Shown: positions 1 through 64,000 of the stretch, piece by piece
How positions within the stretch are numbered: position 1 is the stretch's first letter
How the letters are laid out: every line of letters starts with the position of its first letter
DNA from: Paludibacteraceae bacterium
GTDB taxonomy: Bacteria; Bacteroidota; Bacteroidia; Bacteroidales; Paludibacteraceae
Reading direction: 5' to 3'
DNA: 64,000 nucleotides
NCBI GenBank assembly: GCA_016937795.1
Contig: JAFGVV010000065.1
Location: 6,429-70,428 of the forward strand
Made by a program: the position numbers and the translations under genes
Notes under the pieces: model-generated
The model's database searches: none
Told to the model about the DNA's origin: nothing
Seen by the model: the letters and a program-made list of their open reading frames with translations, nothing else

Positions 1-10
1 CTTTTTTCAT
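1..10 (-). CDS. Probable 5' end of a gene running off the left window edge (MKK...)
   Basis: ATG AAA AAA on the minus strand at 10..2, preceded by an AT-rich leader; a Bacteroidota -7 box (TAATTTTG, minus) lies at 67-74. Too short to assign a product. Confidence 0.35.
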
Positions 11-144
11 TTCGTTTAAACCTTTTAAAAATTTAACATGTTTTATTTTGCAATTCAAAATCGCTGCAAAATTACATCAATTTTTGAGACTACGTTTATG
101 TTTAGTCGATTTTTTTTTATTTTTTTTTATGAGAATGCGGGAAC

Positions 145-1890
145 TTATTTATCTTGTTGTTTGTCAGTGCTTAATGGTTCCTGAAAGCCTGCTGAATAAA
201 GATATCTTTTGATGCTTTTCTTAGGTGTTTTTTCAAATTCGTGGGGGTATAGCTGTACTTTGGCAACCGATTCGTACGATGCCACCATCGCATTTAGTTG
301 TTTTCGGTTCTCTTCCATCACCGCTTCGAGCTGTTTTTGGTCGAGATGCTCTGCATCCACAGCTTCGTAATCGGGGCAAACCAGTGCAATTAATCGTCCG
401 TTGCTTTCAATTACGAGGCTTTCCATTACGTATGGCATATTGTTGAGTCGGGCTTCAATTTCTTCGGGAAAGATATTTTGTCCGCTGGCACCCAAAATCA
501 TTGTTTTGTTACGTCCGCGAATGAAAATATTCCCATCTGCATCCACAGTGCCAAGATCGCCGGTATGCAACCAACCGTCTTTATCGAGAATGGCATTGGT
601 GGCTTCCTGGTTTTTGTAATATCCGTTCATTACATTTTCGCCACGCGTGCAAATTTCACCCACACCTGTTTCTGCATCCGCATCAATTATTTTAACCTGC
701 ATAATGTCGAGCACTTTACCTGCCGATTTCGGAATAAAATCGTTGGTGTTCGAGTAACTGATGAGTGGAGCACACTCAGTCATACCATATCCAATGGTGA
801 ATGGGAATTTAATTTTGTGGAAAAATTCTTCTACTTCGGCATTCATTGGAGCGCCACCCACCACAATTTCGGAAAACTCACCACCAAAAGCATCTACCAG
901 TTTTTTGCGGATTTGTGCAAGCACGCGCTGATCGAGCAGCGGAATGCTGAGTACCCACCGCATCGATGGTTTGGCAAGCATTGGTTGAATTTGTTTTTTG
1001 TAAATCTTTTCAATAATCAGTGGCACGCAGAAAATTACGCTTGGTTTAACCTCGGCAAATGCTTTCAGCAGAATTTTCGGTGAAGGTGTTTTGCCAATAA
1101 AATGAATGTGACTTCCGGAGCAGGTAGGTGTCAGAAAGTCGAAAGCACAACCATACGCATGTGCTAATGGCAGGAATGAAACAATGCGATAGCCGGGGCC
1201 AACCAGTTTTGTTCTGAACCCGAAAGTGATATTACCTGCAAGTGCGTTTCCGCTGGTCATTACGCCTTTGCTGAAGCCTGTAGTGCCCGATGTGTAGTTG
1301 ATGGATACAATTTCGCTGTTAGGCTTGTCGATATAACGCACATTATCGCGATGAAATCCATGCGGATATTTGGCATGAAACAGACTGTTGATATAATCGG
1401 GTTGCAGATATTTAACTACTAATTGTTCGTGGATTTCGTTTTCGGCCAGCTCGGGACGCTCCTCTTTGTTGAGCAAAGTGATACAGTTGAAATTGGTCAG
1501 CGAAAAAACGGCCTTTACGGTGGTTAGTTTTTCTTCTTCGAGATTTTCCCAGATATTGTCGCCGGTAAACAGCAGCAATGATTCGGAATGATTGGTAATG
1601 TGATGCACATCGTTCGGATTAAAATCCTGCAAAATAGGTACAATGATAGCTCCGTAGGTTACAGTGGCCAGATAGGTAACTGCCCAGTTGGCATTGTTAC
1701 GGCCAATAAGTGCTACCTTGTCGTTGGGTTTCAGTTTGCACTGATCGAAAAGGATATGCAACTTGGCTACACGTTTTGCCACATCGGCATAGGTGAGTGT
1801 AATGTCGTCGCCGTAATCGCTGAATGCCGGCAAATCCCAGTTTTTTCTGAACGAATCTTCGAAAAGTCGAATAAAGTTTTCCTGAATCAT
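145..1890 (-). CDS. fadD: Long-chain-fatty-acid--CoA ligase (AMP-binding family)
   Basis: AMP-binding motifs YTSGTTGFSKG, GYGMTE, WLHTGDLG and FPEEIE. Start placed at MIQENF (1890) because a -7 box TATATTTG at 1937-1944 lies too close to the track start at 1932. Confidence 0.9.
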   Translation of the reverse strand: MIQENFIRLFEDSFRKNWDLPAFSDYGDDITLTYADVAKRVAKLHILFDQCKLKPNDKVALIGRNNANWAVTYLATVTYGAIIVPILQDFNPNDVHHITNHSESLLLFTGDNIWENLEEEKLTTVKAVFSLTNFNCITLLNKEERPELAENEIHEQLVVKYLQPDYINSLFHAKYPHGFHRDNVRYIDKPNSEIVSINYTSGTTGFSKGVMTSGNALAGNITFGFRTKLVGPGYRIVSFLPLAHAYGCAFDFLTPTCSGSHIHFIGKTPSPKILLKAFAEVKPSVIFCVPLIIEKIYKKQIQPMLAKPSMRWVLSIPLLDQRVLAQIRKKLVDAFGGEFSEIVVGGAPMNAEVEEFFHKIKFPFTIGYGMTECAPLISYSNTNDFIPKSAGKVLDIMQVKIIDADAETGVGEICTRGENVMNGYYKNQEATNAILDKDGWLHTGDLGTVDADGNIFIRGRNKTMILGASGQNIFPEEIEARLNNMPYVMESLVIESNGRLIALVCPDYEAVDAEHLDQKQLEAVMEENRKQLNAMVASYESVAKVQLYPHEFEKTPKKSIKRYLYSAGFQEPLSTDKQQDK

Positions 1891-2284
1891 ATGTCCTTTT
1901 TGCTTATTTGGCCGAAAATTTTGAAAAATCAACCCGCAAATATAGTAAAAACCTACACATTTGGAGATGATTTGTGCATATAATTTGTCATCTGATTTAA
2001 TAATTTAATGATTTTTGGTAATTTCAAAAAAAGATGCCTGTAAGTTACAACTGTGCAGAGTATTGTGGCTTAAATATTTGTTCGTGTGAATGGCTGATGA
2101 TTGTTGAATTGACTTTTGCAATATCTTGCGGGCGTACATTTTTACAAATGTCGATTCGAAATTTCATAATATAATGTACACAGGTGCGAATCTATTCAAT
2201 AATTAGAAAAAATAATTTGCAAAAAATCTGTATCTTTGTGGCTTGTTTCAAAAAAGGTGAATATTAAGCTATAAGACAATATAT

Positions 2285-4744
2285 ATGAATATCTCTTACA
2301 ACTGGCTAAAGCAATACATAAATGTGGATGTGGAGCCTGTAGAATTAGGAAAAGCACTGACTTCGATAGGTCTTGAAGTAGGTGGAGTAGAAGAAGTTCA
2401 GACTGTAAAAGGTGGACTCGAAGGTTTGGTGATTGGAAAAGTACTGACTTGCGCCGATCACGAAAACTCGGACCATTTGCATGTAACCACAGTAGATGTG
2501 GGTTCAGGTGAAGCGCTTCAGATTGTTTGTGGTGCGCCCAATGTGGCTGCCGGACAAAAAGTAGTGGTGGCTACTGTGGGTACAAAATTGTATTCAGGCG
2601 AGGAGTCGTTCACTATTAAACGCTCGAAAATTCGTGGCGTGGAGTCGATGGGAATGATTTGTGCCGAGGATGAAATTGGTATCGGAACTTCGCATGCAGG
2701 TATTATTGTATTGACCGAAGATGTACAGGTGGGTATGTTGGCCAAAGATTATTATGGCATTAAAAGCGATTACCTGATAGAAGTGGATATTACCCCCAAC
2801 AGAGTAGATGCGGCTTCGCATTTTGGTGTGGCGCGCGACCTGGCAGCTTATTTTGCGCTTAAAAATCCTGAAATAAAACTAACCCGTCCGGCTGTGGATG
2901 CTTTTGCAGTTGAAAATACAGCACTGAGCATTCCGGTAACTGTTGAAAATCCTGAAGCTTGTCCGCGTTATTCGGCTGTGACTATTTCGGGTGTAAAGGT
3001 AACCGAATCGCCTGATTGGTTGAAAAATGCTTTGCTGACCATTGGTCTGCGTCCGATTAACAATATTGTGGACGTGACTAATTTCGTGTTGCACGAACTT
3101 GGTCAGCCGCTTCACGCTTTCGATGCCGATAAAATTGCCGGTGGCGAAGTACGCGTGAAATGTATGCCCGAAGGAACAACATTTGTGACACTTGATGGTG
3201 TGGAGCGCAAACTGAACGCTGCCGATTTGATGATTTGCGATGCTGAAAAACCAATGTGTATTGGTGGTGTGTTTGGCGGACTTAGCTCGGGTGTGACTGA
3301 AACTACTCAGAATGTGTTTTTGGAAAGCGCTTATTTCCACCCTGTTTCTATTCGCAAAACGGCTCGTCGTCATGGTTTGAATACCGATGCCTCGTTCCGT
3401 TACGAGCGTGGTTGCGATCCTACAAATACTATTTATGTGCTTAAACGTTGTGCGCTTCTCATACAGGAAGTAGCCGGTGGCGTTATTTCGAGCGAAGTGG
3501 TCGATGTGTATCCGCAGGAAGTAAAACCTTTCGAAGTAAGCGTGACTGTTGAGAAAATTCATTCGCTGATTGGTAAAGAAATTGGCCGCGAAAATATTGA
3601 AACCATTTTGAATGCGCTCGAAATGAAAATTGTAGAACGCACCGAAGCCGGTTACCTTCTTCATGTGCCTGTGTATCGTGTGGATGTACAGCGCGATGTG
3701 GATGTAATTGAGGATATTCTGCGTATTTATGGATATAATAATGTGGAAATTGGCGAAAATCTGGTTTCTACTCTTAGTTACAGCTCTCGTCCTGATAGTC
3801 ATAAACTTCAGAATCTGATTGCAGAGCAACTTACAGCTCAGGGTTTCAACGAGATTTTGAACAATTCGCTGACCAAAGGTGGTTATTATGCCGGTTTGAC
3901 TTCGTTCCCCGAAGCCAACTGCGTAAAAATTATCAATGCGCTGAGCAACGATTTGAACGTAATGCGTCAGACTTTGCTTTTTGGCGGTTTGGAAAATATT
4001 CAACGCAATATTAACCGCAAAAATGCCGATCTGAAATTCTATGAATTTGGCAATTGCTACTATTATAATACCGACAAAAAGAAAGAAGGCGAGGTACTTG
4101 CGGCATATTCCGAAGATTTCCATTTGGGAATGTGGCTCACAGGCGATAAGTTTGGTCAGTCGTGGTCGGTTGCACAGCAAAAAACAAGCGTGTACGAACT
4201 GAAAGCTTATATCGAAAATATCTTCCGTCGTTTGGGCGTGAACCTTCGCAAACTGGTGATTGGCGAATTTTCAGACGATCTTCTTTCCGAAGCGCTTACA
4301 GTTTACAGTCCCCGTGGATATAAATTAGCTGTGTTTGGTATGGTGCACCCGAAAATCCGTAAAATGCTCGATATTGATCAGGAAGTGTTTTTTGCTGACC
4401 TGAACTGGAATGCATTGATGACTGAAATTGCGAAACACAAAGTACAGTACAGCGAAATTTCGAAATATCCTGAAGTAAAACGCGACTTTGCGCTGTTGAT
4501 TGACAAGCAGGTGACTTTTGCCGAAATTGAAAAAATTGCATTCGATACCGAGCGCAAATTGCTGAAAAAAGTAACGCTTTTCGATGTGTACGAAGGCAAA
4601 AATCTTCCCGAAGGTAAAAAATCGTATGCGGTGAATTTTGTTCTGCAGGATGAAACCAAAACGCTTACCGATAGTCAGATTGACGCAATAATGAAGAAAA
4701 TGCTTGCCAATTTCGAAGCGAAACTTGGTGCTGCATTAAGATAA
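2285..4744 (+). CDS. pheT: Phenylalanine--tRNA ligase beta subunit
   Basis: MNISYNWL start, tRNA-binding OB fold (IVCGAPN, KIRGVESMGMIC), ITPNR, B3/4 domain (RPINNIVDVTN, GQPLHAFD, RYERG) and a C-terminal FDX-ACB domain (LFDVYEG); 819 aa. Confidence 0.97.
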   Translation: MNISYNWLKQYINVDVEPVELGKALTSIGLEVGGVEEVQTVKGGLEGLVIGKVLTCADHENSDHLHVTTVDVGSGEALQIVCGAPNVAAGQKVVVATVGTKLYSGEESFTIKRSKIRGVESMGMICAEDEIGIGTSHAGIIVLTEDVQVGMLAKDYYGIKSDYLIEVDITPNRVDAASHFGVARDLAAYFALKNPEIKLTRPAVDAFAVENTALSIPVTVENPEACPRYSAVTISGVKVTESPDWLKNALLTIGLRPINNIVDVTNFVLHELGQPLHAFDADKIAGGEVRVKCMPEGTTFVTLDGVERKLNAADLMICDAEKPMCIGGVFGGLSSGVTETTQNVFLESAYFHPVSIRKTARRHGLNTDASFRYERGCDPTNTIYVLKRCALLIQEVAGGVISSEVVDVYPQEVKPFEVSVTVEKIHSLIGKEIGRENIETILNALEMKIVERTEAGYLLHVPVYRVDVQRDVDVIEDILRIYGYNNVEIGENLVSTLSYSSRPDSHKLQNLIAEQLTAQGFNEILNNSLTKGGYYAGLTSFPEANCVKIINALSNDLNVMRQTLLFGGLENIQRNINRKNADLKFYEFGNCYYYNTDKKKEGEVLAAYSEDFHLGMWLTGDKFGQSWSVAQQKTSVYELKAYIENIFRRLGVNLRKLVIGEFSDDLLSEALTVYSPRGYKLAVFGMVHPKIRKMLDIDQEVFFADLNWNALMTEIAKHKVQYSEISKYPEVKRDFALLIDKQVTFAEIEKIAFDTERKLLKKVTLFDVYEGKNLPEGKKSYAVNFVLQDETKTLTDSQIDAIMKKMLANFEAKLGAALR

Positions 4745-4835
4745 GAAGAATGAAACGAAAATGACCAAATTAAGTAATTTGGACACACAAGGGCATGATT
4801 ATAAATGCAAAAAACTCAACTCAACCCGTCTTATT

Positions 4836-4854
4836 CCCCTTTAGGGGTTAGGGG
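4836..4854. repeat. Short G/C-rich REP-like palindrome CCCCT-TT-AGGGG-TTAGGGG
   Basis: Read directly. Same stem-loop + TTAGGG tail design as the element at 26669-26698. Confidence 0.6.
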
Positions 4855-4870
4855 TTCTAATTACAAACAG

Positions 4871-6094
4871 ATGAAGTCACCCATAACCCAATTACTGCAT
4901 ACCGAATATACAAAACCCGATGCTTACAATGCATTAAGTATGCCTGTGTACAATTCTGCTGCTTACGAGTTCGACTCTGCCGAGCAAATGGAGCTTGCAT
5001 TTACAGGTAAAACCGCCGATTTTGCATATTCGCGCATCGGTAACCCTACGGTTCAGTATTTCGAGGACAGGGTGAAAACGATTACCGGTGCTGCGTCGGT
5101 TACTGCCCTCAATTCGGGTATGGCAGCCATTTCGAACGCTATTATTTCTATAGCCAAAAGTGGCAGCAATATCGTGACTTCGCGACATTTATTTGGAAAT
5201 ACATATTCGTTTTTTGCCTCCACAATGGCAGCTTTTGGTGTGGAAACACGTTTTTGTGATTTGACGAATACTGAAGAAACCGAAGCACAGATTGACGAAA
5301 ATACCTGTGCGCTGTTTTTAGAGATAATCACAAATCCGCAAATGGAAGTGGCTGATTTGAATGCACTTTCAGCTATTTGTAAAGCTAAAAACATTCCATT
5401 TATTGCCGATACAACTATTGTTCCGTTTACAGTTTTTAAAGCAATGGATTTTGGGATTGACATTGAACTGGTGTCGAGCACAAAATATATTTCGGGCGGT
5501 GCTACTTCGGTTGGCGGTTTGATTCTGGATTATGGTACGTTCAACTGGCTTTCGTCGCCAAAATTGCATGTGTTGGCCAAAGACTTTGGCAATATGGCAT
5601 TTACGGTAAAGCTCAAAAAGGAAATTCACCGAAATCTGGGTGCCTATATGACTCCTCAGGTGGCTTATATGCAGACACTTGGACTCGAAACTATGGATTT
5701 ACGTTACGAAAAAGCTACCAATAGCTGCTTTGAATTGGTAACAAAACTTTCCGGATTAGCTCAGATAAGTTCGGTAAATTACAACGGACTTGCCGGCAAT
5801 AAGTTTCATCAGTTGGCGGTTTCGCAGTTTGGAGCTAAGCCCGGCGCTATGTTTACGTTCAATCTTGGTTCGCGCGAAGCCTGTTTTGCTTTTCTCAATA
5901 AACTGAAACTCATTAAACGAGCCACCAATCTTTTTGATAATAAAACGCTGGCCATTCATCCGGCTTCCACCATTTACGGAAATTATACAGCCGAAATGCG
6001 CAAAGCTATGAGTGTATCTGATTGTACTATACGCATTTCGGTTGGGTTGGAAGATACTGCTGATTTGTTCGAAGATTTCGTACAGGCTTTATAG
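4871..6094 (+). CDS. PLP-dependent trans-sulfuration enzyme (O-acetylhomoserine sulfhydrylase / Cys-Met metabolism family)
   Basis: YSRIGNPT, SGMAAI, PLP-lysine motif SSTKYISGG, HPAST and IRISVGLED. The true start is probably MKSPITQ (4871); the track start is 4805. Confidence 0.88.
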   Translation: MKSPITQLLHTEYTKPDAYNALSMPVYNSAAYEFDSAEQMELAFTGKTADFAYSRIGNPTVQYFEDRVKTITGAASVTALNSGMAAISNAIISIAKSGSNIVTSRHLFGNTYSFFASTMAAFGVETRFCDLTNTEETEAQIDENTCALFLEIITNPQMEVADLNALSAICKAKNIPFIADTTIVPFTVFKAMDFGIDIELVSSTKYISGGATSVGGLILDYGTFNWLSSPKLHVLAKDFGNMAFTVKLKKEIHRNLGAYMTPQVAYMQTLGLETMDLRYEKATNSCFELVTKLSGLAQISSVNYNGLAGNKFHQLAVSQFGAKPGAMFTFNLGSREACFAFLNKLKLIKRATNLFDNKTLAIHPASTIYGNYTAEMRKAMSVSDCTIRISVGLEDTADLFEDFVQAL

Positions 6095-6098
6095 TTCC

Positions 6099-7118
6099 CT
6101 ATCGGTATTCTTCACTGCCATCTCCGTATTTGGCAAAACGTCCGGTATTTCGGTCGTGTGTTTCATAGTGCGTACGCCATGGCCAGCCACCAAACTCAGT
6201 TTCGCGGTAATCGCGGAAAGCCTGATGAATTTCGGCTTCGGTATTCATAACAAAAGGTCCGTAGCTCACCACAGGTTCGTTGATAGGTTCGCCTTCGAGC
6301 AATAAAAAGAAACTTTCGCTTTTGCCGTTTTGTATCAGTATATTGCTTTGTCCGTCGAGTTTAGCTCCCTGTCGTGCTTTTAGTTCGTATCCGTCAATAT
6401 CAATGTTGTTTTCTCCTTTATAAAAATAGATATTCCGCGATAGCGTGGGTGAAACAGCCGGTAACCCGAATGTGGCGCCTGCTTCCATTTTGAAAAGAGC
6501 AATCAGTACATTGTTTTGTTTCTCCGCAGCCCACGAATCGGCAGGAGCGGGGAGACCCTCGTGTTCGTTTATCTTTCCGCTTATGAGTTTTATCTCCGTA
6601 GAATGCCCTTTTTGATCAGCTAATCTGAGCACCGGAATATCTTCGTTCCACAGCATTTTATAACCCGGTTCTGCAAATTTATTGCGCGCAGGTAGGTTGA
6701 GCCAAATCTGAAACAGTTGCAAAATATTCTTTTTGTCGGTGTGAATGAGCGGAAACATTTCATTGTGCTGACAACCTGCTCCGGCAGTCATCCATTGCAC
6801 ATCGCCATTTCCGTAGCGTCCTTCATTTCCTTTCGAGTCGAAATGGTCAATCAGTCCTTCGAGCACTATGGTCACAGTTTCGAAACCACGATGCGGATGC
6901 GAAGGGAAGCCCGGCACAGTCTCGCCATGATACATACTAAATCCATCTTTTCCCGAAAAGTCGCTGCCCATATTCCGGCCTTCGAGCGATACCGAAGGAG
7001 CCATTTTTTCATTTCCCGGGGGGTAAATGTCATAATGATGTGCGCAAAACAGAAAAGGATTTTCCATTGGCCACTGACTTCCCAGCTGATAGGTTCTTTT
7101 TATTTTTGAAGTTTGCAT
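6099..7118 (-). CDS. Pirin family protein (bicupin)
   Basis: HPHRGFETVT, GDVQWMTAGAGCQHNE, FQIWLNLP and GPFVMN motifs. Confidence 0.93.
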   Translation of the reverse strand: MQTSKIKRTYQLGSQWPMENPFLFCAHHYDIYPPGNEKMAPSVSLEGRNMGSDFSGKDGFSMYHGETVPGFPSHPHRGFETVTIVLEGLIDHFDSKGNEGRYGNGDVQWMTAGAGCQHNEMFPLIHTDKKNILQLFQIWLNLPARNKFAEPGYKMLWNEDIPVLRLADQKGHSTEIKLISGKINEHEGLPAPADSWAAEKQNNVLIALFKMEAGATFGLPAVSPTLSRNIYFYKGENNIDIDGYELKARQGAKLDGQSNILIQNGKSESFFLLLEGEPINEPVVSYGPFVMNTEAEIHQAFRDYRETEFGGWPWRTHYETHDRNTGRFAKYGDGSEEYR

Positions 7119-7228
7119 AATAGTGAAAATTCTGCATATAAAGTAATTGTTATATGTGTTTTATACAACTGAAGAGGCTTAATTGTTTTCGAATTTCTGG
7201 TATTTAGTGATTTTTAATCAGGACAATT

Positions 7229-7259
7229 AAAAAAAAACCGGAAGTTTCACAACTTCCGG
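7229..7259 (-). terminator. Rho-independent terminator after the VWA gene
   Basis: Perfect stem CCGGAAGTT/AACTTCCGG (7238-7259) with a 4-nt loop, followed by a U-tract on the minus strand. Confidence 0.8.
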
Positions 7260-7294
7260 CCGTTTTGAAAAAACACGTGTTTGTTAAGGTTATA

Positions 7295-8764
7295 TCAGGG
7301 TTTCCATTTGTTTACAATTCCGATAAACTGAGTTCTGTATCCATGTGGATCGAAAGTTTTTGCGTTTTCGGCAAAATTCAGAATCATGGTTTTGTCGGCT
7401 GTGCCTTTAAATTCTGATTCTCTCAGTATTAGTCCGAAAGCACTGAGTGAAATGACAAAGCGCATATTTTCCGATGCCAACACTGCTGCGACAGGATTTC
7501 CGGCGACAGTGTGCTGAATCAGTCGACTTGCAGTTTCTGACGGTTTTTTGTAGCGGAAATCGAATTGGGCATAAGGTGTTGCATCTGCCGTAACGCTATT
7601 TGTTAATTCGAGCTCGTACAGGGCTGTGATGGTTTGTCCTGCTCCAATTTCACCTGCATCGGTTGAGTCGTTTTCGAAATCTTCCTGATTAAGCGAACGG
7701 TTTTCGTAACCAATAAGTCTGTATTTGAGTACTTTGTCGGGATTAAAGGTGATTTGAATTTTTGAATCCTTGGCTACAGTGTAGAATTTCGATTTTTCAT
7801 TTACAAATACTTTCATTAATTCGTCGGCACTGTCGATATATTCGTAATTACCATTGCCCTTGTTGGCAATTTGTTCCATCATATTGTCGTTCAAATTACC
7901 TGTACCCACTCCGAGAGTCGTCAGGTAAATGCCTCCGTCACGTTTTTCTTCCACTAATTTTACCAACTCGTCGGTAGTGGAAGGCCCCACGTTAAAGTCA
8001 CCATCCGAACCGATAATGATGCGGTTGTTACCACCGGGGATAAGGTTTTTTTCAGCAATTTCATATGCAGTCAGAATCCCTTTTGCACCTGCAGTGGAGC
8101 CTCCGGCCCCAAGTTTATCGATGGCATTTTTAATCTTTGTTTTTTCGTCGCCATAAGTCGATTCAAGTAAAACAGAGGCTTCGCCTGCATAGGTCACAAT
8201 GGCAACACGGTCGCGATCGCGCATCTGGTCGACCATCAATTTAAAGCCCGACTTCAGGACAGGAAGTTTTTCGGGGCTTTCCATCGAACCCGAAACATCA
8301 ATCAGAAATACAAAATTCGAATTTGGTAATTCGGCTTCAGGAATGGATTTACCTTTCATGCCCACTCTTAATAAATGGTGCGAAGTATTCCACGGACATT
8401 CCGAAATTTCAGAATTGAGCGCCACGTTTTCATCTCCTGTGGGGTTGGCGTAGTCGAAAGTAAAATAGTTGAGAAATTCCTCGATTCGCACTGCTGCTTT
8501 TGGAGGTTGTTGTCCCAGATGCATAAAACGGCGCATATTTGCATAAGAGCCACCATCGGCATCGACCGAAAATGTGGAAACCGGATGCTCGGCTGTGGTA
8601 ATAAACTGATTCTCGGTGTATTCTTTGTAATTTTCACCCGTTGGGTTCTCAGACATTTCCATGTCGGGGTAATAAGTGTAATTACTGTCGTAATAACTGG
8701 TATCACATGCAGTGAATATAAACACAAATAGCGCAGGGGCTAATAAACGAAGCTTTTGTTTCAT
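7295..8764 (-). CDS. YfbK-like von Willebrand factor A domain lipoprotein
   Basis: Lipobox FTAC after MKQKLRLL (start 8764). N-terminal STFSVDADGGSY...RIEEFLNYF, MIDAS DVSGSM, SDGDFNVG, YRLIGYENR and DAGEIGAG. Confidence 0.88.
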   Translation of the reverse strand: MKQKLRLLAPALFVFIFTACDTSYYDSNYTYYPDMEMSENPTGENYKEYTENQFITTAEHPVSTFSVDADGGSYANMRRFMHLGQQPPKAAVRIEEFLNYFTFDYANPTGDENVALNSEISECPWNTSHHLLRVGMKGKSIPEAELPNSNFVFLIDVSGSMESPEKLPVLKSGFKLMVDQMRDRDRVAIVTYAGEASVLLESTYGDEKTKIKNAIDKLGAGGSTAGAKGILTAYEIAEKNLIPGGNNRIIIGSDGDFNVGPSTTDELVKLVEEKRDGGIYLTTLGVGTGNLNDNMMEQIANKGNGNYEYIDSADELMKVFVNEKSKFYTVAKDSKIQITFNPDKVLKYRLIGYENRSLNQEDFENDSTDAGEIGAGQTITALYELELTNSVTADATPYAQFDFRYKKPSETASRLIQHTVAGNPVAAVLASENMRFVISLSAFGLILRESEFKGTADKTMILNFAENAKTFDPHGYRTQFIGIVNKWKP

Positions 8765-8880
8765 AATTTCTGATTTTATAGATTGATTAGATTTTGAGTT
8801 CTGTTGTGATTGATGCAATTGTCTTTTTTTTCGTTGCAGCATATTTTTATTTTATACAAATTATTTTGTTTAATAATGCG

Positions 8881-9018
8881 TATTAGTAAGAGACTATTAC
8901 TAATACTAGTAAGAGACTATTACTAATACTAGTAACGAGCTACCACTAACACTAGTGTCGATGCACCACTAATACTAGTGTTGATCTGCCACTAATACCG
9001 GTCGCAGTCTGTTATTGA
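8881..9018. repeat. Tandem array with a 23-bp period (5 units plus 1 degenerate); conserved ACTAA-TACTAGT junction and variable core
   Basis: Units start at 8881, 8904, 8927, 8950, 8973 and 8996; read directly. Confidence 0.85.
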
Positions 9019-9137
9019 CAGGGCTGATATTATTCAAGCCCGAAAGCTGTCAGGTTTGATTTTAAAACCATATTTTGTACCTTTGTGAATTGTGTAAAAA
9101 CTTTTATTCAAAGAATACGTTTTTAATCCCAAAGTAT

Positions 9138-11177
9138 ATGAAGAAACTAACATTTGCATTTATGACAACAGCTTTAATGGCTTGCGGAGGTGCTAAAGAC
9201 AACGCCCCGACGATTGAGGATTTTAATTATCAGGTTGATAAGTTTGCCGATGTGGAGATATTGCGCTATCGGGTTCCTGATTTTGAGCAACTCACACTGA
9301 AGCAGAAGGAAATGATTTATTATCTGACGCAGGCGGCGCTCGAAGGTCGCGATATTCTGTACGATCAGAATCATAAAAATAATCTGACCATTCGCCGTAC
9401 ACTCGAGGCGGTTTACGAAAACTACAAAGGCGATCGAAATTCGGAAGAGTTTGCAGCTCTCACTACTTATCTGAAACAGGTTTGGATGGGTAATGGCATT
9501 CATCATCATTATTCCGAAGAGAAATTTACGCCGGCTTTTTCGAAAGCTTTTTTTGAAAGTGCTGTAGCTCAAACTGATGCAAGGCTTTTGCCATTGCTCG
9601 AAAACGAAACTGCAGCGCAACTTGTGGCCCGTATCGCTCCGGTAATTTTCGACCCGACGCTTTATCCGAAACGTACCAATCAGGAACCGGGTATGGATTT
9701 GATTCTGACTTCGGCCAATAATTATTACGAGGGAGTAACGCAGGCCGAAGTGGAAAATTTCTATGCCAAAATGAAAGATCCGAACGATAATACTCCCGTG
9801 TCGTATGGTTTGAATTCAAAATTGGTAAAGGAAAACGGACAGTTGGTTGAGAAAACCTACAAAGTGGGTGGCATGTACAGTGCTGCGCTCGAACGTATTG
9901 TAGGCTGGCTCGAAAAAGCTGCTGCCGTTGCCGAAAACGACAAACAACGTGAGGTAATTGAAAAACTGATTGCGTTTAACCGCGATGGCGATTTGAAAAC
10001 TTTCGACGAATATGCTATCAAATGGGTGCAGGATGTAGAGTCGCAGATTGATTTTATAAATGGCTTTACCGAGACTTATGGCGACCCACTGGGAATGAAA
10101 GCCAGTTGGGAATCGCTTATTAATTTCAAAAATATTGAAGCTACAAAACGTACGCAGATTATCAGCGATAATGCACAATGGTTTGAAGATCATTCGCCTA
10201 TCAGCCCTGAGTTTAAAAAGGAAAAAGTGAAAGGTGTATCGGCAAAAGTAATTACCGCTGCTATGCTTGGCGGCGATTGCTATCCTTCGACACCGATTGG
10301 AGTGAATCTGCCCAACTCGAACTGGATTCGTCGCGACTATGGTTCAAAATCGGTGACTATCGAGAATATTACCGAAGCTTACGATCAGGCTTCGCTCGGA
10401 AGCGGCTTTGCCGAAGAATTTATGTGGAGTCAGGTTGAACTTGATCGCGCTAAACAATATGGCTCGCTTACCAATAATCTGCACACCGACCTGCACGAAT
10501 GTCTCGGTCATGGTTCGGGCAAGTTACTTCCCGGAGTTGATCCCGATGCCTTGCGTGCTTATGGTTCGCCGGTGGAAGAAGCCCGTGCCGATTTGTTCGG
10601 ATTGTATTATATGGGCGATGAAAAAGCGGTTGAGCTGGGACTTTTACCCGATGCTGAGGCTTATAAGGCCGCATATTATCAATATATTATGAATGGTTTG
10701 ATGACACAACTTACCCGTATACAGCCCGGAAAAAATATTGAACAGGCACACATGCGAAATCGTCAGCTTATTGCTTCGTGGGTTTACGAAAAAGGAAAAG
10801 CCGACAAGGTGGTGGAGCTTAAAAAACGTGATGGCGAAACTTTTGTGGTTGTGAACGATTACGAAAAATTGCGTGGATTGTTTGGTGAATTGCTGACCGA
10901 AATTCAACGTATCAAATCGACCGGCGATTACGAAGCTGCAAAAACCATGGTAGAAACTTATGCTGTGAAAGTAAATCAGGAAATACACACCGAAGTGCTC
11001 GACAGATATAAAAAACTGAATCTGGCACCTTATCGTGGTTTTGTAAATCCGGTTTACACTTTGGTTACTGATAAAAACGGAAAAGTAACAGATGTGAAAA
11101 TCTCGTACGACGAAAATTTTGTGGATCAGCATTTACGCTATTCGAAAGAATATTCTGTGTTGCCAAATTACAATTAA
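9138..11177 (+). CDS. Dipeptidyl peptidase III (peptidase M49), lipoprotein
   Basis: HECLGH hexapeptide zinc motif, EEARAD and ETYGDPLG. Lipobox LMAC after MKKLTF (start 9138); -7 box TACCTTTG at 9078-9085. Confidence 0.93.
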   Translation: MKKLTFAFMTTALMACGGAKDNAPTIEDFNYQVDKFADVEILRYRVPDFEQLTLKQKEMIYYLTQAALEGRDILYDQNHKNNLTIRRTLEAVYENYKGDRNSEEFAALTTYLKQVWMGNGIHHHYSEEKFTPAFSKAFFESAVAQTDARLLPLLENETAAQLVARIAPVIFDPTLYPKRTNQEPGMDLILTSANNYYEGVTQAEVENFYAKMKDPNDNTPVSYGLNSKLVKENGQLVEKTYKVGGMYSAALERIVGWLEKAAAVAENDKQREVIEKLIAFNRDGDLKTFDEYAIKWVQDVESQIDFINGFTETYGDPLGMKASWESLINFKNIEATKRTQIISDNAQWFEDHSPISPEFKKEKVKGVSAKVITAAMLGGDCYPSTPIGVNLPNSNWIRRDYGSKSVTIENITEAYDQASLGSGFAEEFMWSQVELDRAKQYGSLTNNLHTDLHECLGHGSGKLLPGVDPDALRAYGSPVEEARADLFGLYYMGDEKAVELGLLPDAEAYKAAYYQYIMNGLMTQLTRIQPGKNIEQAHMRNRQLIASWVYEKGKADKVVELKKRDGETFVVVNDYEKLRGLFGELLTEIQRIKSTGDYEAAKTMVETYAVKVNQEIHTEVLDRYKKLNLAPYRGFVNPVYTLVTDKNGKVTDVKISYDENFVDQHLRYSKEYSVLPNYN

Positions 11178-11196
11178 AAGCTGAGTTATTACAAAT

Positions 11197-11234
11197 TAAA
11201 AGGGGAAAACCGCATTGAGTGGTTTTCCCCTTTT
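11197..11234. terminator. Bidirectional terminator between DPP III and the sialidase
   Basis: AAAAGGGGAAAACC / GGTTTTCCCCTTTT stem between convergent genes. Confidence 0.85.
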
Positions 11235-11256
11235 GTTTTCCCCGAAGTGGAACTTG

Positions 11257-14200
11257 TTATTTTACAGTTAACTTATGAATTGTGTTTTCTACATCAACAA
11301 TGTAAATTCCCGGATTTAGTTTCGATTCAGCGGCTACTGCAACTCCGTTCAGCATAAATACACGTGGTTTTGCATCGCTGCCTTTAATTCTGATATATCC
11401 GTTTTCAGCATATACATTGATGTTGCTCAATTTGTTTTGAGAAAAACCTGTGCTTGTTTTGAGTTTGTCGGCTCCGTTAGTCAACCAGTCGAGCGATAAA
11501 TTTACAAACATCATAGTGTATGCCTGATCGTTGTCGGTTTCGTAGTATACACCAATGGTGCTGTCGGGCAGTATGGTGATTGAAGAATATGCCGACGTGT
11601 TCGGACAAATTGTTTTCTTCACTGGCCATGTTGTTCCTTCGTCGTAGCTCAGCCACATGCTAAGGTTGCGACGATCGCTCGCATTTGGCAAGGTGTGCAG
11701 AATGCGGTTTTTGTCAAATCCGTCCAATGTAGAAGTAAAGCGGATAATGTCAGCATCACAGGCATTTCCCCATATTTCCGACCACGAATTTTTTGTTCCC
11801 CAGCTTACTCCGCCATCGGTTGATTTTGCCCAAAGACGGTTTCCGCCTGTGCGGCTGCTCATGAGAATGTCACCATTGTTAAGTTCTACAACCTTGGCTT
11901 CGTCGCCACCTACAATGGCTGTGTTCGAAACTTTCCAGGTTTCTCCTTCGTCATCAGAATATACGGCATAGTTCTGGAATGTGCTTTTGTTGGGTTCGCG
12001 TACCGCAATTACAGCCATCACTCTGCCCGAGCGGGTTGTGAGTCCGCGTCCAGAACCGAAGAATGAACCCTGCCATGTAGCACGAACCGGGTCAGGGCAA
12101 CCTGCTCCGTAAAGCTGTGTTGTAATATCTCGCGGTGTACTCCATGTCAGCCCATTGTCGGTACTGGTCGACATATAATGTTTCATTGGGTTAGCTGCCG
12201 TTGAACCAAAGAATCCGGTGCCATTTACAAACAATGCTATAAGTTTACCTGAGTTTGCTTTGATAATTGCAGCGTCGCCAAAACCATTTGAGTTTCCGGT
12301 TCCCTGAGCCACCGTTATAGGTGCCGACCATGTTTTTCCACCATCGGTACTACGATTTGCAACTACGTCGATATCGGCTGGTAAGTCGCCCGAATGGAAT
12401 TTACGTTTGTCGGTAAGAACTACCAAAGCACCATCAGCAGCAGTAATCAGAGCCGGAATGCGATAACTTACTGAATTGTAATCGCCAGGAGTGTACACAA
12501 TACTTTGTTTCAGGAATACTGTGGTGGCAAACGGAGCTGCTTTGGTGGTTGGAACATAAGTTTTGTCGCCATTGTTATCGTAAGCTACCGAAAGTAGTCG
12601 AACCGCCAGTTTGTCGCCTTCGCTAGCTGTTTCGGCCACATCAGCTACAAAATGTATCACATTTGCTCCCAGGTCGATAGCAAGCGGGGTTTCGAGGTTC
12701 ACATTTACACTTAGAATAGAAGCGGGACTTTCAATAGTGCCGAGCAAAGTGTGTGTGGCTGTATTCAGTTTTGTACTGCTGCCCGAAGCATAAATTTTAA
12801 TTCTTTCAATGGCATTGATGTTAGTTGTGCCCGAGAAATCAACTGTAAGTGATTTTAAAGTCACAGAACCAACCAGGCCAGAAGTAGTGAGTGTAGTATA
12901 CATCAATGTCTGGTTGCGGTTTCCGATACCTGTTTCAGTATATCTCTGCATAATTGTTGATCCTGAAATGCTCACTTGAATATTGTTATCGGCTTCGGGT
13001 AGTTGCTCAAGTCGCCATGCCGAAGCAGTGTTCAAACCACCTGCCCATGTCACAAGTAGCGAACCTGCCTGTTGTGCGTGAAGTGGGTTTTGTCCATCGG
13101 CATTGAAAGTGAATTGTCCATCTTCGCCAAGGAAAGTGGCTGTAAATGCTACAGCTGTAGCTGTAGTTCCTTCATTTCGTGGATTGGCAGGAATATATAA
13201 TCCTGAAGCACGGTTTTTAATTGATATCTTTCCGTTTCCGGCATCGATAAACTGCCATAATTTGTTCGGGTCGAGTGATTTATCTGTAAATGAAATTGCT
13301 GTTCCCGCAGTGTTGTTTTGGTTTACAATTACTTTTCCGTTGGCATACACAGTGTTTACGTTGCTGATGTAATACCAAACATCTTTTTCAGGAGTGCTTA
13401 AAACAATAGGATTTCGGGCCGCCTGAAAATCGGTTTGTGCCTGTGCGAGTGTAATAGCGGCAGTTTCTTTTTCGGTACTTGTCGAATTGCCGTTGTTTGT
13501 TGCAATAGCAGCATCAATGGCAGCTCTGAAAGTTCCTTTTACAGCAGTTGTATATGTACCCGGATTGGTTCCTGTAGGCGATTTGCCATAAAGGGTTTCG
13601 GCATTTAAAATTGCAATTGAGAGCACATCCGAAGGATCGTAGGTCAGAAACTGGAATGAGCAATTATCGGCTGCACTACCTGTGTAGTTCATTAACCCAT
13701 AATTATTTGAACTGCTACCTGCATGCACTCTGAAACTCACACTTGCTCCAGTGTTTTCAATCAGGAAAAAGTCAATTCTGTCGGTAACGTCGCTCGCATG
13801 AGTCGATTGTGTCAGTTTGAATTTCACGGTGGGAACTTCCGTTTTTGTGCCCATGTTTACAGGACTTGCACCTGCATCAGCATTCATGTAAGTGGCATCA
13901 GCTTTGCTCTGAATGATATATCCATCGCCGTCTGCTACTACTTTCCACAACTGTGTATCTTTCAGCGCACGTTCTTTGTTGAGTATCTGTTTGCCTGCTC
14001 CCTGATTTTCGGCAAACAGGCTTGTGGATGAACTTCCTCTCTGACCTTTTATAAAGTACCAGTACTGGTTTTCGGTATTGCTGATTTTAATTACATTTTT
14101 ACTGTTTGTATACGTAGTAATGGCAGTGTTTAGAGTGGTTGTTGCATTGGTTTTGTCTTCTTCAGTGGCCGACGTATTGTCTCTTACTGCTTGAGCCGCA

Positions 14201-14850
14201 GCGATAGCAGCATTAAGTGTATTGCGGCTTTCAGCTGTGTATTGTCCGGGGTGAATGCCTTGTTTTGATTGGAAAATTGCGGCTCGTGCACTTGCAATTG
14301 CAGTTTCGAGTGGTGTTTGCGCTTGTGGAATAAAAAACCAGGCTGTAAGACTGTTGATCTGAAATCCTGTATTCATTCTGTCGCAAAGATTGTTTTGCCA
14401 CGAAACTGTACAGCTTGTTCCTGCATCAGTTGTGTACATACGGTACTGGTTGCTGGCAATCAGTACATGGTTGAATGCTTTACCTGTGTTGTCGGTTGCA
14501 GCACTGTGCGATCCCGACATATACATGCCTGTAGCTTTGTTTTTCAGGTAATTAGTGCCGGAGATGTTCACAATTGCCCACAGCGCATGGTCGACAGTTG
14601 GTGCGGTACTAAGTGGTTTGTGCATTAGTTTCCCGGCTGCTGTAGGACAGATAATCACATTTCCTCTGAAATCACCGGTAAAATTATTAAAGGTGAATGA
14701 ACCATCGGATGCCGATTCAATAAAATAGTAAACAGGATTTTCAGTATCCGATACAATGGGTTGAACTGCAGTGCCGTTTAGTTGTGCATAACTAAAGCTA
14801 ATAATGCAGAACAGAAACAGAGAGGTTAAAAAATGTTTGGTCTTTTTCAT
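11257..14850 (-). CDS. Multimodular GH33 sialidase with N-terminal beta-trefoil-like and FIVAR-like repeats and a T9SS-type C-terminal domain
   Basis: YRIP motif, five Asp boxes (STDGGKTW, STDNGLTW, SDDEGETW, STDGGVSW, SYDEGTTW), GDEAKVVE and AYSSI. Has a signal peptide and a C-terminal ...PGIYIV...HKLTVK. Confidence 0.9.
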   Translation of the reverse strand: MKKTKHFLTSLFLFCIISFSYAQLNGTAVQPIVSDTENPVYYFIESASDGSFTFNNFTGDFRGNVIICPTAAGKLMHKPLSTAPTVDHALWAIVNISGTNYLKNKATGMYMSGSHSAATDNTGKAFNHVLIASNQYRMYTTDAGTSCTVSWQNNLCDRMNTGFQINSLTAWFFIPQAQTPLETAIASARAAIFQSKQGIHPGQYTAESRNTLNAAIAAAQAVRDNTSATEEDKTNATTTLNTAITTYTNSKNVIKISNTENQYWYFIKGQRGSSSTSLFAENQGAGKQILNKERALKDTQLWKVVADGDGYIIQSKADATYMNADAGASPVNMGTKTEVPTVKFKLTQSTHASDVTDRIDFFLIENTGASVSFRVHAGSSSNNYGLMNYTGSAADNCSFQFLTYDPSDVLSIAILNAETLYGKSPTGTNPGTYTTAVKGTFRAAIDAAIATNNGNSTSTEKETAAITLAQAQTDFQAARNPIVLSTPEKDVWYYISNVNTVYANGKVIVNQNNTAGTAISFTDKSLDPNKLWQFIDAGNGKISIKNRASGLYIPANPRNEGTTATAVAFTATFLGEDGQFTFNADGQNPLHAQQAGSLLVTWAGGLNTASAWRLEQLPEADNNIQVSISGSTIMQRYTETGIGNRNQTLMYTTLTTSGLVGSVTLKSLTVDFSGTTNINAIERIKIYASGSSTKLNTATHTLLGTIESPASILSVNVNLETPLAIDLGANVIHFVADVAETASEGDKLAVRLLSVAYDNNGDKTYVPTTKAAPFATTVFLKQSIVYTPGDYNSVSYRIPALITAADGALVVLTDKRKFHSGDLPADIDVVANRSTDGGKTWSAPITVAQGTGNSNGFGDAAIIKANSGKLIALFVNGTGFFGSTAANPMKHYMSTSTDNGLTWSTPRDITTQLYGAGCPDPVRATWQGSFFGSGRGLTTRSGRVMAVIAVREPNKSTFQNYAVYSDDEGETWKVSNTAIVGGDEAKVVELNNGDILMSSRTGGNRLWAKSTDGGVSWGTKNSWSEIWGNACDADIIRFTSTLDGFDKNRILHTLPNASDRRNLSMWLSYDEGTTWPVKKTICPNTSAYSSITILPDSTIGVYYETDNDQAYTMMFVNLSLDWLTNGADKLKTSTGFSQNKLSNINVYAENGYIRIKGSDAKPRVFMLNGVAVAAESKLNPGIYIVDVENTIHKLTVK

Positions 14851-15083
14851 GATATACGCATTAAAAATTTTTGGATTATATTTTTTTCTAGTAACTGAAT
14901 GAATTCTTACAGCCGTATTATTTTTTTTTTATGTTGATAGGTTGATTAGAATTATTTATTGCTACAAAAATAATAAAATAATTTATTAATACAAGATGTT
15001 ATAATGAAAAATGTATGATATGTTTCAGATTAAGTCTATGTGTGGTAAAAATATGAAGTCTTAACATTAAAATTGTTTCCAAC

Positions 15084-15125
15084 AAAAAGCCCGGAAAGAT
15101 TAATCCTTCAGGGCTTTAGTTTTTT
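15084..15125 (-). terminator. Probable terminator downstream of the GNAT acyltransferase
   Basis: AAAGCCC...GGGCTTT stem with flanking A/T runs. Confidence 0.6.
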
Positions 15126-15147
15126 ATTCAGAAAAAATGTCTGAATA

Positions 15148-16209
15148 TTATTTTTTTGTCGTAGTTTTTTTCTGTCTGTCTTTTTTAGCTTTTCCGGCAG
15201 CTTTTTCTTCTTTTTCTTTATGTTTTGCTTCACGCGCAAGTCTTTTGGCTACTTTTCGTTCCTCAAGTACAATTTTTAAATACTCAATATAAGGCTCGAT
15301 ATATCTTTTACGCTTTGTTTCAAGTAAATCGGCCATAGTAACCATAATGCCGGTTTCGTAAACCGAACCAAAATCATGGTCGAGAATGCTTCCAAACATA
15401 CGCATTGTATCGGTCAGACCTATATATGCATTAAATAAAGCAGGGATTGTTTCACCTTCAGCACGAACGGCTTTTTGAAGAGCTTTGTAATCTTCGGACG
15501 AGTGTTTTCCGCTAAAGATTTTCTTTGCTTTTTTCTTTGATTCTTTGCTTACTTCTATAGCTATTTTGGGACGTATAAGTTCTTCTTTGTCAGGAAAGTA
15601 TAGGTACATGTATTCGTAAATTAGCTCACGTGCAATAGTCGGATACGTATTGTAAATTGTTACCTTCCCAATAAAGTATTTTGCATCTTTTACCGAATGT
15701 ATAAGTGCTCCCAAACCATCCCATAGATTATCGAGTGCAAAAAGGCTTTTGGTACCCATTTTCGATGTTTGGTAATCAGGTTGTACAAAAGCACGTCCTA
15801 GCTCAATGGTGTTAGGCATAAATTCATTCACGAACTTTTCACTAAAAGTAAATAAATGTGCCATAACGAATTTAGGTTGCCCGTTTTCATTTAACTCTAC
15901 TTCGGTACCAGGTAAAAACCGATAACCACCGATAATTTCTTCGGCCTGTGGATCCCATACAATAAGCTGTCGATATGGTTTTTCCATGTAGTCATATTTA
16001 TCGGTATCTATTTCTTCACCGGTACCACCACCTCCTGATCGGAACGATAACTCGCGTAAGCGCCCGATCTCGAGCATTACATTAGGTGAATCGTGAGAAG
16101 TGATTATGTAAATCTCGTTATGTGCTTTATTGGTGGGTCTTAAAAATTTATCAGAACTGAGTTCTTTCTTTATTAGCTCTCTGTCAATGCGGGCAATAAT
16201 TGGTTTCAT
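15148..16209 (-). CDS. GNAT-family N-acyltransferase (OlsB/GlsB-like, often annotated hemolysin) with a Lys-rich tail
   Basis: EIGRLRELSFRSGGGGTG, QLIVWDP...IIGGYR, IELGRAFVQPDYQ and LDNLWDGLGAL. Confidence 0.8.
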   Translation of the reverse strand: MKPIIARIDRELIKKELSSDKFLRPTNKAHNEIYIITSHDSPNVMLEIGRLRELSFRSGGGGTGEEIDTDKYDYMEKPYRQLIVWDPQAEEIIGGYRFLPGTEVELNENGQPKFVMAHLFTFSEKFVNEFMPNTIELGRAFVQPDYQTSKMGTKSLFALDNLWDGLGALIHSVKDAKYFIGKVTIYNTYPTIARELIYEYMYLYFPDKEELIRPKIAIEVSKESKKKAKKIFSGKHSSEDYKALQKAVRAEGETIPALFNAYIGLTDTMRMFGSILDHDFGSVYETGIMVTMADLLETKRKRYIEPYIEYLKIVLEERKVAKRLAREAKHKEKEEKAAGKAKKDRQKKTTTKK

Positions 16210-16564
16210 TAATATGTCTAATGGTTAGTAATTATTATCTCTGCTTTATTATGCTCGACAAAAGTAGTGTTTTTTTGAGTTTAAAGAACCTTCTAATGCT
16301 CAAAAAATGGCCAACAGTCTACAAATTGTCATTTTTTATTTAGCTGAATACCTATAATTGCTCACAACTTGTCAAAATGTGTAGTTAATTGTCTGTTGTC
16401 AGTTGTCATTTTGTTAACCTGATTCAATAATATGAACTGATAATATTTACAAATCTCATTTTTTTACTATTAAAATCAATCTCTGAACCACTTTTATGGA
16501 AAAAAATTGCGATTTTTGCAGTCTCACACTAGGTCGATTTTAATTAATTTGTAAAATACAGGAT

Positions 16565-17752
16565 ATGAAAAAACTGATTTTTATTTCGTTGTGCTTAATA
16601 ATGCTGCCCGTATATGCTGCAAAACCGGTGACTGATTATATCGATTGGGCCCGAAAAATTGCAAATTCAGAGATGAAACGCAATCCGGAATTATGGATGA
16701 CCGACTTTGTGACTGAGCCTAAATGGAATTATACCCATGGTTTGATGGCAGCAGCGTATATAAAATTATTCTATCAAACTGAGGATACCATTTATTATCA
16801 GTATGTAAAGACTTTTGCAGAACAATTTGTAGCTGTTTCCGGTGATATTAAAACATATAATACTGATGAGTATAATATTGATAAGCTGAACGGAGGGAAT
16901 TTTCTGTTCGATATGTTTACAATTACGCAGGACCCCAAATATGTGGCAGCTATTCGTTTATTACGTTCACAACTTTATACACATCCGCGCGTAAAGGAAC
17001 GCGCATTTTGGCACAAAAAGGTATATCCCAATCAGGTATGGCTCGATGGTTTGTATATGGGAGCGCCTTTTTACACACGTTTTGCAGCTATTTTCGATCA
17101 GCCGATAGAAGTTTTCGACGATGTAATTATTCAGTTTCGTGTAGCCGATAAGTATACGTTTGATACCAAGACCGGCCTAAATTATCATGGCTGGGACGAA
17201 AGTCATCGCGAGCGCTGGGCTAACAAAACAACCGGACAGTCGCCAAATTTCTGGAGCAGAAGTATTGGCTGGTATATGATGGCTATTGTGGATGTGCTCG
17301 AGTATCTTCCTGTAAATCATCCCGACAGATCATATCTGATTAAAATACTGAACAGACTTTCGGCATCTGTAGTGAAATATCAGGACAGAAAAACAGGAAT
17401 GTGGTGGCAGGTGACCAATATGAAGCGAAAGAGCGGAAACTATCTCGAGTCTTCAGGTACAGCAATGTTTTCGTATGCCCTTGCTAAAGGAGTGAACAAT
17501 GGGTATCTTTCTTCCAAAAAATTCAGAAAACCCGCCATAAAAGCTTTCGATGGATTGATAAAACACAGCATGGTGATGAATGCCGATAGCACTTACTCAA
17601 TAACCAAAGCCTGTAGTGTGGCCGGTTTGGGTGGAAACCCTTACCGCGATGGTAGTTATCAGTATTATATCAGTGAGCCTGTCAGAAGCGATGATCCTAA
17701 GGTGCTTGGGCCGTTTATACTGGCCGCAATCGAACTTTCAAAACTGAAATAA
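16565..17752 (+). CDS. Unsaturated glucuronyl/rhamnogalacturonyl hydrolase (GH105/GH88 clan, YteR-like)
   Basis: Signal peptide, WNYTHG, YNIDKLN, FWHK..YPNQVWLDGLYM, YHGWDES, FWSRSIGW, YLESSGTAMF and VAGLGG. Confidence 0.92.
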   Translation: MKKLIFISLCLIMLPVYAAKPVTDYIDWARKIANSEMKRNPELWMTDFVTEPKWNYTHGLMAAAYIKLFYQTEDTIYYQYVKTFAEQFVAVSGDIKTYNTDEYNIDKLNGGNFLFDMFTITQDPKYVAAIRLLRSQLYTHPRVKERAFWHKKVYPNQVWLDGLYMGAPFYTRFAAIFDQPIEVFDDVIIQFRVADKYTFDTKTGLNYHGWDESHRERWANKTTGQSPNFWSRSIGWYMMAIVDVLEYLPVNHPDRSYLIKILNRLSASVVKYQDRKTGMWWQVTNMKRKSGNYLESSGTAMFSYALAKGVNNGYLSSKKFRKPAIKAFDGLIKHSMVMNADSTYSITKACSVAGLGGNPYRDGSYQYYISEPVRSDDPKVLGPFILAAIELSKLK

Positions 17753-17775
17753 CTCTTTAAAATATATTATTTGAA

Positions 17776-18813
17776 ATGAAAAGAAGACTTATCTTTTTAT
17801 CAATGTTTGTTTTGATAACCGGCATGTTAACTGCTCAGAATTTTATTACGGGTAAAAATGAAGCTCCGGTTTTTCATCCCGATTCGGCTGATTTTGTGGT
17901 GGCGCAGGATGGCTCGGGCGATTTTGTTACTGTGCAGGCAGCCATTGATGCTGTGCCTGCATATCGGAAAAAACGTACAACCATTTTTATAAAGAACGGA
18001 ATTTATAAAGAAAAACTGGTGCTCCCGGCCAACAAACAACTTGTAAGTTTTATAGGGGAAAGTGCTGAAAAAACAATCCTGACTTATAGCGACTGGGCAC
18101 AGAAGAAAACGGCATTTGGCGAAGAAACCGGAACTTCAGGTTCAGCATCGTTCTTTGTGTATGGTCAGGATTTTTATGCAGCCAATATCACTTTTGCTAA
18201 TAGTGCCGGACCGGTAGGGCAAGCAGTGGCAGTGCACGTAAGCGGCGATCGTTGCGTGTTCTTCAATTGTCACTTTCTGGGCTTTCAGGACACTTTGTTT
18301 ACTTATGCCGACAATAGTCGTCAGTATTACCGCGATTGTTATATCGAAGGAACTACCGATTTTATTTTTGGTTGGTCCACAGCTGTTTTCGATGAATGTG
18401 TAATTCATAGTTTAAAGGATTCTTACATTACAGCTGCTTCTACATTGAAAGAAACGAAATATGGCTATCTGTTTTATCGTTGCAAACTCACTGCTGCGCC
18501 CGATGTGACAAAAGTGTATTTGGGGCGTCCATGGCGAATTTACGCAAAAACTGTTTTTCGGGAATGCGAACTGGATAAGCATATTTTGCCCGAAGGCTGG
18601 CACAACTGGAAAAAGCCGGAGGCTGAGAAAACAACTTTCTATGCTGAGTTTGAAAATACCGGTGCGGGTGCTGAGAAATCAAAACGCGTGAAATGGTCGA
18701 AGCAACTTTCGAAAAAGCAACAAAAAGAGTGGACGGTTGAAAACGTGCTGAAAGGCAAAGATGGCTGGAATCCCAAAGAAGGAATTTTGAAAGAAATAGT
18801 CAATTTCAGATAG
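17776..18813 (+). CDS. Pectinesterase (CE8)
   Basis: VAQDGSGDF.TVQAAID, GQAVA, GFQDTLF, IEGTTDFIFG and YLGRPW. Confidence 0.93.
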   Translation: MKRRLIFLSMFVLITGMLTAQNFITGKNEAPVFHPDSADFVVAQDGSGDFVTVQAAIDAVPAYRKKRTTIFIKNGIYKEKLVLPANKQLVSFIGESAEKTILTYSDWAQKKTAFGEETGTSGSASFFVYGQDFYAANITFANSAGPVGQAVAVHVSGDRCVFFNCHFLGFQDTLFTYADNSRQYYRDCYIEGTTDFIFGWSTAVFDECVIHSLKDSYITAASTLKETKYGYLFYRCKLTAAPDVTKVYLGRPWRIYAKTVFRECELDKHILPEGWHNWKKPEAEKTTFYAEFENTGAGAEKSKRVKWSKQLSKKQQKEWTVENVLKGKDGWNPKEGILKEIVNFR

Positions 18814-18902
18814 TAAGTAATAGGAATAATATGATGTCGCATTTTAAAAGAATTTGAAATATCAAAAATTACGACATTATATTCTTCCTATTACTTAAAT
18901 AC

Positions 18903-18938
18903 AAAAAAAGTAAAGCCCGTTGAGCTTTACTTTTTTTT
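18903..18938. terminator. Bidirectional terminator between CE8 and floA
   Basis: 14-bp stem AAAAAAAGTAAAGC/GCTTTACTTTTTTT. Confidence 0.85.
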
Positions 18939-18942
18939 GTAA

Positions 18943-19923
18943 TTACTTATCAGTTTTAGTTCCACCTGATGGTTTCGCAATGTTTTCGCGCATCGAAGTA
19001 TCAGCTTCTATATTTTTCATTTTGTAATAATCCATAATTCCGAGATTTCCACTACGGAATGCTTCGGCCATTGCTTTTGGTACATCGGCTTCAGCTTCGA
19101 TAACCTTAGCACGCATTTCCTGCGATCTGGCTTTCATTTCCTGTTCGGTAGCCACGGCCATTGCACGACGTTCTTCGGCTTTTGCCTGTGCAATGTTCTT
19201 GTCTGCTTCGGCCTGATCCATCTGGAGCTGAGCACCAATGTTTTTACCTATGTCGATATCCGCGATGTCAATGGAAAGGATTTCGAAAGCAGTTCCGGCA
19301 TCCAACCCTTTTTTCAAAACAAGTTTCGAAATGGAATCAGGATTTTCGAGTACACTTTTGTGTGATTCGCTCGAACCGATTGACGATACAATACCTTCGC
19401 CTACACGAGCCAGAATAGTTTCTTCGCCTGCACCACCCACGAGTTGTTTGATGTTGGCACGCACGGTTACACGGGCTTTAGCAATCAGCTGAATACCATC
19501 TTTAGCCACTGCAGCTACAGGAGGTGTGTCGATTACTTTAGGATTTACCGACATTTGTACGGCCTGAAATACATCACGTCCGGCAAGGTCGATGGCTGTT
19601 GCCATTTTGAAAGTAAGGTCAATATTGGCTTTTGATGCTGATACCAGCGCATGAACTACACGTTCGATATGACCACCAGCAAGATAATGCGCTTCAAGTC
19701 CGTCACGTTTTACTTCGGGCAGATCGGCTTTGTGAGCTTCAATCATACAGGCCACAATGGTGTGAGGTGGCACTTTACGAATGCGCATCAGAAAAAGTTG
19801 AATGAGCGAAATGTTTACGCCCGACACTTTGGCTGATATCCAAAGTAGGAACGGAACGTAATAGAAAAAAAGGAGTAGCAATACACCCAATATTACTAAA
19901 CCAACAATTTCAATTCCAAGCAT
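18943..19923 (-). CDS. floA: Flotillin-like protein FloA (YqfA/UPF0365)
   Basis: [45 protein letters not shown] and [14 protein letters not shown]. Confidence 0.95.
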
Positions 19924-19972
19924 AATTTTGATGTTTTTTAAAGTTAGTATTTGTTTTTAATTTTTTCATCCC

Positions 19973-20446
19973 TCATCCCTCATCTGTTCGTTCTACCACC
20001 ACGTTGGTATTGAGTACTTCAACTACTGTCACCGATTCGCCTTCGTCGATAAAATCGTCGTAGGTTTTTGCTTCCACTAAATGACCGTTGATTTTAATAC
20101 GACCCATAGGAGCAAGTCTCGAAGCACAGATTCCCCTGTCTCCGATATTGATTATAATACCATTAAGTGGATCATTTTTTCCTTCTATTTCAGTTTTAAG
20201 CGACATTTTGTCGAGCGCTTTTGACCGAATGAATATATAAACTGCAATGGCTAAAAGGATAAGCCCGCCTGCCAGTGTTAAGTGACCAGCTGTGTTGTCA
20301 ATAGCTGTGTATGCATAATACACAGCTCCACCCATGAAAATTGTTCCTGCTATGCCGGCTACAGAAACGCCCGGTATAAGAAAAAGTTCGAGCAGGAAAA
20401 AAATTACCCCCATTAAGAGTAATAAAAGGACTATTGTAATTTCCAT
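19973..20446 (-). CDS. nfeD: Short NfeD-family membrane protein (TM helices plus OB fold)
   Basis: LELFLIPG..VAGI N-terminal helices and a C-terminal LAPMGRIKING OB fold; lies directly upstream of floA. Confidence 0.9.
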   Translation of the reverse strand: MEITIVLLLLLMGVIFFLLELFLIPGVSVAGIAGTIFMGGAVYYAYTAIDNTAGHLTLAGGLILLAIAVYIFIRSKALDKMSLKTEIEGKNDPLNGIIINIGDRGICASRLAPMGRIKINGHLVEAKTYDDFIDEGESVTVVEVLNTNVVVERTDEG

Positions 20447-20490
20447 TTTCTTAATATTTATGGTAAAAGTACGAATATTTTTTTAGAAAA

Positions 20491-21930
20491 CTAATTTTTG
20501 TCTATAAATTTTATTTCTTCATTTGCCGCTTGTAAATATTTGTTTTCCATGATGCTTTCGTTATTTATCCATAGTTGTTCTTTTGTGCTGATAATTCCGG
20601 ACAGTTTTTGCCTGTCTGCATCGTTCAATGTTTCACTTGCAAATTCAGATCTTAATTTGAATAGTTCTTGCGCAAGATTTTTTTGTATCTCATTTAGTGA
20701 AATCCATTCGCGAAACAAACCTAAGGCCTTCATACTTTGAAACTGGTCGAGTTGTCGATAAACCAACGAGTCGTTAATTACGACGAAAAATTCTTTTTCT
20801 GTAATTTCGGTTAATTCATTGGTCGGTTCATTTGTTTTTTTGAATTTGTTTTTGTCTGCATTGCGATATTTAATAAGTTGAGCAACCATTCGGTTTGCAT
20901 CTTCATCGTCCGAACGATAGTATTTTTTTGGCTGATTGATTTCAAATCTGTAAATCACTATTTTTCCGCCAGGCTGATGTCTATCTGTAGCAAACCATCC
21001 TGACTTTTGAAGATCGTCGATTACCATCATATAATCGTTTGCCGTTGAGTTGAATGGGAATCCGACATTTTCTGGATTCAGATAATCTTTGGTAGGAGGT
21101 GAGTAACGCGTGTAAAAAATATCATAACCACCCAACGAGTTTTCGCCATCTGATGTGTAATATAGTGTAAGGCCGTCTAGTAACAAAAACGGATAGTTTT
21201 CATTCGCTGCTGTATTAATGTTTTTCGAAATGGAAACGGGTTTCGACCATTCGTCGAGAAGTTTGTATGAAGTGAAAATATCCATATTTCCTTTTATCGA
21301 ATCCGAGAAATACGATCGGTCGCCACGTTCGGTTGTATAGGTGATTTTGTCGTGAATTTGTTTATTTATCAGTCGGATTCGCTCATGAGTTAAGGAGCCT
21401 GTTTCCCGGCTTTGTTTGTAAAAACGCAGAAATTCATTTTTATTTACCACAATGCTGTCGATAATCGCAATGTCTTCCACGCGATTGAGAAGCCGTTCAC
21501 CAAGTTCCGATTTGCGTATTTTTTGCTGAAATTCGGGAATCCTTTTGTCTTCAGGATCAAGGCTTTCTATGTATGTATGGTATGCTTCCACCGACTTAGC
21601 AAATCGATAGGTCTGGAAATACACTTCGCCGAGATACATGGGTGTAAGTGGGTATCGTGTGCCCGAAAGTTCGAAATGTGTGATAGCAGTTTCGTAATCT
21701 TTCAGCTCGTAGCAGCAACGGGCATAACGGTAGTTGTTCAACGCATCTTTAGGGTTACGCTTGAGCAATGCGCCATACACCGTTTTGGCTTTGGCATACT
21801 GACGACTGTTGAAAAGGTTTTCGCCTTCAGCAGCATTTTGAGCAGCTAATTCTGAAAAAATAAAAGTACTTAAAAAAATAACGATTAAAAGTTTGAAATT
21901 ACGCATTTTACAAATGAAATTATTTATCAA
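20491..21930 (-). CDS. Secreted tetratricopeptide-repeat protein with PD40/WD40-like repeats
   Basis: N-terminal TPRs, then NENYPFLLLDGLTLYY, SLGGYDIFYT, NVGFPFNSTANDY and WFATDR. The start may be 21906. Confidence 0.8.
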   Translation of the reverse strand: MINNFICKMRNFKLLIVIFLSTFIFSELAAQNAAEGENLFNSRQYAKAKTVYGALLKRNPKDALNNYRYARCCYELKDYETAITHFELSGTRYPLTPMYLGEVYFQTYRFAKSVEAYHTYIESLDPEDKRIPEFQQKIRKSELGERLLNRVEDIAIIDSIVVNKNEFLRFYKQSRETGSLTHERIRLINKQIHDKITYTTERGDRSYFSDSIKGNMDIFTSYKLLDEWSKPVSISKNINTAANENYPFLLLDGLTLYYTSDGENSLGGYDIFYTRYSPPTKDYLNPENVGFPFNSTANDYMMVIDDLQKSGWFATDRHQPGGKIVIYRFEINQPKKYYRSDDEDANRMVAQLIKYRNADKNKFKKTNEPTNELTEITEKEFFVVINDSLVYRQLDQFQSMKALGLFREWISLNEIQKNLAQELFKLRSEFASETLNDADRQKLSGIISTKEQLWINNESIMENKYLQAANEEIKFIDKN

Positions 21931-21949
21931 TGTTTTTATTGTATATGTT

Positions 21950-24682
21950 TTAAAAATCAGTCTTTTCCGAGGCTTTGTCTATCAGTTTCTGAGCTTCTTC
22001 CTGAGCTTTTTGGTTGAGTACGTCGGCTTGTTTTTGTGCTTCTTCAATGAGTTTCGCGGCAGCAGCTTTTGCAATTCCTTTGGTTATCGGGTTTGTAGTT
22101 TGTTCAATCAGTTTATCGCCTTGCTTTTTAGCTTCTGCTATGAGCTTTTCGCCTTGTTCGGAAGCCGTTTTTATAAGTCTGTCGGCCTGAATGCGGGCTA
22201 AAGCGACTGCCTTCTCTTTTTCTTTTCTGGCTTCTTCGATGGCTGCATCTTTTACATCTTCAATTTTTTCGACAATGGCAGTTTCTACTTTTTCAACAGT
22301 TTCTTTCACAATTTCGTTCAGCGTGTTGAATAAATCTACTTTTACTGTTGGTTTGCTGAAAGTGCCACCAATACTTACATTAAATACGGAAAGCCGTCCG
22401 AATTTGTATTTGTCGGGAAGCTGAATTTTTCCATTGTAATTAATGGTTTTGTCGTATCCGGTAATTCCACTGAGCGTCAGCCATGTGTCCCAAAGTTTCA
22501 GACTGAAAGGTTTTGTAATCATTTTTCCGTCTACAAACTCAAATGTCATGCCCGCTTCGTCAATTTCTACCGGAAAGACTTCGTTTTTCTTCACAGCTTT
22601 CAGAATGGTTTCCAATACTTTCAGATTGTCGATACTTATGGAGCCTGCCGAAAGACTTCCATCGCCATTCAGTGTTTGAAGAACTGGTGACATGCCTGCA
22701 CCCATTTTTGTGTCCAACAATAAACCGGCCGAAAATTCACCAGAAGCTTTCTCGAACACGGGCACATATTTACGTAAAGTCTCTACCTGACTGAAAATCT
22801 GTTTGAAAACCACATCGTCCAGATTGATTTTCATTTGCAGCGAAGGCTGTATGGTGTCGGTGCTATTGTAATTAACGCTCATTTTCATTTTTCCACCGAA
22901 AGCATCAGTGCTCAGATTGTGAATCTGAAGTTGACGGTTACCCATAGAGAGCGAGGCTTTGCTCTGGCTGAGAAGCATTTCGGCAAATGTAAGTTTCTCC
23001 ACACTGGCATCGATAGTTATATTTATATTTGCCGGAATCACGATGGTTTTCATGGCTGGCTGAATACTGTCGGGCGTTGCATTGTTTTTTGATTTTCCCG
23101 AATTGTCTTCGGTCAGGAAATCGTTCATATTCAGATACTGCGAACTTGCTTTCAGTTGTCCTTTCAATTCGGAATCGTAAAGCAGATAGCCGATGAAATT
23201 TTCAACACGCCCGTAAAGACTCAGGTCGTTTTGTCCATACTTCACTTGTAGCTGACTGATCTCGGCAAAACGGTTGCTAAATTTCAACTCAGCCCGCGGA
23301 ATCTCTGTTTTTTGAGCCAACATGGAGGTCTGAAGCAGCACATTGCCGGCATTCAGGAAACCATTGAATCTGAATTTGTCGTACTGATTGGCCGAGAACC
23401 ATGATTTTCGTCCGTAAACGTCCAGGTTCATATCGAGCATTCCCTGAATATCTGTTTTTTCGTCGAGCGGGTAAATTTTAGCAATGTACGAAGTGTTCAG
23501 TTTTCCCACAGCATTCAGCGTTATAGCGGGGTCGGAGACAGGTTGCGAAACCGAAAGCGAAGCCCTGAAAGGATTTCCCCCCAGCATAAACGAGAAGTTC
23601 GAAATGTCGATTCGCGTATCGTCGAGTGTGCGACCGGGATTTTGTATGCGCGCTTCCACATTTATGTTTTCCAAGCGCGATGGCAATGCCGTATACTGAA
23701 ACCATGCATTTTTGGCGCTGATGCCAATGTCAAAAGCCGGATAAAAATCGCCCACCCATTTACCTTTTGCAATCCCTGAAATATTCACTTCGCCACCGGT
23801 TTTCAGGTCGGCAAACGATTTGCTGTACATGGCCGGAATTACCGAAAGCAGCGATTTGAAATCCACATCTCCGGCATTCAGTTTAAAATCCATGTCCCAA
23901 CCTTCGGGAATACTCTGAAGCCAACCATCGATTGAAAATGGCAGTGCGTTGAGCTTCGAACTGTTGCGACTGATTTTGAAAATCATATCGTTGAGGTTGG
24001 CATCAATGTCGGCAATAAGTTCAGCCTGAGCATTGTGCACGTAAGCTATTCCGTCCCATATAAAACTCAGCGAGTCGCAGCTTGTGCGGGTAACAAGCAA
24101 TGAACTATCCGCCGTTAAATCGCCTGTGGTGCTGTGATTTACATTCTTTAGAATAAAGTCAATATCTCCCTTTTCGTAGAGATAATAAATGTCGGCGTTG
24201 TTAATCACAAACGATTTGAGTTTCCAGTGAAAATTCATATCGCTGGTGTCGGTGGTCGCAGTGCTGTCGGTTTTCATTATTTTCCAGTTGGCCCGCCCGC
24301 CTTCGAGCACGCGCACCACTACTTTCGAATCATTGAACTCCATTTTGCGGATATCGTAACCTGTATCGCTAAAAAGGCTTTTCAGGTTGATGCTCAGATC
24401 GATGTTTTTGCTGAAAATAAGCGTGTCGTTTACGAATTCATCTTTTCCGGAAATATAAAAATCCTCGAATCGTACCGAAGCGTATGGAAAGCTGCGGATA
24501 AGGCTGATGTTCACATCGCTGAAATCAACCTCTGCGTTCAGATATTTGTTGAGTTCGGTTTTGGCACGCTCAATAATTTTGTCGCGCAAAAGCCAGGGCA
24601 GCACAATGATCCCTGCTGCCAAAAGAAAAAACAGACCGGCAAAAATAAAGGCCAATAAACGTAAGTTTTTTTTCTTTTTCAT
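21950..24682 (-). CDS. AsmA-family (AsmA-like) protein
   Basis: N-terminal TM anchor, long beta-rich body (LNAEVDFSDVNISLIRSFP) and an amphipathic helical C-terminal tail; 910 aa. Confidence 0.85.
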   Translation of the reverse strand: MKKKKNLRLLAFIFAGLFFLLAAGIIVLPWLLRDKIIERAKTELNKYLNAEVDFSDVNISLIRSFPYASVRFEDFYISGKDEFVNDTLIFSKNIDLSINLKSLFSDTGYDIRKMEFNDSKVVVRVLEGGRANWKIMKTDSTATTDTSDMNFHWKLKSFVINNADIYYLYEKGDIDFILKNVNHSTTGDLTADSSLLVTRTSCDSLSFIWDGIAYVHNAQAELIADIDANLNDMIFKISRNSSKLNALPFSIDGWLQSIPEGWDMDFKLNAGDVDFKSLLSVIPAMYSKSFADLKTGGEVNISGIAKGKWVGDFYPAFDIGISAKNAWFQYTALPSRLENINVEARIQNPGRTLDDTRIDISNFSFMLGGNPFRASLSVSQPVSDPAITLNAVGKLNTSYIAKIYPLDEKTDIQGMLDMNLDVYGRKSWFSANQYDKFRFNGFLNAGNVLLQTSMLAQKTEIPRAELKFSNRFAEISQLQVKYGQNDLSLYGRVENFIGYLLYDSELKGQLKASSQYLNMNDFLTEDNSGKSKNNATPDSIQPAMKTIVIPANINITIDASVEKLTFAEMLLSQSKASLSMGNRQLQIHNLSTDAFGGKMKMSVNYNSTDTIQPSLQMKINLDDVVFKQIFSQVETLRKYVPVFEKASGEFSAGLLLDTKMGAGMSPVLQTLNGDGSLSAGSISIDNLKVLETILKAVKKNEVFPVEIDEAGMTFEFVDGKMITKPFSLKLWDTWLTLSGITGYDKTINYNGKIQLPDKYKFGRLSVFNVSIGGTFSKPTVKVDLFNTLNEIVKETVEKVETAIVEKIEDVKDAAIEEARKEKEKAVALARIQADRLIKTASEQGEKLIAEAKKQGDKLIEQTTNPITKGIAKAAAAKLIEEAQKQADVLNQKAQEEAQKLIDKASEKTDF

Positions 24683-24835
24683 TTTAAAGTTAGTTCTTAA
24701 AACTCATTTTCTGAACTATACTTTGCAAAGATAACATTTTCAATTTGAACTAATAACTTTCAGTTGACTGATATTTATGATAAAATTCTGTATTGTTTGT
24801 GAATGTATTGTTTTAATTACTTGCTTTGATTAATA

Positions 24836-24875
24836 AAAAAATCCTCCAATGCTTTTTGAGCAAAGGAGGATTTTT
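24836..24875 (-). terminator. Terminator downstream of ddh
   Basis: AAAAATCCTCC...GGAGGATTTTT stem. Confidence 0.75.
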
Positions 24876-24894
24876 GAGACTTATAAATTAATTA

Positions 24895-25797
24895 TTAAAC
24901 GAGACTACGGATAAGCGATTCTTTTTCGCCGTAAAGCAAGTTAATCATTGGAATTTCAATCATGGTATAAGCGCCCGGAGCTGTACGTTTAGTCGCACGT
25001 GCGCAGGCAACCAGAATCTGGGCAGTAAGCGCAGGATTGTTGATTTTCATATTGAACTCGAAAAGCTGATTGTAAGTGGTGCCCGAAACGCCTTTACGAA
25101 CCAGATTTACGCCATGTCCCATATCTACCAGATTATCCACATCTTCTACCTGAAAAACATGTGTTTCGTCGTGTGCAAAATATTCGTCGGCTTTGATGGC
25201 TGCAGCTACATTTTCGAATTTATAACCGTCTTTCAGTTCAATATAAACCATGCGGCGATGAATGCCTGTGCCTAATGGAATGGTCATCGAAAGTGCTTTT
25301 TTCACCCCTTCAATGGCTTTTACAGCTACAGTGTGACCCATGCTCATTCCCGGTCCGAAATTGGTGTAAGTGATTCCTTTAGGAGCAACTGCCTGAAGCA
25401 AAGCGCGTACAACTGAGTCGCTTCCCGGATCCCAACCTGCCGAAATAATGGCTACAGTGTTATTGGCCTGTGCAATGGGCTCAAGTCCCTGACGAAGATC
25501 CCAAATGCCACCATGAATATCGTAGCTGTCTACAGTATTGATGCCAAGTGCCAGAAGTTCTTTGGCTTGCGCAGGTACGCTGCGTGTTGGCGAGCAAAGA
25601 ATGGCTACATCTACCTTGTCGAGTTTCTTAATGTCGTCCACCACTGGAATATTGCTCAGTTCGGCAGGATTGTTTCCTACTGACGATGCGCGACGTACAA
25701 CGCCGGCTACTTCGAAATCGGGAGCTGCCTGCAAGGCTTCGAGTACCGATTTTCCGATATTGCCATAACCCACGATGGCAGCACGAATTTTAGTCAT
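24895..25797 (-). CDS. ddh: meso-diaminopimelate D-dehydrogenase
   Basis: Rossmann motif AIVGYGNIG, INTVDSYDIH, SAGWDPGSDS, TNFGPGMSMGH and HRRMVY. Confidence 0.93.
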   Translation of the reverse strand: MTKIRAAIVGYGNIGKSVLEALQAAPDFEVAGVVRRASSVGNNPAELSNIPVVDDIKKLDKVDVAILCSPTRSVPAQAKELLALGINTVDSYDIHGGIWDLRQGLEPIAQANNTVAIISAGWDPGSDSVVRALLQAVAPKGITYTNFGPGMSMGHTVAVKAIEGVKKALSMTIPLGTGIHRRMVYIELKDGYKFENVAAAIKADEYFAHDETHVFQVEDVDNLVDMGHGVNLVRKGVSGTTYNQLFEFNMKINNPALTAQILVACARATKRTAPGAYTMIEIPMINLLYGEKESLIRSLV

Positions 25798-25976
25798 AAT
25801 GTCAATTATTTTAGTTTTATTGTTTACAGGGGCGCAAATTTAGTTATAAATATGAAATGTTTCAGTGAAATTGGCGACTAATTTTATATTTTAAAGAATT
25901 TGAATAATAAATAGTTGATATTTTGCTGTTTTGTATTTCAGAATGAAATAATTTTTCCTTCTTAAATAAAATAATG

Positions 25977-26543
25977 TTACTTGTTGGTTTTTCGAAGATT
26001 GTGAATCTTTACATTAAGGCTTTTTAGAATTTCGTTCAATGTTACCTCCTGAGCATTATTTTCCAGAGCTTTTAAAGCAATACGTGCACAAACTTCGGCA
26101 TCGTCGCCGGCACGGTGATGATTAAAATGCAGTCCTAAATGTTGTGCCACAGCGCCTAACGAATGACTTGGCAGCTCTTTCCATATTCTGCGCGAGAGAC
26201 TTACGCTGCAAAAATATTCTGAATAGGGTGTTGCTAAATCGTAATAAGCCAGAGCTGCTCTTAAAACGCTCATATCAAATGCTGCATTGTGCGCTACAAG
26301 TATCCGGTCGTCGAAATAGGGATGAATTTCATTCCAAAGTGTTCCAAAATCTGGTGCATCAACCAGTTCTGCCGACGAAATCCTGTGAACGCGCTCATTC
26401 CATGGATTCATGTAAGGAAAACATGCGGGCTTTATCAACCACGAACGGCTTTCGGTAATTTGTCCGTTTTCAACCACGGTAAGCCCTATTTCGCAGGGAA
26501 ATGAGGCGTGGGCGGTTTCGAAATCGATGGCGGTAAATGTCAT
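25977..26543 (-). CDS. DEDDh 3'-5' exonuclease (DnaQ-like)
   Basis: AIDFET, VAHNAAFD and HHRAGDDA motifs. Confidence 0.9.
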   Translation of the reverse strand: MTFTAIDFETAHASFPCEIGLTVVENGQITESRSWLIKPACFPYMNPWNERVHRISSAELVDAPDFGTLWNEIHPYFDDRILVAHNAAFDMSVLRAALAYYDLATPYSEYFCSVSLSRRIWKELPSHSLGAVAQHLGLHFNHHRAGDDAEVCARIALKALENNAQEVTLNEILKSLNVKIHNLRKTNK

Positions 26544-26566
26544 TTGTATTTTGGATGTGGGGGGGG

Positions 26567-26598
26567 GATTGGTTGATCAGTTAATCAGCTGATTAGTT
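26567..26598. repeat. Degenerate tandem 8-mer array (GATTGGTT GATCAGTT AATCAGCT GATTAGTT)
   Basis: Read directly; includes the perfect palindrome AATCAGCTGATT (26583-26594). Confidence 0.55.
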
Positions 26599-26668
26599 TT
26601 TCGGTTATTAAGTTGCCAATCCAACTATAAAACTGATAGAAATCACCACAGTTGATTAGACGCTCGTT

Positions 26669-26698
26669 CCCTCCCCTTGGGGGAGGGTTAGGGAGGGG
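26669..26698. repeat. G/C-rich REP-like palindrome CCCTCCCC-TTG-GGGGAGGG-TTAGGGAGGGG
   Basis: 8-bp perfect stem plus a G-rich tail, 1 nt from the BCCP stop codon. Confidence 0.75.
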
Positions 26699-26699
26699 C

Positions 26700-27287
26700 T
26701 TACACGTCAATCGACTGAATTTCAACCAAAAGTTCGTCTTTCATAACCGATTGTCCTGTCTGTACTTTGATTTTGCGTATCACTCCGTTGCAGTTTGCCG
26801 TAATTTCATTCTGCATTTTCATGGCTTCCAGTGTAAGTATGGGTTCGCCCTTGTTTACCAGATCGCCTTCGGCCAGAAACAAATCTACAATTTTCCCGGG
26901 CATGGGTGCAATGATATTGTTTTCGTCAATTTTGTTGGCATCGGAATTAATCATTCCGCGACGAACATACGAAAAAATAGATTCAAGACTGAATTTATAT
27001 TCCACACCATTCACTTTTATGACGGCTTTGTTTTGGTCGCGCGACACAAGTTCACAGTGAAAGCGTTTGCCTTTCCAGTCGAAAGCGTAGTGCAGATCTT
27101 CCTGTTCCACAAAGTCAATGTCGAGCTCATGACCGTTAATTACAGGGTTCGACTCTTTTGGAATATAAAGTTTGAAGCGTTTGCCATTGTCGCGAAGCGC
27201 AATGAAAAGTCGCGATGCATCGCGTTTGTATATATATGAAGTTCCCATACAGGTATTTACAATTTTATTATCCGCCACGGCGGACAT
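26700..27287 (-). CDS. Biotin carboxyl carrier protein with an N-terminal extension
   Basis: APMPGKI and EAMKMQNEI biotinylation motif. Confidence 0.92.
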   Translation of the reverse strand: MSAVADNKIVNTCMGTSYIYKRDASRLFIALRDNGKRFKLYIPKESNPVINGHELDIDFVEQEDLHYAFDWKGKRFHCELVSRDQNKAVIKVNGVEYKFSLESIFSYVRRGMINSDANKIDENNIIAPMPGKIVDLFLAEGDLVNKGEPILTLEAMKMQNEITANCNGVIRKIKVQTGQSVMKDELLVEIQSIDV

Positions 27288-27338
27288 GTTTTACAATTTA
27301 CAATTAGCCAATCAACTGATTATCTGAAATGCCATTTA

Positions 27339-28844
27339 TCAGTAATTCAGTCTCTTATTAAGTACCCAAACGTTCAAACGATCGCTTTTGTAACTTGGAA
27401 TGTCCGAAGAAAGTTGCAAATATTCAGAAGCATACATAATAGTAGCAGCCAATGCGCCAATCATTTCTTCTTCTTCGTTTTCGAGCATTTCGGGTGTGAA
27501 AACTGAATCGACCCAACGCGTGGTGTAGCTTGCATCCACAAAATCGGGATGTCTGAGTACTGTGCGACAAAACGGAACTGTGGTTTTCAGACCAATCATC
27601 GTGAAATTCTCGAGTGCGTTCAGCGTTTTTTCAATCGCATCCTGACGCTCGGTGCCATGTACAATGATTTTCGCTATCATCGAATCGAAATACGGAGTCA
27701 CCACAGCGCCACTTTGCACACCTGTTTCAATACGGATGTGGTCGCCGGTCGGAAACTGAATCTTGTCGATAAAGCCTGTTTGTGGACTGAAACGATTTTG
27801 CGGATCTTCTGTATTGACGCGGCATTCGATGGCCCAACCATTTAGTTTTATATCGTTTTGTGTAATTGTGAGTTTTTCGCCAAGTGCCACACGTATTTGC
27901 CAATCGACCAAATCCACACCTGTAATCATTTCGCTTACAGGATGTTCAACCTGAATGCGCGTGTTCATCTCCATAAAATAATACGAACCATCCTCATCCA
28001 TAATAAATTCGATGGTTCCTGCGGAATAATAACCAATGGCTTTTGCAAAACGCACAGCCATTTCACCCATTTCTTTCCGCATTTGTTCGGTGACTGATGC
28101 CGAAGGAGCTTCTTCCACAATTTTTTGATGTTTGCGTTGAAGTGAGCATTCACGTTCGCCCAAATGAATCACATTACCGTGTTTATCGCCCATTATCTGA
28201 AATTCAAGATGTTTAGGGTTTTGCAGATATTTTTCAATAAACATATCGCCATTGCCAAATGCGGCCAATGCTTCGTCGGATGCTGATTTGAACTGACGTT
28301 CAATGGTTTCGGGTTTTTCCACAATGCGCATTCCGCGTCCGCCACCACCAGCCGAAGCTTTCAAAATTACGGGATAGCCAATGCTGTCGGCAAAAGTTTT
28401 CGCAGCAGCTGCATCTTTCACAGGGCCGTCGCTGCCGGGCACCAATGGCAAACCGGCTTTAATAGCCATGCTTTTAGCCACAGTTTTCAGTCCCATGTCG
28501 CGAATAAGTTGTGGCGATGGACCGATAAAGTTGATGCCGTTATTTTCACAAAGCAGTGCAAAATCAGGATTTTCAGATAAAAACCCATAGCCCGGATGAA
28601 TCATGTCAATTCCGTGTTCGAGCGCCAGTTTTACAATTTTTTCGGGATTCAGGAAAACCGGTTTCTCATCGCCGGCATCTTTTGCCGGAATCACTTCGTC
28701 GGCATATTGCAGGTAAAGCGCATCCGGTTCGCGGTCGCTCTGAAAAACCACCGCTACTATTCCCAGTTTGTGTGCCGATCGGATTATGCGAATAGCAATT
28801 TCGCTTCTGTTTGCAATTAAAAGTCTTTTTTTCATTCGATTCAC
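27339..28844 (-). CDS. accC: Biotin carboxylase subunit of an acyl-CoA carboxylase
   Basis: IANRSEIA, HPGYGFLSEN, KASAGGGGRG, ERECSLQRKHQK, EMNTRIQVEHPV and FDSMIAK. Confidence 0.93.
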   Translation of the reverse strand: MNRMKKRLLIANRSEIAIRIIRSAHKLGIVAVVFQSDREPDALYLQYADEVIPAKDAGDEKPVFLNPEKIVKLALEHGIDMIHPGYGFLSENPDFALLCENNGINFIGPSPQLIRDMGLKTVAKSMAIKAGLPLVPGSDGPVKDAAAAKTFADSIGYPVILKASAGGGGRGMRIVEKPETIERQFKSASDEALAAFGNGDMFIEKYLQNPKHLEFQIMGDKHGNVIHLGERECSLQRKHQKIVEEAPSASVTEQMRKEMGEMAVRFAKAIGYYSAGTIEFIMDEDGSYYFMEMNTRIQVEHPVSEMITGVDLVDWQIRVALGEKLTITQNDIKLNGWAIECRVNTEDPQNRFSPQTGFIDKIQFPTGDHIRIETGVQSGAVVTPYFDSMIAKIIVHGTERQDAIEKTLNALENFTMIGLKTTVPFCRTVLRHPDFVDASYTTRWVDSVFTPEMLENEEEEMIGALAATIMYASEYLQLSSDIPSYKSDRLNVWVLNKRLNY

Positions 28845-28884
28845 TTTAAAAAGTATCGTGTTCTTTTATTTATCAGGGTTGTTT

Positions 28885-28943
28885 GACAAAGGTCAAAGGT
28901 CAAAAGTCTAATGTCTTTTGTCTTTGCTCTTTGTTCTTTTGTC
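28885..28943. repeat. Head-to-head arrays of a 6-7 nt CAAAG/CTTTG unit separated by 4 nt
   Basis: GACAAAGGTCAAAGGTCAAAAGTC-TAAT-GTCTTTTGTCTTTGCTCTTTGTTCTTTTGTC. Confidence 0.8.
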
Positions 28944-28946
28944 TCT

Positions 28947-30482
28947 CTAAAGCGGAATACTTCCGTGTTTTCGTGCCGGTTTGTGATATTGCTTGTTTGC
29001 CAGAATTTCGAAAGCAGTAATCAGTATATTTCTGGTATCGGATGGGCGTATTACCTCATCGATCAATCCAAACTCTTCTGCTTTATATGGATTCGCTACT
29101 TCATTTTTGTATTTCTCAATAAGCTCACGTTCCATTTCGGCTTTGTTTTCAGCGTTTTTCAGTTCGTGTTTATTGACAATTTTGATTGCACCCCCGGGAC
29201 CCATTACTGCAATCTCGGCTGTAGGCCATGCAAAGTTAAAGTCGCCGCCAGTGTTTTTGCTGCTCATTACAATGTATGCGCCTCCGTATGCCTTGCGTGT
29301 AATCACTGTGATTTTTGGAACAGTTGCTTCGCAGAATGCATAAAGCAGTTTGGCGCCGTTGCGGATAATGCCGTTGTGTTCCTGCTCAATGCCCGGCAGG
29401 AATCCCGGAACATCTTCAAGAATGAGCAATGGAATGTTGAAAGCATCGCAGAAACGAACGAAGCGTGCACCTTTCACGCTGGCATTTATATCGAGTGTGC
29501 CGGCCATTACTTTAGGCTGATTGGCTACAATACCGATTGACTTTCCGTTGAGGCGGGCAAAACCAACCAAAATATTTTGGGCGAATTTTTCGTGAACCTC
29601 AAAAAAACTGTCTTTATCTACAATAATATTAATGACTTCCTTCATGTCGTAAGGACGGTTGGGGTCATCGGGAATAATTTTATCAAGAAACTCCTGACGC
29701 GAGCTGTACATGCTTACGCGGTTCGATACAGGAAGCGTTTCGTAATTGTTCGAAGGAATGTAAGAAAGCAGTTTGCGAATAAGCATAATGGTATGCTCTT
29801 CGTCGTCGGAAACAAAATGTGCCACACCACTTTTCGAGGCATGTACATTTCCGCCGCCAAGGCCTTCCATGTCAATTTCTTCGTTAAGTACTTCGCGAAC
29901 CACATCAGGACCGGTTACAAACATGTATGAAGTCTGATTGGTCATAAAAATAAAATCGGTGAGGGCAGGTGAATATACAGCGCCACCGGCTGCAGGGCCC
30001 AAAATGGCCGAGATTTGCGGAATAATACCCGACGACTGCACATTGTTGCGGAAAATTGATGCATAAGCCGAGAGACTTTTTACGCCTTCCTGAATGCGTG
30101 CTCCACCCGAATCCATAAGACCAACGATGGGAGCGCCCAGTTTTAGTGCCATTTCCTGCACTTTTGCAATTTTCATTCCGTGTGCATAGCCCAGCGAACC
30201 TCCAAGTACAGTGAAATCCTGAGCGTAAGCAAATACGCTGCGTCCCTGCACAAGTCCTCTACCAACCACTACGCCATCGCCAAAGTTCGATTGTTTACTG
30301 CTCATTGGCGTTTGCGCAGGAGCTACAAAAGCGTCGAGTTCGAAAAATGTACCTTCGTCGAAAAGTATGTTGATACGTTCGCGTGCTGTCAGTTTTCCTT
30401 TCAAATGCTGACGGTGTGCCGCATTATCTTCTAACTCCTGCAAAGTTTTTAATCTTTGCCCGAATACTTCGTTTTTATTCAT
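28947..30482 (-). CDS. Acyl-CoA carboxylase carboxyltransferase (beta) subunit (propionyl-/methylmalonyl-CoA type)
   Basis: GKLTARERI, QDFTVLGGSLG, DSGGARIQEG, GPAAGGAVYSPALTDF, DVPGFLPG, RKAYGGAY and KHGSIPL. Confidence 0.93.
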   Translation of the reverse strand: MNKNEVFGQRLKTLQELEDNAAHRQHLKGKLTARERINILFDEGTFFELDAFVAPAQTPMSSKQSNFGDGVVVGRGLVQGRSVFAYAQDFTVLGGSLGYAHGMKIAKVQEMALKLGAPIVGLMDSGGARIQEGVKSLSAYASIFRNNVQSSGIIPQISAILGPAAGGAVYSPALTDFIFMTNQTSYMFVTGPDVVREVLNEEIDMEGLGGGNVHASKSGVAHFVSDDEEHTIMLIRKLLSYIPSNNYETLPVSNRVSMYSSRQEFLDKIIPDDPNRPYDMKEVINIIVDKDSFFEVHEKFAQNILVGFARLNGKSIGIVANQPKVMAGTLDINASVKGARFVRFCDAFNIPLLILEDVPGFLPGIEQEHNGIIRNGAKLLYAFCEATVPKITVITRKAYGGAYIVMSSKNTGGDFNFAWPTAEIAVMGPGGAIKIVNKHELKNAENKAEMERELIEKYKNEVANPYKAEEFGLIDEVIRPSDTRNILITAFEILANKQYHKPARKHGSIPL

Positions 30483-30668
30483 TATTTGTTTATAAAATTC
30501 TAATGATTCAATATTGTTCTAACAAATCACTGCTATTTTCGTTCACCAAATTCTTAAATGTCGGAAAAACTGCACAAAAGTAAATAAAATGTGTAATATA
30601 TAAAAATCTGGAATTGAATCATAGCTGAAATTGTTTCAATATGGTTTCTAATGAATGCTTTTTTTTTC

Positions 30669-30708
30669 AAAAAAAAGACGGAGCTTTCATAAAGAGAAAG
30701 TTCCGTCT
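30669..30708 (-). terminator. Terminator after the paralogous small secreted proteins
   Basis: AGACGGAGCTTTC/GAAAGTTCCGTCT stem with a U-tract on the minus strand. Confidence 0.8.
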
Positions 30709-30736
30709 GGTTTTCTAAAAAAAATACGAATTGAGA

Positions 30737-31105
30737 TTATTTCTCGGCCAAAACCTCATAGTTGCGACTATGTACAGTCAGGTTGAGCGCCACCAGGTAT
30801 TTTTTGTACTGAGCAGGAGTCAAAATGCTTTTTGCATTTGCAAGATTGAACCACATGGCTTTTTCGGCTGCGATTTCGTTCTCGTTTTCAATGGCATGTT
30901 TCATTTTGTTTCCGGTTTGTTCGAAAACAGTTTTCAGCATTTCGGCCTGTGCTTCGCTGGTTTGCAGGTAGCGGGCAAGCGATTTCTGAGTGCTTTCGTT
31001 GTTCAGACGGTTAAATACCTTGTATTCGTTAAGTTCAAGTGCGCTGGCCGAAAAACTTACGCTGGCCAGCATGATCATTGCAGTGAGAATATTTTTAATT
31101 TTCAT
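30737..31105 (-). CDS. Small secreted alpha-helical hypothetical protein (paralog 1)
   Basis: Signal peptide; shares ELNEYKVF..LNNE.T.KSL.RYL with its neighbour. Confidence 0.8.
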   Translation of the reverse strand: MKIKNILTAMIMLASVSFSASALELNEYKVFNRLNNESTQKSLARYLQTSEAQAEMLKTVFEQTGNKMKHAIENENEIAAEKAMWFNLANAKSILTPAQYKKYLVALNLTVHSRNYEVLAEK

Positions 31106-31176
31106 AATTTTCTGTTTTTATGTTGAAATAATATTTTTTGTAATTAAATACGGTTTATACCGTATTTTTAGTAGCA

Positions 31177-31539
31177 TTAATTCGCAGCGTAAAGAATCTC
31201 GCGGCTGTAATTAATGGTTGCATTCAGTGCAAGAACGAATTTGTCGAACTGTTCTTCGCTCAAAACCGAGCGGAGATATTCGAGACTTTCATTCATTGAC
31301 AGTTCGGCAGCTTCGGCATTTCCTTCGTTAAGGGCAACCTTGATGTCGTTTTCTAATAAAGCGAATTTGTCTTTCAGTTTGATCTGCTGACCTTCTTCCA
31401 ATTTCAGATAACGGTTCAGCGACTTGAAAGTAACTTCGTTGTTTAACTTGTAGAATACCTTGTATTCATTCAGTTCCATGGCCATTGAGCCCGAAACAGT
31501 TGCAAAAGCAACAAGCAGTGTAACTAAAACCTTTTTCAT
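31177..31539 (-). CDS. Small secreted alpha-helical hypothetical protein (paralog 2)
   Basis: Start reassigned to MKKVLV (31539), which gives a signal peptide collinear with paralog 1. Confidence 0.8.
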   Translation of the reverse strand: MKKVLVTLLVAFATVSGSMAMELNEYKVFYKLNNEVTFKSLNRYLKLEEGQQIKLKDKFALLENDIKVALNEGNAEAAELSMNESLEYLRSVLSEEQFDKFVLALNATINYSREILYAAN

Positions 31540-31924
31540 ACTTCTCATTTTAATTGAGTTCAAACAATCTTTTTTTATACCTATTTTAAAAACGAAACGA
31601 ACAAAGAATTTCCATGTGATTTTTCGCGTATCATGGTATTTCTTTGTTCGAGTTAACTGTGTCATATAAATAATTTCTTTATGACGATGCAAAAATACAT
31701 GTTTTAAAACATATAATCCAAGCTTTTTGAGAAGAAAATTGATTTATTAATGAAAATATAGTAATAGATATTTACTATATCGAGTTTAAGTGTCATTTAA
31801 TCAATGAAATATGATTTTTTGGGGATTGTTGCGAAAATGTGACTAAATTTCATTTTTATGTTGCGAAACATAAAAATGAGAGGTTTTTAGGGTGGGAAGT
31901 CAGATGTTTTAGTAAAAAAAACAC

Positions 31925-32386
31925 TTAAATTGCGGAAATGATGGACGCAAAATCGGGGATTTCTTCAAAAAAAAGATATTTTCCTTCTTTTAAATCAATT
32001 TTGCAGACGTAATGTTGCAGACCATTACTAATAATGAAGAAACTTACATTCAATTTCAGATTGTACACCACAGCCTGATCGAAAGTGGCCTGAGTAATGG
32101 GCACTTCGGGAGCTTTAAATTCGATAAGTACCAGAGGTTTTGCGTATTCGTCGTACACAATGGCATCGCAGCGTTTTTTCATACCATTGATATTCAGTTG
32201 CTTTTCAATGGCAATCCACGCAGCAGGAAATTTTTTTTCTTCGATAAGAAAACGAATAAAATGTTGGCGAACCCATTCTTCGGGGGTGAGCGATACAAAT
32301 TTCCGTCGCTGGGCATCGAAGATAAATTGTTTATCGTTCTGATTTTTTATACGAAAATTGTACAGCGGAAGATTTAATTGCCACAT
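31925..32386 (-). CDS. Stand-alone HsdR N-terminal-like (PD-(D/E)xK) domain protein
   Basis: RRKFVSLTPEEWVRQH, RCDAIV, LIEFKAP, QAVVYN and SNGL; divergent from amn-holA. Confidence 0.85.
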   Translation of the reverse strand: MWQLNLPLYNFRIKNQNDKQFIFDAQRRKFVSLTPEEWVRQHFIRFLIEEKKFPAAWIAIEKQLNINGMKKRCDAIVYDEYAKPLVLIEFKAPEVPITQATFDQAVVYNLKLNVSFFIISNGLQHYVCKIDLKEGKYLFFEEIPDFASIISAI

Positions 32387-32477
32387 TTTTTAGTATTTTT
32401 GTGTTGAGGTATTTTAAATGCATTACAATGCTGGTGCGAAAATACAAAAATTCTAACACATAAATAAAAGAAGATTT

Positions 32478-33251
32478 ATGAAGACTAAAAGAGAAATTGT
32501 GGAAAACTGGTTGCCCCGTTATACCAAGCGTCCCCTGAATGAGTTTACCGAATATATATTGCTGACAAATTTTAATAATTATGTAGAACTTTTCGCCGAG
32601 TGGTTCGGTGTGCCTGTGTTGGGTCGTGATGGGAATATGATCAACGCTTCGGCAAACGGCATTACCATTATTAACTTTGGAATGGGAAGCCCGAATGCGG
32701 CAATTATTATGGATATTCTATCGGCCATTGAGCCAAAAGCTGTGTTATTTCTCGGGAAATGCGGCGGTTTACGCGACAAAAATAAAATGGGCGATTATAT
32801 CCTGCCAAGTGCTGCAATTCGTGGCGAAGGTACTTCGAACGATTATTTTCCACCCGAAATCCCTGCGCTTCCGGCCTTTAGTTTGCAACGTGCTGTGTCG
32901 TCGAATATACGTGACTTTGGCAAAGATTACTGGACAGGAACCGTTTACACCACCAACCGCCGTGTGTGGGAACACGATGCTCGATTCCGTGAATATCTAC
33001 GCTCTACCCGTGCTATGGCCATCGATATGGAGACGGCTACCTTATTCTCAGCAGGATTTTACAATAGCATACCAATCGGCGCACTGCTATTGGTGTCGGA
33101 TATGCCGCTTCAGGAAGATGGAATTAAAACTTCGGAAAGTGATAAAAAGGTGACCGCCAGTTTTGTGGAAGAGCATATTAAGATTGGTGTAAAAGCTTTG
33201 TCGTCGCTGATTAATAACAGCAAAACAATTAAACACCTGCGGTTCGAATAG
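32478..33251 (+). CDS. amn: AMP nucleosidase
   Basis: MKTKREIVENWLPRYT, ILLTNF, NFGMGSPNAA, AIRGEGTS, TTNRRVWE and AIDMETAT. Confidence 0.92.
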   Translation: MKTKREIVENWLPRYTKRPLNEFTEYILLTNFNNYVELFAEWFGVPVLGRDGNMINASANGITIINFGMGSPNAAIIMDILSAIEPKAVLFLGKCGGLRDKNKMGDYILPSAAIRGEGTSNDYFPPEIPALPAFSLQRAVSSNIRDFGKDYWTGTVYTTNRRVWEHDARFREYLRSTRAMAIDMETATLFSAGFYNSIPIGALLLVSDMPLQEDGIKTSESDKKVTASFVEEHIKIGVKALSSLINNSKTIKHLRFE

Positions 33252-33302
33252 TTTTGCTGCTAACTATTCACTACTAACTATTCAATCCATACTATATTTT
33301 CC

Positions 33303-34322
33303 ATGGCTAAACAGGCAGGACTTTCGTTTGAAAATGTAATGAGCGAACTGAGGCGTAAATCATATTCGCCTCTTTATTTGCTTATGGGCGAAGAGACTTA
33401 TTATATTGATTTAATTACTGATTTTATTCAGAACGAAATTCTGGACGAAAGTCAGCGCGAGTTCGACCTTACTGTGGTGTATGGCAAGGATACGGATATG
33501 ACTACGATAGTGAATGCAGCCAAACGGTATCCGATGATGTCACCATATCAGATTGTGGTGGTACGCGAAGCGCAAATGATAAAAGATTGGGAACCATTAC
33601 AGTACTATTTGCAAAAAACACTTTCGTCGACGATTCTGGTATTCGCATATAAATACGGAACGCCCGATAAACGTAAAAAATGGGTTTTGGATATTGCTAA
33701 AGCCGGTGTTGTCTTCGAATCGGCGAAGCTGCGCGACTATGAAATGGCGGCATGGATAAACCGCTATGCACGAACAAAAAATGTGACTGTGGATGACAAA
33801 GCGGTGATTATGCTTACCGAATTTCTGGGTACCGATTTGAGCAAGGTGGCTAACGAAATGGATAAACTTTTGCTTACAAAATCTGCCGACACAAACCGTA
33901 TTACACCCGAGCATGTCGAAAAAAATATTGGTATCAGCAAGGATTTTAATGTGTTCGAACTACAGGCTGCATTAATCAAACGTGATGTTTTAAAAGCCAA
34001 TCGAATAGTACGCTATTTTGCCGATAATAAAAAGAGTAACCCAATGGTAGTGGTGCTTTCACAGCTGTTCAATTTCTTTGGCAACCTTATGATTTATCAT
34101 TATCTCAGCGATAAGAGCCAGGGTGCAGTGGCTTCTGAGCTAAAGATAAATCCTTATTTTGTAAAAGATTTCGAAGCGGCATCAAAAACTTTTGGTGCTT
34201 GGAAAACAATGAATATTCTCACCTGGATTCGCGAAACAGATGCGCGTGGCAAAGGCATCGAAAGCAATGGCGTGGAAGATGGTGAGCTTCTTAAAGAGCT
34301 TGTTTTTAAAATATTGCACTGA
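33303..34322 (+). CDS. holA: DNA polymerase III delta subunit
   Basis: YLLMGEETYYID, YGKD, AKRYPMM and IGISKDFNVFELQ. Confidence 0.93.
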   Translation: MAKQAGLSFENVMSELRRKSYSPLYLLMGEETYYIDLITDFIQNEILDESQREFDLTVVYGKDTDMTTIVNAAKRYPMMSPYQIVVVREAQMIKDWEPLQYYLQKTLSSTILVFAYKYGTPDKRKKWVLDIAKAGVVFESAKLRDYEMAAWINRYARTKNVTVDDKAVIMLTEFLGTDLSKVANEMDKLLLTKSADTNRITPEHVEKNIGISKDFNVFELQAALIKRDVLKANRIVRYFADNKKSNPMVVVLSQLFNFFGNLMIYHYLSDKSQGAVASELKINPYFVKDFEAASKTFGAWKTMNILTWIRETDARGKGIESNGVEDGELLKELVFKILH

Positions 34323-34375
34323 AATTCTTTTCGTTTTTCATTTCCGGATAAAATTTTCAAATCAAATACTTTCTC

Positions 34376-36514
34376 ATGTCATCCGATAACCCACAGATTA
34401 TTAAACTGATTGCAGATTCGCTGCAACTTACCGAAAAACAGATTCGTAATGCTATCCGATTGCTCGACGAAGGAGCCACAATTCCTTTTATCAGTCGTTA
34501 CCGTAAAGAGATGACTGATGGCATGGACGAAGTGCAGCTTGCCGATACGCGAGAACAATACGATAAACTTTGTGAATTACTCAAGCGCCGCGAAACTGTG
34601 ATGAAAACCATCGAAGAGCAGGATAAACTCACCGATGAACTGCGCAGACGTATTGAAAATTGCTGGAATGCCACCGAACTTGAAGATATTTACTTGCCAT
34701 TCAAACCAAAACGCCGAACCCGTGCCGAAATTGCCCGCGAGAAAGGGCTTGAACCGCTTGCTAAAATGATAATGAAGCAGAATAGTGGCGATGTGGAACG
34801 TATGGCGCAGCAGTTTACCGGCGAAAATGTGGAAACAACTGCCGACGCTCTTGCAGGTGCACGCGATATTATTGCCGAATGGGTAAACGAAAGCGAAAAT
34901 GCCCGAAATGCGGTGCGTAGGAATTTTGCATTCGATGCGGTTATCAGTTCGAAGATTATTAAAGGCAAAGAAGAGGAAGCGCAAAAATACCGCGATTATT
35001 TTGAAATGAGCGAAAAGCTGAACCGCTGTTCGTCACATCGACTACTGGCGATGAGGCGTGGTGAGGCAGAAGGTTTTCTGCGTGTGAGCATTAATCCGGA
35101 TGATGATCGTTGTCTGGAACGACTCGAGCGTATTTTTGTTAGAGCCGATAACGAAGCTGCCGATCTGGTGGCCGTAGCTGTGAAAGATGCATACAAACGA
35201 CTGCTCAAACCCGCTGTGGAAAACGAATTTGCTGCCGAAAGTAAGGCCAAAGCTGATACCGAGGCCATTCGCGTGTTTGCCGAAAATCTCCGTCAGCTTT
35301 TGCTGGCGCCGCCTTTGGGACAGAAACGCACACTGGGTGTCGATCCCGGTTATCGTACGGGCTGTAAAATTGTTTGTCTCGATGCGCAGGGAAATCTGCT
35401 CCACAACGAAACAATCTACCCGCACGCACCTCAGAATGAATATGCACAAGCCATGCGTAAAATACAGAAAATGGTCGAAGCTTATGACATTCAGGCCATA
35501 GCTATCGGAAACGGAACAGCGAGTCGCGAAACTGAGCATTTTATTCAGAATATCCGCTACGACCGCGAAGTGAAAGTTTTTGTGGTAAGCGAAAATGGTG
35601 CTTCGGTGTATTCGGCGTCGAAAACGGCGCGTGAGGAATTTCCGGATTACGATGTCACTGTGCGGGGTGCTGTGTCTATCGGTCGTCGTTTGATGGATCC
35701 GTTGGCTGAGCTCGTGAAAATTGACCCGAAATCGATTGGTGTAGGACAATATCAACATGATGTGGATCAGACACAACTTAAAAAGGCACTCGACCAGACT
35801 GTGGAGAATGCTGTGAACAGGGTAGGAGTGAACCTCAATACAGCAAGCAAGCATTTGTTGACCTATATTTCGGGGCTCGGACCTCAGCTTGCACAGAATA
35901 TTGTGACTTACAGGGCTGAAAATGGTGCGTTCAGAAGTCGCAGGGATTTATTGAAAGTTCCTAAAATGGGAGCGAAGACTTTTGAGCAGTGTGCAGGTTT
36001 TTTGCGCATTCCCGATGCTGAAAATCCGCTCGATAACTCGGCTGTGCATCCTGAAAGTTATCCGATTGTGGAAAAAATGTCGAAGGATATGGGTGTGGCG
36101 GTAAAGGAACTGGTGCGAAACAAAACACTGATTAAAACCATTGAAAAACAAAAATATGTAAGCGACAAAGTGGGAATTCCCACGCTTACCGACATACTCG
36201 AAGAACTTGAAAAACCTGGTCGCGATCCGCGCGAAGGCGTGAAAGTGTTTGAATTTGACCCAAATGTGAAGACAATTGCCAATTTGCATTCAGGCATGGA
36301 ACTTCCGGGAATTGTGACGAATATTACGAATTTCGGAGCTTTTGTAGATGTGGGTATCAAAGAAAACGGACTGATACATATCTCAAATATGGCCGATAAA
36401 TTTATCAGTAATCCGGCCGAAGTGGTTTCACTCCATCAACATGTACGTGTGCAGGTACTCGAAGTGGATGCGCAACGTAAACGTGTGCAGTTAAAGTTGG
36501 TAGGGAAAATGTAA
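34376..36514 (+). CDS. tex: Tex-family RNA-binding transcriptional accessory protein
   Basis: ATIPFISRYRKE, LEDIYLPFKPKRRT, GVDPGYRTGCK, IGNGTASRET, VSENGASVYSAS, IGVGQYQHDV and a C-terminal S1 domain. Confidence 0.95.
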   Translation: MSSDNPQIIKLIADSLQLTEKQIRNAIRLLDEGATIPFISRYRKEMTDGMDEVQLADTREQYDKLCELLKRRETVMKTIEEQDKLTDELRRRIENCWNATELEDIYLPFKPKRRTRAEIAREKGLEPLAKMIMKQNSGDVERMAQQFTGENVETTADALAGARDIIAEWVNESENARNAVRRNFAFDAVISSKIIKGKEEEAQKYRDYFEMSEKLNRCSSHRLLAMRRGEAEGFLRVSINPDDDRCLERLERIFVRADNEAADLVAVAVKDAYKRLLKPAVENEFAAESKAKADTEAIRVFAENLRQLLLAPPLGQKRTLGVDPGYRTGCKIVCLDAQGNLLHNETIYPHAPQNEYAQAMRKIQKMVEAYDIQAIAIGNGTASRETEHFIQNIRYDREVKVFVVSENGASVYSASKTAREEFPDYDVTVRGAVSIGRRLMDPLAELVKIDPKSIGVGQYQHDVDQTQLKKALDQTVENAVNRVGVNLNTASKHLLTYISGLGPQLAQNIVTYRAENGAFRSRRDLLKVPKMGAKTFEQCAGFLRIPDAENPLDNSAVHPESYPIVEKMSKDMGVAVKELVRNKTLIKTIEKQKYVSDKVGIPTLTDILEELEKPGRDPREGVKVFEFDPNVKTIANLHSGMELPGIVTNITNFGAFVDVGIKENGLIHISNMADKFISNPAEVVSLHQHVRVQVLEVDAQRKRVQLKLVGKM

Positions 36515-36704
36515 ATGATTGTGAAGTTATTTAAATTGGATCTGCCAAAAAAAATAACAATAGTTTGATAATATGCAATACAAAATCAAATCGTAAACTT
36601 TTTAGCGCACGAAAGTGGAGTATAATCATTAATTGCTAAGATTAAAATAATAGAACATTAACGCTGATATAGTATTTTTTTTAGTTTTTCAGTCTGTCTT
36701 AAAT

Positions 36705-36739
36705 AAAACCCCGTAAGTTTTGAAAGTCTTACGGGGTTT
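36705..36739. terminator. Bidirectional terminator between tex and the glucan PUL
   Basis: 12-bp stem AAACCCCGTAAG/CTTACGGGGTTT. Confidence 0.85.
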
Positions 36740-36764
36740 GTGGTTCTGTTTTTGTCACAGGTTT

Positions 36765-38141
36765 TTATTCTTTCCACTTAAAAGTTACAACCTCGCCGGG
36801 CTTAAAAGTGTAACTGAAGAGTTTTTTGTCTGTCTGAATCAATACTTCTTTCGTCTCTGAACCATAATATACGCCCATGTAAACCATTGTACCGTCCGAA
36901 TTTAAAAATGCTGCACCCTTTACTGCATCGCCGCTTGAAATTAATCGCTTCGCATTGGGTTGAATGTATTTTCCGAAATGCGCAATGGCATAATATTCAG
37001 CATGTTTCTTAATATCGCCCGATTTGTTTATTTCCACAACACCATAGCAATCCTGACAACCGAAATTTTTTGGTCCGTTGTTTTCGTCGAGTGCGAGGTT
37101 CCACAGAAGGGCATTTTTGCTCCAGCAATTCATAGCACCCACAAAAAGTTCACCTACATACCAGCGTACATTCTGATCAAAATCAGGCGCCCAGCCGCCA
37201 CCCGATTGTTCGGTGAAGTAAATGTTGCGGTCGGGATGCGCTTCCTGTACTTTGCAAAGAGCCGAAATATGTCCTTTGTAAAGATGAAAGCCCGAACCCT
37301 CGACATATTCTTTAGCTTTTTCATCGTTCATTATGCTTATGGGATAATCGGGATTGTCGCAATTATGATCGAAAAGCACAATTTTGGTTTTTAGTCCCGA
37401 GGCTTTCAGTTTCGGACCAAAATGATCGCGGATAAACACTTTTTGCTCCTCGGCTGTCATGTCCATACAAGGATAGGCAGCAGTGCCATATTCCGGTTCG
37501 TTCTGCACTGTCATGGTGTGAATTTCGATGCCTTCCTGCTTGTAAGCCTGAATGTATTTAATCAGATAATCGGCATATACATCGTAACAATCAGGACGAA
37601 GTTTACCGCCCACCATACTTTTGTTTGTTTTCATCCATGCCGGAGGACTCCATGGTGTAGCCATTATTTGCATGCCTGGATTTATAGCCAGAATTTCTTT
37701 CAGCATGGGAATCACATCTTTATGATCCTCGGCAATCGAGAAATTTGAAAGTGTAAAATCCTCGGTTTCGCTATAGCTGAAGAAATTAAACGAAAAGTCG
37801 GATGCACCTACAGCCAAACGGGTGTAATTGATGCCAATTCCTGCAGGGGTGAAAAGTTCTCTGAAAACGGAGTCGCGTTTTGAAGGCGTCAGGTTGTGAT
37901 GAAATACCCAGGCCGAAGCGTGAGTAAGCGCAGCGCCCACGCCATGAACAGTCTGGCAGGTGTCGGCAGCCGAAATTCTGATTATTTCAGTGTTCTTTTT
38001 AAGATCTTTGCCAAAAAGAATCTCTTTTTCGACTAATAGACTATCGGTGTCAGGCAATGAGCTTAAAACCTGTACTTTCTCGGTTTGACTACAGGATATC
38101 AGACCCAAAGTCAGGGCAAATAATGTTGATTTGAATTGCAT
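36765..38141 (-). CDS. GH30 glycoside hydrolase lipoprotein (likely GH30_3 endo-beta-1,6-glucanase type)
   Basis: Lipobox LISC, GASDFS, PWSPPAWMK, acid/base QNEP, nucleophile FTEQSGG, WNLALD and HFGKYI. Confidence 0.88.
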   Translation of the reverse strand: MQFKSTLFALTLGLISCSQTEKVQVLSSLPDTDSLLVEKEILFGKDLKKNTEIIRISAADTCQTVHGVGAALTHASAWVFHHNLTPSKRDSVFRELFTPAGIGINYTRLAVGASDFSFNFFSYSETEDFTLSNFSIAEDHKDVIPMLKEILAINPGMQIMATPWSPPAWMKTNKSMVGGKLRPDCYDVYADYLIKYIQAYKQEGIEIHTMTVQNEPEYGTAAYPCMDMTAEEQKVFIRDHFGPKLKASGLKTKIVLFDHNCDNPDYPISIMNDEKAKEYVEGSGFHLYKGHISALCKVQEAHPDRNIYFTEQSGGGWAPDFDQNVRWYVGELFVGAMNCWSKNALLWNLALDENNGPKNFGCQDCYGVVEINKSGDIKKHAEYYAIAHFGKYIQPNAKRLISSGDAVKGAAFLNSDGTMVYMGVYYGSETKEVLIQTDKKLFSYTFKPGEVVTFKWKE

Positions 38142-38180
38142 AATTTATTTCTGTTATTTATGTTCAATAAATTGTGTGTT

Positions 38181-39629
38181 TTATTTAAATTTAAAAGTAA
38201 CCACAGATTCGTTGTACTGGTCGTAAGTGAATTTTCGATTAGCAATGCGAATGCTGTATTTCTGCTTGGCACCACTGCGGTTAAGAACGACTACCACTTT
38301 ACTGCCATCGGTATTCATAAACGACGAAACGGTGAAACCACCGGGCCAGTTGGTCGAACTGTTTTTGATGCGCAAAGCATTCATACGAACCGTCTTTGCA
38401 AAATGTCCGAGTAAATAGTATTCTTCGTTTCGCTGATATTTCCCATCAATTTTTATAGTCACAACACCACGGCAATTCTGACAACCGCCGGTGGTAGTGG
38501 TAGGGCCATTTTTTTCGTTGAGCGCCAGATTCCACATCAGAAAGTTTTTCGAACCGCGACTTACTGAAGCCATTAGAAATTCTTTCATGTACCAGAACAT
38601 ATTTCCCATGCGAGTGTCGGTGTTCCAACCTCCGCCCGATTGCTCGGTAAAATAAACGTCCTTATCCGGATGTTTTTCCTGCAAAAGATCAATGGCCGAA
38701 GCATTTCCGCCGTAACCATGCCAGCCTGTTCCTGCTACAAATTGCCGTGTAACCGGATCGTTGAGAATATTCATGGGGTAATAGGACATATCGAAATTAT
38801 GATCCCAAATAATGATTTTTGTTGTGATATTGTTGGCCACGAATTTTGGTCCGAGGTAATCGCGGATAATTTCGTTTTGTTCCTGCCAAAGCATTTTCAT
38901 GGTAGGATAACCGTTGGTTTCATGCATGGGTTCGTTCTGAAGTGTAATAGCTTCAATATGAATTCCTTCGGCTTCGAACGCTTTTATGTATTTCACAAAA
39001 TATTCTGCAAAATCGTTGTACACTTCTTTCCCTTTCAGGCTGCCACCATTCATGTGGTTATTGGCTTTCATCCATGCCGGAGCACTCCAGGGACTTGCCA
39101 AAATTTTAATATCCGGATTTATTGCCAAAATCTGACGCAATACAGGAATTAAATCTGTTTTATCCCGTTCGGGAATATCAAAGGTATTAATATCAGGATT
39201 GTCGCAATAACTGTAGGTGCCAATCGAAAAATCGGAAGAACCAATGGTAATGCGCAGATAGTTAATACCAATTCCATTTTTAGCATCAAACAAATCTTCG
39301 AGCAGCGGAGTTCTGTCGGCCGAATTCAACTGATTAATCAGAAAAGCCGAAGAGCCTGTAAGCGCAGCACCAAACCCATCCATACGCTGATAAGTGGTGG
39401 TAGTGTCGAGTACGATGGTGAAATTACCAATGTCGCGCGAGAAATTTATCGGAAGCTGTTTCTGGTGCAGATGTACTTCGTTGTCGGTTGTAAGCCATAA
39501 ATTTACATCTCCAACTGAATCAACAGGATTCGGGTCCGGATCAGGATCCTGTGTGACAGGGTCTTTGCAGCTGTGAATAAGAAGTAAAACAACAATAAAA
39601 AGAATTGATATAGCGGATTTTTGTGACAT
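38181..39629 (-). CDS. GH30 glycoside hydrolase lipoprotein (likely GH30_3 endo-beta-1,6-glucanase type)
   Basis: Lipobox IHSC, GFGAALTGSS, GSSDFS, PWSAPAWMK, QNEP, FTEQSGG and WNLALN. Confidence 0.9.
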   Translation of the reverse strand: MSQKSAISILFIVVLLLIHSCKDPVTQDPDPDPNPVDSVGDVNLWLTTDNEVHLHQKQLPINFSRDIGNFTIVLDTTTTYQRMDGFGAALTGSSAFLINQLNSADRTPLLEDLFDAKNGIGINYLRITIGSSDFSIGTYSYCDNPDINTFDIPERDKTDLIPVLRQILAINPDIKILASPWSAPAWMKANNHMNGGSLKGKEVYNDFAEYFVKYIKAFEAEGIHIEAITLQNEPMHETNGYPTMKMLWQEQNEIIRDYLGPKFVANNITTKIIIWDHNFDMSYYPMNILNDPVTRQFVAGTGWHGYGGNASAIDLLQEKHPDKDVYFTEQSGGGWNTDTRMGNMFWYMKEFLMASVSRGSKNFLMWNLALNEKNGPTTTTGGCQNCRGVVTIKIDGKYQRNEEYYLLGHFAKTVRMNALRIKNSSTNWPGGFTVSSFMNTDGSKVVVVLNRSGAKQKYSIRIANRKFTYDQYNESVVTFKFK

Positions 39630-39644
39630 AGTATATAAGAATAG

Positions 39645-39676
39645 TTCATCCGATAAGCAATTGCCTATCGGATGAA
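39645..39676. other. Intra-PUL stem-loop between the SGBP and GH30 genes
   Basis: TTCATCCGATA/TATCGGATGAA 11-bp perfect stem, extendable through the loop; no strong U-tract. Confidence 0.7.
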
Positions 39677-39686
39677 TATTGACTTT

Positions 39687-41138
39687 CTATTTTATTTTTT
39701 CAAATGTACTTACTTTATTGTTAATGTCAAGTACAAAACGATAAATACCGGGTAAATTTTTAAATTCAGGAGTTCCTGCAAAATTACCTTTGTCGTTCGG
39801 TGAAGGTGAGAACAGATAACCGTTAGCCGGAAGCTGATAGTTTTGCGAGCTTTCTTCGCCTCCCCAACCGCGCTGGTGCATAAATTTCACCCCGAATGTC
39901 AGTCGCCATGGTTCGGCAGCTGTAGGTTCAATTTCGTGTTCGGCGTAGAATACTGATTCGAAAACACCTTCCGATACTTTACGACAGAAATGATATTCGA
40001 GCGGTGAGTTCCAGTTCCACGAATTGGTTTTCACTCCCGGCGTACGTGCAGGACCAGCTCCCACACCAACCAGCCACAAGGCATCAGGATAAACAGCATT
40101 GGGTTGTTCTACAAATACATACTCAAGTCCGGGATGGAAATAAACAGTATATATACCTGTTTTGCCAAGGAATTTTACTGTATTTGCACCAGTTGGTTCA
40201 AAGAATGTTGGATTCATGCAGTTCGCCACATCGCTAAGTCCGGTAATGGTCATTTCGGTGCCTTCGCCCAAATACATTACCGTGCTTTTCCAGTCCTCTT
40301 TGGTAGCCACATTCATATGGTCGATAGAAGTTAGTTGTACTGTGCCAAAATTGCTGATATTCATTGTGGTAGCCGGCATAAGTTTGTCACCTTCGCCACC
40401 TACGGTAAAATTAAACAAATCGAGTGTTATTTTTTTGAAACCAACCAAAGTCGGATCGTAAAGCTTTATCACATCGCCCGACACAGTGGTAGTATTGCCT
40501 TCCACTGTTACATCAACCAGACTCATAGCGCCATTCACAGTCCCAAAAACCAGATTTTCAGGATTTAACCAGTCGATTTTTTTGAAACGGTTTACTTTTG
40601 TGGCTAACCTGAAAGTAATGTCATTAGTAAAAGTCAGACCTTCGGCAGTGTAAATATTATTTGCTGCATCGGTAAGTTGCATTTCGACAGTAGCTGTGGG
40701 AGTTACCAAAAATATCGAAGGTATTTCGGGACGCGAAGCAATGGTGCTTGCAATGATTGTGTCCTTTTTGGTTCCTTCCACATTTTCAGAACTTAAATGT
40801 ACTTCCACCTCGGCGCCATGAGGCATACGGGCTACAAACGGAATCCAGTATTTCTGGGTGTAAGTAGCCGCATGATCTTTAGTTCTTACTTTTTCAGTCG
40901 CAATGATTTCGTCGCCAACCACTACTTTTATGCTAAGTGTGGAAAGTGGGGTGAGCGGGTCGGAAACGCCTACCGATAAAGTGATCGATTCGCCGTACAT
41001 AATGGCCGTTTCAGCCACTGAGGCACTATCGAAAACGGGCATCGAATCCGGGAAGTGAACGCGAAGTTCCTCCTCCTGACATGAAGCAAAAAATACTGCC
41101 ATCAGCCCGACTATTGTGAATTTAAATATGTTTTTCAT
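39687..41138 (-). CDS. Surface glycan-binding lipoprotein (DUF5125/DUF5121-like, BT3313-type)
   Basis: Lipobox FASC, PLSTL...VRTK N-terminus, Trp-rich C-terminal domains; lies directly after susD. Confidence 0.72.
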   Translation of the reverse strand: MKNIFKFTIVGLMAVFFASCQEEELRVHFPDSMPVFDSASVAETAIMYGESITLSVGVSDPLTPLSTLSIKVVVGDEIIATEKVRTKDHAATYTQKYWIPFVARMPHGAEVEVHLSSENVEGTKKDTIIASTIASRPEIPSIFLVTPTATVEMQLTDAANNIYTAEGLTFTNDITFRLATKVNRFKKIDWLNPENLVFGTVNGAMSLVDVTVEGNTTTVSGDVIKLYDPTLVGFKKITLDLFNFTVGGEGDKLMPATTMNISNFGTVQLTSIDHMNVATKEDWKSTVMYLGEGTEMTITGLSDVANCMNPTFFEPTGANTVKFLGKTGIYTVYFHPGLEYVFVEQPNAVYPDALWLVGVGAGPARTPGVKTNSWNWNSPLEYHFCRKVSEGVFESVFYAEHEIEPTAAEPWRLTFGVKFMHQRGWGGEESSQNYQLPANGYLFSPSPNDKGNFAGTPEFKNLPGIYRFVLDINNKVSTFEKIK

Positions 41139-41161
41139 TTTTCGTTGAATGTTTTAATGAA

Positions 41162-42685
41162 TTAATAACCCGGGTTCTGAACAAGATTGGTATTTAAGTC
41201 GATAGCCGTAGATGGTATCGGAAACAAATAAGAAGTTTCGGTGAATGTACGGCGTAGTGGTAAGCGACCGCTATCGCGCGAATTGAGCGAGTTCATCACT
41301 TCCTCCACTTTTTCGTAACGCACAAGGTCGAACCAGCGCTGTCCTTCGAAAGCAAGTTCCAAACGTCTTTCTTTCAGAATGGCATTCAACATGCTTTCTT
41401 TCGAGGCTTTAGCACTTGCAGGCAAAGCCGGAAGCGAAACACGTGTTCTAACCTGATTTACAATGGCCTCGGCAGCTTCCAGATTGGCAGCACCATCAAG
41501 ATTAGCCAATGCTTCAGCCTTCAAAAGCAGAATATCAGCAAATCGCATTTTGATAATACTATGAGCAGCCGAACGCATTTTGTACATAAAAGGATAATTG
41601 TTCGAAGGATAATAATTGCTCCAGCCTGCCTGATAATACACAATTGATTCATTTTTGCGAATCTGATCGTTTTCAGCATCGAAAGCTGCAATCAGGTCGC
41701 GCGATGGGGTTACCCATTTTGACCACGAGAAGTTGGCCTCGGGATCGAGCAAGTCTTTTCCAAACATCCATGTAACCCAGTTTCCACCACCGGTAAAAAA
41801 GTTTACTTCGAGAATAGATTCCGCTGTCGATCTGTTTTTCAGGTCGGTACCCGCTGCATTCATAGCATAAATATCCGAATAGCTTGGATTTAGCGTGAAT
41901 CCGTCAGCAATCACCTCGTTACAATATTGCAATACTTTTGCATAATCGCGTGCAGGTTTTTCGGCATATACTTTTGCCAAAAGTGCTCTTGCTACCGATT
42001 TCGAAAGTTTTGTTTTGTCGCCGGCGCTGTTGATAGGAGCATCTACAATGGCTTCTGTCAAATCTTTTATCATTTGTGCATAAGCCTCTGATGGTTCAGT
42101 TTGTTTCGGATAATACAAAGGATAAACTTCCTCGATATTTTCGGCAGTAATATCGGTTCCTTCTTTCGTTACCACAGGAATATTTCCCCAAAGGCGAATC
42201 ATGTCGAACCAAACCAGCGATCTGAAAATTTTGGCTTCGGCTTTCCATTGTTTACGTTCAGTCGCTGTAAGCGTGGCATCTGGCACTTTGTCGATATTTT
42301 CAATCACAGTATTCGCCTGTGCCACATCTGCAAGATATCTGTCCCAGTCGCGACCAATTACACTGTTTCCACCGTCAATCGAATTGTTTTCAACAGGTAT
42401 AACCTGCGAACCGGTACTGCCTGCGTATGAATTATCGGAGCGTGTTTCGCTAAGCATAATCAAATCGAGGTACCAATGTTCCTGATCCTGAAGTTTCTGG
42501 TAAAGCGACTGATATTGAGAGTACATCTCGGCTCTTGTTTTGTATTTAATGGAGTCGGTGCCCGATGTTTGTCCGTATGTTTTTTCAGAATATTCCGAAA
42601 TCGGATCGTAGTCGAGCGAGCAGGAAGCAGCAGTAAGTGCCAATGCGCCTGCAAAAAGTATTTTTGAAATATATTTTGTCTTCAT
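41162..42685 (-). CDS. susD: SusD/RagB-family lipoprotein
   Basis: Lipobox AASC, AEAKIFRS...FDMIRLWGNIP, MRFADILLLKAEA and ERRLELAFEGQRWFDLVR. Confidence 0.95.
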   Translation of the reverse strand: MKTKYISKILFAGALALTAASCSLDYDPISEYSEKTYGQTSGTDSIKYKTRAEMYSQYQSLYQKLQDQEHWYLDLIMLSETRSDNSYAGSTGSQVIPVENNSIDGGNSVIGRDWDRYLADVAQANTVIENIDKVPDATLTATERKQWKAEAKIFRSLVWFDMIRLWGNIPVVTKEGTDITAENIEEVYPLYYPKQTEPSEAYAQMIKDLTEAIVDAPINSAGDKTKLSKSVARALLAKVYAEKPARDYAKVLQYCNEVIADGFTLNPSYSDIYAMNAAGTDLKNRSTAESILEVNFFTGGGNWVTWMFGKDLLDPEANFSWSKWVTPSRDLIAAFDAENDQIRKNESIVYYQAGWSNYYPSNNYPFMYKMRSAAHSIIKMRFADILLLKAEALANLDGAANLEAAEAIVNQVRTRVSLPALPASAKASKESMLNAILKERRLELAFEGQRWFDLVRYEKVEEVMNSLNSRDSGRLPLRRTFTETSYLFPIPSTAIDLNTNLVQNPGY

Positions 42686-42700
42686 CTGATTCGTAATTTA

Positions 42701-45700
42701 TTAAAATTCAACATTTAATCCTACAATGAAAGTACGGGTTTGCGGATAGGTTCCCCAGTCAATGCCCTGTACTGTACCACTGTTTCCCCACTGATTTACT
42801 TCAGGGTCGAAACCGAGGTAATTTGTGAAAGTAAACAGGTTCGAAGCTGTCATGTAGGGTTGAAGTTTGGTAATACCCAGTTTTTTCATTTTGGCAGGAG
42901 ATACATTGTACGATAAAGTTACGTCTTTAATTCTCAGGAAGCTACCATCTTCGATATAATATGACGATACTTTCATGTCGTAACCGGCTTTAGGAATTGA
43001 GGTAATCATACCCGGACGACGCCAGCGATCAAGCACGCGGGTCGATTGGTTTTTGGCATCGTACATACCTTCGGTTTCCATACGCGAAGCATTGTAAATG
43101 TCGTTTCCATAAGAACCCTGAAGCAAGATACTCAAATCGAAGTTTTTGTACGAGAAGAAATTGGTCATACCAAAAGTAAAATCCGGATTCGGGTCTCCGA
43201 TATAAGTTTTATCCGAAGTGGTAATTGAACCATCGTTATTAATATCACGATACATCAGTTCACCTGTTTCAGGATCAACTCCATCACTGAAATATCCGTA
43301 GAATCCTCCGAGTGAATGACCGGGCTCGTTTCTTACCACAAATTCAGTAATGTTTTCGCTTGTTTTTGCAGCATAATATACCTGCGAAAGAACTAATTTC
43401 GTCAATTGGTTTTTATTGGTCGAAATATTGAAATCAGTATTCCATTTGAAATTCTTTTTGTCGATATTTCTTGAATTAATACTGAATTCAAAACCTTTGT
43501 TCGACATTTCACCTTCGTTACGTGTAATAGTCGAAGCTGTAGAAGCACCAGCAGGAAGTGTTACATACATCAACATATCGGTTGTATACTTCGAATAATA
43601 ATCAAACGCAAAAGTCAGTCTGTTTTTCAAAATAGTCAAATCGAGACCGAAGTTGGTTTGAGTGGTTGTTTCCCAGGTAAGGTCAGAGTTGCGGAGTTCG
43701 TTCATTGTAATTACAGGTACTGCAAGAGCTTTCCCATCTTCCCACCAGTTCTGACGGTTGATTACAAAGCGTTGCAAATAACTATAATCACTCAGGCCGG
43801 CCTGATTACCGGTTTGTCCCCAGCCTCCGCGGATTTTTAAATCATCAATCCATGTAAGGTCTTTCATGAAATTTTCAGACGAAACACGCCAAGCGGCCGA
43901 TGCAGATGGGAAATATCCCCAACGATGATTCGGATTCAGTTTCGACGAACCGTCCACACGCATATTTACAGTGGCCAGATATTTACTGTCGTAGTTGTAG
44001 GCCAAACGTCCTACGTATGACATAATAGCCCAGGCTGATTCAAATGAGCCACTTCCCTGCGACACTTTGTTACCGGCATTTACAGTTTTAATACTTCCAT
44101 CGTGAAAGTATTGTGAACTAACATAAGATTTGCTGTAGTTTGATGTGGTAGCCGATGTTCCACCCATAAAATCAACATTGTGTTTGTCGAACGATTGATT
44201 GTAACTTAAAATATTATCGTAAATCATTACAGTTCCAATCGAACGATCATCGCTCGAAACACCACCCATTGTGCGTCCATAGCCTGTTTTTACAGGGTCG
44301 AGGAAGCTTGTGTAATTGTTGTAAAGACGGTCGAGTGTTACCGAAGAACGTAGCTTTAAGTTCGGGAGAAAACTGATTTCAGCACTTCCGGTACTTATCA
44401 AACGATTATTTAGAGCTTTATTGTCGGCTGTGCGCGACATGTTTTCAACCGGTGTTGTAATGTTTACACCGTAGAAATTATCATAATATTGTCCGGGGTT
44501 ATTTTCGTCCCAAATAGGAGCGTAAGTAGGTGCGTTGATAACCGATAGTACCACACCGGCTCTATTGGCACCCAATCCACTCACAATTCCATTGCTTTTG
44601 TAGTCGGAATATGAGATGTTCGCACCGATTTTCAGCCATGGACGAATCTGATTCTCAATATTCGAACGGAAATTAAAACGTTCGAAATAGGCAACCTTGA
44701 TAATACCTTCTTCGCCGGTGTAACCTGCCGAAAGATAGTAGTTGATTTTATCGGTAGCATTCGAAATCGAAAGCTGATAGTTCTGAGTCAATGCGTTTTG
44801 GAAAGTTTCGTCGTACCAATCTGTTCTGTCGGTAAGTGTGGCAGGCAAAGCGGTGGTCGATCCCATATCTTCGAGCAGTTCGCGATATTGATCTACATTC
44901 AGCGATTCGATGCGTTTTGTAAGGCTTGTAACCCCTGCATAAGCATTCAGCGAAATTTTTCCTTTTCCTTTGATACCTGTTTTTGTTGTAATAAGAATAA
45001 CACCATTGGCTGCACGCGAACCGTAAATGGCTGCCGAAGAGGCATCTTTCAATACCTGCATGCTTTCAATGTCGTTGGCCGAAAGGAACGAAATATTATC
45101 AAGCGTTACACCATCCACAACGTACAAGGGGTCGTTGCTTGAGTTCATAGAAGTGGTACCACGCACACGAATCACCATTCCTTCGCCCGGAAGTCCGTTT
45201 GGTTTTATAACTGATACACCGGCAGCTTTTCCCTGTAAAGCCTGGTCGGCCGAAACGATGGGGCGCTGATCGAGGTCTTTTGTCGAAACAGTGGTTATGG
45301 CCGTGGTTACGTCGCGTTTTTTTACCGATCCGTAACCAATCACCACAACTTCGTCGAGTGCTTTGGTGTCTTCTTCAAGGGTGATTCTGAGGTTTCTTTC
45401 TGAACCCACTTTTATTTCCTTTGGATTCATCCCAATGTAACTGATCACCAAAACGTCGCCCTGCGATGCTTCGATGCTGAATTTCCCATCGAAATCGGTG
45501 ATTGTACCTGTAGTTGTTCCTTTTATCAGTACGTTTGCACCGATAATTGACTCATTTCTACTGTCTGACACTACACCGTTGATCACGGTTTTTTGCGCAA
45601 ACAAATTGAACGGAAGTGCCAATGTCAACATCAGCACAAACCGTAGCAGATTTGTTCTGCCGACAGAAAAGACTGTCCTTTTTTGTTTTTCGTGAGTGAT

Positions 45701-45706
45701 TTTCAT
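42701..45706 (-). CDS. susC: SusC/RagA TonB-dependent transporter
   Basis: CarboxypepD-like N-domain, EVVVIGYG, PLYVVDG, VLKDASSAAIYGSRAANGVILITTK, DLTWETT and C-terminal YPQTRTFIVGLNVEF. Confidence 0.96.
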   Translation of the reverse strand: MKITHEKQKRTVFSVGRTNLLRFVLMLTLALPFNLFAQKTVINGVVSDSRNESIIGANVLIKGTTTGTITDFDGKFSIEASQGDVLVISYIGMNPKEIKVGSERNLRITLEEDTKALDEVVVIGYGSVKKRDVTTAITTVSTKDLDQRPIVSADQALQGKAAGVSVIKPNGLPGEGMVIRVRGTTSMNSSNDPLYVVDGVTLDNISFLSANDIESMQVLKDASSAAIYGSRAANGVILITTKTGIKGKGKISLNAYAGVTSLTKRIESLNVDQYRELLEDMGSTTALPATLTDRTDWYDETFQNALTQNYQLSISNATDKINYYLSAGYTGEEGIIKVAYFERFNFRSNIENQIRPWLKIGANISYSDYKSNGIVSGLGANRAGVVLSVINAPTYAPIWDENNPGQYYDNFYGVNITTPVENMSRTADNKALNNRLISTGSAEISFLPNLKLRSSVTLDRLYNNYTSFLDPVKTGYGRTMGGVSSDDRSIGTVMIYDNILSYNQSFDKHNVDFMGGTSATTSNYSKSYVSSQYFHDGSIKTVNAGNKVSQGSGSFESAWAIMSYVGRLAYNYDSKYLATVNMRVDGSSKLNPNHRWGYFPSASAAWRVSSENFMKDLTWIDDLKIRGGWGQTGNQAGLSDYSYLQRFVINRQNWWEDGKALAVPVITMNELRNSDLTWETTTQTNFGLDLTILKNRLTFAFDYYSKYTTDMLMYVTLPAGASTASTITRNEGEMSNKGFEFSINSRNIDKKNFKWNTDFNISTNKNQLTKLVLSQVYYAAKTSENITEFVVRNEPGHSLGGFYGYFSDGVDPETGELMYRDINNDGSITTSDKTYIGDPNPDFTFGMTNFFSYKNFDLSILLQGSYGNDIYNASRMETEGMYDAKNQSTRVLDRWRRPGMITSIPKAGYDMKVSSYYIEDGSFLRIKDVTLSYNVSPAKMKKLGITKLQPYMTASNLFTFTNYLGFDPEVNQWGNSGTVQGIDWGTYPQTRTFIVGLNVEF

Positions 45707-45825
45707 CTGTATTTAATTGTTTTGTTAATAGTCGAAGTCCACTTACACATAAAAATTATTCTGCACTGCAAGCGTAATTCCTATGGTTCGTTTCATCGGA
45801 TTTAATTTATCTGGTTATTTATGTT

Positions 45826-48129
45826 TTATTTGAATGTAATTTTTGTTTTCAGGCCTCCTATCGTGATCTCAAATTCGCCGGGTTCGGTAACCCATGTATT
45901 GTGCTGATTTACAAATGCAAGGTCTTTGTCGGTGATTTCAAAGCTCACTGTTTTTGTTTCACCGGCTTCGAGCGATATTTTGCTGAATCGGCGAAGTCGT
46001 TTCATATCAGGTGTAATCGAAGCATACAGGTCGCTCGAATATAGTAATACCGATTCTTTTCCACTGCGTTTTCCACTGTTTTTTACATCCACTGTTATTG
46101 TAAGCGTTTCGTCTGCGCTGAATTCTTTTTTCGATACTTTCAGATTGCTGTATTCGAAAGTAGTGTAGCTTAGTCCGTGCCCGAATTCATATTGCGGATT
46201 GTAATCCGATTCGTACACATAGGCTCCTTCGGCACGTTTTTGTTCTTCGGATGGTTTGTGGTAATAAGTCACTAACGAATTCGGATACGATGGATAGGTG
46301 TAGGGCAATTTGCCTGAAGGATTTACATCACCAAACACAATGTCAGCCAATGCATCACCTCCATAGTTGCCCGGCAAATATGTCTGAAACACAGCCTTCA
46401 TTTCTGGCTCGATAGCACTAATACAGCGCGGACGACCTTCGTTAAGTACCAGAATCACAGGCTTGCCTGTTTTCGCGAGTTCTTTTGCAAGGCGTAACTG
46501 ATTCGCACTCAAATTCAGATCGTTCAGATCGCCTGATTTCTCAGTGTATGTGTTTTCGCCTAGACAAAGAATTACAGCATCCACTGTTTTTGCAGCTGCA
46601 ATGGCATTGGCAAACTGATCTTCCACATCTTCAAAATATTTTCCATCGTTTACATAGCTTACGCCGGGAACGTATTTTACGTTGTTTGTGCCAATTTCGT
46701 TTTGTACAGCTTCGAGAATTGTATTAAATTCTTCGGTGTAACGGTCGGTTTTTTCACCCTGCCATGAGTAACTCCAGCCGCCATTCAGCGTACGCATACT
46801 GTTTGCATTCGGACCGGTTACAAGTACTTTTGTCGTTTTTGAAAGCGGCAGTATTTCATTATTGTTTTTTAATAATGTAATAGCTTCTGCAGCCGCCTCG
46901 TAAGCCATGCGTGCCGATTTTTCAGAACCAAATTCAGGATAATCGCTGATATTTGTAACAGCTTGCTCCCAAAGGTTGAGTTTCAGTTTTAGTTTCAGAA
47001 TACGGCGAACTGCATCGTCAATTCGGCTTTCTTTCACTTCTCCTTCTTTTACAAGTGCTATCAGATTGTCGCAAAATGTTTCGTATTCGTAGGGAACCAT
47101 CGACATGTCGATGCCTGCGTTAATAGCAAGTTTAATCGCTTCTTTGTCGTCTTTTGCAATTTTGTCGCGGGTGTGCAGGTTAATAATGTCCATCCAGTCG
47201 GTTACCACTACACCTTCAAAATTGAGCTCTTCTTTCAGCAATTTTGTAATAATATCGTGACTTGCATGTACAGTAATTCCGTTGATAATTCCCGAGTTAA
47301 TCATAACCGATTCGGTGCCGGAAGCAATGGCTGCTTTAAATGGTTCGAGATGATATTCGCGTAATACATTTTCGGGTATGTATGCCGGCGTACGGTCTTT
47401 TCCCGACACAGGGACTGAGTAACCCAGAAAGTGCTTCAAACACGAAGCCACTTTGTATTTTGTGTGAATGCTATCGGTAATACCTTCATAACCTTTAATC
47501 ATTTCCAAACCCATCATTTTTACAAGATATGGATCTTCTCCAAACCCTTCGAACTGACGCGAAAAGCGCGGATCGGCGCCCAAATCGAGTACAGGTGAAA
47601 AATTCCAGGGAATGCTGCTGGCCCTTGTTTCGTAAGCAGTTACACTGGCCATATTGTAAGCATGTGTGGGGTTGAAAGTGGCTGCAAGCGTAATTTGTTG
47701 CGGAAACATAATTGCGCCATCGGTATAAGTAGTTCCATGAATGGCATCAACTCCATAAATTACAGGTATTTGCATTCTTGTTTGCTCCATTGCTACTTTT
47801 TGAATAAAAGTAATGATTTTATTCCATTGTGCAGGTGGCATTGCGTAATTGTTTGTCGTATTCAGAATCGACCCCACATGATATTCCACAATCGCTTTCC
47901 GGATGCGCGCAGTATCAATTTCAAAAGGTACTTTGCTTTCATGACGTCCTTCGCCGTTACCAATCACGTCGAGTGTTATCTGAGTCATTTGTCCTACTTT
48001 TTCTTCCAGCGTCATTTCCGAAATGATTTTATCGATTTTCGCATCTGTTTCGTTTTTGCCCGTACTGCATGAAATGGCAAAAATGGAAAGTAAGATTAAT
48101 GTCAGGCTTCTGTAAAGTGTTTTTCTCAT
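45826..48129 (-). CDS. GH3 beta-glucosidase lipoprotein
   Basis: Lipobox AISC (start MRKTL, 48129), EEKVGQM, GVDAIHG, GEDPYL, CLKHF, nucleophile VTDW, PSGKLPYTYP and an Fn3-like C-domain. Confidence 0.93.
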   Translation of the reverse strand: MRKTLYRSLTLILLSIFAISCSTGKNETDAKIDKIISEMTLEEKVGQMTQITLDVIGNGEGRHESKVPFEIDTARIRKAIVEYHVGSILNTTNNYAMPPAQWNKIITFIQKVAMEQTRMQIPVIYGVDAIHGTTYTDGAIMFPQQITLAATFNPTHAYNMASVTAYETRASSIPWNFSPVLDLGADPRFSRQFEGFGEDPYLVKMMGLEMIKGYEGITDSIHTKYKVASCLKHFLGYSVPVSGKDRTPAYIPENVLREYHLEPFKAAIASGTESVMINSGIINGITVHASHDIITKLLKEELNFEGVVVTDWMDIINLHTRDKIAKDDKEAIKLAINAGIDMSMVPYEYETFCDNLIALVKEGEVKESRIDDAVRRILKLKLKLNLWEQAVTNISDYPEFGSEKSARMAYEAAAEAITLLKNNNEILPLSKTTKVLVTGPNANSMRTLNGGWSYSWQGEKTDRYTEEFNTILEAVQNEIGTNNVKYVPGVSYVNDGKYFEDVEDQFANAIAAAKTVDAVILCLGENTYTEKSGDLNDLNLSANQLRLAKELAKTGKPVILVLNEGRPRCISAIEPEMKAVFQTYLPGNYGGDALADIVFGDVNPSGKLPYTYPSYPNSLVTYYHKPSEEQKRAEGAYVYESDYNPQYEFGHGLSYTTFEYSNLKVSKKEFSADETLTITVDVKNSGKRSGKESVLLYSSDLYASITPDMKRLRRFSKISLEAGETKTVSFEITDKDLAFVNQHNTWVTEPGEFEITIGGLKTKITFK

Positions 48130-48187
48130 TTTTATGTAATTATATTCGTTTGATAAATAGTGTCGAAATGACAATAAGAATTTAGGG

Positions 48188-48219
48188 CAAATTTAGAATA
48201 AATACTAATAACTCCCAAA
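48188..48219 (-). promoter_or_regulatory. Bacteroidota housekeeping-sigma promoter for GH3 and the glucan PUL
   Basis: TTTG (48219-48216) - 20 nt - TAAATTTG (48195-48188). Confidence 0.75.
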
Positions 48220-48224
48220 CTTTA

Positions 48225-48243
48225 TTGTGTTTATTTTACACTA
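48225..48243. promoter_or_regulatory. Putative NrtR operator 1
   Basis: TTGTGT-N7-ACACTA; fits the GT-N7-AC NrtR consensus and lies just upstream of the -33 box. Confidence 0.75.
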
Positions 48244-48345
48244 AGTATTGAAAATATTTATGTCAATGATTTAAAATGTTGATATGTAATGATTAATGAT
48301 GCTTTGGAAAGAAGTTTTTTTTTTGTTGAGAATTTGTCCGGAAAT

Positions 48346-48978
48346 TTATTTTTTAATAAACCCGGCTATGATTTGAGCCATTTCTTTAGTTCCTTCTTCG
48401 TTGGGATGAATATGGTCAGGGAAGAGATCGTGTCTGTCTCTAAGAGGTGTATTGAGGTCGATAAGCTCAATTTTATTCTTTTTGGCAATCTGTTTTATCA
48501 CCGGAATAACTCCCGCATTCAATGTTGAATCGTTGATACCCCATTGTGTGGCAAAAACCGGAACGGGTATGCACATAATTATTTCAGGAGCATTTGGCAG
48601 CGATTTAAGTGTGTCGATCAAGGTTTGATAATCGGCTTCGAATCGAGCGCTGTTCCAGTTTTGTGGTTTGGTGTCGTTCGTACCGAGTTTAATAACCACC
48701 ATATCGGGTTCGAAAGCAAAAATATTGGCAAATTCTTTGGTGTTCCAGTACGAGAAATCGCCTTCTTTCTGAAGTGTAGTTCCACCTTTACCGGAATTTA
48801 GCACCTGAAAACTCTCGCCAAGCAAACTGTCGAGCCGGGCCGGGTAGGAGTATTTGTTTTGCTGAAAAATTCCTGCACCCTCGGTAATGCTATCGCCAAT
48901 GCAAACTATGCGGGTAGGTTTATGGGTGCAGCTTATCATCAGTAAGGCAAGTAGAGCAAAGAATGTAATTTTTTTCAT
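48346..48978 (-). CDS. SGNH/GDSL-family esterase lipoprotein
   Basis: Lipobox MISC, GDSITEG, NSGKGG, KLGTND and DHIHPN catalytic blocks. Confidence 0.9.
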   Translation of the reverse strand: MKKITFFALLALLMISCTHKPTRIVCIGDSITEGAGIFQQNKYSYPARLDSLLGESFQVLNSGKGGTTLQKEGDFSYWNTKEFANIFAFEPDMVVIKLGTNDTKPQNWNSARFEADYQTLIDTLKSLPNAPEIIMCIPVPVFATQWGINDSTLNAGVIPVIKQIAKKNKIELIDLNTPLRDRHDLFPDHIHPNEEGTKEMAQIIAGFIKK

Positions 48979-58441: not shown

Positions 58442-59452
58442 ATGAAAAAACCACCAATTACCATTAAAGATATTGCAAGGGCACTCAGTATTTCTCCCTC
58501 CACAGTGTCGCGTGCTCTTAAAAATCATCCTGATATCAGTCAGGATACCAAGGATGTGGTGAATCAATACGCCAAGGAACACAATTATAAACCTAACACT
58601 CTTGCATTAAGCCTTCGTATGAGTAAAAACAATACGATAGGTGTGATTGTTCCTGAAATTGTTCACTATTTCTTTTCTTCTATTCTTTCGGGTATCGAGC
58701 AAGTGGCTGATGCCGAAGGTTATAATGTGATTCTTTGTCAGTCGGACGAGAGTTACGAAAAAGAGGTGCGTAATACCCGTGCGCTGGTAGCTACCCGTGT
58801 GTCGGGGGTACTGGCTTCGTTGGCAAAGCATACCACAAATTACGATCATTTTCAGGAAATTATTGAAAGTGATATCCCATTGGTTTTTTTCGACCGTATA
58901 TGTATTGGTATTAACACCGACCGTGTGGTGGTGGACGACTATGCAGGAGCTTTTGCGGCTGTGGAATATCTGATACAGTCGGGTTGCAAACGTATTGCTT
59001 TTTTCAGCTCGCCACCACAACTTGAAATCTCCAAAAACCGTAAAAATGGTTATCTCGATGCACTTCGTAAATATGGTCTGAAGGTGGATGAATCGCTGAT
59101 CAGAATTTGCGATACGCGCGAAGAAGCTATCATTATCACCCCCGAAATACTCGATCATCCTGATCGCCCCGATGGTTTCTTTGCTATCAACGATCATTGT
59201 GCTGCCGGAATTCTTTATGCCTGCAAACTGGCGAATCTACGCGTGCCCGAAGATGTGTCGATCATGGGTTTTTCGGATGGAGAACTTGCCAAAGCCTGCG
59301 ATCCTATGCTCAGTACTGTAGAACAACATGGTTACGAAATGGGAAAATATGCTGCCAAATTACTGATTGACAAAATAAATGGTGTGACTCATGGTAAATA
59401 TACTAACAAAATTGTGAAAACGAATTTGATTATAAGAGGAACGACTAAATGA
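58442..59452 (+). CDS. LacI-family transcriptional regulator
   Basis: HTH TIKDIARALSISPSTVSRAL, YKPN, IGVIVPEI, VFFDR and STVEQ; start MKKPPIT (58442). Confidence 0.95.
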   Translation: MKKPPITIKDIARALSISPSTVSRALKNHPDISQDTKDVVNQYAKEHNYKPNTLALSLRMSKNNTIGVIVPEIVHYFFSSILSGIEQVADAEGYNVILCQSDESYEKEVRNTRALVATRVSGVLASLAKHTTNYDHFQEIIESDIPLVFFDRICIGINTDRVVVDDYAGAFAAVEYLIQSGCKRIAFFSSPPQLEISKNRKNGYLDALRKYGLKVDESLIRICDTREEAIIITPEILDHPDRPDGFFAINDHCAAGILYACKLANLRVPEDVSIMGFSDGELAKACDPMLSTVEQHGYEMGKYAAKLLIDKINGVTHGKYTNKIVKTNLIIRGTTK

Positions 59453-59456
59453 ATCA

Positions 59457-59506
59457 GATTTGAAAATTTGAGATTTGAAGATTTGAAGAATTTGAAGATT
59501 TGAAGA
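59457..59506 (+). repeat. Left arm: six tandem ATTTGA(A/G)-type 7-9 nt units
   Basis: GATTTGAAAATTTGAGATTTGAAGATTTGAAGAATTTGAAGATTTGAAGA, starting 4 nt after the lacI stop. Confidence 0.9.
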
Positions 59507-59537
59507 ATAGAGAGGTGCGAAATTAAATCAATATATT

Positions 59538-59936
59538 ATGGCTACATATAATCGATTTGAAGATTTGGATGTTTGGAAGAAATCCCGAACAATGTGTAAG
59601 AATATTTATATTATAACAAAGAAGTCTGCCTTTTCAAGGGACTATGCTTTGAAAGATCAGATTCTTCGTTCCTCGGGTTCTGTAATGGATAATATTGCTG
59701 AAGGGTTTGAACGCGAAGGCAATAAAGAATTTATAAATTTTCTATCAATTGCAAAAGGATCGTGTGGTGAGACTCGTTCACAGTTATATCGTGCATTTGA
59801 TTTTGAATATATCGATAATAATGAGTTTAAAGAATTGATTGAAGAAAATATAGAAATAGCCGGATCTATCAAAAATTTTATGAGTTACCTGAAGAATGCA
59901 GATATCAAAGGAAATAAATTTAAAACGGCAGAATAA
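59538..59936 (+). CDS. Four-helix-bundle protein (23S rRNA IVS protein / Avd-like family)
   Basis: [46 protein letters not shown] and YL at the C-terminus; 132 aa. Confidence 0.93.
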
Positions 59937-59962
59937 ACAAGCATAATTTCGGGTTACGATAA

Positions 59963-59995
59963 TCTTCAAATTTTCAAATTACAAATTTTCAAATT
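59963..59995 (-). repeat. Right arm: four tandem TTCAAAT-type units, an inverted copy of the left arm
   Basis: The reverse complement matches 59457-59489 at 29/33 positions; it ends 7 nt before the MFS start codon. Confidence 0.9.
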
Positions 59996-60002
59996 ATTTA
60001 TA

Positions 60003-61532
60003 ATGAAACCTCGTCTAAGCTTTTGGCAAATCTGGAACATGAGTTTTGGATTTTTGGGTATTCAGTTTGGGTTTGCTTTGCAGAATGCGAATGTGAGCCG
60101 TATTTTTGAAACGCTGGGTGCTGAGATTGATCAGATTCCGGTGTTGTGGCTGGCTGCTCCTGTTACAGGATTGATTATTCAACCTATTATAGGTCATTGG
60201 AGCGATAAAACATGGACGCGCCTGGGACGCCGCAAGCCTTTCTTTCTTTTCGGGGCTATTTTTGCTTCGCTGGCCATACTTTTTATGCCCAACTCGTCGA
60301 CCTGGCTGATTGCTGCCGGTACGCTCTGGATAATGGATGCGTCGATTAATATTTCGATGGAACCTTTTCGTGCTTTTGTGGGCGATATGTTGCCTTCGGA
60401 ACAGCGTACACTGGGTTTTTCGATGCAGAGTTTCTTTATCGGACTGGGTGCTGTGGCTGGCTCGGCATTGCCTTATGTGCTGGCTAATTGGTTTGGAATT
60501 GCCAATGTGCCTCAGGGGCATGAATTGATTCCGGATACTGTTCGCTTGTCGTTTTATATTGGCGGTGTGGTGTTTTTGCTTTCGGTGTTAGTGACTATTT
60601 TTACTACGAAAGAATATTCACCAGAAGAACTGGCAAATTTTGAAAAACATGAAAATGCAGCTGCTAATGTAGCTGAAATGCCTGCTGCAAAAGAAATTCC
60701 GGTTGGACGTTTTGTGAATTTTGGATTATTTTTTGCTACACTGGCAATAGCTATCGGAGGTTTGGTTTATTTCCTGTCGCTCGATGTACAGATTTATATT
60801 CTTACCGGTGTTTTTATTCTGATGGCTTTGATGTTTTTTGTAGTGGCTGGCATGCAACGCGATGAAAAGCATAACGGACTTACGGAGATTATGACCGACT
60901 TGATGAATATGCCACGCACAATGGGACAACTTGCAGTGGTGCAGTTTTTTACCTGGTTGTCGCTTTTTGCAATGTGGATTTATACTACTTCGGCTGTAAC
61001 GGCTTATCATTATGGTGCGACCGATTCAGCCTCTGCGCTCTATAACGAAGGAGCCAACTGGACAGGCGTGCTTTTCGGAGCTTACAGTCTGTTTGCTGCT
61101 ATGGTCGCATTTTTACTTCCGGTAGTAGCAAAGCAAATTTCACGGAAAATGACACATTTGGTTGCGCTTATTATTGGCGGTTTGGGTTTGATATCGATGT
61201 ATGTATTTAAAAATCCCGATATGTTGTTGGTGAGTATGTTTGGAGTAGGTATTGCCTGGGCAAGTATTTTGTCGATGCCCTATGCTATGCTAACCGGAGC
61301 ACTTCCGGCTGCCAAAATGGGTGTGTATATGGGTATTTTCAATTTTTTCATTGTACTTCCGCAGATTCTGGCGGCGTCAATTTTGGGTAGTGTTACCAAG
61401 CATTTGTTTGGTGGTGAGGCTATTTATACGCTTGTGTTCGGAGGTGTGGCTATGATTATTGCTGGAGTTCTGACTTTGATTGTGGAGGATAAAGACGATC
61501 CTTATCAGATAAGGAAAAAGAACCGCAGATAG
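60003..61532 (+). CDS. MFS maltose/maltodextrin transporter (SLC45/MalT-like)
   Basis: QIWNMSFGFLGIQFGFALQ, QPIIGHWSD.TWTRLGRRKP, MDASINISMEPFRAFVGD, SILSMPY and MGVYMGIFNFFIVLPQI. Confidence 0.93.
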   Translation: MKPRLSFWQIWNMSFGFLGIQFGFALQNANVSRIFETLGAEIDQIPVLWLAAPVTGLIIQPIIGHWSDKTWTRLGRRKPFFLFGAIFASLAILFMPNSSTWLIAAGTLWIMDASINISMEPFRAFVGDMLPSEQRTLGFSMQSFFIGLGAVAGSALPYVLANWFGIANVPQGHELIPDTVRLSFYIGGVVFLLSVLVTIFTTKEYSPEELANFEKHENAAANVAEMPAAKEIPVGRFVNFGLFFATLAIAIGGLVYFLSLDVQIYILTGVFILMALMFFVVAGMQRDEKHNGLTEIMTDLMNMPRTMGQLAVVQFFTWLSLFAMWIYTTSAVTAYHYGATDSASALYNEGANWTGVLFGAYSLFAAMVAFLLPVVAKQISRKMTHLVALIIGGLGLISMYVFKNPDMLLVSMFGVGIAWASILSMPYAMLTGALPAAKMGVYMGIFNFFIVLPQILAASILGSVTKHLFGGEAIYTLVFGGVAMIIAGVLTLIVEDKDDPYQIRKKNRR

Positions 61533-61568
61533 AAAAAATGCAGATGAGAATGTATTTCTGAAAAGTAA

Positions 61569-61684
61569 AATCACTTACAAACACAGAGAAAGTACTTACA
61601 ATCACAGAGAAATCACAGAGAATCACAGACAATTCACTTACAAATCACAGTACTATCACAGTATTATCACATACCCATCACTTA
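61569..61684 (+). repeat. Array of 11 TCAC-like cores spaced 10-11 bp apart
   Basis: Cores start at 61571, 61581, 61592, 61602, 61613, 61623, 61634, 61645, 61656, 61667 and 61678. Confidence 0.8.
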
Positions 61685-61713
61685 GGAGTTGTTGAAAATA
61701 AAAAAAGGAATAT

Positions 61714-61809
61714 ATGAAACGAGCCATGAGCAATAACTCACACAAAGAGATGATTATCATTGGCGAGTTCCAACTGACAAATCATAAAAATGAAAAAATA
61801 AACAGATGA
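61714..61809 (+). CDS. Possible 31-aa micro-ORF coupled to the next gene
   Basis: MKRAMSNNSHKEMIIIGEFQLTNHKNEKINR; its TGA overlaps the next ATG (ATGA). Confidence 0.25.
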   Translation: MKRAMSNNSHKEMIIIGEFQLTNHKNEKINR

Positions 61810-62804
61810 AAAATATCATTCAGAATGAAGCCGGAAATCTTATAGAAACAGATTTTTTGCAGCGAAAATCTTCGGATTCCGAAACGCTTTTTTCGCTCGG
61901 AAACGGAAAAATGTTTCAGCAGGGGAATTTTGAGGAGTTTTTCTCGGGCGAAACAGTGTCGGGTTCGTACACTAAAGGACTTGACGACTCGATTTTCGAA
62001 AATTCCGGAGCCTGGAAAATGCCCTACAATCCGTTTGCCAAAATGATGATCAATACGCCCGACTGGACTTCGATAGTTTTAAGGCTGAATGACGAAATTG
62101 TGGACCTCAATGTAAGTAAGGTTACGAATTACAGTCAGGTGCTGAATGTGCGTGAAGCCTCTCTTGAGCGGATTTTTGATTTGGAAACGCCGCGCGGACA
62201 TCAGATAAACATTAGTACCAAGAGGTTTATCAGTTTCGACGAACTTCATACTGCTGTGATAAGTTACAATATCAGAAGTCTGAATTTCGAAGGACGCATT
62301 TCGTTGATGCCGGTGCTCAATGGCGATGTGACGAATGATTACACTAAACTCAATCAGCTGCGCTGGAATGTGCTTCAAACACGCACTCAGCGCGATGTGG
62401 CGCATATATGGACGCAGGTCAGATTGCACGATTTTCATACCTGTCCGGCAATGTCGTATTCATTTTTTAAAAATAATGAAGAGATAAAAAGTATTGCGGC
62501 CAAGATTGAAAAGGAAAAGGTAGCCGGATATTCGGTTGGTGCCGATGTGCGTAGCGGCGACCGACTGACATTATATAAATATATAGCTTTGCTGAATTCT
62601 TCTGAATTTCCACGCAATACACTTGCTGAACGTGCCTGTGAGCTTTCGTTGTTTGCCCGGCAGAATGGCTGGAATGCTTTGTTCGATGCACATTTACATG
62701 CATGGAATAATATATGCAAGGCAATAACTGAAAAATCACAATTATCAACCGAAAAGGAAAATGAGATGTTATTGCACTTATTGAACCAATATTGTAAGTA
62801 TTAA
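61806..62804 (+). CDS. GH65 (maltose phosphorylase-like) N-terminal domain only; catalytic domain absent (truncated gene or pseudogene)
   Basis: SETLFSLGNG..QQGNFEE, MINTPDW.SI, TKRFIS and YSVGADV resemble the GH65 N-domain. The ORF stops at 332 aa, 10 nt before the GH13 start. Confidence 0.75.
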   Translation: MKNIIQNEAGNLIETDFLQRKSSDSETLFSLGNGKMFQQGNFEEFFSGETVSGSYTKGLDDSIFENSGAWKMPYNPFAKMMINTPDWTSIVLRLNDEIVDLNVSKVTNYSQVLNVREASLERIFDLETPRGHQINISTKRFISFDELHTAVISYNIRSLNFEGRISLMPVLNGDVTNDYTKLNQLRWNVLQTRTQRDVAHIWTQVRLHDFHTCPAMSYSFFKNNEEIKSIAAKIEKEKVAGYSVGADVRSGDRLTLYKYIALLNSSEFPRNTLAERACELSLFARQNGWNALFDAHLHAWNNICKAITEKSQLSTEKENEMLLHLLNQYCKY

Positions 62805-62814
62805 TGTTTTGAAT

Positions 62815-64000
62815 ATGAATAGAAGAAATTTCATTATTACAGTTTTTTTGTTGAACTTTTTTGTTTTATCGTTTGGGGCAAATGCCAAAACAAAGACATG
62901 GGTGAGCCGTCTGGAGCCAACGAATTGGTGGACCGGTATGCAGCACAATGAATTACAGTTGATGTTGTTCGGCCCGAGAATAAGCGATGCCATTGTTACA
63001 GTGGATTATGAAGGCGTTACGCTGAAACGTAAAGTGCTGACCGATAATCCCGATTATACATTTTTGTATCTTGCGATAAATGAAAATGCAAAACCCGGCA
63101 CAATGAATATTGTACTTAGTCGTGGCAAGAAGAAACAAACCATTGCTTACGAACTTAAGGCGCGCCGTGAGGGTTCGGCATTGCGCAAAAGTTTCTCGGA
63201 AGCTGATGCGGTGTATCTGCTTATGCCCGACAGATTTGCGAATGGAAATCCGCAAAACGATTCTATAAAAGGCTATCATCAGGGAGTGAATCGTATGGAT
63301 TTGGGTAAACGGCATGGTGGTGATATTGAAGGCATTATTTCTAAAATTCCGTATCTGGTCGATTTGGGTGTAACTGCTTTGTGGACAACACCTTTTTTCG
63401 ATAATAATGATACGCAATATTCATATCATCATTATGCAGTGTCCGATTATTACAAAATTGACCCGCGCATGGGCACTAACGACGATTTTGTGCGTATGAC
63501 CAAACTTTGTCACGATAATGGCATTAAATATATTCTCGATGTGGTTCCCAATCATTGTGGTGGTTCGCACTGGTGGATACAAAGTAAACCAGCGGCCGAC
63601 TGGTTCAACGAGTGGCCACAGTTTACTTCGTCGAATTATCGCATGACAGCCTGGACCGATCCGCATCGTTCGGAAGCCGACCTGACACGCCTTACAAAAG
63701 GTTGGTTTGCGCCCAATATGCCTGATTTCAATTTGAATAATCCGCTGGTATTCGACTATCTGCGGCAGGCATATGTGTTTTGGATTGAAAAATCATATGT
63801 GGCCGGTCTGCGCGTGGATACTTATCCTTACAACGATATACGATTGGCTGCCAGATTTATACAATCCATCCGCGACGAGTATCCGAATATGAATGTAGTG
63901 GGAGAGTGCTGGGTGAAAACGCCTGCCGAAACAGCTTATTATCAGTCGGGAAACAACAATAAGGATGGATTTGATTCGCGTTTGCCAAGTGTGATGGATT
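62815..64000 (+). CDS. GH13 neopullulanase/cyclomaltodextrinase (SusA-like), partial; runs off the window end and is not in the ORF track
   Basis: My translation gives MNRRNFII... signal peptide, RLEPTNWWTGM, YLLMPDRFANG, HGGDIEG, LDVVPNH, GLRVDTYPY (nucleophile) and VVGECW (acid/base). Confidence 0.92.
   Translation, partial: MNRRNFIITVFLLNFFVLSFGANAKTKTWVSRLEPTNWWTGMQHNELQLMLFGPRISDAIVTVDYEGVTLKRKVLTDNPDYTFLYLAINENAKPGTMNIVLSRGKKKQTIAYELKARREGSALRKSFSEADAVYLLMPDRFANGNPQNDSIKGYHQGVNRMDLGKRHGGDIEGIISKIPYLVDLGVTALWTTPFFDNNDTQYSYHHYAVSDYYKIDPRMGTNDDFVRMTKLCHDNGIKYILDVVPNHCGGSHWWIQSKPAADWFNEWPQFTSSNYRMTAWTDPHRSEADLTRLTKGWFAPNMPDFNLNNPLVFDYLRQAYVFWIEKSYVAGLRVDTYPYNDIRLAARFIQSIRDEYPNMNVVGECWVKTPAETAYYQSGNNNKDGFDSRLPSVMD

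Follow-up and report, generated by a model that had tools for sequence, protein, structure and literature searches.

Introduction

The STRR1-3 repeats of Mazel et al. 1990 are reportedly three fixed heptamers. The 23S rRNA intervening sequences of Coxiella burnetii and Leptospira contain an ORF (S23p / PF05635), and their stems are cut by RNase III. In the cyanobacteria Anabaena, Nostoc and Lyngbya, an STRR heptamer hairpin lies between hupS and hupL, and a role in transcript stability or translational coupling has been proposed for it (PMC2670836). Long simple sequence repeats (LSSR) have units of 5-11 nt (Mrazek, Guo and Shah, 2007, as summarised in PMC4679880), and intergenic arrays of the heptamer TAACTGA have been described from Beggiatoaceae, Cyanobacteria and five Bacteroidetes, including Paludibacter propionicigenes (MacGregor, 2015, PMC4679880). 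Heptamer arrays, and an STRR hairpin between subunit genes, are therefore already known, and the locus described here adds another case.

The locus is a 62-base hairpin, formed by two facing runs of a 7-base repeat, in the spacer between a carboxyltransferase gene and a biotin carboxylase gene. Its host is a Paludibacter metagenome-assembled genome of the Bacteroidales (3.74 Mb, 40.7% G+C; labelled G000 where it has to be told apart from others). Positions given without a contig label refer to the window, the whole stretch of 64,000 nt that was analysed.

Results

A gene-less hairpin in a carboxylase operon

The operon is read from the minus strand. The carboxyltransferase gene (mmdA/PccB-type, E 2.8e-215) occupies 28947-30482, the biotin carboxylase gene (E 7e-180) follows downstream of the hairpin at 27339-28844, and the gene for the biotin carboxyl carrier protein (BCCP) comes after it at 26700-27287, also on the minus strand. 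An earlier note on this DNA had placed the repeats between the first two genes; both could be identified, both are on the minus strand, and so is the mRNA. The true start of biotin carboxylase is probably the ATG at 28835, which gives a spacer of 111 nt between the two genes. The carboxyltransferase stop codon is a TAG (28947-28949, or 28949-28947 in reading order), and the heptamer array begins at the next base.

On the plus strand, TRF reports CAAAGGT in 3.1 copies at 28887-28908 and TGTCTTT in 4.7 copies at 28912-28944, with TAAT between them, so that sequence and TRF agree on the facing CAAAG and CTTTG arrays that the note had described at 28885-28943. In mRNA order, the TAG is followed by AGAGACAAAAGAACAAAGAGCAAAGACAAAAGA (4.7 heptamers of the GANCAAA type), a short centre (CATTA) and GACTTTTGACCTTTGACCTTTGTC (GACYTTT heptamers). 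The 5' or left arm (28914-28946, minus strand) belongs to the GANCAAA / AAAGANN family and consists of the 4.7 heptamers AGAGACA AAAGAAC AAAGAGC AAAGACA AAAGA; the 3' or right arm (28885-28908, minus strand) belongs to the GACYTTT family and reads GACTTTT GACCTTT GACCTTT GTC. The two arms are thus made of different unit families, and it is the CTTTG cores of the right arm that pair with the CAAAG cores of the left. No ORF lies between the arms, as the note had also said, and the predicted loop, ACAUUAGA (28907-28914, minus strand), is only 8 nt long; the orthologues L031 and L032, described below, have kept this centre. From the hairpin to the probable ATG at 28835 runs a unique A-rich leader (28836-28884, minus strand), which is single-copy in the host genome and kept in both orthologues. 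The 40-nt 3' tail of the spacer was likewise single-copy when searched with blastn-short in the host genome.

The predicted stem-loop (28886-28934, minus strand) is interrupted, with helices of 6, 5 and 6 bp (17 bp in all) and small internal loops between them. As RNA, a segment of 101 nt folds at -15.6 kcal/mol (z -2.98); as DNA, a segment of 71 nt reaches z -6.1 on the minus strand and -4.9 on the plus strand; in each case 0 of 200 shuffles matched the fold. The imperfect mRNA hairpin that had been claimed holds up as a fold, but not in its position 3 nt after the stop, for the array starts at +1 and the predicted stem 12 nt past the stop, at 28934. The three-unit AAAGANN pattern AAAGANNAAAGANNAAAGA has its sole occurrence in the 64-kb window at this locus (expected 0.03). 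Taken alone, each arm has a TRF score of just 37-38, and about one in eight arrays at such a score is expected by chance.

An intrinsic terminator was considered and rejected: no minus-strand site is predicted at the hairpin, and the stem is A/U-rich and has no U tract after it, being followed by AAACAACCC. No sigma-70 promoter was predicted at the hairpin by a tool that does not cover Bacteroidetes-type promoters, and inspection of the carboxyltransferase-biotin carboxylase spacer by eye revealed no TAnnTTTG. Rfam returned no match at gathering score for the whole window and one chance-level match (E 3) for 28700-29100. Matches to Rfam MIR8024, which appeared in searches of the window, the locus and eight copies of a composite element (see below), lie below the gathering score and were set aside as low-complexity artefacts.

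Both remaining junctions of the carboxylase operon also carry short-repeat modules. One base past the BCCP stop, at 26669-26698, is a second head-to-head hairpin, CCCCTCCCTAACCCTCCCCC-AA-GGGGAGGG (of the CCCCTCCC/GGGGAGGG type); the host genome has about 140 occurrences of the related motif CCCCTAAAGGGG, counted together with its complement. The spacer between biotin carboxylase and BCCP (27288-27338) contains TTGATTGG/TAAATTG units and the palindrome GTCCGCCGTGGCGGA, and in L031, which is 96.6% identical, this spacer is wholly replaced by a CCCCTAA/GGGG-type element and the biotin carboxylase stop codon also differs. A palindrome of about 20 nt, (c)ttGTCCGCCGTGGCGGAt, is found at 27271-27285 (minus strand) and at 17 further loci of the host genome, inside tandem arrays of various unit types; it is missing from the orthologous spacer of L032 and was therefore inserted in the host genome. 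It overlaps the longest-ORF start of BCCP, whose true start is probably the ATG at 27248.

The same junction in other genomes

We collected the carboxyltransferase-biotin carboxylase junction from 19 genus genomes and 76 named Paludibacter-like genomes, for a total of 95 junctions with 85 distinct spacers. Twelve of the 85 are tight (9-20 nt); read directly as empty sites, they run 9-19 nt from the stop to the conserved ATG. Another 63 measure 61-300 nt, a class that includes the spacer of the host genome. Because the tight junctions include those of the most distant genomes (carboxyltransferase identity 75-78%), tightness is most simply the ancestral state. Comparison of the spacers indicates that the hairpin is an insertion that widened an ancestrally tight junction (9-20 nt) to 111 nt. 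The start of the array directly at the stop codon may be a simple consequence of insertion into so short a spacer.

Many of the long spacers have a short-period array right at the stop, facing an inverted partner, and its unit varies by species (TTAGTTAA/TTAACTAA, CCCCTAA/TTAGGGG, GATTAGTG/CACTAATC, ATTCATA, TTTACGA and ATAAAGTT). TRF arrays are present in 30 of the 73 spacers of at least 25 nt, and nearly all have a period of 7 or 8. The junction of L107 holds a single large insert of 1111 nt that encodes an IS-type transposase.

Inspection of this junction in relatives, which the earlier note had proposed, found no small-gene insertion: a four-helix-bundle or GxxExxY gene is present in 0 of the 95 junctions, and a tblastn search of all 95 with the six four-helix-bundle proteins of the host genome (E<=10) produced no gene remnant beyond noise. 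No target-site duplication is visible at the hairpin junction, either in the alignment with L031 and L032 or against the empty sites.

History of the hairpin in two close relatives

The same hairpin is present in Paludibacter sp. BF4_173 (L031; 96.6% identical over 5.7 kb) and in a more distant relative (L032; 88% identical). All three have the unique 40-nt 3' tail and a common centre (CATTAGAC or CATTTGAC), and they fold round the same loop. Their arms have changed by larger steps: the left arm of the host genome is without 21 nt (three heptamers, GATAAATGTCAAAAGTCAAAG) that are present in L031, the L032 hairpin is without the entire GANCAAA block, and the right arms of the three are separated by several substitutions and a 6-nt indel. 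Between the host genome and L031/L032 the arrays show 28 differences in 60 alignment columns, compared with about 2 per 60 in the coding flanks, and the indels include one of 21 nt and one of about 30 nt. These alignments show that the hairpin has been inherited since before the split from the 88%-identical species, and that it changes rapidly as whole units are gained, lost and homogenised, with every version keeping its predicted fold round one loop.

The same alignments show that the right arm was first partnered by an AAAGTC/AAAGGAC array, partly lost in the host genome through the 21-nt deletion. With this deletion the GANCAAA array next to it came to face the GACYTTT arm, a rearrangement that explains the regular 2-nt mismatches in the stem. 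The right arm of the host genome (GACCTTTGAC) differs from that of L031 (GACCTCAGAC) by two adjacent substitutions, CA to TT, so that CTTTG again faces CAAAG. The right arm also differs between two close genomes at another locus of this design (G000 C48:39657, compared with G074 C12:66188).

Short-period arrays across the genome

TRF finds 1722 arrays of period 5-12 in the host genome, 764 of them in the intergenic approximately 12% of the sequence. Analysed alone, the intergenic regions yield 686 such arrays, where dinucleotide shuffles give about 178; at the score reached by the hairpin arms the figures are 337 and about 42, and at scores of at least 50 they are 124 and at most 1. The reservation in the earlier note, that such arrays might be no commoner than chance, does not survive these counts. 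Arrays are held by 506 of 2084 spacers, or about a quarter of those of at least 20 nt, with no preference for operon-type junctions, and TAACTGA-like units are also present among them. The hairpin belongs to this population of STRR-like arrays of short period, several hundred in number, which occupy roughly one in four intergenic spacers of its genome.

Arrays of the AAAGANN family number 56 in the host genome. Half of them (28) follow a gene on the same strand, and 17 of these 28 start no more than 11 nt from the stop. An inverted partner stands next to no more than about 6 of the 56, and members of this family are therefore not usually found as hairpins. We took the census of paired arrays by duplex energy; pairing TRF arrays by shared 6-mers misses the hairpin itself, because its arms come from different unit families. 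By this measure 62 arrays pair with their own flanks at -20 kcal/mol or below, compared with 17 that do so with the flanks of other arrays. Over 66 spacers (p 0.95) and 24 cassettes (p 0.47), the antisense strand folds as strongly as the sense strand, and these sets do not bear the G-U signature that selection on the sense RNA would leave. Given this lack of strand asymmetry, the complementarity could equally be a property of the DNA.

Many AAAGANN arrays open a composite dispersed element, whose modules run in the order [AAAGANN]n, a conserved core of about 45 nt, (AAATCTTC)n and [CTGAAAC]n. The core, AAAGACTGTTGGTCGCGTGATTAATTGAGAATCACTTCCGAAA (which contains …GTGATTAATTGAGAATCACTTCCGAAA…), includes a small hairpin, GTGATT/AATCAC. 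About 28 copies of this element are found in the host genome (e.g., C21:21611, C61:91977, C43:52577, C21:38501) and none in the window; 15 of the 22 in co-directional junctions are in sense orientation, and the element has no Rfam match.

A gene for a RAYT-like Y1 transposase of 153 aa (gene at C5:63908 of the host genome, within C5:62408-65752, locus L111) has multiple classical REP copies, GCTCCGTAGGAGCGACATTATGGTAG, on both sides. This REP is a different repeat, so the RAYT/REP system is separate from the tandem arrays. An assignment of the hairpin to REP/REPIN-RAYT elements was rejected, as no genome but one has more than two copies of its centre motif and the RAYT-like gene is flanked by an unrelated REP. 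MITEs were also rejected, the hairpin having no conserved terminal inverted repeats, target-site duplication or near-identical copies.

Small-gene cassettes with repeat arms

The host genome encodes six TIGR02436 four-helix-bundle proteins and five TIGR04256 GxxExxY proteins. Four of the six four-helix-bundle genes are flanked by tandem arrays in inverted orientation, with a unit particular to each gene, and the architecture of the hairpin is the same as that of the cassette at 59457-59995 in the window, as the note had observed. The same unit families form the hairpin and the inverted arms of the four-helix-bundle and GxxExxY cassettes, which therefore have building blocks in common. A cassette at C22:163.2-163.64 kb, with a four-helix-bundle gene in the junction between mutA and mutB, has AAAGANN/TCTTTNN arms and contains a 23-nt string identical to part of the left arm of the hairpin. 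We rejected this identity as a specific link to that cassette: the 56 AAAGANN arrays are built from about six unit variants and include three exact copies of the 23-mer, so the resemblance is at family level only. The left arm of the C22 cassette is complementary to TTCTTTR units, a family to which the right arm of the hairpin, GACYTTT, does not belong.

We surveyed the mutA-mutB junction in 94 genus genomes (G000 C22:162684-164142; loci L115-L164). Some genomes have empty sites of 8-19 nt. Others have a four-helix-bundle gene with AAAGANN arms, an orthologous gene with GAACCAA-GAGTCAA/TTGGTTC-TTGATTC arms, GxxExxY genes with ACACNAAGAC/GTGTCTTAGTG or GAACGCAAAGAC/GCGACTTAGCGTTC arms, or an ORF6N-like gene beside which the old right arm survives; elsewhere the junction holds unrelated gene-less arrays. 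Two loci are true deletion remnants, L138 retaining both arms and the first ~55 nt of a GxxExxY gene, and L150 the last ~15 nt of a four-helix-bundle gene together with a TCTTTNN arm. Inserts of 1.6-2.2 kb occupy this junction in several genomes.

In a matrix of duplex energies, left cassette arms pair with right arms of their own type at -24 to -48 kcal/mol and with those of the other type at -17 to -25, the exception being the very long right arm of L126. Since own-type arms pair much better, the cassette arms covary across ~400 nt, and their complementarity is actively kept, by selection or by arm-to-arm correction. We found no description in the literature of such arrays used as covarying cassette arms in operon junctions.

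Two further features of the cassettes were seen. At C22:163150-163200, and at the equivalent positions in L139, L151 and L156, a small hairpin stands just past the four-helix-bundle stop (e.g., CAAAGAC-gaaagtattt-GTCTTTG); the right arm begins with the 3' half of this hairpin and therefore has two alternative partners. Two four-helix-bundle genes of the host genome (C43:6386-7222 and C22:119528-120548) are accompanied by very long arrays (of the TTAGTTAA and GAGTATT/GAGTTCT types), which beside the gene are direct, not inverted, repeats, with inverted partners further out.

Discussion

We think it somewhat probable that the hairpin is a gene-less, insertion-derived stem-loop built from two short tandem-repeat modules, GANCAAA facing GACYTTT, which resembles the STRR and probably acts in the operon transcript. 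Because it lies inside that transcript, its most likely effect is that of a moderately stable stem, which would form close behind the carboxyltransferase stop. The ancestrally tight junction was probably translationally coupled, and the stem could uncouple the two cistrons. Alternatively, it may be a processing site or a site that protects the 3' end and stabilises the message, by analogy with the hupS-hupL STRR and the 23S rRNA intervening sequences, or the complementarity may be kept at the DNA level, through correction within a DNA hairpin or conversion between the arms.

The earlier note had favoured two other origins, of which one was a footprint: a four-helix-bundle or GxxExxY cassette would once have occupied the site, its gene would have been deleted, and the two arms would have collapsed together. 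Remnants of exactly this kind exist at mutA-mutB (L138 and L150), and the left arms of the hairpin and the C22:163 kb cassette have 23 identical bases in common, although three exact copies among 56 arrays are what family membership leads one to expect. Set against the remnants at mutA-mutB are the absence of a gene from all 95 orthologous junctions and of any tblastn remnant (E<=10) beyond noise, a loop of just 8 nt, and a right arm of the GACYTTT family where the TTCTTTR family would complement the cassette arm. The orthologues, moreover, document a different history, in which L031 and L032 show an older left partner (AAAGTC/AAAGGAC) that was partly removed in the host genome by the 21-nt deletion. 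We see no sign in these alignments that a gene was ever lost at the hairpin locus, and we consider such a loss very unlikely. The other origin, a MITE-like derivative, belongs to a broader possibility, that of a non-autonomous element (MITE-, REPIN- or IVS-like) moved in trans by a protein, perhaps one that recognises structure, with the gene cassettes as its autonomous forms. Mobility would suit the sites that are empty or occupied by unrelated hairpins in other species, the neighbouring biotin carboxylase-BCCP spacer that was wholly replaced between 96.6%-identical genomes, and the three small genes (four-helix-bundle, GxxExxY and ORF6N-like) that alternate with empty sites at mutA-mutB. The hairpin itself, however, lacks conserved termini, a visible target-site duplication and near-identical copies, and its 40-nt tail is single-copy. 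Its centre motif, AAAGWCATTWGWCTTT, has 20 matches in 13 of 102 genus genomes, barely above the 15 for a reversed control, with at most 2 per genome save in one genome with 6; no candidate enzyme is linked to the arrays, and the sole RAYT-like gene that we examined sits with a different, classical REP. We therefore regard an element of this kind as unlikely, and the MITE-like version in the earlier note is not borne out.

A neutral origin was also weighed, in which slippage made two microsatellite-like arrays grow side by side, A-rich and T-rich and so incidentally complementary, with neither function nor mobility. Slippage is the process to which the LSSR work of Mrazek ascribes 5-11-nt repeats (as summarised in PMC4679880), and it would account for close relatives that differ by whole units, for the many AAAGANN arrays that have no inverted partner, and for the lack of strand asymmetry in folding. 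It does not readily explain why three orthologues keep a hairpin round one conserved loop though both arms have changed, why the CA to TT change in the host genome restores CTTTG opposite the CAAAG cores that the deletion brought there, why orthologous cassette arms covary over ~400 nt, or why arrays pair with their own flanks well above control; growth from a spacer of 9-20 nt would also leave the unique 40-nt tail unexplained. Slippage with incidental complementarity seems to us quite unlikely, and we retain the reading of the hairpin as an inserted, STRR-like stem-loop.

A wider and more speculative proposal, which we hold to be doubtful though worth stating, is that a single class of mobile insert, defined by structure and independent of sequence, exists in two states, the gene-less hairpins and the gene-bearing cassettes (four-helix-bundle, GxxExxY and ORF6N). 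Such inserts would settle in tight operon junctions, their arms would be rewritten in concert by arm-to-arm correction, the small proteins would act on the arrays, and what is seen in Cyanobacteria, Beggiatoaceae and Bacteroidota as STRR and heptamer arrays would be their debris and building blocks.

By itself, a small non-coding element in a metabolic operon is of modest interest. Its value lies in being a clean and datable example, with a known empty site, three orthologous versions and changes by whole units, of how short tandem-repeat modules colonise and remodel the tight operon junctions of Bacteroidales. The comparison also ties long-unexplained heptamer repeats (STRR, LSSR, TAACTGA) to the arms of cassettes that encode 23S-IVS and GxxExxY proteins. 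If the pairing is functional, inserts of this kind would offer a means of setting the relative expression of operon genes that is both widespread and fast to evolve; if it is kept at the DNA level, they would indicate a novel mechanism by which arms evolve in concert or inserts move.

Several known systems share part of this design. The 23S rRNA intervening sequences resemble it in their flanking inverted repeats, which form a stem within the transcript, and in their sporadic presence and absence among relatives, and the gene-bearing relatives of the hairpin carry the same protein family (TIGR02436). The hairpin likewise has inverted tandem arms and a polymorphism of empty sites (12 of 85 spacers), but it lies in the spacer of an mRNA operon and not in rRNA, its arms are tandem-repeat arrays, it has no ORF, and no internal TIGR02436 or TIGR04256 gene or remnant occurs at the 95 junctions. 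With REP, BIME and REPIN elements it has in common that it is a small extragenic palindrome after a stop codon within an operon, assembled from mosaic modules, and that an mRNA-stabilising role has been proposed for such elements; unlike those associated with RAYT, it has no conserved palindrome sequence. The LSSR and TAACTGA arrays are similarly over-represented, of short period, mostly intergenic and often abutting start or stop codons, and the shorter spacers of relatives are free of arrays; they differ in being direct repeats, with one inverted case, and their description includes no hairpin arrangement, arm covariation or cassette link (PMC4679880). A link to four-helix-bundle or GxxExxY cassettes is absent from the descriptions of both the STRR (PMC2670836) and the heptamer arrays (PMC4679880).

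The cyanobacterial STRR differ from the hairpin in their host, which here belongs to the Bacteroidales, in that many unit families coexist in this genome, and in that the arms of the hairpin are drawn from two different families. The likenesses are those of layout. As in the STRR and LSSR, the repeats have a period of 7 (3.1 and 4.7 copies), lie wholly within a spacer and belong to a class that is over-represented genome-wide; as in the STRR, tandem units of 7 nt, with many copies per genome, occupy the intergenic space between two subunit genes of one enzyme operon and form a hairpin between the cistrons. The closest known analogue of the carboxylase hairpin is the STRR heptamer hairpin between hupS and hupL.

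Follow-up and report, generated by a model that had tools for sequence, protein, structure and literature searches.

A four-helix-bundle gene between tandem-repeat arms as a candidate exchangeable cassette in a lacI-MFS operon junction of a Paludibacteraceae bacterium

The intercistronic gap between a lacI-family regulator gene and an MFS sugar transporter gene of a Paludibacteraceae bacterium is occupied by a discrete cassette, composed of a PF05635 (S23p/four-helix-bundle) gene in sense orientation and two arms made of tandem short words, and this cassette is a variant of the kind of element represented by the intervening sequences (IVS) of rRNA genes. Comparison of orthologous junctions indicates that, among relatives of this organism, the cassette and its arms have together undergone gain, exchange between two types, breakage, and loss as one unit. 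The S23p/Avd-like family is large and occurs in many bacterial phyla; apart from Avd in diversity-generating retroelements (DGR), we know of no function for the family, and the one habitat described for it, within 23S rRNA as an intervening sequence, has stood as an oddity from 1993 onwards. The stretch of DNA analyzed here, hereafter the window, spans 64,000 nt (C40:6429–70428 of a 3.74-Mb assembly in 73 contigs, with 40.7% G+C and 95% complete), and the gap corresponds to its positions 59453–60002 (Table 1).

Table 1. Organization of the cassette and its flanking genes, in coordinates of the window.
Feature	Position	Strand	Description
lacI-family regulator	58442..59452	+	Pfam LacI and Peripla_BP_3/1; upstream flank; stop codon TGA at 59450-59452
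Left arm	59456..59508	+	8-nt word (A/G)ATTTGA(A/G), ~6.4 copies; TRF (59456-59506/8), unit AGATTTGA
A/T-rich leader, left arm to ATG	59509..59537	+	Contains CGAAATTA at 59518-59525; within the imperfect stem extension
Four-helix-bundle gene	59538..59936	+	132 aa; PF05635/TIGR02436; motif R44-S48-N52-E55
Trailer, stop codon to right arm	59937..59960	+	Contains TAATTTCG at 59944-59951
Right arm	59961..59996	+	Array AATTTTCA/CAAATTTT, ~4.5 copies (TRF); reverse complement of the left-arm word
MFS sugar transporter	60003..61532	+	Pfam MFS_1/MFS_2; downstream flank

The 132-aa ORF and its arms fill the lacI-MFS junction, as a first-pass annotation of the window had stated: the left arm begins 4 nt past the lacI stop codon and the MFS ATG lies 6 nt beyond the end of the right arm. 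A repeat finder paired positions 59458–59489 with 59963–59994 (32 nt, 91% complementary, 29/32), and a recount by hand reproduced both the 29/33 agreement between arms that had been annotated and the three G-over-A differences, which would be G-U pairs in the sense RNA at this locus. Complementarity continues inward, imperfectly (76%), along 59489–59525 and 59944–59980. The inner 8-bp inverted repeat formed by CGAAATTA and TAATTTCG, annotated as a second structure bracketing the ORF, is indeed present, but on its own it is within chance (a rough estimate of ~0.1 for two AT-rich stretches of 50 nt), and we regard it as belonging to the imperfect continuation of the stem toward the ORF. The arms themselves greatly exceed what chance would give: the local alignment of the upstream flank with the reverse-complemented downstream flank scored 24.5 at the window locus, against a median of 9.0 and a 95th percentile of 11.5 over 502 control small genes from the same genome. 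In computed folds, the hairpin of the arms alone reached −45.3 kcal/mol (z = −8.8), and the full 571-nt sense RNA was predicted to fold with its arms paired (z = −2.95), in agreement with the structure first proposed. The cassette region showed no credible match to Rfam and no rRNA match, and is not located in helix 25/45 of a 23S rRNA; the region was also scanned for sigma-70 promoters with a model that is not informative for Bacteroidota promoters.

The window protein matched PF05635 with 125.3 bits (E 1.5e-36; cut-off 33.8) and TIGR02436 with 118.7 bits (E 1.3e-34; cut-off 24). PF05635 was the sole domain found in it; an HUH/Y1 (IS200-like) transposase domain was not found, and neither a catalytic domain nor known catalytic residues were seen in the protein. 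Its AlphaFold model (pLDDT 91) consists of four helices (residues 11–27, 36–58, 62–88, and 94–120), and the best structural matches were Xcc0516 (2GSC; TM 0.81/0.90–0.94) and BT_0352 (2RLD; TM 0.72/0.87), each deposited as a five-chain entry and both also matched by sequence. They were followed by Avd from the DGR of a Bordetella phage (4DWL; TM 0.73/0.88) and by chains of the DGR ribonucleoprotein, which supports the relationship to Avd put forward earlier at the level of the fold, with a sequence identity of 9% between the window protein and Avd. The conserved RxxxSxxxNxxE motif described for the PF05635/TIGR02436 family (PMC3936711) is present in the window protein; in A2, position 48, N52, and E55 do not vary, and in A1 the same is true of R44 and almost true of S48 and E55. 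A PADLOC search gave no match for the locus. Among orthologues, dN/dS was ~0.09 in both cassette types (see below), indicating strong purifying selection and, therefore, that the protein is functional.

Orthologous lacI-MFS junctions were collected from members of the genus and from a set of 80 metagenome contigs whose LacI proteins are 56–89% identical (77–89% for the lacI orthologues in 80 metagenome loci), and 78 of these junctions could be classified. The cassette was intact at 25 of the 78 and broken at another eight, by a frameshift (L156), a 5′ truncation (L182/183), or an internal deletion (L223); remnants or other inserts occupied 13 (e.g., L197, with arrays only), and 32 were empty, with 11–47 nt separating the lacI stop codon from the start of the MFS gene and devoid of arrays. 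On the LacI tree, the pattern of filled and empty junctions needs at least nine changes, and the outgroup is empty. The existence of empty, broken, and remnant alleles substantiates the earlier proposal of a cassette residing at gene junctions. In some relatives (L014, L020) the last repeat of the array supplies or overwrites the start codon of the MFS gene. No relative at the level of strains turned up among the metagenomes (best LacI match, 89%), and the most similar pairs of filled and empty alleles have flanks 80–84% identical, too divergent for placing the exact boundaries of insertion or excision, or a target duplication. A set of carrier/non-carrier “sister pairs” was dropped, since they were not recovered in a tree built with LacI only.

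The intact cassettes separate into two protein clades, with ~60% identity between types. Type 2, with 10 loci including the one in the window, comprises proteins of 132–134 aa accompanied by arm words of 8–9 nt, such as AGATTTGA or GTTTGAAGA, and the word class (A/G)ATTTGA(A/G) forms the arms of all 10 of these cassettes at the junction. Type 1/3, with 15 loci, comprises proteins of 137–147 aa and arm words of 7 nt, such as GTTCCGT, GTTTCGK, or GGGTTTC. Arm class tracks protein type at 25/25 loci, and the types are intermingled on the LacI tree. For instance, the LacI proteins from L146 and L020 are 99.3% identical and their four-helix-bundle proteins 61% identical, and the same occurs with the pairs L179/L018, L186/L202, and L159/L160 (97–99.3% for LacI and 58–67% for the four-helix-bundle protein). 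At the nucleotide level, L146 and L020 are 92–98% identical in lacI and 90–98% in the MFS gene, versus 30–70% in the stretch between the lacI stop codon and the MFS start codon. Identity breaks exactly between these two codons, and therefore the gene and its arms constitute one replaceable module, which, as judged from these alignments, extends to the outer end of each arm. The many related genomes and metagenome contigs compared give unusually clear evidence that, at a single operon junction, cassettes have been gained, swapped by type, degraded, and lost.

The cassette had also been described as mobile. This holds in the sense that cassettes were gained, swapped, and lost in the course of evolution, which is the sense that the alleles suggest, but not with regard to a mechanism: we saw no target-site duplication and no conserved motif at the cassette ends in the examined junctions, no genome with another, near-identical copy among those examined, and no sign of a moving enzyme or of recent movement. 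An insertion sequence or a MITE was considered as a candidate and rejected, given that there is no transposase, target duplication, or near-identical copies, and that the six paralogues in this genome each have different arms.

The association between gene and arms is not peculiar to this junction. The genome contains six PF05635 genes, the other members being 18–31% identical to the window protein, and all six are tightly enclosed by tandem arrays of short period, built from a different word for each gene, which are inverted in four cases and direct in two. Using a flank score of at least 14 as the single criterion in all samples, we found arms at 6/6 loci in this genome, 24/26 loci from relatives, 61/74 close homologues across Bacteroidota, and 16/22 loci from genomes labelled Kiritimatiellia, Desulfobacteraceae, Balneolales, and others, where the words are GC-rich. 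Altogether, 107/128 loci (~83%) were armed in these four samples, which are not random draws from the family, versus 19/496 control small genes (3.8%); the hypergeometric probability of finding 6/6 armed is about 8e-9. Twenty-five of the 502 small genes, with the six PF05635 genes included, reach this flank score, and the other high scorers comprise a pair of RAYT-like genes flanked by REPs, another pair resembling GxxExxY/PDDEXK genes, one DUF559-like gene, and a few more. The armed layout is usual in the sampled lineages, not universal. The expectation that inverted tandem flanks would accompany the family was borne out for most loci, but ~15% of the armed loci, including 2/6 in this genome, carry direct arms and, therefore, their gene cannot be looped out.

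PF05635 genes were present in 37/41 related genomes, with 1–16 copies in each, and a number of the matches have internal stops. Neighboring genes are co-directional in ~80% of the loci and the contexts are diverse (82 neighbor clusters among 154), including the sufB/C/D operon in Flavobacteriia and Cytophagia; insertion of a family gene in cas operons has been described (PMC3936711). The similarity of the arms climbs with the identity of the proteins, even in unrelated contexts (Spearman 0.27 for 6-mers), from a 6-mer cosine of 0.07 at <45% protein identity to 0.28 at ≥70%. The window subfamily has one copy per genome and, within the genus, is restricted to the lacI-MFS junction.

From the three G-U pairs among four differences in the window, a bias toward pairing in the sense strand had been proposed. 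This did not survive comparison over 99 loci, with 151 sense-wobble and 152 antisense-wobble mismatches, plus 341 transversions, and the count of three out of four is attributable to local chance. By duplex energy, 61 loci favored pairing in the sense strand and 38 in the antisense strand (p 0.04), a weak asymmetry. The arms of one locus match each other at 29–30, compared to ~23 against other loci of the same type (p 0.013–0.027), and matches across types are at background (7.6). Complementarity of the arms is maintained; an RNA stem as the selected trait is not demonstrated, because there is no sense-wobble bias and the energy asymmetry is weak.

Arrays like those in the arms are also found away from PF05635 genes. 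This genome contains 239 arrays of period 7–9 (6.4 per 100 kb), whose commonest words are the arm words of the window cassette; 166 of them are in spacers of co-directional genes, 218/239 have no inverted partner within 200 nt, and arrays also flank ordinary genes, such as ispF, nth, and that of a response regulator. Allowing up to 3 mismatches, (GATTTGAA)x3 occurred 89, 35, 31, and 112 times in four type-2 carriers, 18–24 times in type-1/3 carriers, and 0–5 times in nine non-carriers; a tenth non-carrier (G013) contained 17 occurrences, and its assembly breaks at the lacI-MFS junction. Similarly, (GTTCCGT)x3 was found 257 times in a type-1 carrier (G010), and the specificity predicted for (GGGTTTC)x3 failed, this sequence not being specific to its carrier (G006). 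We compared arrays to arms by alignment scores, which replaced a lenient 7-mer test that was too permissive (89% matches vs. 37% in the control). By these scores, 56–61% of the solo arrays in this genome match the arms of one of the six resident PF05635 genes and 8–27% match the arms from a non-carrier (G002); in 371 kb of this latter genome solo arrays are rare, four of the seven matching its own four-helix-bundle arms and 0–1 matching foreign arms. This matrix of matches across genomes is weakened by the sharing of word classes, arrays from G000 matching the arms from G010 at 52–60%, and the correlation between arrays and carriers is not controlled for phylogeny. The genome also possesses genuine RAYT genes placed between their own REP repeats, a like layout.

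The closest published relatives of the cassette are the ORF-bearing 23S rRNA intervening sequences, known from Leptospira, Coxiella burnetii, Brucella, and Xanthomonas and containing an S23p ORF (Warrier et al., 2016, PMC4990558). In Coxiella, the family ORF is in the loop of an inverted-repeat stem, tandem heptamers (GACAGAT x3, variable in copy number) are located at the 5′ side of this stem, and the first of these repeats is where RNase III cleaves (PMC4990558), so that the precedent invoked by the first-pass annotation is well founded. The Coxiella ORF is reported to be decaying and probably untranslated (PMC4990558), and such elements were proposed to be mobile (Ralph and McClelland, 1993, as cited in PMC4990558). 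The window cassette shares with these sequences the protein family, the sense orientation of the ORF, the inverted-repeat stem, a sporadic distribution, and a proposed mobility with no known enzyme, as well as, with that of Coxiella, the tandem short words at the stem. Conversely, it is hosted by a protein-coding operon junction instead of helix 25/45, its arms are long arrays of 8-nt words, and it exists as two exchangeable types with their own words at one site. Additionally, the window ORF is under clear purifying selection, unlike that from Coxiella; RNase III processing has been shown for the Coxiella element and is a prediction for the cassette.

Intergenic heptamers that lack an explanation have been reported in Xanthomonas (GGGAATC) and Nostoc (GGGGA(C/T)T), sometimes as inverted pairs, as well as three tandem heptanucleotides in Calothrix, and the length of these repeats varies between close relatives (PMC4692102). 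They resemble the arrays described here in being tandem 7-nt words of unexplained function that are intergenic and often in inverted pairs, but that literature makes no link to PF05635, whereas here the arrays are tied to the type of gene. Our literature search found no paper linking the family to repeat-armed cassettes in operons, and the form inserted in mRNA junctions appears to be undescribed in print.

We consider it probable, at roughly 60% for the full model with all its inferred steps, that this is a discrete S23p/four-helix-bundle passenger cassette that inserted whole into the lacI-MFS gap. The cassette would be co-transcribed with lacI and the MFS gene, and its arms would pair in that RNA to form a duplex of ~32 bp or more. 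To judge from the analogous intervening sequences of 23S rRNA that bear an ORF, RNase III would cleave the arm duplex, which would free the four-helix-bundle message and part the lacI and MFS cistrons; we propose that, because the cistrons would be separated in this way, insertion into an operon would be tolerable. The arms may also be cognate nucleic-acid sites for the protein, which is probably pentameric, and this role would account for the type-specific words, the variants with direct arms, and the solo arrays elsewhere. A gene for RNase III (rnc) exists in 6/8 members of the genus tested; searches of this assembly, 95% complete, did not find RNase III, which counts against the processing step. 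Also to be set against the model are the even sense and antisense wobble counts, the direct arms at ~15% of armed loci, the lack of a catalytic domain, target duplication, end motif, or near-identical copy, and the possibility that types were exchanged by ordinary homologous recombination in the conserved flanks. Both the role of the arms, as RNA stem, protein site, or both, and the mechanism of movement are, then, what we infer from these comparisons.

In RAYT/REPIN systems, a single-copy gene is flanked by its own repeat in inverted orientation, and the repeats, which are type-specific, are scattered in intergenic regions. The boldest open reading of our data is that the cassette pertains to a similar master-copy system, in which the protein would maintain or spread arrays of its own word, with ~50 solo arrays in this genome as its dependants. 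We hold this as a tentative possibility that has several observations in its favor: the window arm words are the commonest among the 239 arrays, solo arrays match the resident arms far more often than those from G002, the (GATTTGAA)x3 counts are high in type-2 carriers and low in nine non-carriers, GTTCCGT triplets abound in G010, and there is a single copy per type, as with RAYTs, located between its own repeats, a layout that is shared with the true RAYT genes and REP flanks of this very genome; the dispersed arrays may belong to the same repeat class. However, the dependence of the arrays on the PF05635 gene is a correlation that is not phylogeny-controlled, GGGTTTC triplets lack carrier specificity, two genomes (G011 and G004) hold GTTCCGT-like arrays without having the window subfamily, shared word classes weaken the control across genomes, and the lenient k-mer test had 37% false matches in its control. 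Moreover, the protein is a 132-aa helical bundle with neither known catalytic residues nor the HUH/Y1 transposase domain of RAYTs, and the arrays are tandem words, 218/239 of them solo, instead of hairpins or palindromic REP doublets. Because phylogeny is uncontrolled and word classes are shared, this master-copy-like pattern is not our main conclusion. A wider proposal, which we also regard as speculative, is that PF05635 proteins and arrays of 7–9-nt words might be two halves of one system, comprising recognition by each protein of its own word, cassettes that colonize junctions, and solo arrays that are sustained or spread; under this proposal, cassettes might colonize transcribed junctions of two sorts, operon spacers and 23S rRNA helices, and in the latter they would be the classic intervening sequences.

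If the cassette were a purely RNA-level element, the reading stressed by the first-pass annotation, selection would keep the stem that loops the gene out and the arms would regulate translation of the MFS gene. The strong predicted stem, the end of the right arm just 6 nt short of the MFS ATG, the relatives where the last repeat provides or overwrites that start codon, and the precedent of the rRNA intervening sequences would fit with this, but we deem it unlikely: sense G-U mismatches are not in excess of A-C ones and transversions are more frequent than either, cassettes with direct arms exist, and the need for a stem would by itself leave unexplained that arm words are tandem and type-specific. 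Alternatively, the arms could be passive, slippage-prone microsatellites of AT-rich spacers, with alleles shuffled by homologous recombination, since arrays are common in this genome, also beside some ordinary genes, and heptamer repeats are over-represented in some bacterial genomes (PMC4692102). This explanation is already disfavored and quite improbable, given the 6/6 armed loci versus 3.8% of the controls, the lack of arrays in empty alleles, the co-segregation of arm word and protein type at one site (25/25), and the occurrence in other phyla of a like layout whose words are GC-rich. Avd forms pentamers and binds both nucleic acid and a reverse transcriptase, and the window protein shares its four-helix-bundle fold (PDB 4DWL, 8UBE) and matches chains of DGR ribonucleoproteins, which would suit a remnant or an accessory gene of a DGR, the more so as PF05635 is the commonest family beside DGR reverse transcriptases (PMC10053308). 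Nevertheless, with 9% identity to Avd, no template/variable repeats, and no reverse transcriptase (PF00078) found genome-wide or in the window around the gene, a DGR origin is likewise disfavored and extremely improbable; because no reverse transcriptase was found in the 95%-complete genome, we do not consider the window protein a DGR component.

The preferred reading of a passenger cassette leaves the interpretation made by the first-pass annotation partly supported as a whole, and places the gene-in-repeat-stem design, described until now from 23S rRNA, inside an ordinary operon. The gene and its arms behave, to judge by the alleles compared, as a single unit that can be exchanged, has arm words specific to its type, and encodes a protein conserved by selection, so this locus turns a vague idea of a selfish element into testable questions. 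The arrays break assemblies, and the cassettes alter the intercistronic regions of their hosts and, sometimes, their start codons. The association described here is also a candidate explanation for intergenic arrays of heptamers and octamers; if PF05635 proteins and word arrays were indeed halves of one system, the excess of intergenic heptamers in Xanthomonas, Nostoc, and Calothrix, together with the arrays in this genome, would be its footprint.

In cassettes of type 1/3 (137–147 aa proteins between arms of 7-nt words) the right arm reaches the coding start of the MFS gene at two orthologous lacI-MFS junctions, those of the related genomes G020 and G006. In the former (locus L014) the in-frame MFS ATG is contributed by the final ATGAAC repeat unit. 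In the latter (L020) no ATG precedes the conserved MFS N-terminus and, therefore, the transporter may start at a Met further downstream. The lacI-MFS junction of G005, a genome from the genus of the source assembly, is empty; this genome contains 14 PF05635 matches, with in-frame stops in several among the matches listed, which gives it the appearance of a graveyard for cassettes in decay.

The window also contains a pair of facing arrays that enclose no gene, whose words are of the same class as those in the arms of another four-helix-bundle cassette from the same genome (G000:C22:163269-163586). Downstream of the MFS gene there is a further array, differing in period from the cassette arms, followed by an ORF with no GH65 catalytic domain in the same frame.

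Searches of the whole source assembly (G000), which is 95% complete, found no RNase III domain (PF14622, PF00636); such a domain is present in six of the eight genus members tested, and a gap in the assembly probably accounts for its absence from G000. In G000, contig ends coincide with arrays in eleven cases, and the contigs of several relatives start or stop within an arm (e.g., L016 and L021). Short-read assemblies break at arrays of this type, and cassettes are thus likely under-counted in MAGs.

Arrays and small genes in the window and in the source assembly (G000)
Feature	Location	Description
Facing arrays without a gene	window 28887-28944	(CAAAGGT)x3 head-to-head with (TGTCTTT)x4.7, 4 nt apart
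Array of 10-11-nt period	window 61568-61671	AATCACAGAG-like, ~8 copies; between the MFS and GH65-N genes
332-aa ORF	window 61806-62804	sole match, PF03636 (glycoside hydrolase family 65, N-terminal domain)
IS200-like/RAYT-type small gene, REP-like flanks	G000:C70:58064-58520	by eye from protein sequence
IS200-like/RAYT-type small gene, REP-like flanks	G000:C5:63844-64357	by eye from protein sequence
Two GxxExxY/PDDEXK-like genes and one DUF559-like gene	G000:C22:150533-150923, G000:C57:24905-25331, G000:C41:45603-46074	names by reading sequences

Elsewhere in G000, inverted REP-like hairpin repeats occur on both sides of the two IS200-like/RAYT-type genes. The GxxExxY/PDDEXK-like and DUF559-like small genes, too, lie between repeat arrays or inverted repeats of their own, which suggests that the packaging of a gene between its own repeats is common to further small gene families.
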